Below are positions 1 through 64,000 of a stretch of 64,000 bases of DNA, in pieces. A program made the translations under genes and the position numbers. Within the stretch, counting starts at the first letter, position 1, and each line of letters starts with the position of its first letter. A model generated the notes under the pieces. It saw only the letters and a list, made by a program, of their open reading frames with translations. It ran no database searches and was not told the DNA's origin. The DNA lies in contig OZ365112.1 of assembly GCA_977030845.1 (NCBI GenBank), positions 13,888,001 through 13,952,000 of the forward strand, given 5' to 3'. This DNA comes from Fimbriosthenelais zetlandica (lineage: Eukaryota).

Positions 1-508
1 TCTATTTCCTTTCCTACTTTTCCATTTTTACACGGTCATCTCACTGGGGAATATTTGTAAGTGGGGACAGTGTCCATTCCGCCTGCTTCACGGGCCAATA
101 GGATGGAGATTGAAGTCGGGATATAACACTTAGACCCAAGTTATAAGGTGACAGTGGCAATTGGGAGGTCAGTTTCCTTCTGGTTGAGACGAGGGCATTT
201 CCACCCGGAGTAATGGGCCTTGCTTAACCAGACCCAAGCCTTCTCATCTAACTTTGTAATAGCAGGTAAATTAGCCGATCTCGGCCCGAGGTGTCCCTTC
301 TGCCATTGAAAGGAATTTGCCTCTGCTGGCAAGGTCGTGGAAACGTCCTATAGGCTTGGCCGTACAATTTGCTTCTTATTGTACTGTTCATTCACGCCCT
401 GAGCCCACCCAATATCCTGGGTATTAGCTGGGCCTTGGAAGCTTTGGGGGAAAAACGAAAGGCAGGGGCTGGGAGTACATATATGGATGGGAGAAATAAT
501 ATGGTTGT

Positions 509-606
509 GGGGGAGGGGGAGAAGGAAGGGAAGGGCGAGGCATGGAAGGAATAGAGGAAGGTGAAGGAAAGAAGGATTAGAAAGGTGAAGGAAGGAAGAT
601 GATTTG
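509..606 (+). repeat. Purine-rich low-complexity tract
   Basis: Mostly G/A sequence with repeated GAAGG and AAGGTGAAGGAA units. Confidence 0.8.
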
Positions 607-2875
607 AAGATGAGGGAGTGACTTGCGATATGCAGTAACTAATTAAAGAACAATTATAATAAAGAAAATAGGTTGCGATTGGAACCATAGGTACAAGGGA
701 GAAGAAACGTTAGTATAGGCAATGGTAGGATTGGAGGGGAATAAATGATAGAAGAAAGATGAATGGAATATCCTGGGAATTGGAAGGCACACATTTGCCC
801 TCCAGATGTGACCTTGGATCTTTGTTTGGCTGTGATGCATTATCTGATCATTTGGACCTGGAGTTCGTTTCCGGTTCCCTAGACCGGAATTAAATCCATC
901 TATCAGGTGAAGCAATAAGAGAAATCCCCGAGAAAATCAGATGGGGATTTACAGTAAACCTGGGACCCTCACGGTTTTGTTGTGGGTATATATGTAGGTC
1001 TCTATACATATGAAGGTATACTTCAATATTATCTCACCATTTTTATACATTTATATTTTCAATTATTATCAAAGAGTGCATCATGGGAGAGCAATGGCTG
1101 ACTTCAAAATCTGAAGGTCATTTAGACATGACCATTTTGACCTGGCTCTGCTGCTGAGTGGAGCTGGAGGAGGCAGTCCTATATTGCATTAAGGTTGACC
1201 ATTGACGAATGGAGGGGGAAGCTTTTACATGCAGGTGCCAACATATCGCCTTTACCTACATACATCCATACTCCACCATGCGGGCTCAGCCGACCCCAGC
1301 GCTTAAACCATCCAATAAACAAGCCATCCCACCCCCGATCCTCACCAAAGCCAGCGATTTACACCCGTCTCTGAAATATTGATTTAAAACCTTGCCACTA
1401 ACCCTCCCCACCACCACCCTCCCCCACCCCCGCCTTGCCTCCAGCTCCTTCGTCCATCTATCAGAGAGCGACGAATGGTCGGTCGATCGCCGTTAAATTA
1501 CTGCCTAGCAATGCCTGAAAATAATGATACACGTCCGATTTGTAATCGATCGAAATCTTTCAATATTCACTTGCGGATTAATCGCGCGAACGGAAACAAA
1601 CGACGTGGATGCACACTTTGGACAGGGTGAAAATTATTTCTCTGATTGTAAATATCGCCTGTCTCTTTGTGATCTATGCAATGACAAATGAATGAGTCTT
1701 CACTCGGCCTCCCGCGCTCCCAAAGGGTAATCGACGGTTGACCTTGGGGTCGAAAAAATTGATTGTTTACAATGGTAAGTTGTCATATAAAGAACAGGCT
1801 TCCATAAATTGTGACATAAAAAGTATGTGTTAGGTTCATGCCATAAAAAAGATTCATTATTGCTTTGCATACTACTATGGCGGCCTCCCGTGTTTACAAA
1901 CATGGTGTCGCAATATTTATATTAGACGAGAAAAGAAAGAAAATATCTTCTAATTCTTTCTGAAAACAACTTGAAACATCCTAAATGACGTATTAATATG
2001 TCAATCCCTGACAGAAATATATGGGTATAATTTACAATATATATTTTCCGTTTGAAGTATTTCCAAGCTATGCTATCCCACCATTGGAGTCTCATGAATA
2101 AATTCGCCCATTTGGTACCCAAGGGGCGGGGCTTGGGAATTGCCCAATCAGAAATGAGAAGGGCAGTAGCGCGATGCAAAGAAATTGGACGCGATGTATT
2201 CGTGCATATGGTCAATGTACACTCATCGCGCTGTGAATTTGCCCATTTGTTATGGGTGTGAATGGGGTGTGGGGCTATTTATGGCTATTGAAAAGGGCGC
2301 AGTGGAGGAGAAAGGGCTTTGGGGGCATTGATGAGCTCCATATTTCTTGTGGGTTGTAATTTACCAGTTCAAAGGTTATCACTTCAAACAATGTAATACA
2401 AGTAAGATATAACATTGGATCTTCATTAATCAAAAACAATTTCTGTCACTGCAACTCTTCGTGTTTTAAGGGCTTTTTCGTTAGTCTCTATTCATTTGCC
2501 ACATGGGCCTATTTCATAATCTGTTCATGTGTTCCCATTATGTTTTGGGTTGTAAGCCTCAGAGGTATTTGACCCACAAATGAAAAATCATAGGAATGAG
2601 GAATTGTATGTTTGTGGACATGTTTCTATGATAGTCCAATTGCTGAGATCTAGACCTCTACAGTAGGCAGTAGGTAATTATAAACATGAAAGGTCCTATA
2701 GCATTTTAGGCAGCATTATTAACATGGCTGAACCAAATTTAAAAGCTCTCACATCTTTTTAAATTGGACATACAACTAATACATCTCTAATTTCACCTCA
2801 CCTAAAAGCTGCCCTTGCTTTTCATCCAGAACTAAAACGTACTGTGTAGAAAGCTCTTGCCACAAATAAGTAAAA

Positions 2876-4149
2876 GTTGCCTTGGAAACCAGTTGTGACT
2901 TGGCCAGAGAGCTTTCTCTGCCACAGCCTAACCCCAATCCTAAGTGCACATTTTAGGTGAGCATGGGAGTGGAAGAAATCCCTAATTGAGTAAAATTCTC
3001 ACGCGTCCCTTCTATCTACCTCCCCAACGAAGGCTGGACAAATCCCCACTGCCCCTCTATACTCTTTCTCGCCCCTTCTTTCTCTTTCTCTCCGCTGTCC
3101 AGTCCTTCAATACAATAAAGCCCTTTGCCTAAAAAGCTAATTCTATCCCACCAGCCGTCTTAATATTCTATCTGGATCCGTTGCTATAGTAACGGGGGAT
3201 GGCATGGGTAGGGTTGCTTTTCTTGGGAGGAGTGCAGGTGAAGTGATGGTGGGGGAATTAGGGTCGTTTGTCATGCTTAGGAGGGCGCTCCGGATGCCAA
3301 GCACGGGGCTAGACGGCCCACTGGATTGGCCCGTATTTAATTGGAGTGGAGTGCTGAGGGTAGGGCTCACTATCAAGACTCGAAGCGTGAGGAATTTAAA
3401 ATGTAAATTGCCCATACATAGGAGAGAAGTTTTTGTTGAGGCCTCTTTTTATATAGCAGCTCATCCTTCTCTTTCTCTCTGAGCCCTCTTAACTCCTATT
3501 CTTGCCCATTCTCTACATGTCATAGCTTCTGTTTTTCTTTATCCATGTCCATTATCTTCATCCCTGTTCTCGGACCCAGTCCCTTATCTTATCCTTGGCC
3601 TTGATCAGTACCTTGCATGTGGATTTTGTAGGGATCTTTGGGGTGTGTTGCAAAAGAAAGATGTGCTGGATTAATCTATACATTAGTGTCAAATTTAATG
3701 ACTTGATAAGTACCACTTGTTATGAAACAGGCCCAGGCGTGGAACCTAGAAACCAAAGACAGTGCAATGTACTTTTCATCCTGCTCATATTGCCGGGTCC
3801 AAGGTTCATATTCCACAACCTTGCACCCAGTAACCACATGCAACCCATCTCCCCCTGAAAGAACTAGTTCTCAACCATTAGACTAAGCGTATAGGGTACC
3901 ACAGACTTAATTTTATTACCCTTTATCTGTGATAGAGCGGGATAGGGCTGATGGAGTTACCCGGGTCACTCCAAACGAGAAAGAAAAAATAAAAATGAAA
4001 ACTAAAAATCTCACGGATCCTTGGTCTAGAAGATTACTTCTGGGTTTTCTCACCAGGCGGCGGGTAGGGTTTCTGAGGCAGTGCATCACGTGACCACCAC
4101 TTGCAGCAGTGCCTGAGTAGGCTAGAGTGTAGTAGGTTGCTATGGCAAC
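2876..4149. promoter_or_regulatory. Cluster of three RFX X-boxes plus an E-box
   Basis: GTTGCCTTGGAAAC (2876-2889), GTTGCTATAGTAAC (3180-3193), GTTGCTATGGCAAC (4136-4149), and TCACGTGA (4086-4093). Confidence 0.55.
3640..3736. mobile_element. Degenerate TIR mini-element, same family
   Basis: GGGGTGTGTTGCA ... TGAAACAGGCCC. The right TIR is intact and the left one is diverged. Confidence 0.4.
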
Positions 4150-6339
4150 GGGTATAGAGGTTTGAATAAATCTAATCAGCAAGGGAGGTGTTGATCAATG
4201 AAGAGGGAAGAGGGTTTGTGCACATGGACTGCATGCAAACTGTAGAGCGTTCTTATGAAGAAAGGTATAATGGAACGATTCTTATACCTCCCTTCCAGGC
4301 AACGGCGAGAGCGCTCGTTGCGTAGGCCTACTATATCCAAAGCCATTCTCTGATAAATACCCATGACAAAGAAGGACATGATGAATTTGGCAATTAAGCT
4401 AAGCACTATCATCTGTAATAAAATCCTTCCCATTCCATGATGTTAATCTAGGCTTCACTGCCTTGACCTTCTGAGAAATTAAGGATAGAAATGTTAACAT
4501 CAGTTCAGCATTATACACTCACAGCCAATCACAGCTTATCAATTTAGGTCACTTACTAATTGGGTCAAATTTCCTGGGTGCCAAACAATATGTACCAACC
4601 CCAATTATTGATCAATTAAGGTTAATGACATGGATTCTCAAAGGTGATAAGATTGAGTTTGGGTACATTTAAGGGGGATTTAGGGGTGAGTAATTTAGTA
4701 TAATTGTTTCTAGGATGAATGATTATTATCATATCAGGAGGAAATTAAAAGACGTAATGGATCTGTGGTAGGGGTGTCTCTTATCACACTTACGAATAAT
4801 TCCTTTTATTCTTTCTTTTTTTTTGTGATTCAGCAAGCAGTGATGCTCGAGATGTATTATAGGGTATGTATCAATTTTTTCGCTTCGTATTTGTTAGTCC
4901 CAACTTCTACTGATATCTCTTCTGAAAAAAGTTGATAAGTAATCTGATTGTAAATTTCCCCAATGTTATCAAATATTTGAGAACCAATGTTCCATACATT
5001 TTTCTTTGGAGAGAGACAGTTTTTCACATTGTGCATGCTCATTTGTCATACATCTCACTTTCACAAATGCCTGTCAGCACTTTCATATACAATACCTTTT
5101 TCAGTGACCCTCGGCAGGGAATTCCATGCTTCAGTGAACACCAAGATGTCTGAGACTAATTTTACCTGTCAAACCCGAGGCCACACCCTCTATTCCCTAT
5201 TGGTCAGTCTCATTTGAAAGTATGTATATTCCAGAGAAGATATTTAATGAATATACATAGACTGTCCCTTTATTGTCAATGAAGCGAGGACATGTGGGTA
5301 TAAGGTATGATTACCTTTAGCCCTTCAAACTCCCGTCATTAAATCACAGACATTCATGACAGCAAAGAAGAAAGAAACCATGCAAGTTCTCTCACCAAGA
5401 CAAACACGAAGGTGTGGTTATTTGACAATAGTGATTGATTGGTTCCCAAGGACAAAAGGCCAGCCCGGTAAGTTGCTCTTTAGATTTGGGGTTTTAAGAA
5501 AGTATAGGTTGTCAAGAAATGATGTATCATTCCTGATACCTTTTCCCCCTTTCACTCATTGCCCAGTAGCAGGTTGGATAGGGTGGGACCTATACGTGAT
5601 TGGTTCTAATGATAACCCACTAAGTCTTATTTACCTGATACTTGCCAATAAATCCACACTCATCAGCCAGATGGTAAGATGGACAAGAGGCAGTGGAATG
5701 TGTTTCAGCCAAATTACCCGGCGCCAATTCCTGCTACAGATCTGTGACTTTAAAAAGGGCCCTGCTCAATAGATCACGAGGATGGTACACATGTGGATGG
5801 TGCTAATTGTATATGTGGATACTTTTAATTCCAATGCCGTGGAGGGCCGGATGGGAGGAAGGCTTATCGTAAATCTGCACCCACTCACCCCTCAGGCTTG
5901 GCCAAACAGAAGGATACTATGGGAGCTCTGTAATTTTCAAATAATTCCCTCGTGTGGAATTACACAAGCTGTCTTCAATTGCCTTTCGTGTAGGAATGCT
6001 GCAATTTGGCAGGTGTAATTTTTGACAGGGGATTGTGTGAAAGTTGTTTTTGAGGGGCATGAAAGGACACCATGTGTGTAATGTGGTCAGTGTAATACGC
6101 CATAGAAGCATCAGTCACCACGTGGTCTGACCACAGTTTACAACCTGTTATCACCCCTAACACCACCATGAGCACGCCATCATACATACATGGACATTCC
6201 AGGTCATTTTACCAAATAAAAACCCAGGATTTACTCTTCCAGATTCACACACATACATATATTTTTTGTTAAGAATTGTGATATAAAAAACGGTCAATTC
6301 GTTTAATTTCAAACCTACAGCATCACTGAATGCGTGAGA

Positions 6340-6500
6340 AAGAGGTCATGGGGTGCACCAATCACACCAATGAAGTTGTATTTGACCAATCAGAGCGAAG
6401 CATCTGTAGCGCCACCTACCTGATAGTGGTGGGTGGCGCGGAACTAAACTAATGCACAAATCATTTGGCCTTGGATGAAGAGGGTCAAGGGTCAAACAAA
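6340..6500 (+). promoter_or_regulatory. Promoter-like motif cluster (candidate pri-miRNA promoter)
   Basis: Three CCAAT boxes (about 6358, 6367, and GACCAATCAGAG at 6384-6395), CTCF-like TAGCGCCACCTACCTG (6407-6422), a GC-box-like GGGTGGCGCGG and a DR1 GGGTCA-A-GGGTCA (6482-6494). Confidence 0.45.
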
Positions 6501-7662
6501 TATCGCTGCCTCGGGAAAAAAACGATTCTCATCGGCAAAAACTGTTACACTGATTTGCACCAAATTCTTTGCCTGCACCTTTCAGGAATTTTTCAACAAT
6601 CTTCGTTTCAAGTATCTTCTTTTCAAGTGGTGAAAAATTTCCCAACCCCAACTTTCTTCTGTCAATTATTAACAAAATTGCCAATAACAGATTGTTGTTG
6701 AAAGGAAAACGCTGAATAGTTTTGGTGGAATATGGTCAACATGAAAGTGAAAGTAGTTCAAGACCTTTCTTTGCCAGCAAATTTGCGTGACCAAAGTAAC
6801 AGCAATTGTATGTATTTTGGATATATATTGCAGGCTGTTTTCCTTTGAATGTATCGATTTCTTTTTTACTTTGCGGTTGTAAAGGAGCACTTAAAATCAA
6901 AGAATTTGATCGATCCTTAAGAATTTCTAGCATTGAATTTGGACTGCTGCTAATTTTGTTGTGGAATTGCTTTTGAAAGCCTGAGTGATTTTCGAGTGAA
7001 TTCCTAGTGACTATTCTTGAGAATCTTCTGCTAGTTTGTATGCTGCCCTCGTCCCTTCCACTATGTATTTGGACCTAAATTTCTTGCTCTGTCAGCCTCC
7101 AAGTGACTTTCATCAGGTGCGCGAGGAGGAAAAATTTTGAAATACGAGCGACCCACTCTCCTTGCCTTCCAAAAGACATGTGTCAAATGTCTTCGACGCG
7201 GATCCATCATGATTATTATAAATGGAATGTCTACGGCGTCGGAATACTTCATTTCTAGCTTGGCCAAGCCATTCATATCGCCAGACGTTTACAAATGATG
7301 CTGGGAGGCGGGGTGGGACACAACTGAATTCGCCTCTCCTTCGTCATTGTCTTGAGGAAGGTAGAGAAGGGAAGACATGATCTATACCTCCCAGCCAGTT
7401 TGGCCATCGAGATAAGAACGGTAAATCATGTACGTCATTATGATTTATCTCAGTCTTTAATGAAAATATATCTACACTGATGAAACGCGTCCACGTCAAC
7501 AGGTGATTTACCGTAAATAAGAAAAAGATGGCTTCATTTGGGCAAAACATTCATTCATGATGACCGATTTTAGCCTGGTTTTGTTTGACTTTTTGAAATC
7601 CCCACAGCATCTGTAGAAATTGCCATGACCTTTACGAAACCTTCAAATCTCCATAGATTATT

Positions 7663-7682
7663 AAAAAAAAAAAAAAAAAAAA
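7663..7682. repeat. Poly(A) run (20 nt)
   Basis: Uninterrupted A20. Confidence 0.95.
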
Positions 7683-10345
7683 TATTGAGCTCTTTTTCAA
7701 ATTTCTATTGGGATTTTCATTTCATGTACCAAGGAAAAGACAATGTGAATCGAATTAATTCGATTGCTCTTGTAATTTGGCTGATCCATAAAAATGAAAC
7801 CGTGATAATTATTTCTTGAGGAGTCCAGTAGAAAAGCCAAAAAATAATATTGGAAATGGAAACAGAAAGGCTGGTGAAGGTTTAACATTTAGAGAAAGGT
7901 CGTAACCGGCACAGGTGTCAGGAAAAAATTGTGGCTTCGCTAAGAAAGAAGTATTTCTGTGAGGCTGAGATGGAGAAGGAGGAGGAGGGCGGAGAAAGGG
8001 AGATTTGTTAAGATTTCGGGCACGCCGTCCCTTGAATAGTGAATGGGGAAGGGCGCTTAGGTTTATGTCAGTTGTGGACCATTCATTTTGCATTTTAACA
8101 GCGAACACTTGGTGAATAATATACATGATATATGGCAGGCTCATCGCCACTCCTCCTCCTCCTGGGACTCAGAAGGGCCTTTCTTTTCCTCCAGGTTGCT
8201 CAGTCTTGCTTGGCTAGGGGCGACACGGCGTCTCCTACTCTAATGGCGACAATATTTTCTCCTCCATGCCATGCCTGGAGAATCGTCTGCATGGAGGAAA
8301 AGCAGGAGGAGGAGAAGAAGGAGAAGTAGGAGCAAGGGCTGGAGGAGGAGGATCCAGGTGGCATGGAAGACAATTCCCCCAGGTGGGGGGAAGAGTGCCC
8401 TTTGAATGGAGGGCTTCGGACAGGTGCCCTTTCAGCAGGTGTCCCGACCTTTGTGGGGCCGCAATGAATACGTGGCTATTAATCAGAGGGGGAGTGAGGA
8501 CGCGGACACCACACAACCCACTGGAGGCATATTCCAGCCTTTATCCTCCTCCTCCAGGCGCTCTCGCGCCAGCCCTCCTCCAGCCCAGTAATGGCAGCGC
8601 CCGTTTCGCCTTTCCAGGTAAGAATTCACTATTCCCTTTCATTGCCAAGTCCCGTGTTAAAACGTGACAGGGCCTATTCCTCCTCCGCCCAAGCATTAAC
8701 ACCCTCACTGGCTTCATCGGGAAATTCAAACTGCCAATCTTCCCTTCTGACTCAACCAACCAGGCATACTAATGCAGCCGCCCCCACCCTTCACTGGCTG
8801 ACAGTCATACCCCCACCCCTACCTCACTGCCCACAGGGGTGAGAAGGGCCATGGCCCTTGACTAGGCCCTTCGGTCCTTACCGTCCCCTTTCCCCCTGTG
8901 CCCCTCAACTGTGATAGGGCCCCGGCAAAATAAGGAATAAGAAGCTCTGGAGGGAGCGTTACGTTTCATGACAACCTCTCTTCGATGGCTCACACAACAA
9001 GTGACCTTCACCTTGCCATATTTGCAACAAAAACAGTCACGTGATGCTGCCATCGTTTAGGGCCTTGTCCGAATCGGTGTCGGGTCAGAGCCTGGTCTCC
9101 TTTCTCAGTCTCTCCCTTTCACGCCACTTCCCACACGCAAAGCTCGCGAACTATTCCCAATTTATTATGCCAAACACAATCACAAATACCTGCTTTCTCA
9201 CGTGTTGTTTTGCCCACACTTTCTCACTCATTTTAACACTGAAAAGACGGCTTGTAATTTAACTTGGACTGACAATGAATGGTGCTTTGTGACAAAGGCT
9301 CACGTTCAATTTGATGGCGTTGAGAAAGCTATTAAAATGTCTTTCTTTATTTTGACTAACATAGTTAATTTGTGCATTTTCTTATATTACAAAAAAAGAT
9401 AGGGAATCTGAAAAAGGAAGAAAAGCTATTCATTTCGATCGAAGCAACTGTATAACTAACTGTATTGTACCAACTTTAACGAAATACTATTTCAGAATAT
9501 CACGCGTATACGGTTTAAGATGGGGAGGCACTTGTAAAATCACAGTGAGGAGATTTACAGTGTGGTTGACATGCTAACGGGTCACATGACATAAACATGA
9601 GTGGCTAATGGGGTTAGTGTTCATTCCCTCAACCCTGCTCTCCACACTCCTATGTAACACTGTTTTCTCATATCATCCTGCTTTGGTCTTTGTTAATAAT
9701 AAAATCTAAAGTTTTCCCTTTGATATTTCCAGAAAGTTCCAGTCCTATACTTTGTACATAATGAGGCACGAGGAATGCGTAGAATAATAAGCTTTCTGAA
9801 GCTTTCTGTAGCTTATACAAACTACTGCATTTAATATACTTATTTCCTCGCTAAATGTCGGTTTCCTTATGTGATTGTCTAATTGTATATTCAATACAGA
9901 TTGGAGAAGCAAGTTTTATGGTTGAAATCAGTTCTCGATCATTGTTCTAATATTTATATTTGATTGGATGAGTCTTTCCAGTATGTTCCAGTATATTGGG
10001 TTCTACCTTTTCGCTCTATTTCTCCAATAGAACTTTTAACCAAGCCGAAAAATTCACGCCACATAAAACTTGTAAATGTATAAATTACATATTTTCACGT
10101 CAGGGGTGAAGGGGGGCGTGGAAAAGATCCTATATGTATCTATAAAGAAAATAGAGGTAGGAGGGGTGAAAGCACAATGACATGCATTCTTCAATTCTTT
10201 TTTTTCAGCTGCCACCCTTTAAAAACTTGAATTTACAACGAAATAGTATTTGCCCCAGTGTTCAGAGGCTTCGATTGGGGGAGACATGGAAAAATGGCCC
10301 TCATAGAATTAACCTTGTATGAGCCTTGGTTCTAATAGACCACAT

Positions 10346-10405
10346 TTACCCTGTAGAACCGAGCGAGTGTTTCCACCGTTTCACCACTCGTTTCTCAGGG
10401 GGTAT
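10346..10405 (+). ncRNA. mir-10: miR-10 family pre-miRNA hairpin (predicted 5p about 10346-10368 UUACCCUGUAGAACCGAGCGAGU; 3p about 10384-10405)
   Basis: The 5p arm shares UACCCUGUAGAACCGA with miR-10b-type sequences. The 3p arm CCACUCGUUUCUCAGGGGGUAU resembles miR-10 star arms. By hand it pairs as a near-symmetric stem with a 12-nt loop (10370-10381) and a basal stem (AATAGA 10334-10339 with TCTATT 10410-10415). It has an apical UGU (10368-10370) and a CNNC motif CATC at 10421-10424. The Hox-cluster context fits. Confidence 0.9.
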
Positions 10406-13400
10406 GTATTCTATTCGTTTCATCGAAGGAACGTCTTACTCTCCGGTCCCTCCAGGATACAACAGGTCGGTTAGAAGGACTCAAAACCGGGGGAGAAAAC
10501 GGGACAAACGATCGGGCATTTAGGTGGAGAAACTGGCTACGTGTAAGCCCTGTTCTTGTGACAATATCTCGAAGCAGAGTCCGTGTCGAACACTTACTAA
10601 GGCCCGAAGTTGTACGATGTCGGGCACTTGTAGGTATTCGTTATGGTTGCTTTGAAAGACAGCCCTTCAAGGACACGGGAGGAAGGAGGAGGAGGAGAGA
10701 GAAAAAACGGTAAACAAAAGTACAGGAATAATCAACGAGGACTGCTAACAGGTGGTGGTGGTCTGACTGAGTTCAGTCTGTTTCTCTAGGTCATAAAATA
10801 CTTGATTTGTTAGATGGAAAATTCAATTTTGAATTTGAATTATCTTCTGTTGCTGGTTGCATGTAACAGCGGTTGTTTTGGGAGCAAGTGATGAAATGTG
10901 TCATGGCCTACAGCGCTATACATACCCCTATGCTATAGCTATGTAGGCCATACATGTAGGTCTTAAATTATTTTCCATTGGCGAAAATATATGACTCAAA
11001 ATGTGTCAAATTATTATTAGGATTCGACCTACTAATTGAATGCAATTTTCTGAAATTGGAAGGGATGATGCAGGGTTTTTCTTTCTGATCTACATATGTC
11101 ATTGAAGTACCAATTCTATCTTGGTCTTTCCATGTCCATGGCTTTAATTGCATGCAACTATAAGAAGCAGCTCATTTCTTAGGTCACACACTGTTTTCTA
11201 TATCATACTATTACCTGGGATGAAGGTAATCCTTGCTTTGGCCTGTTTGTATTTCCGTTTATTATTCGGGTAGCCTATATCCCTCGCTTTCGCCCTTTTT
11301 GAATCACTCACTTTGGACATGGAGCTGCCCTGCTTATTGGAGGTCATCACTTCCGCCGGAAGTCAGATATCATCCGCGACCAAATTTCATTTTCAGGGTC
11401 AATGCTAGTGGAAGCTACAGGTCACTTCAACCCCTCCCTCCCCTCTGACTAATATATTCCTTATTCTGTTTATATATGGTCTCGGAACCCTGAGACTAAG
11501 GCGAGAAATATTGGCTCTCAAAGCTGGCTCTATGCATGAAGGATGGCTTATGCTAATTTTCCACACAGCTTTTGATCGATCTACCATGGAAATCGGTGTA
11601 AATAAAAAAGATGTAGGCTTCTCGCCTTAGGCACACATATATTAGGATTTACAGCTTGTCTCTTTTGATCCATTGATTTCTTTAGCTTGATCCAGCGCGG
11701 GAGATTTGTCAAATCCCCGTGAAATGATCATTAGATTTTCTTTCCTTTACAAACAAAATACAAAGCTCTAGGTCTGTGACCTTTCTGTCCTTTATGTTTG
11801 TAAATAGATTGTGAACGAGTTTTTTGCACCACCCACTTTTCCACCTCGTAGAACCCTTTATTTCAACCACAAATTCCATTCTTATAAGGACAATTAACAC
11901 TGATTTTATTCTCAGATTTGTCCATTTTCTTATTATTTAGTTGAAATTACAAGCTTTGTAATGTTATCATTTCCAATGAGTGCATGATATTGCAACCGAG
12001 GAAGAAAATCAATCGGAAATTATCAATATATCGTTTGAAGATGCTGTTTCAGCATTTTTAAATAACACCACAGCTATTTTCACTCTCAGCAAATCAATAG
12101 GCATTGGCTGCCTGTTTTTGTTTTTCAAAATAGAGTGAGTTAAGCCAAAGGCTACCGCCACCTCTTCCCCATTGTCAACGACCTCTTCTTCAAAGATGGC
12201 GGATCGTGACCATGGCACTCTCATGAAAGGGGACGGCACAAAGGAAGAAAGACAGAGGGGAGAGAGAAAAAGGGTTTGGATATATCCATTTTATTGAATA
12301 AAGGTCCTTCTGTCCCCTAGCCTGGCTTCCCTCCATTTGTCCCCCACCCCCCTCCTTCCTGTCCGCCCTCTGCCTCCATGGATACATTTGTAATAGGCGT
12401 TCCCCTGTGATGAAGATATGAACACCTAGGGGGAACTAGTCTTGCCACTCGTCTATATCCATAGCGTCAATTTCCATGATGCTTGGAGCATTCAAAATAC
12501 AAAATTTCGATTAAGAATTAAATGAAATTGGCCTATATATAAAACTAAAAGTGGCATGAAAGAACACCAAGAAGAAGTTCAGTGATAAAGTGCATGGTAA
12601 ATGCCCATAGAAGACCTGGGTTTTAAATCATTTTAAAGTGTGAGGATTTTAATGAAAATGGGACGCGCTTTATTGATAAATTACACATGGACCGTTTAAG
12701 TTGACATTACATGGAATCACTCTTTAATGCGACCATCTTCTTGGATGCATTTTGTCACTGAGACCTCCCCTCTTGGCCTCTTGCGATCCAAAACATTATC
12801 AGACGCTTAGGCAAGGCAGCCTTTAACATTTAATCCCAGGGGAAAATTTGTTATTACGATGATGCACGAGGGAAGGGCCAAACTGCGACGCCAAGGTGAG
12901 GTGTAATGGGAAAATATGTCCCCGAAAGGGTCCTCTAATTGGCAAGTTAACGCCACCAAGATGCATTCAGGCTCACGTTCTATGCAATCACAGACACCAG
13001 GAGCGCATAGATTCTCCACATGGACATTTTGGGAGGGATCCCCATATTTGGGAGGGATCAGAGCTTGGCAAGGTCTTGGTAATGATGCGGCAGTTGGAGG
13101 TGGTGACAGGTAAAAATGGCTGGCGACTTTTGGAGGATGTGCCTGTGGAGGCAATGAGAGGAGCTGGAGGAAGCTGATTGTTCTTGCTGCGACTAATGAT
13201 GAGGTATTGCGTGCGTTCACGAGCGCCCACCTCCAACTAAGGGGGTGTTAGAGAGAAGGTGCTTTGCCCTGCTGGATGTGAAGACGGTTGGATCCCACAT
13301 TGATGGGGGATCCTTTGTGAGTTTCTAACGTCGTCTCAGCCCTTTTGATCCTCAGCTTATGATGCAGGGAGAGGAGGATATGCCATTGAGTTAGCTAAGA

Positions 13401-14669
13401 CCTTTCCCATCTTGATGGACGATGATAAGGAGCCATGGTCCTGTCTCATCTCGCCTTGTATTTCCTCTGCATGCTCTCTGGGATTAGACCCCCTTGCTCC
13501 TGGGAATTAGAGCCTTGAATTTGCTAGTGATCCCTTTGATTTTCAAGAGTCCTTGATCATCATTTGGGCATTGATCTCTTGCTCAAGGGGTATGAATGTT
13601 CCAGGTGGGACCTGGAACTTGGGAAGAATGAGAGAGGGCATTCTTTGAATGGGCACAAGATTAAAAGTGGGCATAGATGGGTGGGTGCCTAATGAGGATA
13701 AGCACAGAAAAACTAATATAGTACAGAGCATATTAACGGAATTTTATAGCATTTTTGTAATGATCATTTCTAAAAGTGATCACGATTGAGATGACCTGGC
13801 AATAAATGGTAAATTGACAAACGTATGATCCATAAATGTGAATAAAACATAACGGGGACAATTCATCATATCTTCTGAAATCTTTCAATGAAAAATATCG
13901 CATTTTAAATTGTCAGTAAATTTAAGCGAGTGGAAGTTAATTTTGGATATAAATCTTAAACATTCCTCTGAATTGCATGGATTTATTGCCATTTGTAGAA
14001 TTTTTAAAGATTTCTCGGGAGGCAGTAAAGACTTTAAGATGATGGATTAGCGAGGGGGTCATTTGCAGTCAGAACAAGCAGAACATCTTGGAGAGATTCC
14101 GCCTTTCAATATCTGAGCCCAGGCTTCATCGCCAACAGTTCAAATATTTATCTTTCGACTCAGCGCGCTCACTCGGCCCTTTTTGCTGGGAGGAATTATG
14201 AGGGGATAATCCGAAGGGAAATCAGGACGCGTAGATCTTCTAGGAGTCATCAAAGAATGCATACATGGAATGCATGAGGTCCCTCCTGGAAGGCTAGAAT
14301 ATGTATGAGTGGAAAGGTCGCATGGGGCAAGGCTGGGAGATGGGTTCGAGATGGGGCCAGCCGAGGCAAATGTTTCATGGACCTTCAGTTCTCTTCCAAC
14401 AGGTGATATGGGATGACACCTTCAAATTTTTCATATCTAGGGGCCATGCTTTGATCCTCGCTGATGGGGTAGAGATTGTATGGTACTTTAGTCAAACCCT
14501 GGAGGAAGTATCTGGTCTGTGGAGCTATTGACCGTCCCATGGTAAGTGGTGTAGTACTTTCTAGAACATATTAGGTCTAGATAATATTTTTACAAGATTT
14601 TGCTTGAAGAGTAAATATATGACCAGACCATACATGTAGGTGCTAAGTATGTTCTATTTGAAGGGAGTT

Positions 14670-14740
14670 GGGGCCGGTTTCAGCGTTAAAATGACCCATA
14701 GACTTAGCATAGCTGATGGTTGTTTTGAAACAGGCCCCTG
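14670..14740. mobile_element. Short TIR mini-element (MITE, probably PIF/Harbinger type)
   Basis: Left GGGGCCGGTTTCA and right TGAAACAGGCCCC are 12/13 inverted matches. No coding capacity. Confidence 0.55.
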
Positions 14741-17700
14741 GGGAGACTTAAATTTTCGGGGAATATAATGGCAGATACAACAACCTGTGATTCAAACAAA
14801 GTATACGTTGTAAAATATGTATCATCAGGGGCGAAAAAAACATTGTTACTTAACCTTGGAAAATGCCTTCACCGGGAACACTGTGCCTTGACAGATTCTT
14901 TCCTTATGCGTTAACATTCATAAAACATGGGTTGGGAGGTGATCTATGGGAGTTTTGCATAGCTTGCAATATGGAAACACCTGCATGCCACAGATGCCCT
15001 CAGCATACCCATGAATAATGCCCCATTTTTGTATGTCTATAGCAAGGAGCTCTTCCTTGCATATTCCTCGCACGACCCTGACCATATCAATCGAATTTTG
15101 CCAGAGAAATCATCGGTTTCCACCCATATGAATCACCAGGCACTTTTTTATCAAGCAACTTCAGCCTACGTTCAACCATTTTTCTTATTTTGAAGTTGCA
15201 ATTGGAAAGGACTTAATTGGCCTTACGAGTTAGAAAGTCCTGCAGGAAATTTACCCAATTTGGGAGAGGGATTCGTTTACTTAGAAAGCAGAGACATTTT
15301 TAAGGAGGGCTCGATAAAATAAATGGGATTGAAGGATTTCTAAGGCAATTCATTTAGAGATTTCACCAGCTCCTTTCAAGGTGGACCAAAGGCAATGAAA
15401 TGAATATTTAGTTCTACTCCTTGAGGTAACAAGTCGCGGCCGTTTGGCACAATGCTGGTGCCCCACCAATGTGTCCTTCAGAGAAATAGAATAGCCTCGT
15501 GTAAAGAAAGCCCGTGAATATTGGAGACAGGGCAGTTTGGACTCTATTTAACTTGGTGAAGCTCTGGGACCATACATCCAAGAAACTGGCATTTCTTCCA
15601 TAGATTATTAATTGAACGAGCACGTGTGTGAATGAGACGGTAACTCGGCCTTCGATTAGGCTGAGTACCCAATGCAACCTGTTTACTTCCCTCAGACTCG
15701 GAGAAAGGAAAAAGAAAGTCAGTCACAGGTGATGAATGGACCGGTCGATATAACCAAATTTGTGTGGCTTCTATTGGAAATAGAACAAGGGCTCAATCAC
15801 TCGTTGGAAATCACCAACGGAAATCAAGGAGAATGAGAAGGGGATTGTAGTGTGTAGGGGGAGAAGGACAAGTCAATAGTAGTAAAGTATTAGAGGGAAG
15901 TTGTTCATCAGGGGAGGTAGGAAGGATTTTAGACAAGGGGTGGACGGAAGGCATCCGGATGCATCATTTAAGCAGTTGGCTAGCTCGGACGGGTCCGGAT
16001 ACGTTGTGGTGAGAATGTTTTCCTCTTAGAGAAGGTTCATCGCCTTCTTTAATTGTGGGAGGAAGGCTTTTTGCAATATCCCAGAGGGTTAATGTCAGTG
16101 TGTTAAAACTAAAGGTGCTTTGTGACCGGGGGAGATGTAGGGAGTGGGAAATAGAGGTAAAGTACCTGGGACAGAGAGGCTGTTTTGTATTTTCAAGATC
16201 CTTATGCCACTTGATAAAAATAAAAGTGAATACAAGACATAGCTTTCTGTATAGAAATAAATCTGCTGGATACCTCTATCCCTTTAAAAGTATATTGAAA
16301 AAATGTGTGAATGTGTGAAGCTAACTTTATACAATTAATTTAACATTGATAATGAGGGCAATTTGTCTCCAATAACTTTGATTATAAGTTTTTTCCACAT
16401 AGTTTTCATTCCTCCATCCCAGGGACTGCGCTTTTTCATGAAAAGTAAATCAAAATAAACGAGGCCCTTTGGTGGAAAAACCTAGATGATCGCAAAATGT
16501 CATTCCCCATGAGAAAAGAATGGTAGGCAAAGATGATAAAAGAAACATTAATGAAAGCTGAAATCATCCATCACTATTTTCACCAGTTTTTCAGTCAGAA
16601 AGCCATATATTAAAGGTCATTTCTTGTTTTTTCCCACAGATTTAGTAGTTCTAATCGAAGCGCTGGTTTTTGAGAAGTGATTGATTGGTGGTGGTTGATG
16701 GGTTTAAATTAAATGGAGACACAAGTGACGTACGAGCCTGTTCAATATCGCCTCCAGCTTGGCAGAGATGCATTATCTTCTTTCTTATTTTAATTTATTT
16801 TTTGTCTATTTTATATGATAACTGCTTACACAATGAGAATGGGGATTTAAAAGGGGGATATTCCGGAGCTGTTAGACGAGGATTTATATCGGGAGATCCC
16901 ATAAATGTTAACCATATACTTTTAATAATAACTGCAATTAATACTAAATGTCTAATGGACATTTAGTGTTCAAAATAATCCCATAACAGTTTCTATTATA
17001 CATAGCAATATTTATATTAGTCTCTTCGATAGTTGGTCAAGACATTAGGATATTTCGGTACAGAAAGGGAATTTGCAATCTGCCACGGCGAAAATGGGTC
17101 ATGACAGAAACGCCATGAGCTAGCATCAGACAAAAAATCAATACCACCCCGAGAGAACAGAGTGGGAGGGGAAAGGCAACACTAAAGGAAAGAAGAGAGG
17201 TGAGAGAGGGAGGGAGAGAGAGGAACAAGAAATACTGGACTTTTGCCAGCAGCTTGCTCTCCATACCACACGCAACACACTGTTTTAAGGCAAGCGAAAA
17301 AAGCGAATGAATCTTTTAATAGGAAAATGGTATGTAACGGTAGGATCAATAATTTCCTCCCCAAACAGCACAAAGCATCGCCATTATTTATTTCCTTTTA
17401 TTTCTATCCCAGCTTTACTTTGTTTTCTTTGCGGTTCCCTTTCATTCCCGCGGTACTCCTTCGTAAATAAAACAATTGCTCAGTTTTTATGTGCGGAGGA
17501 CAACGCATCTTCCGCCTGTAACAAAGGGATACATATATTATTTACTTCTTATACTTACTATGAAATGATGAGTTATGAATTGCATAAAGTAAATGATGAA
17601 ATAAAGCTAGAAATAATCAGGTTATAAAGATAGTTTTTTTTAGTAATTTCTAGAAGGCTTGCTTGACCAATTCCTCCGTCACATGCATCGTCACTTCGGT

Positions 17701-18010
17701 CACATTGGTCATCTTGTTTTCAAAAATTACTAATCTTGAACGAAATAATGTCTTAAACGAATATATTATCGATCGACAATCGAAATATTAAATGTCCGTG
17801 AAATAAGGGACATATTTCACATACGACGATAACACAGGCCCCTGGGGTGTTAGATAATCTTTCCTTATTTTCGGAAATAATTTCACAGCAACTGTTATCA
17901 AAATGATTTCTTTGTGGCCCTTTTGGAAAGAAACGGCCTTGAGCTGTTTGTGTATAGAGTGCGGGTTATTTTGGTGCAGGCCGTGCTAGATCACACTCGT
18001 GGTATATGTG

Positions 18011-18342
18011 TGTAGGAAGGACGATAATCTTATATAGAATTATCGATGGCGACCCCTTCCACTCCTTGGCAGACGCCATTTTTCACTGTCTCAACCTCGC
18101 CCATCAGTGCAGTGTAGTTGAATCGCTGTGCCCGGCTCTGTATTGATTCTTGGGTGATATTCTCCGTGTTCTCGTATCCCCGAATAAAGCGTTTCGTCTA
18201 TGTATAATGTCTGTCCTCTACAAGTTAAATCCTGGCCGGGTGTCCTCGTGGCAGGCTATGCGGGGAAGCGTCCCAACCGAACAAGGAGCGGTCCGTCCGG
18301 CTCACATGGCTCAGTCCCAAGCCCTTCTTCCTTGAGAAGACA
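18011..18342 (+). mobile_element. Possible solo LTR
   Basis: A TGT...ACA-bounded 332-bp CpG-richer segment with TATA-like CTTATATAG, CGCCATTTT and AATAAA (18183-18188) in LTR-like order. No target-site duplication found. Confidence 0.25.
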
Positions 18343-21300
18343 TAGTGCTGGAATAAATCAAAATATTATTCAAAATGCCCGGTATTTATTGGTCAGAAAC
18401 TATTAGATATGAGATGTATTATATAACTGAAGACGATAGAGAGAAGATAGAAAATTAAAATTTGGTTTTACCTCTGAATTTCGTTGGATATTTTTTTAAA
18501 GGCCATCGTCCACTACTCACAGAAAGTGCTAAATACTATATTAGGGAGGAAAATACTTAGCCACTATGAACATAATAATTGAAATAAAAAAATTCTTTAC
18601 AGGGATACAGATGAATTTATTGAGGAAAAAAGGAAGACTATAAAGTTATATTTTAAAACGCAAAAAAAGAGATATTCACATTAGTTGTGAAGAGAGATAG
18701 AAGAGGAGAGATATACAATTGGAGGTGAGATAGGAATGTTTGGTGTTTGTACGGCCTGAAGGAGCCTAGCCCCGGTACATTCACATATATCTCTTGCTCC
18801 TGACCCCGAAAATGACACAAATCCGATAGACAAGCATCCCCTGTTTTCCCTCTCCGCATCTCCGTGTCTATGTAACCCCCACCTCAATTACCTGGCCTTC
18901 ATCTTTACGCACCCTATCCCCGCATTCTCCATAATTAATACGCCGCACATGCATGTTCCAAATGAATTCACAACGTAAAAACATAAATTCCAAGGTCAGC
19001 GCCGAATAATCTAGGGCAAGATACTTTAACCTACTTCAGGTAAAAAAAATATTGACAACAAAGTGCGACAACAAATGCACGCGCTTGAAAAAATAACGAT
19101 AATACTCCTCGTTTTATTTGCCTCTTTTCAATGATGTTCTAAAATATTATTTCTATCGCATTTTAAATTTCTATATTGTTTCAACGTAATCGCTTATATT
19201 TTTGGATGTAAATATAAGAAAATATTTGGGGTCCATAAAAATATGTTTTCCCTCCAGATGAAGTGCGTCGCAAATTTAGTGTATAATCGAAGGTACCCAT
19301 TTCCCAGGGCATTTTTCAATTCCCCCAAATGGAGGTCTGAGGTCCAAGAAGGTCGATATTTTATATAAGAGCGAGCGGGGGGCATCTGTCAAACAGCCTC
19401 AGCTGATTCGCCAACAAACAAAGCAGTATAGACTCTTCACAGAAGACCAAGTTTGAATGATAGGCGATCTAAAGGAAGACCTCTATTACATTGATTTACA
19501 CACCAGTTCAGTTTGTCGATCCTGACACTAGCCAATCGGTCACTATTGCTTGCCTATTTTTGTTTTTTCTTTTATTTCGATCCTGCCATTTTGCTAATAG
19601 CGGGCCTTTCCTCAGTTCCTGTCTCCTTTCTAAAGTTCATCCTCTGAGCAACAAGAATAAATGGAGGCATAAATATGGCCGCCTTTTACGTTTGTTTTCT
19701 TGCTATTGTCTTTCGAATTGATTACGCCGTTTTAAAAGGTCGTAAAAATAATTTTCTTCCGCAGTCTCTGATGGTTATTTATAATGAAAAATGGCCAAGT
19801 CCATGAATCACAGCTCTCAATAAGCTAATTTAGCCAATGAAAAGCTGACCTGAATAAATTCTCAGCCGCGACAAGATAATTCGTAGAATTCACATAATAA
19901 TACACAGCGACTTGTTGCTGTCCCGTCGCCAATTGCAAAGAATAATTTATCTACCCGACAACGCATGCTCCAATTAAAATGCGCGAGGTGGTATTTTTGT
20001 TTATCTAGCAACACGGTAGAGCGTGAAAAGTACCGAGAAAATGGTTTAAATTTTATATAAGTGACTCTATTAATTCCTGAACGATAAGATATGGTTAGTC
20101 GTGGGCGGGCATCTTTGAAAAAACGAGGAATTAATACATGTATCAACTTTTTATCTGATTAAAAAAAGTTTAAATTCATATGACACACTATATGTGATTT
20201 TAAAAAAACATTACGCGCAAATATAACAGTACTTTGGTATCTTTTTTTGTCACTTAAAACTTTCCCATTTTCAATCGTCTATGCATTAACGTTTTTTAAT
20301 CCATTTTTTTTTTACAACAAAGGATGTACCGATGTGAATCATTTTCCTTGTACAGTTGCAAAGAGGTGCGTTTTAGTGCCGGTCTGACAGGTATATGTAC
20401 ATTTTACAGCTCGTCCTGCGAGCCCAACGCATGTTTCCGATGTCATAAACCCACTCTCGTCCGTCCTCCAGCCCCCCGTCCTATTGTCATACTTCCATAA
20501 TAACTCCTCTTCTAACCACCCACCTCCAACTCATAACATACAACCTAGCAGGTCGGGGCCACTCCGCCTCTCCCAGCCCAAACGAAGCCATTTTGTATTC
20601 AAACCTTCCTCCTAGTTCACAAGGTCAATCCGAGCCGGCCCAACTTGGCATGTTTTTTCATTGCCCAACAACAGTTTTATCCCAGGTAATTGTTCCAAGC
20701 GGCTATCATAGCTTGTATATTTATCCACAGGGCCAGTAAATCGTAATTATCAAAGCGTACGTCCCACACGGGCTGAGCATTGCCCAGGTAATTATCGATA
20801 ATCCTCTTTCAACAATATTCTTAGGCCATGATTTGATGTCTTATTATTTTTCCCCTGGAGGAGGGAGACAGGTGGAAGGGACATAGTGGAGGATTTTCCT
20901 CCTGTCCAGGGGCTTGTCTATGTATCATTTGGTTACATCCGTGGTGGAAGGATTAGTATAAATCTGAGTAATCCATATCTACTCTTCTCATATAAGTCTT
21001 CTTTAAAGGGGCTTTTAAACAATGCCAATCTTGTCAACAAAGGGGAATATTATTTTTCCGCTAATACCTTACTTCTGTACATTGTTGAAATAAAAATCGG
21101 ATGTTCTACGCATGTGGGTTAATTGATTATTTGCAGACAAAAATTAAGTTATCAATACACCGAATTTATATTGTTCATTCCTGATTAAAATTGCCAATAT
21201 ATCTTTCCTTAATCTTAAATTATATCAATGGTATCTGCTAACATAATAATTGGCCAGTCTATCAAAGCTCTTAGTCCAATGTAGTATAACATCTTCTGTT

Positions 21301-24300
21301 ACAATTGTTTGAACCATATATAGATTATGAACTCGAGGATTGCGATTGAAAATATATATAAATAACAGTCTACTGGACTGCTATTTATCAAGCTATAAAT
21401 AATTATAGCCCACTGAAAACAGGTCGGAACAAAGGTGAACGAACAGTCAGTCACAAACCCGGATTCTACCAGGTAGGCCTAATGGTTTCTTCTACATGTT
21501 GCCAAAAATTAGTCTATACTAGATTCTACCTGAGTCTCTAAGATATTATTGTTCCTGCTGAAGCCGTTTTTTACCAGGATAGAGCAACAACAACTCGTTA
21601 GTGTGTTATGTTGGCTCCGAGCTAAATCTAGTCCAAGACACGCCAGTATCTAGCCGGGGTATTATCTAATGAGTTTGAGCATGACTTGCCTAGCGGGCCA
21701 TGTTTACAAGTAGCGAGAGAGAAGCCAGGATCGGGAAGCCATGTGACTGGCTTCGTCTGGATCGATCCTACCGCTAACATAGCAGTGAATGCCGGGGAGG
21801 TGGCGTAGGAGGCCCCGCTTCACTTTCAATCATTATAAGGCAAAATATTCAAATTTGTATATACATGTATGTATTTTCTTGGGTATCATAGGTCAAGTAC
21901 CGTATATAAGGTTCCGTATGTACGATCTTATGGTCAGTATTGCGTCAGTTTAAGGTTTGGTTAGGGTTTGGGGTAGGCCTCCATCAGAGTAACCGACCGG
22001 AAGTTGGCATTTCAAACGAATTTAGAGATATGAACATCTACTGGACAGTCTGATTTGGGGATAATAATCTATGGTACAGTGGGGTAATGTACGTGATACA
22101 TGTGATTTGGTAAATTGGTTACTTTGTCATCTAAAGTTACCATATAAGATAACATGGAATGTAGATAGACTCCACGGGCCATATTCCCCTCAAGTGACCG
22201 CCCACGCGTAGGAATCTCTGACCCGCCTCCCCGAGCCGCGAACGGCTAAAAGAAAGAGGGTGCACTGCGGTCCCCTACACCGGGGAGAGGAACAAACAAA
22301 ATCACCCACAATTATTGCCCTTCATGTTGTAATACCCCACTGAGGGGTCACACGGTGTCATGTCGATAGCACGGTATGGAAATTGAAGTGTTATGTGATT
22401 TTATTGACTTATTATAAGAGCATGCATGTGAATGGGTTTCAATGGGTTAAACGTTGGGAGTGATAAAGGGTTGATGGTACTACTACGCCAGTGTCGTAAA
22501 AATGGCTGGTTTTATCTAATATTAGGCCAGAAATGAAAAGCCAAATGCTTTACAACATGCATACTTGGCAGTCCATAAATATCCACCAGGCAGTGTCTGT
22601 GCATTTGGAAATAACGGCGGCCATATCATAAGGTTGTGTGTTTTTAAAGACGTGTTACTTCTTTCGGCGCAATGATGGGACCGTTTGCTCATTGATACGT
22701 AGATTGTTTCACACTTTGCGGTGTGGTCCAGCGTTTTACGGCCTTAAAATGTGGTTTTCTGGTGTCGGCCATGCCACTTTAGTGTGTTATACTCACAGCT
22801 TGGAGTGGCCCTACCTCCATATAATAAAAAAATACATGGCGGTAAAGAGGCCCGGATGTGGAAGGGGCGGGCCAATATGGAGGCCATCCGCAGCGCTTAC
22901 AACCCGCCCTGAATCAAACAAAATATCAATTTAAACGTCTCTGAAACCTCCTTTTTTGGGTTTTTCTTGAAGGAATCAGGGGACGGTTCAGTCTTGGGGG
23001 ATGGCATGTGGAAAGAGGCTGATTTCCACGAGAGAATGTAGAGGGCGAATGTAAACAAAAGCGATGGCGAGATGGAGGTTTCCCTTTTCTGACGCCAGGA
23101 GTCAGGACCTGTCAGTAAGGCTCCACCCCACAAATCAAGCCTCTGTGTTGTGTGTATTTCCCCCCTCTCTCTTCATCCCAGGGTTTTATGTAGCACCCTA
23201 GCAATATATGTCCTGGGGTAAATGGTACAATTGCAAGTTGTACATGGAGGGAGGAATTGGTTTTGGCTGCGCTCCATTGGAAATAATCTCGAATGCCATA
23301 AGTTACTCAGATTTTTTTTCAAAGTGTACTTGATCGATTCGAACGTCTTGAAAAGCAAAGATTGCAATCTGACTTTAGCATTAAGACAATTTATGTATCC
23401 TTAAAGATGAAGTAGTATTTCTTCTCATTACAAACTTGAGTTTGTTTGATATTCATGTCATATTCTTTGCTTCTTTAATCTGTTTCAAGACTAAATGTGC
23501 TCTTGCTTCCCAGCTGACATTTTCAGCATGAAAAACCACCAGCTTGAAGTCTTGGCAATTTCTCTACTACCCAGAGAAAGATGGGGTGAGGGGGAGGGGG
23601 TGGAAAGAGAAGTGGGGGAGGAAGAGAGAGTTTGATATGAGGCACTGAAGCGCGATATTCCCCCTCCAAGGATTAGATCCGTCTACACGGGTCGGATTAA
23701 GACTATGCCCGGTTTTACACAGTTCCATTAGATTAGGAACTGTTTTGGGATCGAAGTCTGGCGTTTTGTAACACAGATCTAGATTTATGATCGTCAGGCA
23801 TGCTTAGAATACTGGCTAGGAGTTGGTAGGGGTGGTGGAGGTGGTGTGTGATGTGCCTTTCCCCCTTCCTCTACTCTCTTGGAGCTTGGCCAATGATAGT
23901 TCCAACTTTTGCCGTCTTCCCGGAGGTGGCGCGGCAGTCTATGCCACCCCTCAGGCATGTAAGGGAAGCATACCCCGAAGGCCTATTCCACAAGGTTCAC
24001 CAAGCAAGCGATGTTATCCAAGCCCCGTTTATACCCCATGCCAACCATTTAGAAAGATCACAAAATCCAACACAAGATCTCCTAATACCTCTCCCTGGAG
24101 CTCAATTACGACAAGGGGTAATTATGCAATAATCAGGGGGCAAAGGTACAGAAAGGGAAGTTATTACCCGAGTTACTTGCCACTGTATAAGACATTAAAT
24201 GTTTAATCAAATCTAAGTGATGTTTGATTTAGTGTTTCTTAATTGACGGTAAACACGATGTTCTGTGGTTTTCTCTATCTTAACCCATTACCAGTAATGT

Positions 24301-26519
24301 TTACGAGGGCACAGGCATGTTTAACATGGCTTTAATACCCACTGGAACCACATGGTCACCCCAGGACACTACCACACAACCCCTCCCACTTTTCCCTCTC
24401 ATTGCTCCAGCCATCCATCCATTCCTCCAACCCCCTCTTTGGAATCAGTCCCTCGAAGAATGAAATCTGAACCATAAATCAAAAAAAGCCAGCCCCGCAG
24501 GGACGCTGGCAAAATGACACAGCGTGTAACCACAAGCTACCCTTTTAATGAACTCAGCCCATAAACTGAGCTTGTAAAAATATGACACTGTGGTTGTTGG
24601 CTATTGGCTCTTGGGAAGTTCCTCGCCTATGGTGTGGTAGTTCCCTCCCGTCACTCAATGGTAGAGACACCATATCTGACCAAAGGATAGTAAATCTTAG
24701 TCCTAACTAGGAACAGAGGCAATGGCAGGTTATGTGCTACTCCCAGCCCGATAATATTACCCCCTATCTCGCACTAGTCAAGTGCCATGGGACAACGTTT
24801 TAAAGTCAATTAAGCATGGAGTTTTAATTAGTGGAATGAATTGCTATTTAATGGCCCGTACCTGGTGGTAGGGAATTGCTCTTAAAATAATGGCGGACAT
24901 TAGAGTGTGATACAAGCAATAGTTTGCATGTTTTCCATTGGCAGCCTGAATGAAAAATCATCATTGACTTCCACTCTTTTTAATGTTTTTAGGATCCAAT
25001 TTTATTACTTTTCTGCTTTTGTTCTTCTTTTATATGTGGCTCCCAGTTTCCTTGCTTTGCCAGCTGCCGTTGCCTGGAAACAGAACGCCATCCAAGGTCC
25101 ATCAAGACATGACCTTTCCGGTCAAAAAGGGCAGAGCTGTTGGAGGCCCTTATTAAGGCCCTTACGTTTCCTGCATCCCCTGCAGTGCCCTACGGTCGCC
25201 TCCACCCGGCCCTATCCCTGACCCCTGCAAATGACCGAGCGTAAAAAGCATAATCCGAAAAGAGTTCCTATCCGTTGGAAATCCCTCCTCGTGGCCGAAA
25301 GATCTATCAAAATACCATAAATCTGCCACGTGGATTTACCTACGTTCTCGCCACAATATTTTGTCATCGCCTCTGTAATCCCTTCTAAGCCCCTGGCCAC
25401 CGCCATCCCCTTCTGGCCCTCGCCCCACCTTCACCCCACCACCCCAACCTCAAGAGCATCTCTTTCTACTTTTTTTGCTTTTTGTTCTTTCAAACTTGCC
25501 ACCTCCACAAAGTCAGGACCCCCAACCGAGAACTAAATCAACCCCCTATACTTCTCCTATGGCAGTTTCCAAGGCAGCAGACTTTCCATGATTGAATATG
25601 ATATTTTGGTGTTGGTGCCATATGAGGAAAGGGAAGTTGTGTGGATGGGAATGAGAGAGTGAAATAGTTTGAAATGGGCCTGGGTGTGGTGAGTGTGAGA
25701 GGTGTGGTTTTGGTGGTAGTAAATCACACCCATATTTGTCCTCTGATTATCCCTCCTCACCCTCCCAGCTGTGTCTCCCTGCTTCAGGTATTCAAACAAT
25801 ACCTACAGGGTGTTTATATTCCCCCCTTTCCATCATTCCCCCGTATGGTTTTCCATACTTTCTAGCCACAGACTGAGGACAATGCCTCTCACCCTCCATT
25901 CACCACTTCCTTGCCCACATATACCCACAATAATTTGCAAGCCATTAACTCCGCTCTAAATGATTCCAAACAAAGTGTTATGGGCCAAAAGAAACTGTGA
26001 TGTTTAATTTACCCTCCAAACATTGTAGGGTGGCATTACAAGACCCCCTACTGCTGGGGCAGGACACCAACACACCCCACCCTGCAAGAACAGAAGATAT
26101 ATAAACCCCAACTAGGGCGAAAGGCAGCGAAAAGATGTCTATATGCAGAAGACTTCATAAAATACCGCACGTGGATGGTAGTAAGGGGCCAACAGGTGCA
26201 TGTGGTAGCAGTTAATAGCATATCTGAACCTACTGGCCTTATGACAGATATACAACCATGTTTATGGGGGTTTTATGTCCGCGCGAGAACGTTAGTGTTC
26301 CGCCAAGGCCCGCTTGATGGTCACCAACTTTTCAATTACGACCTTCGCCAACAATCTCGCGTCCACGTAACGATGCGAGAACAAATCTGCTAACTTTATT
26401 GACGGAAAATCTTTACTGTTGGTTTTGCATCCATATCATAGAGGGAAAGGGTGAAAGAGAGGAGGAGGGGGAGTGTGGGTGGGGGAGAGATGGGAAAGGG
26501 GGAGAGCATGTATACATAG

Positions 26520-27306
26520 ATTGTGTAGTCACGTGACCAAGTTGGGGGCAGTGACTGTAGGGAGGAGTGGAGGTTGTACTGAGTTGAGCCAAGCACACCT
26601 ATGGTTGGTGGAGATTTGGGGGAAGAGTCAGTAGTCACTTTCCAAGCAGACAACCTCCTCCTCTCTCCCTCCTACTCCTCCTCCCTTCCCCTAGAGGGAG
26701 AGAAGTGGGGCTTTGGAGTCGATATAACGCGCGCGACGCGACCGCTGCTGCTGATTTCCTTCCATCCTACCTCTGGGCCACCGTACTTCTCTTATAGGCG
26801 TCGCGCGGCATCTGCGGGAGGCTGAACCAGTGTAGTAGAAGCGTATGAATGCACGCTTCCCTCCTCTCCTCCTCCACCTCCTCCTCTCTCTACACACATC
26901 CCCACACACTGACAACGCACAGAACGTAGCGCCACCCCAAGTCAGCACCGAGGTCTAATTCGCCCGCGCCCTGCTCAAAATCGGCGCAAATTCACGATAA
27001 CGCGTCATTTGTTGGGAATCAGCCGGCGAACCGGACTGGAGAGAGGCAGGGAGGAAAGTTTCTTTTCCCTGGCACAAGTGGACCTATCAGTCAGAGTCCA
27101 GAAGGCTGTGACGAGCTTCCCAGTTGGGCCTGTACTCTGCCTCTTGACATGCCTAGTCTCTATGGCGCTCTCTGATTGGTCGAAACCATTGACATCGCAT
27201 TAAGCATGCCAAAGTGTGTAATTCGTGCGCATTCCGCGACCGCGGCTACAAATCATTAGCGTTCGGTATATGAACCAGGGATAGCGATGATGTATGTGTA
27301 AAAAAA
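26520..27306 (+). promoter_or_regulatory. Lox4 proximal promoter / 5' UTR region
   Basis: CpG-rich stretch with E-box GTCACGTGAC (about 26528-26537), TAGCGCCACC (26927-26936), an inverted CCAAT box CTGATTGGT (27172-27180) and an Inr-like TCATT (27253-27257) just upstream of the ATG. Confidence 0.6.
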
Positions 27307-27778
27307 ATGAACACGTATTTCCCAAATCCGTTCCTCTCACCTCTCCAAGGGGACGGGCAAGGGAACCCAGGTTCCCTGCCCTGTAACTTCGGTGGACTCT
27401 CCAGTCGGTATGACGGACAACAATCCGGGGGGCCCGCGGCGGGCCAGGGCTTTCTCAACCCAGGAATGACTGGACAGTACAATTCACCCAGTCCAAATCA
27501 TCACCATATGACCGCAGCAGGAGCCCAGGACCCTACCTGTCCAAGAACCAGTGAACTCAACGGCTATGATGGTCAAACACATGGACATATGACCAGTAGT
27601 ACCCCTGGATGGGGGTCAGCCGCTGGACACCCTCAACATAGCCCCTCCGATACCTATGCTAACAGCTTACCGCAAAATGGCTCGGACAATCTCATTTCGG
27701 GTACTTGTACGAATCAACACCAAAGCTACACCACCACAAGCCAACCTATACCTTTCTACCCATGGATGGGCGTTGTAG
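27307..27778 (+). CDS. Lox4: Lox4 (Ubx/abd-A-class Hox gene), coding exon 1
   Basis: ATG in A-rich context (aaaaaaATG). The N-terminus MNTYFPNPF resembles the Hox MSSYF/MNSYF motif. The ORF ends ...IPFYPWMGVV (hexapeptide YPWM at 27757-27768), followed at once by a consensus donor G|GTAAGT (GT at 27779-27780), phase 1. Confidence 0.95.
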
Positions 27779-27897
27779 GTAAGTAAAAATGCCTTCTATC
27801 AGTTCTTATATTTCTTCCCTTGCTTGGGAGTGTTTGGGTAGTCATATTGGTTGAGGAGCAGTGAGTAGAGGGAAGAGCCAGTAGTGAGTGCTAGAGC

Positions 27898-27952
27898 CTC
27901 ATAACAGAGCAGGATTTATGGCCATCTTTATTAGACGCCTGCTTTTTATGGG
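27898..27952 (+). promoter_or_regulatory. HB1-like homeodomain (Cdx/Hox) site cluster at the 5' end of the Lox4 intron
   Basis: GATTTATGGCC (27913-27923), TTTATTA (27927-27933) and TTTTTATGGG (27943-27952), about 130-170 nt after the donor. Confidence 0.45.
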
Positions 27953-28992
27953 CTCCACCAACCTTGAATGGGCCTTCTATTGTGAGATGAACCGATAAAA
28001 ACATGTAGACGAGGTTTCAGAGTGTGTGGCGATGACCAATGGTCAGATTGTGGACAGTATTGACCATAATATCATACTGGGTAAGGTAGGGGAGAAGGGG
28101 ATTTACACCACCAACACACACACCCACACCGAGTGACCCCAGCTGGATCTTCTAACTATAGCGTCCACGTCTACTCCAACCCATATCATAAACACAACAC
28201 ATTTCATATACACAACCTTCCTATATGCCTCCACTCACAGCCAGCTAGTCTAAGTTTAATCGATCTTAACGCTTCATTCCCATTGATAGACTCCACACAG
28301 AGCTAGATACTGGTAGTGGTTGGGATGAAAAAGTCTAAACACTAACACATGGTCGCGATGTGAGGAAAAAAACTAGTGTCAGTGGCCGATCTGATGTAGA
28401 AAGCGCTCATTGGACGCCAGCGTTCTAGTCTCTATGACAACAACCAACATGGCTACCTACTCCTCCTCCTCTTGCTCCCCCACTCAACATTTTCTCTGTG
28501 CTTTAACATTTCTAACCCCGACAGCTTTCTGTACGTGAAATCAAGCTGTGTCTATTGTATATCTGTGTATTGTGAATGGTCGGTAGGTTTGAGAATAGCT
28601 AGGGACCATTCAAAAGGGGGGAAAGTCAAGTACCAGTATCTCAATCCCTCCCTCTTCCCCTTGCTTCCCAGTCCACCCATGTGGGAGAAAAAAATTGACA
28701 GAAGTCGCCGACAGGGGGCAATCGTGTAGCGCGTCCAGGCCGCGTGCACGAGCCACGCGATGACGGGTAAAACGTGTACCCCAGAAAAAAAGATTTATAT
28801 ACGATTTCCTTTCAAAATCAGTGGGTGAACTATGGATTTACATATTTGGCCTGACGTTTTAAAGAATATTGTCGGTTTTCTAAAGCACTGGGCGAGGGGA
28901 AGAATGGGAATATCAATGCATGGTTTATCTTTGAAAATAAACCGTAATTTATCCCTATGACTTATTTTTGATCCATCCAATTTCACTGATAA

Positions 28993-29057
28993 TAGTGACT
29001 GAAACCATTGTATAATATAGTGACTGAAACCATTGCCTGTAGTGACTGAAACCATTG
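28993..29057. repeat. Three perfect copies of the 18-mer TAGTGACTGAAACCATTG
   Basis: Copies at 28993-29010, 29018-29035 and 29040-29057, with 7-nt and 4-nt spacers. Confidence 0.95.
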
Positions 29058-31153
29058 CTTTGGATCAAATATAAGTTATCGACATAAATGTCGGTTATAC
29101 CCTATCTGGCTGTATTGTAAACATACCCTTTAATTTACCTCTGTGATATATATCTGCATTGAATATAGCTTGAGCAGCTGGCGTGGCGTTAACCACCATT
29201 CAGTCATTTATAGATCTGCATTGTTTCTACATGATATCATGTCCTTATTGTTATATGTACTATTCACATCACTGTGCGTCCCTCATATTCTACTGCATGC
29301 ACTCAAACACCCATATTGCTATTGATTAGGCTGAGAGAAGGACATTGTTTCTGTATGAGATGATAGCCAGAAGGAAGCCGGGTGTTTCATGTTAACTGAC
29401 AATAGCCTAACGTTACTTGGGACTTCCACGAAACCCATGGCGTGTTTGAGTGTGTGAAATAAGGTCAATGTATCAACATGGAGGAAGGTTTGTGGGTTAC
29501 ATCCGAGCGACAACCCTAAAACCCACCATCAAGTGCTGCCCCCACTCAGGAGAAAGAGGAGAATGCATCTGCTTCTCCTTTCTCTACTGCGTCATAATGG
29601 TAGAAGATGCAATAAGGACGCGGCATATGCGTCAAGACAGCATGCAATATGTTATCACTGAGAAATATTAATGGCATTCTGGCCTTCCTTTCAGGCTTTT
29701 ACTTGGTTTTCCCATTCTATAGCCACCTCAATGTATGATGATACTGCTCTGTTTGTCAATTTCCCCAACTAACCCATCTATACCTCCCGCATTCGTTCTC
29801 CTCCATTTCAAAATCCCCCTCTTCTTGCATCCCCTCCTTTCCAGTGGAAAGGAGGGGATGGAAATTCCACTCCTCTCTTACATTCATCCCCCTATTTCAC
29901 ATCATTTTACTGTTTTGAAATCCAATTATTCCACCCTGTCTTTTCCCCTGAACCCCCTTCCTTATTCCAAACTAATTCTTGTTTTGCAAATCGCCCATTA
30001 CAATCCGTCCCATTCCCACACATCCCCTCCTACCTGCCAATCTTTTTCTCCCCTCACCAAATCAGTCTTCCACTTCACATTTCCCATTTCACCCCCGACC
30101 CACACATGCAAACCTCCTTCCATGCACTAGCTCCTTCCCTCTAAACCCAAGTACCTAACACACTGGCGGCAAACCCCATAAATCCAGGCTAATTGATAAG
30201 GCCGACTGAAATAGGTCACTGGGCCCCACTCTGACATCATTAGGGTTTTAATCAGCCCCAGATAAGCACCCCAGTCCAGGCGCGTGCATTGACTCGCAAC
30301 AAGGCCCCAACATTGCATTTTGCCCGTCCATCCTGCCATCCCACATCAGAATCCCACAACAATCCCTAAGCTTTTTTTAAAAACATGTTTTGGGCCAAAT
30401 GGAAGTACAGAATCTCCCCTTTCGAATTGAATCCCCCTTTTTCCAATGTCTCTGTGGAAATTGGATTGGGATTTTCTGTATTCAAATCTAGAGGGAACAG
30501 AAGTGCGTCTATTTATTACATGAGCAAACAGGTGAACCTTTACCTAGTTCAAACATCAATCCCATTCCCTCTCTTCCCTTTCGAATCATGCACTGATAAT
30601 GGTTGACCATTACTAAAATTTGTTTGTAATGGACCATAGACCTGCAATAGGCCTACCATTGCCTATCAGTGTATATGTCACCACTTATGATGTGGGGTAC
30701 GTGCAGCCTTTACTGGGAATTTTGTCAGTCAAATCATTCCCTAAATACAAAACCCTGTTTAAAAGGCAAATGCATGATGCATCACCTCATGGGGCCTCGA
30801 AGATATGCGTTGCAATAACCAGTATAAGCTAGAGCAACCAATCTGCTCAAACAAGGCCCAGAAATGGCCAATAACTGGACTGGATGTCAATTATTGACTG
30901 ATGAGAGGAAGAGGACGCATATTTCATCTCGACAGTAATTATATTCAACATACATTAAAATATATTAAAATACGTTTCAGTAATCCGTGAAAGGCAGTGA
31001 TTAGCTTTAGTATGGGTCATAAAAGAGATCACTTGCTCTGCCATTTGTTTTTATGTCGATAAGATGCAATGAATACAAATGATACCCAGGTACATATCTA
31101 TAAAAATTAATGTTTCATATTCATGGAAATTAGCAGTTGAAGATTCTAATCTC

Positions 31154-31242
31154 CGGGGTTTGTATCAGAATGATTATGTACTGTATGAGGCAGTGCCTAT
31201 CGATTTACCGTTGTTGAATGTATCTTTATGAAACAGCCCCCT
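31154..31242. mobile_element. Degenerate TIR mini-element, same family, intronic
   Basis: CGGGGTTTGTATCAG ... ATGAAACAGCCCCCT. The right end is identical to that of the 33826 copy. Confidence 0.4.
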
Positions 31243-33825
31243 ATTGTCAACTTCTGTGTGGGTGCATGAATATTATTCAGCATTGTTGTCAGTTGTGCAT
31301 TGTTAGTCACTGTCAATGTATTTGGCAGTCTGTGTGTGGGTGCATATATGTGTGTCATGCAGTAGGCCGTCAGCTCCAGCATCCCCCAACATCCCTGCTG
31401 ACCAGTGGTCAGCGGGAGTCAATGAGCCTTAATGGCTCTACCCTGCTCTGACCATCCATATCTGACCATGTCCAGCACGCGTTGTCAGTGTCATAAAAAT
31501 CAGATGACCGGAACCGACCGCCCCTCAAACCCCCACATAAAACCTGCCCACTCATTTTGTTCTCCTACCCACCCAGCCTTAGCCCATAATAACTGCCGGA
31601 GGCGAGATTAGGCCTAATTTGACTCCCAACTTAATCTATGGCTTTTATCCCCGTGCCATGGTCAAGGTATTTACTCCTGGTGAAGCTCCTTTGAGTTAAT
31701 TAAGAGCTTTTGATATATAAGCAAGAACAAGTTTAGTAGTGATAAACATTGGTCTGAGGGTGTTGCTTACAAGCTTGTACTTTATGGCGTCTCTAGTGCT
31801 TTATGAATCTCATAATGCTCTTAACAACTGAATTACATTGGACCATTACTTTTGGTGAGAAATTTAGTAAACTCGCCATCTCTGTAAGGTCTGATTGCAG
31901 GGAATATATTCCTCAAACTTGGCCCAAGATATTTCTCTCAAATCTCTGAGTGCACCAACTTCGACTTCTTCTTGGATGTACTGGCATCATGTTTAAATGA
32001 TTGCATACAGACAAATGTATGCCAGATGATGCATAATCACACTCAGATGCAGGCCCCATCATACATAATGTATCTCCATCTATGTAAAGCCATCTCCATA
32101 ACCTTGGATGTGATCCATTCCAGCCTTGTAGCAGAGCAGAGAAAGCCCGAGACCTTCTGGTACCAACATCAAAGCCCGAGTTTCCTTCAGCAATGTGCCA
32201 GCAACTCATTCCTCCTCAGCTCTTGTCATCGCTGATCACAAGCCTCTGCCAATTTCCCCCAAGCAAGCCAAAGACCAAGTCACATTCTCTCCCACTCAAC
32301 CTTTCCCTCTTCTTCCCTGGCCCACTTCTCCCATTTCCTCTCTCTGCGGGCTGAGAATGCTTTATCTCCCTTGGTGTTATTTTTTGTGCTTTTGTGCATG
32401 AGAAACTACCTCCCCTTGTGGTCAATATGGCTGTTGACCTAAGAGCATGGTTTAGGAGTAGGAGACTAGAGAAAGAACAAGGCCATTTCCCTGTGGTCCC
32501 TTGGCATTGAAGGCACAAGCTGTAAGTGCTCAAGGCTTCACATAGCTATAGGAAGACCTTCCTTCAAGTCTAGAGTTGCTTATACCACTGCTTTCAGCAC
32601 CAGCTCACTGCTTAATAAGACCGAGTTCTTCTTAATCACCTGGCCACAATCAATGATGCTTTCTCCTTCCATTTGTCCTCAAATGAGCTTTGCATGTCCT
32701 TTTAATTTGGCTGGATTAATCTTTTAATCTAAGATTTGTAATATGTCCTTTGGATGGGCTCCCGACCTATTAGTATCTGTTCTAATCAATCGTTTTTTTT
32801 ATTACATACTACCATAGCAATGATGGATTATTTGAGGGAACAACCTCCATCTCTCTCATCCTCTTCTTCCTGACTCAGTCCTTTACTCATATAGACTCAT
32901 TCCCCACCTTATCTTCACTAATTGAGATGAAAAGAATAGGTTGGAAGAAGGGGAAGAAGAGATAAAATATAGTAGGCTGCACTCAGACCACTATCGATAG
33001 CTGAGATGTACATGGGCTTGTCAACCAGGGTCTTAGCCCACCCATCCCCCATGATAAAATATCGCCATGGTTCGAAGCGTAACCATGTTTTCCCCCTGGG
33101 CAGGGAATAGAGTGGCAACCCAACTCATTCTTTGCTGAAAAGAATTGATTGCTGGAGAATATAATCATTCTACCTGTCAATAATACTGCAAGCTTTGGGA
33201 AAAATCTTTCCAACCACTTGATGGATTTTATATGGATTCAACTGAGGCCTTTGGGGAGACTGACAGACGAACTGAGTGGGGTTCTCTGATAGGTTTCACA
33301 TCAAGAGGTCTGGCTGAATTGAAGGGCTAGAGCTACAGACCACAGCAGGGTGTATAGAATATATTCTGTGGTCAATTTCCGAAATAAGGTCAGGCTTAGA
33401 ATGCCACCCATGCATGTCCTTAGCCAACTTTGAATTGGGGGAAAAATTGACGTTTGAAACTTGAAGATTCCCATGCATGTAAAACAGGTTATGGAGACCC
33501 TTACCTTCCATATATACAAGAGAATTCATGTACAATATTATCTATGTTATTGCACCCCGCCCTGTTTTGAATTATAATTGATTTATTCCTGATCAGGGGG
33601 ATCTGGATCTCTATTATTTCATGGTTCTCGTGATAGAACTAATCTGGGTCTAATCGGGGGATGTCGTGTTCTTTGTTTGATTCACTGAATTGTTGAGCAA
33701 GGGATACTTGATTTAGAAGCTTACCATTAATTCGGCTCTATTGTCTATCAACAGATTGGCTCCAATATTTTCTTGAGTTTTAAATCATATCTAGAGCCAC
33801 AGAGATATCATGTAATTTGGTTTTT

Positions 33826-33914
33826 CAGGGTCTGTTTCACAACAAAGATCTGCTACGTAAGCCAATGCTTAGCCCTTACTAACGCAGCAGATTTACCTTA
33901 TGAAACAGCCCCCT
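33826..33914. mobile_element. Short TIR mini-element in the Lox4 intron, about 85 nt upstream of the acceptor
   Basis: CAGGGTCTGTTTCAC ... ATGAAACAGCCCCCT, with an inner imperfect inverted pair AAGATCTGCT/GCAGATTT. Confidence 0.55.
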
Positions 33915-33973
33915 AGGACAATCTGCTTCTGAGTGATCATTTCTCAACTTATTCCTTGTTGATGTGAGTTTAA

Positions 33974-34306
<333 letters not shown>

Positions 34307-35990
34307 TTCTTCTTCAGCATTTAACAAGCTTCGCCGTGTGCTTCAACCACTTCCAACACAGGAGAGAAAGAATCATAAAACAAAACCCGTGAGAGCATTG
34401 GTTACCCTTTTTTGTGATGACTACATACAGGCATTTGGGGCTCCTAGCAATACAATTACCTATAGTAGAAAGAGGGGGCAAGCCATCATGGGTCCTTGGT
34501 TTTTTTTTGGAAGTTTGGTAAAGGCATATAGGGGGTGTTCAGCTGTAAGGAACCTGCTGAGGTACAATATATAACTGTGCCTCTTGCAGGGTCCACCAGC
34601 TGGTAATGGCTAAGATGTTTATGGAGAGATGATTATAATGATTCTGATGATGATGTCCTTACTCGTCATTTGACCTCTTTACCTCGTGCGCATCTTCATT
34701 ACTATGGAAATGAGGTATTATCCTGTCCTCGCCAGGGCACCACTGTTTTGTGGGTCTACTGCGTGGTGATTTTTTATTTCTCTCCCTCGCCAAAGATGAT
34801 TTTCGATATTTGTTTGCTAAGAGACAGAGTTAGTATGTCCAAATTATTAACGGGAACGATGACACTGCCTCTCCTGTAGAGAAAAGGGCACATTCACTCT
34901 CAAAACACACCAAAAAAAGATGTAAAAATGTTCAGCTACCGACGTTGATACAATGTGGGATAGTCTTTTATATTTAAACATGAATTGGAGGAATTCATTC
35001 CAAACGCTCCGTATGTCTGTCAGTTTGACCACTCGGGGGTTTGAGATGTTAGCGATATATGACACGCAGACCTGCAGGGCCCATTGAGAAGAAAATAATA
35101 ATTTTAGATAATGTAAATGATTGTAAGGTGTATTGTAATGTGACTGAGGGACAAAAAAAATGTAAATTTGCTTTTCTTTGGGTAGCGATATGGTTGTGTG
35201 TCTGAAGCGCAGTGTTTTGGAGCATTTTTGTCTGTGTCTGGCAGCACGTTTGAATGAGTGGTGTAAACAAATATTGTTATACATAAATGTACTCATGTCT
35301 GTCTTGTAAAAAATAATCAGCATCTTCAGGGTAACGATTAACAGTGTAACAATAGATCGACACAGGGAGCAAGGGAGGAGACTTGGTAGAAAGAAAGCTA
35401 ATGAATGAAGCCAGCATATTGGGCCTGAAACATAATGTTCACATTCTTTCCAAGTATATCCCCTTTTATAAACTCTGTTTCAATCATGTACTGTTCTTGG
35501 AAATATATGAATAACTCTTGGAAATATGGTTTTCAGATGGAAATGGCAAAAAGTAAGGTGTCCAGGATCATAATTTAAAATTGACAGGAGAGCTGGGGAT
35601 GTCCTGGAAAGCACCAAGTAACCTAGAGGTTTGCTTTTGGTTGCAGGGTCAGGTCATCTATTAGATTCTATCTTCAGGTTTGTTTGGGTTCGCCGCGGTG
35701 TGCCCAGGCAGGTCTTTGTGGTCGCTTATTGTAATGTTGGGAGCCTGGGGAGAAGGCGTGGAAGATTTACGATATATTGGCTGGTAAAGGTGTGACTGGC
35801 CATCAGGGAAGTGTGGAGACTCACACCTGTAGTGTTTCTCACACTATCCTCACTCTGACGAGCCTCAGGTAGGCTTACATGACCTTAACCTCACCTCACC
35901 TACAATAGTGACCTCAATATAGAGGTTATGGCCGTGATCCACTGGCTCAATTTGGCAGAGGTTGCACTTTTGGAAAATGTTCATTAAATT
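34307..35990 (+). other. Putative Lox4 3' UTR (end uncertain)
   Basis: AU-rich sequence follows the stop. I saw no AATAAA or ATTAAA until ATTAAA at 35983-35988; the next AATAAA is at 36781. The boundary is a guess. Confidence 0.35.
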
Positions 35991-36194
35991 ATAGCAATTT
36001 TCGATGAGAAAACTTAAAATTCCAGACCAACATTTGTTGGTTAAAAACCCACCAATTTGGGTTTATTAGTTATCAAAATTGATGGTAAGGTGAGTTGAGG
36101 AAGGGACACAGTGGATTCAGAGTTTAATCATTCACATAGTGAACAAAGGCTTTCAGTGCACTCCTCACAATGGTTGACCATGCATAACAGTAGT

Positions 36195-36289
36195 CAGGGG
36201 GCTGTTCCATAACAAAGATGCACTATAATCAACTATGGTAAGGTCTATGGCCTAATGGAGATACTGTTTCTTTTGAAACATGCCTCCAG
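36195..36289. mobile_element. Short TIR mini-element, same family
   Basis: CAG-GGGGCTGTTCCAT ... TTGAAACATGCCTC-CAG. CAG flanks both ends (possible CWG target duplication), and the inner AACAAAGAT start is shared with the 33826 copy. Confidence 0.45.
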
Positions 36290-39200
36290 CCTTGTCTCAA
36301 TTGATTTGTGAACCGTCCCTGCACCTGCGACCAGCAAATATATCGGTGAACATGAAATCCATTCAACTTCTGGCTTTTCCAGCTTCCTCCTGTCAAGTTG
36401 GTCACTTACTATTTGTTATTTACAAATTTGAATTAGAGTTCATTATAGATACCACTGTTTGTGCAGTGCATAGCAATTCTTTGATTAACCTATTTCCAAT
36501 GAGGGCAATCTATATTTAAAGAATAGTTGAATGAAAACAGGTTTGATCACTGGGTCTATTTACACTCTTGGAAATGGTAGTTATTCAATGATGACACCAG
36601 TAAATCTGTGAAGAAAGAAATACGCAGATTCTGCTGAATGAGCAATGTTACTTATTCAACGAGTCATCATAAAATAACAGCCATGTTTTACAGTGTATGA
36701 ACATTTATGTAGGAGAGAAACTTAAAATCAGCCAAGGCGCAGACGATTTGACTGTATTGATATGGATAGGGAAAGCCGAGAATAAAACAAGTTGTTAACA
36801 TTCTTGGCTAAAGCGATACTTGATATCAAAGGAATAGGAAATGGCTACTGAAAAGAGTTTTTGTCGAAGGCTCTCAGTTGCCGTCCCCATTTAGAAGCCA
36901 GGAGCTCCCACCCGCCATCCTAAATCAAGAGAAGGGGTAAAATTCTTAACTTTAACACTTTAACAGAGATGCTTTTTCGTCTATCCATTCGTGGTAACGT
37001 TATACTGCTTCTTTGCATGGCAGACTTCTGAGAAAGTCACAAATGTGGGAAAGTAACTGGTGTTTCTAGCTTTTCTTATCTCGAGATTTTTTTATTTTGC
37101 AGCATGCACATTTTTTATTTACAGCATGCACGATAACACTGAGTATGTGACGTAATATAAACAAAGTAAATTGGACGCTAAAACTAATCAATTGGTAAAA
37201 GTGATTTTAAATTGGAATCGTATTTGATTCCAGTTTTCAATCAAACCATAGGGGAAATATTTATGAGTTTTATCATTTAGAAAATGCGTGCAAGGTTGGG
37301 TTGAGGCTGCGTTGTAGTTACCACTCCTACCTCATGTATATGCTTCAAGATGCAAATGAGCACTTTACTATTATGTATGCCTATTTACGGACTGGGGAAG
37401 ACAGAGAAATCCATAATCATTTTTTGTCATGGGACAGAAAACCTGTATAATTGAAGTCTCCCCTAAGCTACGGTGGTTGACTGATGAAGATTACATATTC
37501 ATTTTCACCAACATATCTCTTCCTTTTAACATCCTTTCGTGTACTTAATCATGAATTAGTTATAAGAACCATTAGGTCCATTGTAATTTATTTTCGTTGT
37601 TCATTATTTCCTAGGTAATGACAATTATTCATGCAGACTCGAGGTTTTCATTTGCAAAGCTAATGGGGGAAGCTTAAGTTTTCTGTCCCATGGCCTTATT
37701 ATATATACGTCAACACCGTTTATTATGATTTTTAACTGAAGCTGTTAAGGCGCAGCTGTTGTGGAATACAAAGTCACATAAGCCCACCGCGTTCTGTGGG
37801 GCTTAGTTCCCAAATCTCTCAGGTACACTGTATTAAGGTTTTGTTGCATGTGTGTGTATTGGATCCCCCAGTATATTCTATATTCAATACTCAGTGTTGT
37901 ATTGTTCAGAATGACGAAAGATGGCTATCTCATACAGTTATTTCACAGTACACTGTACAAGTTTAATCAACTCCAGTATCTCTATGAGAGAAAATAATTA
38001 TATAATCATGGAAGATAAGTCATTTGGCTTATATGATTTCATTTATCGAAGGACATAAAGGGTTGGTGGTCATTAAATGATATGCTATATTCTAGGTTAT
38101 TGGTGTTATGTGTTTGTAACTGCAATTCAGTGGTTGTGTCTTGTTGAGTGAAATATTGTCGCAAATGGTACACCAGGGTGAGGTTTTAAAATGTGGGAAA
38201 ATGAGTTGATGTCCTTTAATGTTCTTGTAAATCTGGCGGGCTGTTCAACATTTCAAGAATGTTTGTATGAAGATGATTTTCAACGAGGAAAACTGGACCA
38301 TCTCTCTAATTACTTACTTGCAACATTCTATTGATCAACCCCAGTTCAGGGGTTATTTCTCTTTCCTCCAAATGACAAACCACAACCACCACCAAATCAC
38401 CCCCTATGATTATGCTTTAATGGAAAAAAAATGGTACGGTGCACTTTCATATTTGCATACTGATCATCCTACGTATATCTATGTCTGTCTTGTTTTCTAT
38501 ACCAAAATACGACAATGTTACATGTATACATCCAATGGCAGATATTTTAGAAATAAGTTTTGTACACAGAGAAGAGGTGTTGACATGGATTTGCGATGCC
38601 AACCAAGTTTATACCTAATGTAGGGCCATATACATGTCATTGTTAAATGTGCATTGGATAGGGCAAGCAAGAAACCCATGATTATTGTCACATTATTGTA
38701 TGGAGTTGTATTCAACGGTGCTTTTTAATCCACAAAAAGGCAAGATGTAAGACATATAGGTATGATTATAACGATATTATGTATATGGCGGACCTATGCT
38801 TGTAATTTATGTCAACTTTAGGTCTGCATCTCTGTAAGATTGAGTCTTAATTTGTGTCTACTTTATCCGGTGAGAATCAATTATTCCAATACTGACAAAT
38901 GGTGAACTGCCTTTGGGGTGCATCTAGCATATCCAGAAACAATTATTTTCATTGATTATTGTCAAAAAACCGATGCTTTCATACACACTCATGTACTTTT
39001 TGCAAACCATGATTTCTTTACACAGGACTTTCAAAAATATTCCTTTGAATTATCGATGATAACTATGGAATTATTCAATGTGGTATCAGAGATGAAGTAT
39101 TTCCTATAGGCTTTTCTAAAGGATGAACTTGTCTCAAAGACAATCCTGAGTTATATGAGTTATATTAATTTGGGTGTTAATTAAGATAATGTTTTATTGC

Positions 39201-42200
39201 ACAATAAGACCATTTCCTCTTGAATGTGGTCACTTAGTGAGGTGAACAATATTTGATTAGTTAGGTTATTGTTGTCACTAATAATTATTAATTTTCTGTT
39301 AATATTTTTTTTTACTTCTATATAATTATTTTGCCTTTTTGAAAGCTTCAAAGATTGAAATGAGTTTGCAATTTCTCTCCCAAGAAATATGACAAATACC
39401 TTTTGTGATGTTTCAGATGATTACAATAGTTGTTAGGTAATTTATTACCTTTCAGTGCGCAAATATTTTTCTTTGCTTTTTTTGTGATACCTTTTTTAGT
39501 TGAAATAGTTTTTGTAACCTGAGTCGGACCATTTTGCAATTTCTTGTTGTGATGTTTTAGACCTCGAGATAGGAAAAAAATGAAACAATCAATCTTATAT
39601 ATATGCGCATGTTAGAATGAATATCCCATAATTTAAACGCCCTAATAATGTTGATATGCTCTTCTGACTTAAATGGACCTAATGACAACAAATATGGAGG
39701 AATAATTGAGAGTTAGTTAATTAATGTAATTACAAATGGAGCACCATGATAGGCATGTAGTAGGACACTGCACTGAACATTGACCTCTGTGAATTTGTTA
39801 GGAGAGGGTGAGCGCTCAATATTACAACGATCTCATAGAGTGTTTTTGTAAAATATGGCTTTATGGATTTAAGGACAAAGGTGAAAGTCTAAACCCTAAA
39901 TATTATACATTTTGGATTCTTTGTCCTTTCATTTCTGGGTTTCTTCGCACGTTACCCCTCTGATTCCCACTGTTCCTCAGTAGAATGTGATATTTTTATC
40001 AGTGGGAATTCGGGGGTTAATCACTGTGACTACTGTTATTAGTTAGCTAACTATAATTAGTCCACTTAACACACCGTTTAGTATTTAGTGAACATTGCTT
40101 TGAAAAGCTGAGTATGAATTCCTTCCAATGATTAGAAAAAAAGACCTTTTGACAATATTCTTAGCTTAAGTTTCCATAATTTAAATTTGAATAGATTTCA
40201 GTTAAATGACATAGTAATATGCGCAAGAGGGTACACATACCAAACTTGGATGCAAGATGGTGTGAACTAAACATTCAATTTTTTTTCTATTCCCAAGAAA
40301 ATTGAGAACACTCAAAATAATGTTCTGTATTGTATCATGTCAATAGCCATAATATCAATTTATTTTCGTCAGTGTGATGTAATGTGTTATGTAATACACT
40401 TACATGCTTGGTACTTTTATGATATAGATTCCAAGGAACAATTCATTTTTGTAAGGTTGTCAACCCGTTTATATATGGAGGAGCGACTGCTCCAAGGATA
40501 CAACATTCAAGACTGGGGCCCTGCCAATGACCCTCCCAATTCTACATGTGGATAGTTATAGAATATATGTCCTCGTACGTTTAGAATAATCCAAACGGGT
40601 GAAATAACTACTATAATAATAGGTATATATTATATCACACTAATAAATTATTACAACATTTGTAAGTGACACCGCCTTTGCCTCTTTCTTTCGTTTCTTC
40701 TATTTAACTTCGCAAGAAATACACAATAGTGTACTACTATACAAGTCAATTTGTTCAGACTCTGAGCAATGAAACGTCGAACCATTCCGTCCGTTCCTCC
40801 TGAGCTAGGAAGCAAACTATTTGATCACCCCCTAACACTGCATCTTGTGATCATACGTTTTTAGCAAGACTGCATATTCTTTTCCATAAAAGCATTTAAA
40901 AAACCTTTTCACCGAGGTCTCAGTCAGTCGGTCAAAGCCCTGGTAATGCTTGAAAGGCTTATAAAAACCCAGGCATACCTTCTTTCAGTGTGCCCATTGG
41001 TACTGAGATTTACGTCTGGTGGCCCCTTTTACTTCTAATAATTGGCCTGACCGCGACTGACAACAAGCCTTAATTAATTTGATTCGGAGGCGGGCGTACA
41101 TGAAAGCCTCTCCGTCACAGCTAATTATACCTGGACTAATGATTCACGAGGCCTACAAGTGCCTTCCTAAACCAAAACCACCTATTACATTATACATTAA
41201 AATTCAAAGATTTATTATTGCTATTATTGAAAATTTTCTATTTGAAAAATAGCAAAATACCTTCGACTAGCAGGACAGTATTTTGCAATGCATTTCCTCC
41301 AGTGGAATAATAGTCCTGCGAAGCTATGGATCGGTCGCTTCATCATTTGTATAATATGCAGTCGAGTGGGAGATACACCGTAACATATGATCTGTATATG
41401 GTCTAAAGGCAGAACGCCCCTTTCATCCTGTACTGTAATGATATACCTCAATCATGGCCATCATCATCACCCCTGGAGGAACCCCTCCGGTGCCAAGGAT
41501 CTGTTCCGGGATGGACTTTATTGGACACAGACCAATTTGTCCCATGGCCGCTGGTCCTCCTGCTAGGGCCATGATAATAAAGGATGGGTATGTGGAGGTA
41601 TAGGAGAGAGAGAACCTGCTCGAATAAGTATGAGATATACAGCTACATTATATTGAAATCATTTTCAATCCAGAATGTCCGTAGATACTATCCACTACAA
41701 GTATATCACGTCCACATAGAAATATGTATGTGAAACCAGAGACTTAGTGCAGAAGGTATTGGAAGAAGAAAGAAGGCGGCTGGGAAAGGGAGTATAGATC
41801 AAAAGAACTATCATGAATTTATAACTAGCACATCCTGTACAAGTCGCTAAGACCCATGTCTGCCTCCTAATAGCCTCCTATCATTATCCATATTCACAAT
41901 CACAAAGCTAGACCACACCCTCATCACCATCAATATGGCAGAAGGAATTTCACTTGAAATATTAAAGCCCCTGTACCAATTATCAAATTAATAATCTCTC
42001 ATTTGCTTGCTGCTGCTACTGTTAAAGGTGTCCCAAGGCTGCAGACAATGTAAGTAGTATAGGCAATTCGGCAATGGGAATTTGACTCGGGCTCCGAGTG
42101 AAGCATAGCTCACTTATCCATAAAAGTAACTTTGGTGATTTAAACTAAATTATATATATGTATATTTTAACTTTGGTTGAATGAGAGGGAGGGTGAGTGG

Positions 42201-45200
42201 GCAGTGGGCTTAGTGGCGAGGAAAGGAGAGTGGCAGGAACATAGAATTTCCATATGAACAAACGCCTTGAAATTCATGTAGAATCTCCTCGGAGGGAAAG
42301 TTTTGCAGCAACTCGTGCTGTATTCGAGTAGAAATAGCATGAAGGTCTGGTGAAATTTCATCTTTGGACCAGGCATATATAGTTATGAATGACAAATGGT
42401 GCCCTGACATGGCCCCATGATAACCCATCAATAGTCTATGGCTAGATGGTCTAGAATCATGCTAACACTCATACTTAAGACATGGATTCACTACATAAAA
42501 CTTTCCTGGCTTCTGGACTGTTTTAGCATGCCTTGATTGAGACAATTGTTGCTCCAGGTGTTACTGCAACCACATTTACTAATTATCAAAATGGCATATG
42601 GCATGCAAAATCCCATGAGACAATTTCAATAGATTCGGCATTCGATAAGAAAGCTGTTGACCATTAGCCATTACAAAGTAGGACATCCTAGCTGTGAAGT
42701 ATTTGCAGCTATGGTTCATTGATTTCAAGTTCAATTACATAGAAAGACTCTTCCCTTCAAGACTTCCATATTTTTATATGACAAAGGAATAGTTTAATTA
42801 GTGCATCAGGCCTTTTAGGTATATTGTGACAATTAGCTCCATCTCCTCTAAACCGGAAGATGGACGGCGCCTCCCAACTCCTCTCGGCAAGGTTACATTT
42901 GCTCCAGGAGGAGGGTGAAATAGAAAACCTGTTTCACCACTAATTGCAGCAGAAGAACATGAGTCAGAACTGCAAATGTCAAAAGCAAGCATATTTCAAT
43001 CAGGATCATTAGCGAAATTTAAGTCATGGGAGGCCTCTAGCAATGAAATCCAAGGAAATGATTGAAGCTTTCCAGGAATGGCTTTTCTAGGAGCAATATG
43101 GAGGCATTATCGATACTCAAAACAGGGGTATTATAATGTCCCACTGAAATTGTGAAACAGATTGCTACAGGGCTTTGATTTTTGGCCTCGTCCAGTCACC
43201 AAAAAGTTTTACTGAGTATCAGTAAAACTGAGTCTTATTTACTTAGAAGATTCAATAAGTCAGCCCTTTATAACGTCGCAATATAGGCATTCTCATACTC
43301 TTGGATCTTGGAAATATCTCTCGTATCGTATCACGGATTCTGTACAATGCATTGCCTGTGACGGACACTATCAGGGTGTTAAAAAGTGCCTCTTTACACA
43401 AGAGCAGCATGGAGAGAGAGATGAGTTGTTTGTGATCTGGCAACATGAACCAAGGAGCAGCTCGTTTTGAGCCAGCAGTTGCTCTCCTATCACCTTGACA
43501 CCCGCTACTCAATCAGTGAGAGAGAGCCAGAAAAAGCGGCGGCAAGCATTGTTAGAACAATCAGCGGCCCATGGCTGGAGGTAGGTATTCTCCGAGAAAA
43601 ATGAAGGCGGAATGATCAGCTGAGAAGATGAAGAAAAAGCCAAGCATACTCAAAAGCATCTGTCACTTGGGACAATCCCAACCTTACATTAACTCACAGA
43701 TTTTCTTGAATGCCAATTGCAGCAATTGTCAAGTTTATAATTATTAAATGCCAATTTACAAACACGTTATGGCAATTCAGCTCATTTGGCTATTCATGTT
43801 TCTCAACTTTTTTAGGGGAGGGAAAGAAAATTGCTAAAACAAAGGGTTGACTTGGCATTTGAAATGTTTGCTCATTAATAAATAACCGCCATTTCTAGTG
43901 CCTTTATCCAGGAGAAGGTCAGGACCAGTGAATGTAGAGAGGTCTTATTTTTTTGCCCTATAAAGTTCTCATTGGTGCCAGGGAACACAATACTAGGGTG
44001 TCTGCGTCTGCATTTAAAATCAAAACAAATGGATTGAGGGTGTCCGACCAATGTGGGCCCTTCATAGATCATGCCTTAGATTATAGCATCTTTTGAGTGG
44101 CAAATGGGGAATGTCACATGACGTATGATGACTGGTCATTCAAAGCTTATTGGTAGGTGGTCAATGGGGAGGTCAGTGTAAGGGGAGAGTGATAGAAAGA
44201 CAAGACCATGACCTCTACTTAATCATTATATGCTTGGAAAACCTAGCTTAGAAGATCAATTAAGGACAAATAAGCTTAGGGAATTATTCAAGGATGTTGG
44301 TTGGGGACCATTGCCATCCCTTCTTTTTCATTAACTTCTGAAACAGCCTTGAGATGTCTGGGCTCTTTTAAATCATATATTCAGATGAAGGATATGTTTC
44401 CGCGCCCAGAGCATCTCAGATGTAAGGTGTATGTATTCTATTATTCCGTGGAACTTCCCTAAGAAGTGCATACCCGAGGCATAGCTGCCCCTTAGTACAG
44501 GCGACTTCGATCCAATCGATGTCCACCCAAATTCAAATCAATGTACACCTAAGCTAAACATAGGCCTAGTTCAAATCTAAGGCATCAACTTAAAGTCTAT
44601 TTTCTGGTGCAGTAATACATGGTATAACTTGCTTGCATGCAACACAAGCCATTGTCAGCACTTAATGTGAGCAGCACCTCAGGCTCAACAGCTCATAAAT
44701 CAAAGGCGAGCTGCTCCACTTATCCTCAATTACCTACACACCCATTCTCCTGGCAGTCTCAGTGTATTACCACTATTGGACTGATATCAAGTGGCATCAC
44801 AGGGCAAGAGATATATGACATCTATATAATCTTCAGAGTGAAAGCGTGAATTGTCCCAGATCTGACGCGACACATGATCCCATAGTGTCAAATATTCATG
44901 GCCCAGCATGGGACTGTGGTGCTCAGCACATCAGACATTCAGATGCATCCTAATGCATTCCACCTCAGTTCATAATGCTTTCCCAGTGTATCTGCAATAT
45001 AGAAGGCCCGTCAAGCATATAGCATATAACTATTTCAGTACTTTGGCACCGAAAATCCCCAATGAGGTGACTATTTGAATTGATGAGCACCAACTGACAA
45101 TAAAATAATCTCATAATGGCTTGGCTAATATGGAGGGAAACCTTGAATTATTTTATGCTTTATTGATGTAATTCTGCAGGCATATCATGGTTTCATTGTT

Positions 45201-48200
45201 CCTGGATTCTCGACTATAAATCATCAACATTGAGGTACAGTATATTCACCATCAAGCATTGTATCAGAGAGTAATACTCAATATATAATTTCCTAAATTT
45301 GCTCATTTCTTTGTAATGACATATATTCCACACATCTACCAAAGGTTTAAACCATTAGACTTATATATGGAAAACTTTTGTGTATTTAAATACAATGACC
45401 AGATTCTCGTATGTGTTGTCGAATGAAATGTTTGGAATGTGTGTTCACTGGTGATCGATCATCTACTATTATAATGATAATGCCCTGAATAGAATAGGGC
45501 AGTTTCCTGTCACTTGATTGGAGGAAATAGCTTATGAGGAAATGGTATAATGGAAGATACTTGTGTAATTACAATGAGGCTTTTTTCAACCATAAACTCC
45601 CCCTTGTTTCCTATTCAGCACTTGATTTAGCCTGAAATAAACACAAATATATAAAGCTAGCGAGGTAACTGTTTGGTATACTAAATTGATACACTCTGGC
45701 CAGTATTTGCTTGTATTATCACTCACTTTTTACACCATAACAACTGCACTACGACGGCCGCATTCCAGTTTGAATGTGAAAAAAACTCCTTATGGCCTCC
45801 CGAGTTGATAGGTTAAAATCCGTTGGGCTGGCATAGAATGTATGTTATTCCGTGATAGAAATATCGTGAGGAGCCTACTGCCTTGGTGGTCAAGCCTGGG
45901 ACTCTTGGCACAGGTAGCCTGAGCCACGAGTTTGGAAGAAAATTATTGAAGCGCGACTGACTTTGATTGGGGTGATTGGATGTCGAGGCAATCATAGTGG
46001 ATTAGACTCGGACTTGAATGTCTCCCTACTATTCTTAGAGAGGAAGGTGGATAGTGTCGTGTATCAACGGGTTCGCGTCGGCTGTTATTACGTCCCAAAA
46101 CAACTGCGAGAAAAGCTCTCATGTGTTAACCCCTAATTGGCTGGCTATAGTATAAACAAAACTGGTTTGATGATTATTGCTCGAGTGCACAGGGGGCCTT
46201 TTCTGACAATGTCAGTTGAACTTGGACTGACTTCGCCACCTTATTATTACTCGTTTCACCGGATTACACCCATTGACAGAAGGTTGGAATAATTCTCTAG
46301 ACAACTACAATATTGTATGCTTATAAGGTCATAGTTCCAAACACTCAAAGCTCAAGAATCACTCTGCTTTGACAAATATCTAAATCTGAATCTATCCCGG
46401 CCTCCATCGCTCCTACGGCTAATACCTGGCCATCGGCAACGTTTGAGGGCAACTAAAATTCAGGCGCTCACCCTGCCTCTGGGGGCAATGTTTGAAATTA
46501 TGTGCTGACAGGAAGGCGAGGGCACAAATGAGTGAGATGATGGCTCTAAACTGGACCTTGTTCGGACAGTCTGTCCAGTTTTACAAAGGAAAGTTCTCAG
46601 TGCTTTTGACAAGCAAGCCTTCTTGCTGGTCACTTGTGGGTAGCCAGCCGGCCAATTATTCCCACCACTTCGCATACAGACGACCACTGGACCTGGGTCA
46701 GACGGCACCCCATACTACTCACTTGATTAAAGAATTCACACCGAAATGAGCTGTTCCCAAGAGATGGAAAGGGAGAGACGGCAGGGAAACCAATAACGGA
46801 TTCTGAGGTAGGTGTTTGTGTTATGGTTAATTTTGACCAGGAATGTTGATGTTCACCAATTATGCTTTTAGCCATGATATACTATTATATCGAAGCACAA
46901 TGATCCCAGGCCATTCCCATGCAAAAATATGAATATGAAAAATATGTATGAATGCAAATCTGACCCATAATGTATGACTTTCTAAGGCACCAGCCTATTA
47001 TCAGTTGACACGATAAAGGGAAGGTTTCGAAATGTCAAACAATATCAAGTCAATTTTAAATACCCGTGGCATATGAAAAATGTAGGTCTACTCGCATACA
47101 AAATCAAACATATAGTATAATATATCCAATTTATATTGATCAACTGTGGCAATTCAATAAATAAATACAAATATTTGATAGGACCACCATTGCAATGTGT
47201 ATGTGGCTATCTAAATAGGCGTATATACCGATAAAGTCATGAGGAGAGCCTGGATAGCCAAAGATTGGCAGGAGGCGTCAAACCATCTGGTACACGCCCG
47301 ATAAAATGTACATCTTTCATAGACTACTCACAGAGAATAGAGCTCCCCTATGGTGAATGGGACTGACATATTTCTGGAGCAAGCATCGGCTGTAGAGCTA
47401 GATCTCTGCCAGATTACCCAGTCGAGATATGTCATTTATCACGGGGCAGGGAAAAGGCGACGACAAAAGGCCATAGTCAAAGCAGCTCTGTTATCTGGCA
47501 TTAGGTTTTTGAAGAGGACCAAAAGGCAGACATGGAGCATAATAGCGTCATCGACGCACTATGAAAAACGTCAATGCACCATCATGGTCTAAGCTGATTG
47601 ACATTAATGTACAGCTATATCAAAGGCATGTCAAGGGTCCATGGTAAATTTATAATTCCAAACAAAGTGACGAATTGGTCATAGACAATCTAGATAAGAT
47701 AGTTCTAATATAGACCTATATTTGGGGAAAATAACACTCGATACCTTGTCTGACAGAATGTTTTGAAATTTGGAATCAGTTTTAATTTATGACACTGAAG
47801 AGCTTTAAGGTATAAGACACAAAGTTAATCTCATGACTCATCTGTATTTAATGGACTAAACTAACTATGGTGCCTAGAGGAAACAGAGAAAAAAGTTGAT
47901 TTGATACTTGCTTCCGCATAGGTAGATGTTAATTTCCTCTCGGCAGTTTATACACTCAATCCACCGAGATGATAATCATTACACGGGATATAGAATAAGA
48001 GAGTGAGCAGAACGAGCAGCTCAGTAATGAGCTCCTCCACCTACTCCTCATCCCGATCAAACGCCAGCTAATTATTCCATACCAATTTCACCAATTCCTC
48101 TAATGGCTCAATGTTTCAAACGCCCCACCAGGCCACTGTCAACCACTGTCATATTTACTGTGGCCAAACTGTCAACAAAGGCAGTAAAACTACAAAACAA

Positions 48201-51200
48201 TATGCTGGTGGCCAATAAAGGCCAATAAAAACATTTCCCCATCGCAGAGGGTAAGCATTTCTGCATGAACAGCTGCAGAATCTGATTGCATCTTTTTTCA
48301 TTGAAAAAATATGTTACAGATTGGATTATAAGATTCAGTGGTATACCTGTATATTTAGGGACTTATGTGAGGAAACAATGTTAAGATTGCAATTGGGAAT
48401 TGGAAAATGTAATTGAATACAATATAGTGAATATCTATCTCCAGCTCAACATTTTAGATAATACGCTACAAGTCATACGCCCAGCATTCAATCAAACCTG
48501 TACCATTAACACCTTGGCTGAATGTTTAAAACCAGGAAAATGACCCAACACAATGGGTACTGACCCGAGGTGTTAGCTTCCTAACCATCTGTGGTCAGTA
48601 GGTTTTTGTTGGTACAAGTTAGGAGTCAGTGGCGGAGGATATTGTCCCATAGCATGCTAACTCAGCTGCTAGGTCACCTCAGTGCAAACAGCGATGTGAG
48701 ACCTCAATGAAGATGCTTGGTCTCCTGCTGCATAACCTGAGGTCCGAAAAGGTTCTACTTCCGGTTCGGAATCCTCAGTATTATGATGTATATTGACATT
48801 ATAGTGCTAGACAAGGCCTACAATTCGCTTGCAAAAGTTAAATGGACTTGCATCACACAGGCAAAATGAAAGAGTTGTTTTAACATATTATTTCAATATA
48901 GAACAACCCTTAATTCCACTCTCCTTCCCATCAATCGTTTAAAAATGTATGTACCTGTTCTCTGACAAGGCAATAATAATGCCTTCTTAGACATTGTACA
49001 GCAGTCCCTCTTCAAATGAGTTTGGCCTCCCTCTACTTTCAAGGAGCTCCCTATGCCCCTGTTATCTATCAAGATTAGATAGGAAATTTATCCTCATACA
49101 TTTGCATGAGAAGAGAAGGAAATAATACTGTTGAAGAGCTTGCATGAAGTAGATAGTACTCATGAATATATAATTTCAACTGCGTTGCAAAATAATATCT
49201 AGATTGATAATTTACTGAGTTGCTGGACTGAGGAAATATAAATTCAATAGATGATTTCCTGGAACTTCTGCCACTTTTACCACCTTTGCTTATTTTCAGA
49301 AAATTGATATTTCAAAAGCGATGTATGATGCATTGGCCTATCAATATAACATTGGGCCAAAATGACTCAAATGGTTTATGTAACAAGCCCCATGGAAGTG
49401 CAGACGTGTGTATACATACATCGCCTAAACTGACCTTCAACTAGCCTATAGACACCAACACATATACACAGTCTGCTGTTTCCATAGGAACCGCTATGTA
49501 CACATATGCTGGTCGGTCGAGGATGACTGCTCGAGGGCTTAACGATATTTGAGGAATGGGTAATAATGGTTATGTCCCTTTACAAGGGGAGGCTTTGATG
49601 TGTGGCCATCAAAGGGATGGGGGTAATTGACCATGAGATACGGTAGGTAGAGATGGCCAGGGCAGGATCAGGGCTGCAGGTCCTTCTCTACAGATGTCTT
49701 AGTTAAAACACAGCCTCGGCAATCTGTGTTTGTTTTAGCTTGATGATATGCAGATCATGGGAAAGTTGTTCCTCACCCCTTTATATTCCTTCCCTGCATT
49801 CCTATGTTATTCCCCCTAACTCTGCTTTTCCGCGCCTCCCTTTAGCTATGCATCTAAATATCCAAGATCTTTCAAAACGGATTCAATTTTAGTGATTGTT
49901 CATCCAACGATACCAACCTTGGTTTAACTATAGCTATAGAAAGTCTTTACATGTATATCACAAATTTAATGGGATAACAATGCAACCATAGATACGTATT
50001 GGAGTTCATTCAGTGCAGATCCACGCATACATAATAAATCACGAGTGCATTATAAGTGTATCATAAGTGTTACTTCCTTTATGCATTATTATCCATGTTG
50101 CAAATATTACCTTTATTGTAATATGTCTCCGCTATATTATAAGTGGCGAGGCTAAGTTGGAGACAACACGGGTAGTTCTAATGATAAGATCTGTTGATAA
50201 TAGATATAATAGATTAGATAACAAGGTGGACTACTTTCACTCATATAAATTTACCTGTTAAGATGTTTGATAATGTAAACACTCTTAAACTCAAATTCTA
50301 TATCTGAGGGACACAGGTTTCAGAAGAAAGATGTGCTCATACACATAAGCGTGTTTTTGTTTTGAAATGAGCCCCAGTTCTATTCCCTTCAGACCAATAG
50401 ACGCAAATAGATCAAAAAAGATGAAAAGCAAGGGAGAAAACATAGAGAAAAGAGAGTGAAGAAAGCGAAACAAGGAGATTTTGATGCAGTGGACTGCCTT
50501 CCTCCCTCACCACTGGCGGAGACGTCCATCCCAGATGACCTTTGCCAATAATGGGAAAGAATATAAAAGAAAAGAATATGAAGGGCCTTCTGACCGTTGT
50601 AGCCATGCCGACGACATTTTAAACAGCAGACGACATTTGAACATGACAAAGACCGGCAGGTCTTGTTTGACCAGACGAATGAATAGCAGGGACGATGCAG
50701 AGCACTAAATAAGGGCAACAAATGAGAAGTCTTGAAAGCATAGATTTGGGAGGGAAATGTCCCTTCCTACTCCCAAAGGAAATTCACCCTCACAGGCAAG
50801 AGAACTATCATCATTTAAGTCTCCACTATACAAGCGAGCCCACTGTCCAATCAAATGTTGGATGGGATTTGGAGCTGTTTGTTGCCTTGATGGCATTCCT
50901 GGGTGAGAGGAAGTGGCTTGGCCAATCCTAATTTGTTTGCCTCCCATTTGCTGCTTATATAGGGTGAATCAAGGGTGATTTCTTCCGGGCCTACAGGCTT
51001 TAAGAAACATAATTAATTTACACTTGTTGGGATTTGAGAGTGGGCTTGTTTTATGTCTTCCATTCCCAATCAAACGGATATTGCAGCCAGCAAGGGGTTT
51101 TAATCCTGTAATTTAGGAATTAGACTTGATAATCATAGGACATGTTGGAAAAAGCATGATCAAATACATAAATGAAATCGAAACAAAACTCAGCGCATCA

Positions 51201-52983
51201 AAATAATAATCACATTATAATTGAATGTAGTAATTTTGTCTTAATCTAAAGTAATTTAATTTGTTAAACTTTTCAATTCGATCAGGTCAGACGCCTATAA
51301 TATCAGATGCATTCAACGCAAGTGAAGCATAGAGCCTATTCTTTGGAAAATGGCAGGGATAGAATTGTTTCAAGTGTAGGTTTTCCATGGCTATAATATA
51401 ATTTCCTTGTTTGGGTTGTAAGTTTAGGTATGGTGGTGGGAGATTGGATCTTTGTAGTGGTCGTGAAGCGTGACCTTTTTAAGGTACATGCATTCTTAGG
51501 TAAGCCGTGTTAGATGTTAGGATTATTGGACCTTAACTTGACTTCCAAGTAAACCCTGCCCATACATGCACTAAATATATATAACTTGATCGAAAATACG
51601 ATACGTCCATAATTCAGTCTGCTTGCAGACCGCTTAAAATTGATTATATCAAAGACATAGAGAAGATTAAAATGCCTGTAGACACAATATAGAAAATCCT
51701 GCTTTGGACCATTCAAAATAAGCACCATGAAAGAGAGGGGGAGTAAACCCGCATACATACCATAGCGTATTATCAAACATAACAGGTTATCAATAGAATT
51801 TATTGGATTTAAAATTTATTGATTTCTTTATCTCACCCGCATGCTGAATTTAATTATTCATAATACAATATCTATCATAGATGGTGGACATGTCTCAGGG
51901 ACGTCCGATATAGTGCCCTTACATTGACACACGGACACTATAGGAGTATTGATCCCATTATTGCGTATCAACAAATGAGACTTTATAACTAGATTCATAC
52001 TAGCCTATATCTAAAGTTTCAATATGATTCTATATGATTCTATAGATCTAAAAAATGAAGATTATAATGCGAAATGAATGGAACGCATTGTGGCTAGTAA
52101 CCCCCTTGCTATTCACCCTCGACCCTAGAAGGTCAGTTTTCCCACCATGCGGACGTAGCCATCTCCCATCATGCACACACTCACCCACCCCACACACCCT
52201 GAGTACTGGAATCAATACTAGAGATCCGATGACCCATATTCCCCCTCCGCTCCCTCCTCCCCTCCCCCTCCCTGCATCTGGCCCGTGCAGTGCACGCAGG
52301 GGGTCACTTCTACAGGCACTCCGCCCTATCACACATCTATTACAGCGTCCCGACCGTATAGCCTCTAAATATTGAATCATTTCCATTTTGTTTCAGTTAA
52401 GTAATGAAATAAATGACCAAGATATAACTCCCTTAATGTTTTTCTAAGGTAGTTATTTTTTGCGCTTTTCTATTAAATGTTACATCTAAGCATGCACTAA
52501 GTGTTTAGCGCTGCAAAAATGGGAGGTAGACTGGAGAATGAGAGGGATACCATATCAAAGAGTGATCCCCACTACGCACCCTCTCCACCCATCTACCTTT
52601 CACAACAACATAGTCAGCCCTCAGCATCACCACCCCTCCCCCACCTCCTGGGACCCCCACCCCACCACTACGCCCTCTATGCACCGAGTCTGGTGCTATC
52701 GATTTGCTGATATCTTGACATTGTCACAGATGGCCAATATAGCCTAAGTTTAGAAAAAACATGATTGGAGGCATGTCCACCCACGACTCTTCCATCAGGG
52801 TTGGGTTATTTTCCCTAGGACCAATCATATCTCTTGCACATTAGGAACATATATATATATAGGCTAAAAGCTTTCAGATTGAAAATGAATTTGAATTATT
52901 GAGGTCAGGATATAGGTCTTTGGACCTAGTTTACATGAAGAAGCTTGTCCATAGGCCTAGATAAGACAATAGGTCTAGTGTAA

Positions 52984-53064
52984 CAGGGGCACATTTCAGG
53001 AGGATTTTGCCCATAGCATTATATCATTGGTGCCCTATGGGCTTTTTCATGAAACAGGCCCCTG
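52984..53064. mobile_element. Short TIR mini-element, same family
   Basis: CAGGGGCACATTTCAGG ... CATGAAACAGGCCCCTG, with an inner perfect inverted pair GCCCATAG/CTATGGGC. Confidence 0.55.
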
Positions 53065-53997
53065 GGTAATTTAGGTTCAAAATTCTGAAGTATAGTGGGA
53101 ATTTCAGTGGCAGAAACTGAGCAAGAGGGATATCTTTAAAAAGTGGAATAGTTAAGTTAAGGAAAATCTCAATAATTAAGTGGTTAAGGGTTTAGGACGA
53201 TTTGGGTCCAAACTTCAGCAAAGGACACCCATTCATAACAACTACCGAGATTACATGAGAGATGTAGAGCGCCGGAGGGGGTAAAGCCTGTAATAGGCAT
53301 GGCCATGTTACCCTACATCCTACACCTATTCATTCCCCAACCCATTACTATAGAGATATCTACCCACCCACCCTAGGGATACCTCTCCTTCCCTCCCTCT
53401 CTCCCGCCCACTCAACCCTGCAACCCGTTGAGGGCCCTGAATGTACGGAGTGCCCTCATGGCCCGAGGGCCATGGCCCTTCTTGGGGTCATAACTCTGCC
53501 GACATGTCCCCACCAGCAGCTCTATACTGCTTAGAAGAAGATTCCCAATCATGCCCAGGTCCTAATCACTACTCCCTCACTAGATCTCCCCTGATAAGCA
53601 TGCTGGGCCAGTCCTCCTGGTATAAGGGTTCATTTGGTCCTGAGATGGGACGCTGGTATAAAAAGCTTGTGATATGAATAGATAAATAGGGGAAACCCCA
53701 GTATCTCCCACAGGCGTGGTTATCAGAAGGGTATGGTGAAAGCAAGCCATGAATATATCGCCTAATGATAACAATATTTTGGGTGAAATATTGTGTTTTG
53801 GGATTGGGGTGGAGGTGGGTTGGGTAGGGTGGGGAAGGGGTTGTGATTGTCATTTACTCTGCTTCTGTGTTGGAGATGCATGCAACCCGGCTACATCTAG
53901 GTGTACATGAATGCATGCATTGTATAGACAGGCATTGTTAGCATGCATGGATGCATTGATGGATGGGTAGATGGAGGGAGGGAGGGATGATTGAATA

Positions 53998-54026
53998 GAT
54001 GGATGGATGGATGGATGGATGGATGG
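53998..54026. repeat. (GGAT)n microsatellite
   Basis: About 7 tandem GGAT units inside a G-rich region. Confidence 0.95.
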
Positions 54027-56539
54027 AAGTGTGAGGGGGTCCATGGACTAATGAATGGATGAATTGAAGGAAGATAGATATTTGATGAACGTTAATTGAC
54101 TGATTGGTACAGAAGATTAGCGAGGATTTGAAATAAGAGCGTGGGATGGGGTATGGGTTGGGGGAGATATGTGGAATGGGGAGGTGGTGATATAGCCCAG
54201 CCATTCCAATACTGAGGTGGATCCATGTTATTTACATAGAAGGGAAATTGGTAACTTGCCATGGCAGCTCCCAAGCATCCCCCTCCCTGTGAAGACAAGC
54301 CATGGCAATGTGAATAATGTGGGAAAAGATGAATACGGTCCTCCAAGGAAGAGCTGGAAGGGAGAGGAACAAGGGAGGGTGAGGGTAGTGAAAGCTTCAC
54401 TTTGAAAAGATAAGGGGAGGGTGTGGGAATGACTGGTATCTGTTTTGGGGAATATGAGGGAAAGGTGGGGTTGGGTCTGTGGGTTGGGGTGGGAGCGGGA
54501 GGTGGGAGAATATGGGTGTGGGAGTGATGGATGGGGTGGAGGGGGAGGCGGGCAGATTCATCCACCAACTATTGTAATGGTCTCTTCATTAGAGGCGGAG
54601 ACATGCGCGCTAATTCAACAGAGAGCAGTCATAAATTCTAATTTTGCAGGAGATGTGTGTGATAGTGCTTTCCCCTGCAAATATCTCCACTGGGGGAGGT
54701 AGCTGTAGGAGGAAGGTGGCGCTGAAAGGGTGGGAGGGGGGGGGGGAGAATGAGGAGGAGCGAATAACAGCTCTCCATGCTTTCCTTCAATAGTTGGTAG
54801 TCTACTGGTTGTAGTAGCATTATACTAATTATAGTAGGGATAAATTAAAAGTACTAATAACTAGTATAGTACTTAGTAGTACTAACACGAATAAAAGAAG
54901 TAAGATGTATAAGGAGTAGAATTACACCAATTAAGGGAATAACCCAATTAAATAAATAAAATGCTCGTTTAAATGAAGTAAATCGGTTGGTAGATCTCGC
55001 CTTTTCTCGCGCCACGTGACGTACCGCGTGAACCACGCCTTGCAGACGACATTTGATGAGAAGGCCTCCAAATGAATTGAGCTGACGTTTATGGGCGCTT
55101 CTCTGGCTCAATCCCGGCCTGACCCTCGCCACAGGGAGGCCGTCGGCGGTGGACGTTGTCCCATCCATCCTCCCAAGTCCCAGGCTAGTGCCCGGAAGCC
55201 TCGTCTGATCCTTCATCATGCTTTCCCGCGCTTTCTCGATCCCCAGCGGGAATGTTTGCCATTGATATGCGCTGCTCCCTTCTATCATACTGGCCATCCC
55301 TCTGACCCATATGTACACAGCCAGTTCCCCTTTATAAGGCCAAGCAGTGTGAAGCAGTAAGCCTCAAAGATTTCTTTTGGAGAGAAATTTATAAGAGAAG
55401 TCACATAATACCTTATATTATGTACTCATTTGCTCTAAATCATAAATCATATGATTATTTGTAATTAGCTTTGTACTATTTAAAGTTATTTAGACATCTT
55501 AGATGTAACCATAGTCATAGATGTCTCATTCCTGCTCCCATACTATCTTACTAGTTTTTGAATTGCAAACAGATCAAAAATTCCTTTTTGGAATTTATCG
55601 TTTACCTCAGAAATGTACATTTTCCCCAAATGAAATTCTACTGCAGTATTTACTGCACCATTAGATGCCCGTCCGTTTTTGCATTCCTTTCAACCCACAG
55701 TCAGCAGGGCGTGAATAGTCTCACCATAGGTAGACCCACAAATCATGGAAATTAAAATAATAAAAATAAAAAGGGGAGAACCTGTAGGATTGGAATCAAA
55801 TCAGGAGTTGTTGATCCAGGCTATCAATAACCTGCACCATAGACGCCCCATGGCTGGCTGCCTGCACGCAGTACAAGGCACAGCCAGTAGTTCCTCACCG
55901 ACCCACACCTCAGACAGTGGCGCCACGTTCTAGCCCAGAAAGTTTGCCATTCTGATGGCGAAAAAAGAAGGGAAAGAAACATTTGGAAGACGAGCTGGTG
56001 GGAACCATTGCCGCTGACATATAATTACCTAAAGTGGCATCTGATGGCACTCCCGGAAGACCCCCAAATAAATCAGTTGCTATGGGAACGGGTCTAGTTT
56101 TTTTTTGGTCTAAGAGGAAAGGAGTTGCAAAGGGGATATAGAGGTGGAGGGTCAGGAGGAGGGAGCGACCCCCTGACGGGGTAGATATCGATAAAATGAC
56201 CTCAGCTCCGACCCTCATATCCATCCACCCCACGTGATTATCACGACATCAAAAGCTAGCCAGAAATTCCCGGCAAATCGCGTCTAATTCCACGAGATCT
56301 CGCATGCTCAATCCCACAGCTGTTGCTGCTGCGCTTAGAAGCGAAAAATCGCCTGCTAATGTGCGCCCTCTCCCCATCTAATCATCCCATGAATCCCGAT
56401 TCAATCTGCGTCCAAACGTTCATCAGATGAAGGCAAAAACCCCTGTAGTCCCCCGGAATATACAAACCACGTCCAAAAGGAACCCGTCCTGACTTTAATG
56501 AAAACACCACTGACCAACCCCCGCTGTTTTATCGACGAC

Positions 56540-56645
56540 CATGTGACGTATTCTATCCAATCAGATTGTGTGCGGTCACTTCTGAAGGCGGGAGGGCCTG
56601 ACGGATCTGGACTTGCATTTTATACCCGATAAAACATGGCGCCCT
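56540..56645. promoter_or_regulatory. Promoter-like motif cluster downstream of Lox4
   Basis: TGACGT (56544-56549), CCAATCAG (56557-56564), GGCGGGA (56587-56593) and YY1-like AAACATGGCG (56632-56641) within about 100 bp of CpG-rich DNA. Confidence 0.4.
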
Positions 56646-59600
56646 TTTGACATTCAAATGGACCGACGAAACTTTTACTGTTCCTAGAGAACTTAATGGC
56701 CCCTTTCCCCTTAACTCGACCCCCTAGCCACACCATTGGGCCGTTTAGGGCGAGAGAGAAGTTAATTTGAACATAGCTACCAATGTAAAAAGACGTGTTT
56801 ATTGAAAAGTGCCGAAAAATAAGGTATCGTAACAGTAAGTAAGTCTAAAGTTTCTAAAATTCATATTTTGTCATCTACGGCTCATGCAACTTATTGATCG
56901 TTATTTTTTTCTCGGATCTTTACATAGTTGATTCATTAAGGGAGTTTGTTCGCGTGGCACTAGTTGTTCACAGGAACCACGAATCTCCACGAAACTTTTC
57001 AAGATTTAAAATTTTGTTCAGATTTCTTTCAGGGAACATTTACGTGGGGTCATTAAGGCTGCTGGAAACATTAATTTATTTCGACTTAGAAAAAGTACAG
57101 AGCCTGCATAGTCATCGTGCTGACGTGTCCCTTTCTCTTGTCCCTTAAAATACTAAAACAATGGACGCGAGAGTCAAAGTTCATGCGTTTCATTTTTCAG
57201 TTATAGGTCTGGATTTTTCTTACAGACGCTGGGAACTTCACCACCCTCTTCGTCTCCCTGACGCCATGGATATATCAGTCACCGCCACCCCCTCCATCCC
57301 ACTCTCTAACTTCTCAAACCGCCCTGAGGAAAAATATCAGGTGAGGAGACATTTTTGTGATTTCGTTTGGTTGTGATATCCCTGACTCCCAACGAAATAA
57401 CTGAGTTAAAAAAACGTCATATTAAATGCATACTGTTCAGGGTAAGGCCATAACATATAGTGGACGTTTCCATTTTTTATTTATTGTGTCTTAACAGAAC
57501 TGGTTAATTTTGTTAGACTCATATTTCTCTTGATGTGGGGGTGGATAAGTGGGGGATAGCCGATAGCACGAGTGGTGGAAAAGTCCAGGTAAAGAATGTT
57601 GGTAGTATATAGGACGCCTTCCCTTACCTTCTCGCCCCTCCCCTTTCCATTTCCCAATCCCCTCCCCCTCCTCCACCCATACTCTCCCCCATCCCACCAC
57701 ACTTCAGAAGATCAGAAGAGGTCTGAGACGTCTGAAATGCTTGAGAGAGCCCGAAAATATGTCCGCGACATGCAATGTAAGATAGAACCGCGTCTCCCTG
57801 CCCCCGCCCACTTCCCCCTCCCCAAAGAACTTTCCCTGGTTACTTTGGACCATCCTTGCCTTTAAAATATTTCACATAAAGAAATCCAACTTATTAATCA
57901 CACCAGTGGTCTCATGAAATATAAATAACTTAGTTTTTGACAGATAAAGGGAACAGACGGCATTATATTTGGGGCAAGGTCGAAAATGGCGCCGAACTGA
58001 ATGGGATCTACCCATCCATAGAAAAGATGTAATTTGTCTCGCTATGAGTAAAGCACTTATCTAGAATTCAATCAAAGACCTAATTGAACCTTAATATGAT
58101 ACTGGGAATGAATAATTAGTTTGTTCCTCAGTTTGGAAAAAGTTATTGGGTTAAGGAAAAGTAGAGGGGAGTGAGTGGTGGAGAGTGTATGTAGGAGGTG
58201 GCTTGTACAGAGTGAATTGTATGTATCGATTTGGTGAGCTATCCATACCCGAGGCTTATACCACCCCGGCGTTTATACCCCTACCAAATCCTCCTATCTC
58301 TGTCCTGCCTACCAGCCCCGATCAGCGCCACTGGCGCCAAAATCCGGGCTAGCGGACAAATGTAAAACAAGTCCCCAGGTATCCATCACCACCACCCATC
58401 ACTGTAACTCCAGGGCGGTCTGGCACATGGCCTAAAATAACTAACAAAAAACTCAATCCCCCTCCCAAAAAACAATCCGGCAATGTAATTAGTGCAATTA
58501 CCAACGTGTTTAATTAATAAAAAAAACTCTCAGCATTTAATCAAGGCATAGTTGTAATTCGCTAGAGAGTATTTGATTTTTCCAAAGAAAATTGTTGCTC
58601 TTAGATGCATGGCTGGGAGGTAGGAACAGAAGGCAGGAGGCTGGCAAAATGAGCGCCCGTTTTTAACTTCTGATTTAATTTAACGACAAAAACCTCAGGT
58701 GATCTATTTTTGGGAACGCAGGGGAAAGAAAGGTGATCTAATTATTATCCCAAAGTGGATCAAAAACCTGTTGGTGTCCAAGGAAGCGCTAACCTCTGAT
58801 GCAGCTATAGACACTCTCACAGTGACAACATGCCGTGTATAGGTCCACAGCTTGGAAGGAGGACAGCACTTTTTGGTGCCTTTCCTTCACTCTTTTTTAT
58901 CAGTCTAATTTATGTTTATTGCCGCCGATGTGAGTGCCAGACCCTGATCATGTGGCCAATATCCAAGGCAGGAGCACATGTAGAAAAGGGTGTTTTCAAA
59001 TTATAGAGACTTGTCCTTAATAATTGCCGCAGGTGGCACTTATTATAGACAATATATCATATTCTCTTATATATGGATATAATTATGTCTTAAAAAAGAA
59101 AGCAAAAGGTCCTTAAGTATAAAGAATTCTCGGGAAAATACGGAGAATTCTGAGTTCTAGATTAAAAACGAAATGGAAAATACCACAGGTAAAAAAATGA
59201 AATAAGAAAATCTGCATCGGAGGCATTTTGCCCGAAAAAAGAATCGACAACAGGCACGAGAAGCTTCCCTGGCTTTCCGCGCTCCCCACAAATTTCTGTA
59301 CCTTATTAGAGTAATTTACAGATAGTTTTAACTCATATATCTTATCTTCTATATACGTGTAGCTCTTGGAAGGTCGCGTTGATCTAAGGCTGCGCCTTTC
59401 ATCAAGGAGAAACCCTGCCACACCTTATGGAAATACTCTGCCCTTGTGAAAATAGGAAAATTGGAAGATGAAAGTCCAAAGTAGTGGTCGGGTCATTCAG
59501 CCTGGACTGACCGGGCGTCCGGTCAGTGGAGGCGACCTCTCCTCACCAGCCATCCATCTCCCTACCCCCTCAACCCACTCCCTGACCACCACACCATGGT

Positions 59601-62600
59601 TGTCATGGTTATCTGAAAGGAACTCTGAAAGGTATTGGCAAATTATTCAATACGGTAACATTAACTTCAGCTTGGATGAGTGAATGGAATGGACGGGGAT
59701 CGGTTGATTGATGACTGGTCGCTGGTATCTGCCTGTCCATCTTGTCACCGCGGCACATAATAATGCCTTTCTCTATCAAGCAAACGCGGATTTATCTCCA
59801 TATACAGAGATGGACAGTTTAGAATATCCCCCGATTTTTTCATTCAATTTTACATGTAATTATATAAAAAAAAAATTGAAAATGTACACTAAAGATTGCA
59901 TTCTTTGGTTTCTTTCAGAATAATTAGCCAGTGATAAATCTCTGCCTGGGTAGCACATATGAAACATGCCCCTGGTTATTTTCATCAGTTTTCTCCCCGT
60001 CACTCTGACGCATGCAATCAGACATGATATGATATATAGATCTTATTTCACCCTCTCTATACACTACTTTTTACCCTGATACCAATTGGATCTTTGCCAA
60101 ACCAAAGGGTCTTTTTAAAAGTATGCACATACATATGCCAAGACCATTCACTTTTTTTACCACATGACTTTTCCACCAGCCCTGCACCCCAATCCTTCCA
60201 CCCCTCCCAACCGCCCTCGTTGACATGGAAAAATCTCTTGTGCTCTCTCACTCGTGTAGTGAGGGAGCCCAACTTATTGAAATAGGTTTTCGTTGTTGTG
60301 TCAGCGGAAACAGATTCCAGAACTAAGCGAGAAAATTGTTCTTGTACACTCTGTGGTGGTAACTGCATAATTTACCCGCCTTTTGCACTGAAGAACGTCG
60401 ACTGAAAAGTCAAGTGGCCAATGGTGGACATTAGCCATGAGGCATTCTATGATTGGATGGTATATATGGCGCGAGGTCTCAGGCTTTGTTTCATAAGTGG
60501 GTTTACCATCACATGATACATGTCGATGGTGAAAGAAAAATGCTCACATTAACTAAAAAAAAATTCCAATTTGATCCAAGAAAAATGGCAGTAATGACCT
60601 ATGGTATTATCCCGCAACAGTCACACCAGAAAAGTATTTATAGTACATCCTATACCAAACTCATTCATATCCTGAAATATTTTTAGAAATCACCATTGGT
60701 GAATAAAAGGAAATATGCATTGGATATGGTTCGGATAACAACCCCTTTTGAGGGAATTCTAATTGATTTGTAACTTATCGTCTACGTGGTATAAATATCA
60801 TAATGTATTTGACATGACACCAATAATTACTTTGGATCCCCATGGAGATTTTAATAGGAACTGCGCACAATGAGTGACTGTAAATTTAGCCTCTGGCACA
60901 ATATCTATAAACCACGGAACACATGGATGGACATCCAAAGCCTAACGAACACGACATGTAAAGGAAGGGGTAAAAAAAGAATGAAAAAGGTCGGAAAACA
61001 AATAGAAGAGAATTAACATATTATGTATAAGTGCATCCCTTGCGGCAAGAGAGACTTAAGTACAAATAGGCGAAATATAAAGTGGGCCAAATGGTCTGTA
61101 GGCGGCTGAGTAAGATCCTATTTGCTATGTACATGCCCTGCATCCCACAGAGTTCTACATGGTTGGATCATACCTCAGTAATCTATGCAGGTATATGCTC
61201 ACGCTCTTTGGATTTTGGACGTATCTCTGATAAGCTTCTACTGGTAAGAAAGTTTTTTGACTTATCACTGGGCTCCAGTGCTGATCTCTCGCATTTTTAT
61301 CCCCACACTGAAGTGTGACATTGTCAATCAACTCAACTCTGGTCCCTCCCATGCCCCACTATGGGATAGCAGGCTGTCAGACACCCTCTGGTTTATGGAG
61401 TTAATTTTTTGTAGGTAAACTTTGTAGCCCCCTTCCCCCCACCCCATGTACATGGGCCTGGCGTGGTGGAGCCATCGTCTGGACGGGGAGAAGGGAGGAG
61501 GGGTAGAGAGAAGGAGGTATGGGGTGTATACCACCAACTATACCTACTGCTATGGACCCTGGATGGGGTGGGGTCAAAATGAAAACCCCCCTCTCAGGGG
61601 TGTCGACTTTGGACCAGAGGCGCAAAAAGTTCTGTCAAAGCCACCACCCCCACACCCCCAACCCTGCAAACTCCAAGTATATTGGTCAGTTTCTTAAACT
61701 CAAATACACCCTAATAATATATTGGAAAAATGTAGCTGACCAATGGAAAGTTCGATGAGGGCAACGGGTGGTACCCTGAGTCGATATATACCAGTAGACC
61801 CATGTTCAGTTGACTTTTTCCTATAGGAACTTAGGAGCGACTGAAGCAGTTGGCTGAAGAAAAAAAAACTTGAAGGCCCTGGTCATTTTTTTCTCCGAGT
61901 AGCAGCACACCCGCGTCATTTGTCTATCACACATGTTTTCCCCTCCCTCAATGTTGAATGTGAAGTGTCGTGAAACAAAGGCGCAATATGATTGGCCTGT
62001 TAAGGCCAAAGGCTACAAAAACAACCACACTCGTGCTCCTCCCCAGTTTACTGCCATTTTTATTGGATGTTCGGAAATATCCGATAGTAGCCATTTTTTG
62101 TGGGTGATTATTTTGCATTTGACAGATTACACCCGAGTCTAGCCCCCTCACTGAATATATGGTCTTGCTACGTAACAACCGACCCGCCTATCGGTCGTCT
62201 AGCTCTCGAGCGCTTACCATCCCTCCCTTCCTACTACCACTGCACTTAGTTATACCTAACTTGCCAAGGCAAGGCCTGTAGGAGGTAGAGAAACTTTGAG
62301 GTAAGTAGTTGCTAACTTCGATTATTCTCTTCGATCGATCCGAGTTGGAGGGGTCGTTTGGAGGGCGGGGGAGAGAACGTTGCCTTGCATGTGCTGCTTT
62401 TCTTGCTTGGGGAAAAGTGGGGATGGGGAGGAAAGTGGGGATGGTGGTGGTTCTATTTCTCCATGCACATGAAAACTAGTGGCGTTATGGCTGTATTTTG
62501 TGTCATTAGGCGAAGTTCGTGAGCCCATGGATGGAACGGGCCAGTAGCAACGTCCTCTATTGGGCGATTGCGTGAAACAAATTCACAAGAAGTGTAGAGT

Positions 62601-64000
62601 GGTGGAATGGAGCAATGGGTGGAGGTAGAGCGCTATATAAGCCTGGGCTTCTATCTCTATATCCCTACACTAAATTGGGGAATGTGTGGAGATAAGATGC
62701 GAAACAAAGGCCCAAAATGTCGCTCTATGTATACAAACACCCACACTTCCCATCTGGACATAAAACCAAACATGTTTGAACACAAAGTGTCATTAATAGG
62801 TAATATAATAAGATTTAATGGCTGGCGGCCGTACCTAGTTTGCCTAGCTGGGTGGTGGTGGAGGTGGTGGTGTGGCTAGGGTCCCGTCACCGTCTGGGAT
62901 TGGTTTCAAAAATCCTTCCACACAAGTTTTAAACCCCCAAGAAGTGAAAAGTTTAGGAAAGTCACAATATTTCTTTCTAAAATTGTATTTTATGTATTTT
63001 ACTTTAACCACCTCATCGGATATAGGAGGGAAATGGAGGGAAATGAGAAGAGATAGAGAGGATTCATTTCTCTCTCCTTGTCAGGCCACATTTGATGAAT
63101 AGTTGTCAGTTGGAGCTGGTAAAAGCAGGAACGGATCCAATGAAAATGGAATGGAGTGTTACTGTAGTACCATGTAATAACACTGTCCTGTCCTTGTGGG
63201 AATGGTTTCATGCGATATCATTGATTTTCTCAGGCTTTCACGAGATACAAACCGTAAAGCAAAACTTCACAATTCTCATTTGGATTGGGATATTTCTAGA
63301 TGATTTGGATCGGGATTATTTCAAAATGAGAATTATAGAATTATAGAATGTTGCCAATATTTATGAGCCTATAGACTTAGAGTTTCATGCAGAATTACTG
63401 TAAAAAGAATTAATATTACATGCTTTCATGAAAAATTTTAACAGAATCTCTTCATGGGACAGCATCATCCCGAGCTTTCTTGAATATTGTCAGAAGTCCT
63501 TAAATGTTAATTTTCTGATATCATTAGATTATTTCAAGGATTTCGTTGTAGCAGCTTATTACTTGGCCAAAGAATAGGGCAGAAATGAATTTAAATACAT
63601 GTAATGTAAAACAGTTTTGTCAATACCCACTGTTGCCTATTTTCCTGACTGAGGAGACTTGTATTTTTATCTACTACACAGGCAACATATGACTAAAAAT
63701 GCCCCTGTCCATATGTTGGCAAAATAGCCTATCATAGGTAAGATGAAAATTCATGGCCAGATTTTGTGCATTTCCAATATTGAGCCTCAAAATAGAGATT
63801 TCTGTCTGGTCATCTGTACCTAAATCCGGTCCCATTTGCCTAGGCATGCGCTGTTGGGGAAGGAGGACTAAGAGTGGAATGATAATATATGAGATATCCC
63901 CAGCATCGTCAACCCTATTCCAAGGTCTCCTCCACACCGTAGCCATCTTGTTTCTCTAGGCAATCCCCACCCAAAACCTCTCCTCTATTCTATGTGAAAT

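What the first reader, a model, noticed from the sequence alone, without database searches (positions are those of the whole stretch)
10334..10424. Extra Hox-cluster miR-10 paralogue upstream of Lox4 with a predicted seed shift
Seen: a complete pre-miRNA-like hairpin with basal stem, apical UGU and a correctly spaced CNNC, on the same strand as Lox4 and 17 kb upstream of it. Known: canonical miR-10 sits between Dfd/Hox4 and Scr/Hox5, not next to a Ubx/abd-A-class gene. From memory, lophotrochozoans carry extra Mir-10 paralogues and one has a similar UUACCCUG...CGAGCGAGU sequence, so the gene itself may already be catalogued. Inference: Drosha cuts at 10346, giving seed UACCCUG instead of ACCCUGU and therefore a partly different target set.
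Basis: partly seen in the sequence, partly recalled or inferred. Interest (0 to 1): 0.72.

Follow-up and report, generated by a model that had tools for sequence, protein, structure and literature searches.

The report
Known seed-shifted miR-10 paralogue beside Lox4
The hairpin is real and is this probable annelid's copy of an already catalogued Hox-cluster microRNA (Mir-10-P5, also called cte-miR-10b or cgi-miR-10a), whose one-base seed shift and place upstream of Lox4 are published for other annelids and molluscs, so it is ordinary apart from being present in three or more copies here.

Summary
Window 10334-10415 (+) folds into a pre-miRNA-type hairpin. It has a UGU at the apical junction and a CNNC 16 nt after the predicted 3p cut, and it lies 16.9 kb upstream of Lox4 exon 1 on the same strand.

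The interpretation also holds, but the gene is not new. From 10346 the 5p arm is 23/23 identical to oyster cgi-miR-10a-5p and 23/24 identical to Platynereis Pdu-Mir-10-P5_5p. Small-RNA reads in oyster put 99.65% of 5p reads at the UUACCC start. MirGeneDB-based annotation in Platynereis, Eisenia and Lottia starts at the same base. A 2025 paper states that Mir-10-P5 starts one nt 5' of the ancestral cut.

Synteny agrees. In this genome the Hox-cluster order is P6, Post2, Lox2, P5, Lox4, Antp, P7, Lox5, Hox5, P1, Hox4, P4, the same miRNA order as in Platynereis. In Lottia (sequence read here) and Capitella (by coordinates) P5 also sits just upstream of Lox4.

What is specific to this genome is the copy number: three intact P5 copies plus two weaker candidates in the 292-kb Lox2-Lox4 interval. 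The copies are similar only across the hairpin.

No sequencing run was listed, so the 5' end in this species is inferred by homology, not measured. Interest is low.

The parts
10334..10415 (+). pri-miRNA stem (basal stem, miRNA duplex and loop) of a Mir-10-P5 orthologue
   Evidence: MFE fold and pair table. The P5-specific covariance model R1 scores 88.9 bits on 10336-10415, but this copy is one of the model's own seed sequences. Rfam RF00104 scores 39.1 bits.
10346..10369 (+). predicted 5p mature miRNA (UUACCCUGUAGAACCGAGCGAGUG), seed UACCCUG
   Evidence: It is identical to the most abundant oyster isoform of cgi-miR-10a-5p, a 24-mer with 123,805 reads. It is 23/24 identical to Pdu-Mir-10-P5_5p. 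The start is inferred by homology, not measured here.
10370..10383 (+). terminal loop; this is the part that differs most between the paralogues
10384..10405 (+). predicted 3p (star) strand, CCACUCGUUUCUCAGGGGGUAU
   Evidence: It pairs with the 5p strand leaving 2-nt 3' overhangs. It aligns with the Platynereis star sequence ccacucaguucacagggucauu.
10368..10370 (+). apical UGU motif
   Evidence: The same motif is present at the same offset (nt 23) in all four copies read from this genome.
10421..10424 (+). CNNC motif (CAUC), 16 nt after the inferred 3p Drosha cut
   Evidence: The equivalent motif lies at +18, +17 and +17 in copies 13760124, 13770198 and Lottia, and is absent in copy 13837004.
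27307..27780 (+). Lox4 exon 1 (ATG to about the splice donor after the FYPWM hexapeptide)
   Evidence: ORF list and motif scan.
34022..34306 (+). Lox4 homeodomain exon, from the homeodomain start to the stop codon
   Evidence: The homeodomain is identical to the Capitella orthologue on KB310318.1. The Lox4 assignment rests on cluster order, between Antp and Lox2.
35327..35334 (+). candidate target site CAGGGUAA, an 8-mer for seed UACCCUG, 1021 nt after the Lox4 stop
   Evidence: Capitella Lox4 has the same 8-mer 1090 nt after its stop. The extent of the 3'UTR is unknown.

Best explanation
The hairpin is a working miRNA gene. It is one of at least three tandemly dispersed orthologues of the lophotrochozoan Hox-cluster miRNA Mir-10-P5 (cte-miR-10b, cgi-miR-10a).

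Proposed processing (inferred): it is transcribed on the Hox (+) strand. Drosha crops it at 10345|10346 and 10405|10406, and Dicer cuts at 10369|10370 and 10383|10384. The 5p strand UUACCCUGUAGAACCGAGCGAGU(G) is loaded into Argonaute.

Consequence: this 5p strand starts one nt 5' of the canonical miR-10 register, so its seed is UACCCUG rather than ACCCUGU, and it prefers CAGGGUA(A) sites. Candidate targets are its own downstream neighbour Lox4 and the more anterior genes Hox5 and Hox1. This would follow the same 'posterior miRNA represses anterior Hox' logic as miR-10, miR-196 and iab-4.

Shown here: sequence identity, hairpin geometry, hairpin-restricted conservation between the copies, and synteny. 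Inferred: expression, the exact cuts in this species, and the targets.
For: Sequence identity:
- The 5p arm is 23/23 identical to cgi-miR-10a-5p and 23/24 identical to Pdu-Mir-10-P5_5p.
- The Platynereis supplement notes that this mature sequence is fully conserved in Cgi, Cte and Efe.

Register in orthologues:
- Oyster read pile-up: 215,771 reads start UUACCC, 325 start UACCC and 303 start UUUACCC.
- PMC12257675 states that Mir-10-P5 starts one nt 5' of the ancestral cut.

Conservation and structure:
- The three intact copies are similar only over about 70-80 nt of hairpin; 1.5-kb flanks on each side are unalignable.
- Compensatory AU<->GC changes occur in the basal stem, and a GC<->AU change occurs at the apical end.
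- Model R1 finds hits genome-wide only inside the Hox cluster.

Synteny:
- The order P6, P5, P7, P1, P4 equals the Platynereis order.
- The Lottia P5 hairpin lies at L045:6862-6924, about 3 kb upstream of the Lox4 hexapeptide exon. The Capitella P5 coordinates lie about 14 kb upstream of Lox4, on the same strand.

Targets:
- CAGGGTAA occurs 3 times in 11.9 kb downstream of nine Hox stop codons (Lox4, Hox5, Hox1). The mean for 1120 same-composition permutations is 0.154, and 0.09% of them reach 3.
- Capitella Lox4 has the same 8-mer at a similar distance from its stop.
Against: - No small-RNA or RNA run could be listed for this organism, so expression, arm choice and the 5' end are untested here.
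- Hairpin geometry alone does not separate 10346 from 10347. The basal junction gives 12-13 nt, and both positions are U.
- The fold z-score is modest at -2.65, and the Rfam score is below the gathering threshold.
- With several copies present, this one could be poorly expressed. Its 24-nt 5p is identical to that of copy 13837004, so 5p reads alone could not prove that this locus is active.
- 3'UTR extents are unknown. The target enrichment was tested post hoc. The Lottia Lox4 downstream 4 kb has no site.
Confidence: 0.85

Rival explanations
1. The hairpin is processed in the canonical register, so the mature miRNA starts at 10347 (UACCCUGU..., seed ACCCUGU). It would then be a dosage copy of miR-10/Mir-10-P7 differing only in its 3' half.
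For: A 13-nt measure from the basal junction at 10333/10334 points to 10346|10347, and 10347 is also a U. The lengths of the basal stems differ between the copies, so the cut could drift in this lineage.
Against: An orthologue with an identical 23-nt 5p is cut in the shifted register in 99.65% of oyster reads. The same start is annotated in Platynereis, Eisenia and Lottia. The Hox-linked sites at Lox4 and Hox5 are full 8-mers only for the shifted seed.
Confidence: 0.08
2. This copy is a silent or decaying duplicate. Only one of the P5 paralogues in the Lox2-Lox4 interval is expressed, and this hairpin persists by recent descent.
For: At least one neighbouring copy (C13:13770187) has a degraded 3p arm and scores only 36.1 bits. 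This shows that copies do decay here.
Against: The flanks of the three good copies have diverged beyond alignment, while the hairpin, its pairing and the UGU motif are kept; the CNNC is kept in two of the three. That pattern is the signature of purifying selection, not recent duplication. This copy is also the best-scoring one (88.9 bits), although it is one of the sequences the model was built from.
Confidence: 0.07
3. The locus is (also) transcribed antisense and yields a minus-strand miRNA, as with iab-4/iab-8 and Platynereis Mir-10-P4-1.
For: The minus strand folds equally well, at -33.9 kcal/mol and z = -2.93. It matches RF00104 at 17.7 bits and R1 at 35.3 bits. Bidirectional processing is documented for another Hox Mir-10 paralogue in Platynereis.
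Against: Any near-symmetric hairpin folds on both strands. No orthologue of P5 is annotated as bidirectional in the sources read. There are no expression data here.
Confidence: 0.1

Closest known systems
MirGeneDB Mir-10-P5 (Pdu-, Cte-, Lgi-, Cgi-, Efe-Mir-10-P5; miRBase-style cte-miR-10b / cgi-miR-10a)
   Same: The 5p mature sequence is the same (23/23 to the oyster sequence, 23/24 to Platynereis). The shifted start UUACCC, the use of the 5p arm in the orthologues, and the place in the Hox cluster (upstream of Lox4, same strand, between P6 and P7) all agree.
   Different: There are three intact copies plus two weaker ones here, against one copy listed for Platynereis, Capitella and Lottia and two for Eisenia. 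The loop and parts of the 3p arm differ. Expression in this species is untested.
Canonical miR-10 (Mir-10-P1)
   Same: Same family. It shares ACCCUGUAGA and the hairpin architecture, and it resides in the Hox cluster.
   Different: P1 lies between Hox5 and Hox4 (C13:14214049 here). It starts one nt later, giving seed ACCCUGU, and its 3' half is AUCCGAAUUUGU rather than AACCGAGCGAGU.
miR-1991 / Mir-10-P6
   Same: It is a lophotrochozoan Hox-cluster Mir-10 paralogue whose 5' start is shifted upstream (UUUACCCUG in Platynereis).
   Different: It lies between Post2 and Post1 in oyster, Lottia and Capitella. A separate P6-like hairpin exists here at C13:13565514. The Rfam mir-1991 model gives only 16.8 bits on the finding.
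Mir-10-P7 (annelid paralogue, CACCCUGUAGAACCGAGCUUGU)
   Same: It shares AACCGAGC in the 3' half and resides in the Hox cluster.
   Different: It uses the canonical seed register and lies beside Antp (C13:14057994 here, with a 5p identical to Pdu-Mir-10-P7).
miR-iab-4/8 (arthropods) and miR-196 (vertebrates)
   Same: These are miRNAs embedded in the posterior half of the Hox cluster that target more anterior Hox genes. The Platynereis paper describes this as 'genomic parallelism'.
   Different: The sequences are unrelated, and they are not members of the Mir-10 family.

Membership tests
MirGeneDB Mir-10-P5 (cte-miR-10b / cgi-miR-10a) | 5p mature sequence matches the catalogued P5 mature sequence | tested here: met
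   Window 10346-10368 equals cgi-miR-10a-5p (TTACCCTGTAGAACCGAGCGAGT) at 23/23. It matches Pdu-Mir-10-P5_5p at 23/24.
MirGeneDB Mir-10-P5 (cte-miR-10b / cgi-miR-10a) | Hairpin whose two arms form a roughly 22-nt duplex with 2-nt 3' overhangs | tested here: met
   In silico only. 5p 10346-10369 and 3p 10384-10405 give 2-nt overhangs at both ends. Applied to the Lottia hairpin, the same rule gives 6862-6924, which equals the listed Lgi-Mir-10-P5 coordinates.
MirGeneDB Mir-10-P5 (cte-miR-10b / cgi-miR-10a) | Position in the Hox cluster: on the posterior side of Lox4, on the Hox strand, in the order P6-P5-P7-P1-P4 | tested here: met
   Hox and hairpin map of contig C13. Platynereis order. The Lottia hairpin is about 3 kb upstream of Lox4, and the Capitella coordinates are about 14 kb upstream of Lox4.
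MirGeneDB Mir-10-P5 (cte-miR-10b / cgi-miR-10a) | Mature 5' end one nt upstream of the Mir-10-P1 register (seed UACCCUG) | not testable with these tools
   No run was listed for this organism, so read laying could not be used. The feature is documented in orthologues.
MirGeneDB Mir-10-P5 (cte-miR-10b / cgi-miR-10a) | Reads from both arms (the MirGeneDB expression criterion) | not testable with these tools
   No run was listed.
Rfam RF00104 mir-10 | Covariance-model score at or above the gathering threshold of 47.5 bits | tested here: not met
   The score is 39.1 bits, with E = 3e-8 locally and 8.9e-6 genome-wide. This genome's canonical miR-10 also fails at 42.5 bits, and only the mir-100-like locus passes at 52.1. 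The threshold is therefore uninformative for these paralogues.
miR-1991 / Mir-10-P6 (Rfam RF03858) | Model match and a location between Post2 and Post1 | tested here: not met
   The score is 16.8 bits against a gathering score of 66. The finding lies between Lox2 and Lox4. A distinct P6-like hairpin is at C13:13565514.
Canonical miR-10 (Mir-10-P1) | Location between Hox5 and Hox4, and a 3' half reading AUCCGAAUUUGU | tested here: not met
   The location is Lox2-Lox4 and the 3' half reads AACCGAGCGAGU.

The most novel reading that the evidence does not exclude
This lineage has amplified the seed-shifted Mir-10-P5 into three to five dispersed copies inside an unusually long (292 kb) Lox2-Lox4 interval. 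These copies would act together as a dosage-boosted repressor of Lox4, Hox5 and Hox1 through CAGGGUAA sites, one of which (in Lox4) is shared with Capitella. That would be an annelid counterpart of the iab-4 and miR-196 circuits, built from a duplicated miR-10.
Probability: 0.3. Interest if true: 0.45.

Novelty: new member of a known kind. Interest (0 to 1): 0.2.

Why it matters
It matters little as a discovery. The family, its seed shift and its place in the Hox cluster are already published, so the main value is a correct annotation of this genome.

Two modest points go beyond the catalogue. First, P5 is multi-copy here, with duplicates old enough that only the hairpins remain alignable. Second, perfect 8-mers for the shifted seed are enriched after Hox stop codons, and one is shared with Capitella Lox4. 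That gives a concrete, testable case of a duplicated and seed-shifted miR-10 regulating Hox genes in a spiralian.

Tried and rejected
- Rfam at gathering thresholds found nothing in the whole window. The mir-10 match appeared only in an E-value scan.
- miR-1991 identity was considered and rejected on score and synteny.
- A repeat or transposon origin was rejected. Genome-wide DNA, pattern and covariance-model searches find relatives only inside the Hox cluster.
- Two run searches, on the hairpin region and on Lox4 exon 1, listed no runs. No reads could be laid, and the 5' end stays unmeasured.
The 41.1-bit candidate at C13:13786531 was therefore not read, and I did not try to obtain it by another route.
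- A full-text search for the mature sequence found no paper. The sequences came from supplements instead.
- The protein search gave no 'Lox4' names. The Lox4 assignment rests on cluster order and on identity to the Capitella and Lottia genes next to P5.
- Lox4 downstream regions are not alignable between this genome, Capitella and Lottia. The shared 8-mer is an isolated island, not part of a conserved block.
Full report
**Observation**

Folded as RNA, window 10320-10430 gives one long hairpin of -33.4 kcal/mol, with z = -2.65 and 2 of 200 shuffles folding as well.

The pair table shows three stem segments:
- a basal stem, 10334-10339 with 10410-10415 and 10342-10345 with 10404-10407;
- a 3x3 internal loop;
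- an upper stem, 10349-10369 with 10382-10400, closing a 14-nt loop at 10370-10383.

UGU sits at 10368-10370. The only downstream CNNC (CAUC) is at 10421-10424. If the 5p strand is 10346-10369 and the 3p strand is 10384-10405, both ends have 2-nt 3' overhangs and the CNNC begins 16 nt after the 3p end.

The only Hox gene in the window has exon 1 at 27307 to about 27780 (ending ...PFYPWMGVVG) and a homeodomain exon ending at 34306, both on the + strand. The hairpin is therefore 16.9 kb upstream on the same strand. There are no N runs in the window.

**Is it more than chance?**

Rfam finds nothing at gathering thresholds. An E-value scan gives mir-10 (RF00104) at 39.1 bits, E = 3e-8, over the full model, and the whole-genome scan lists the locus at E = 8.9e-6. 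The gathering score of 47.5 is not a useful bar here, because this genome's canonical miR-10 also falls below it at 42.5 bits.

The 15-mer TACCCTGTAGAACCG occurs exactly three times in the 447-Mb assembly. All three are on the + strand of one interval of contig C13.

**Map of the Hox cluster**

The window is C13:13888001-13952000. Ten homeoboxes lie on the + strand of C13. Their translations identify them as follows:

| C13 position | Gene | Basis |
|---|---|---|
| 13590791 | Post2-type | homeodomain type |
| 13623024 | Lox2-type | KFNRYLTRRRRIELSH...KEKKEIQTIKELNE |
| 13922022 | the window's gene | [16 protein letters not shown]...[14 protein letters not shown] |
| 14054747 | Antp | position |
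| 14101996 | Lox5 | KLTGP |
| 14159885 | Hox5 | position |
| 14257560 | Hox4 | KLPNTK |
| 14416213, 14453691, 14492274 | Hox3, Hox2, Hox1 | position |

By position the window's gene is Lox4. Its homeodomain is identical to a Capitella teleta gene and nearly identical to a Lottia gene. The best named protein hits are annelids, Paralvinella and Capitella. The genome is therefore probably an annelid.

miR-10-like hairpins interleave with these genes:
- a P6/miR-1991-like hairpin at 13565514 (5p UUUACCCUGUAAAUAGAGGAUGU, -39.7 kcal/mol);
- the finding and its paralogues, between Lox2 and Lox4;
- a hairpin at 14057994 whose 5p CACCCUGUAGAACCGAGCUUGU equals Pdu-Mir-10-P7;
- canonical miR-10 at 14214049, between Hox5 and Hox4;
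- a miR-993-like hairpin at 14356674, between Hox4 and Hox3.

A miR-100-like hairpin lies on another contig, C38 (L001).

**Identity**

The Platynereis genome paper says annelids duplicated Mir-10-P1 within the Hox cluster. It also says Mir-10-P5 is a lophotrochozoan-specific paralogue and that it starts one nt 5' of the ancestral cut (PMC12257675).

The supplement of its preprint version gives Pdu-Mir-10-P5_5p as UUACCCUGUAGAACCGAGCGAGUA, with 3405 mature and 7 star reads. It notes full conservation of that mature sequence in Cgi, Cte and Efe. It lists the cluster orders P6-P5-P7-P1-P4 for Platynereis, P4-P1-P7-P5 for Capitella and P6-P5-P1 for Lottia. The finding's 5p arm from 10346 matches the Platynereis sequence at 23 of 24 positions, and the miRNA order on C13 is the same as in Platynereis.

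The oyster deep-sequencing paper (PMC4138081) lists cgi-miR-10a-5p as TTACCCTGTAGAACCGAGCGAGT, with cte-miR-10b as its homologue. That is 23/23 identical to window 10346-10368.

The read pile-up for that oyster locus gives these 5p start counts:

| 5p read start | Reads |
|---|---|
| UUACCC | 215,771 |
| UACCC | 325 |
| UUUACCC | 303 |
| shorter starts | 128 |

So 99.65% of 5p reads are in the shifted register. The most abundant isoform, a 24-mer with 123,805 reads, equals window 10346-10369.

Eisenia P5a and P5b also begin UUACCCUG. An earlier review had already noted that Capitella miR-10b and miR-1991 may be seed-shifted, and that Capitella has extra Hox-embedded miR-10 copies (PMC3394115). 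miR-1991 itself lies between Post2 and Post1 (PMC4138081), so it is a different paralogue.

**Synteny in other species, checked on sequence**

The Lottia gene most like this Lox4 lies on KB200129.1. In the fetched locus, a -34.2 kcal/mol hairpin with 5p UUACCCUGUAGUACCGAGCAAGUG sits at L045:6862-6924. Those are exactly the coordinates listed for Lgi-Mir-10-P5. It lies about 3 kb upstream of the hexapeptide exon, on the same strand.

In Capitella the Lox4 exons are at about 394.0-397.6 kb on the minus strand of KB310318.1. Cte-Mir-10-P5 is listed at 411,688-411,746 (-), which is about 14 kb upstream. This comparison uses coordinates only, and it assumes that the supplement's scaffold_70 is KB310318.1. 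I did not read the Capitella hairpin sequence.

'P5 just upstream of Lox4' is therefore shared by a mollusc and annelids. It is not an oddity of this genome.

**Paralogues**

A covariance model was built from the finding, two paralogues, the Lottia hairpin and the Platynereis precursor. Genome-wide it hits only inside the Hox cluster:

| C13 position | Bits | Note |
|---|---|---|
| 13898336 | 88.9 | the finding |
| 13836994 | 86.0 | intact copy |
| 13760114 | 80.8 | intact copy |
| 13770187 | 36.1 | 5p kept, 3p arm degraded |
| 14057988 | 32.2 | P7 |

The top three hits are themselves seed sequences of the model, so their scores match by construction. The informative result is that nothing outside the Hox cluster scores.

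Pairwise BLAST of 3-kb loci shows that similarity between the copies is confined to 69-80 nt of hairpin. RNAalifold finds compensatory AU<->GC changes at two basal-stem pairs, and a GC<->AU change at the apical end in Platynereis. This is the pattern expected of old duplicates kept by selection on the hairpin.

**Mechanism and targets**

By homology, the product is a 23-24-nt 5p miRNA with seed UACCCUG. Its 8-mer site is CAGGGUAA.

That 8-mer occurs 1021 nt after the Lox4 stop (window 35327-35334). It also occurs downstream of the Hox5 and Hox1 stops. That makes three occurrences in 11.9 kb, against a mean of 0.154 for 1120 same-composition permutations, of which 0.09% reach three.

Capitella Lox4 has the same 8-mer 1090 nt after its stop, in sequence that is otherwise unalignable. 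Lottia has none within 4 kb.

The Lox4 and Hox5 sites are only 7mer-A1 sites for the canonical seed, so they fit the shifted register better. They also contain a 7-mer site for the P6 seed. This evidence is suggestive only, because the 3'UTR ends are unknown and the test was post hoc.

**What could not be done**

No sequencing run was listed for either query. Expression, arm usage and the 5' end in this species remain inferred. Geometry alone cannot separate 10346 from 10347. The antisense strand folds as well as the sense strand, which is expected for a hairpin and is not evidence of antisense processing.

**Verdict**

It is an orthologue of a catalogued miRNA whose seed shift and Hox position are already published. 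The only features particular to this genome are the three to five copies in the long Lox2-Lox4 interval and the candidate Hox target sites.

Noticed in passing
G000:C13:13836994-13837070 (L011) and C13:13760114-13760191 (L009), + strand: Two further intact Mir-10-P5 hairpins lie 61 kb and 138 kb upstream of the finding. The first has an identical 24-nt 5p. The second differs at two 5p positions (CCGGGUGAG). The flanks are unalignable.
   Followed up: yes
G000:C13:13770187-13770269 (L035:588-670) and C13:13786531-13786610: Two weaker P5-like hits. The first keeps the 5p arm (UUACCCUGUCGAACCGAGCGAGUG) but has a degraded 3p arm.
   Followed up: partly
G000:C13:13565514 (L040), + strand: A strong hairpin (-39.7 kcal/mol) has the 5p UUUACCCUGUAAAUAGAGGAUGU, resembling Mir-10-P6/miR-1991. 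It lies upstream of the Post2-type homeobox. No Post1 homeobox was found in the pieces fetched or at E <= 1e-8.
   Followed up: partly
G000:C13:14057994-14058066 (L005), + strand: A hairpin (-47.2 kcal/mol) whose 5p CACCCUGUAGAACCGAGCUUGU is identical to Pdu-Mir-10-P7, which is listed as annelid-specific. It lies about 3 kb after the Antp homeobox.
   Followed up: partly
G000:C13:14214049 (L002), C13:14356674 (L008) and C38:8162916 (L001): Three more family members: canonical miR-10 (AACCCUGUAGAUCCGAAUUUGUG) between Hox5 and Hox4; a miR-993-like hairpin between Hox4 and Hox3; and a miR-100-like hairpin on another contig whose 5p is identical to Pdu-Mir-10-P2.
   Followed up: partly
window 35327-35334; L017:2534; L021:3087-3095 and 2247; L044 at +1090 nt after the stop: CAGGGTAA, the 8-mer for the shifted seed, lies downstream of the Lox4, Hox5 and Hox1 stops, and also downstream of the Capitella Lox4 stop. 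Hox1 additionally has canonical miR-10 8-mers (ACAGGGTA).
   Followed up: partly
G000:C13:13623200-13915307: The Lox2-Lox4 interval is about 292 kb, far longer than Post2-Lox2 (about 32 kb) or Antp-Lox5 (about 47 kb). It holds all the P5 copies. What else it contains was not examined.
   Followed up: no
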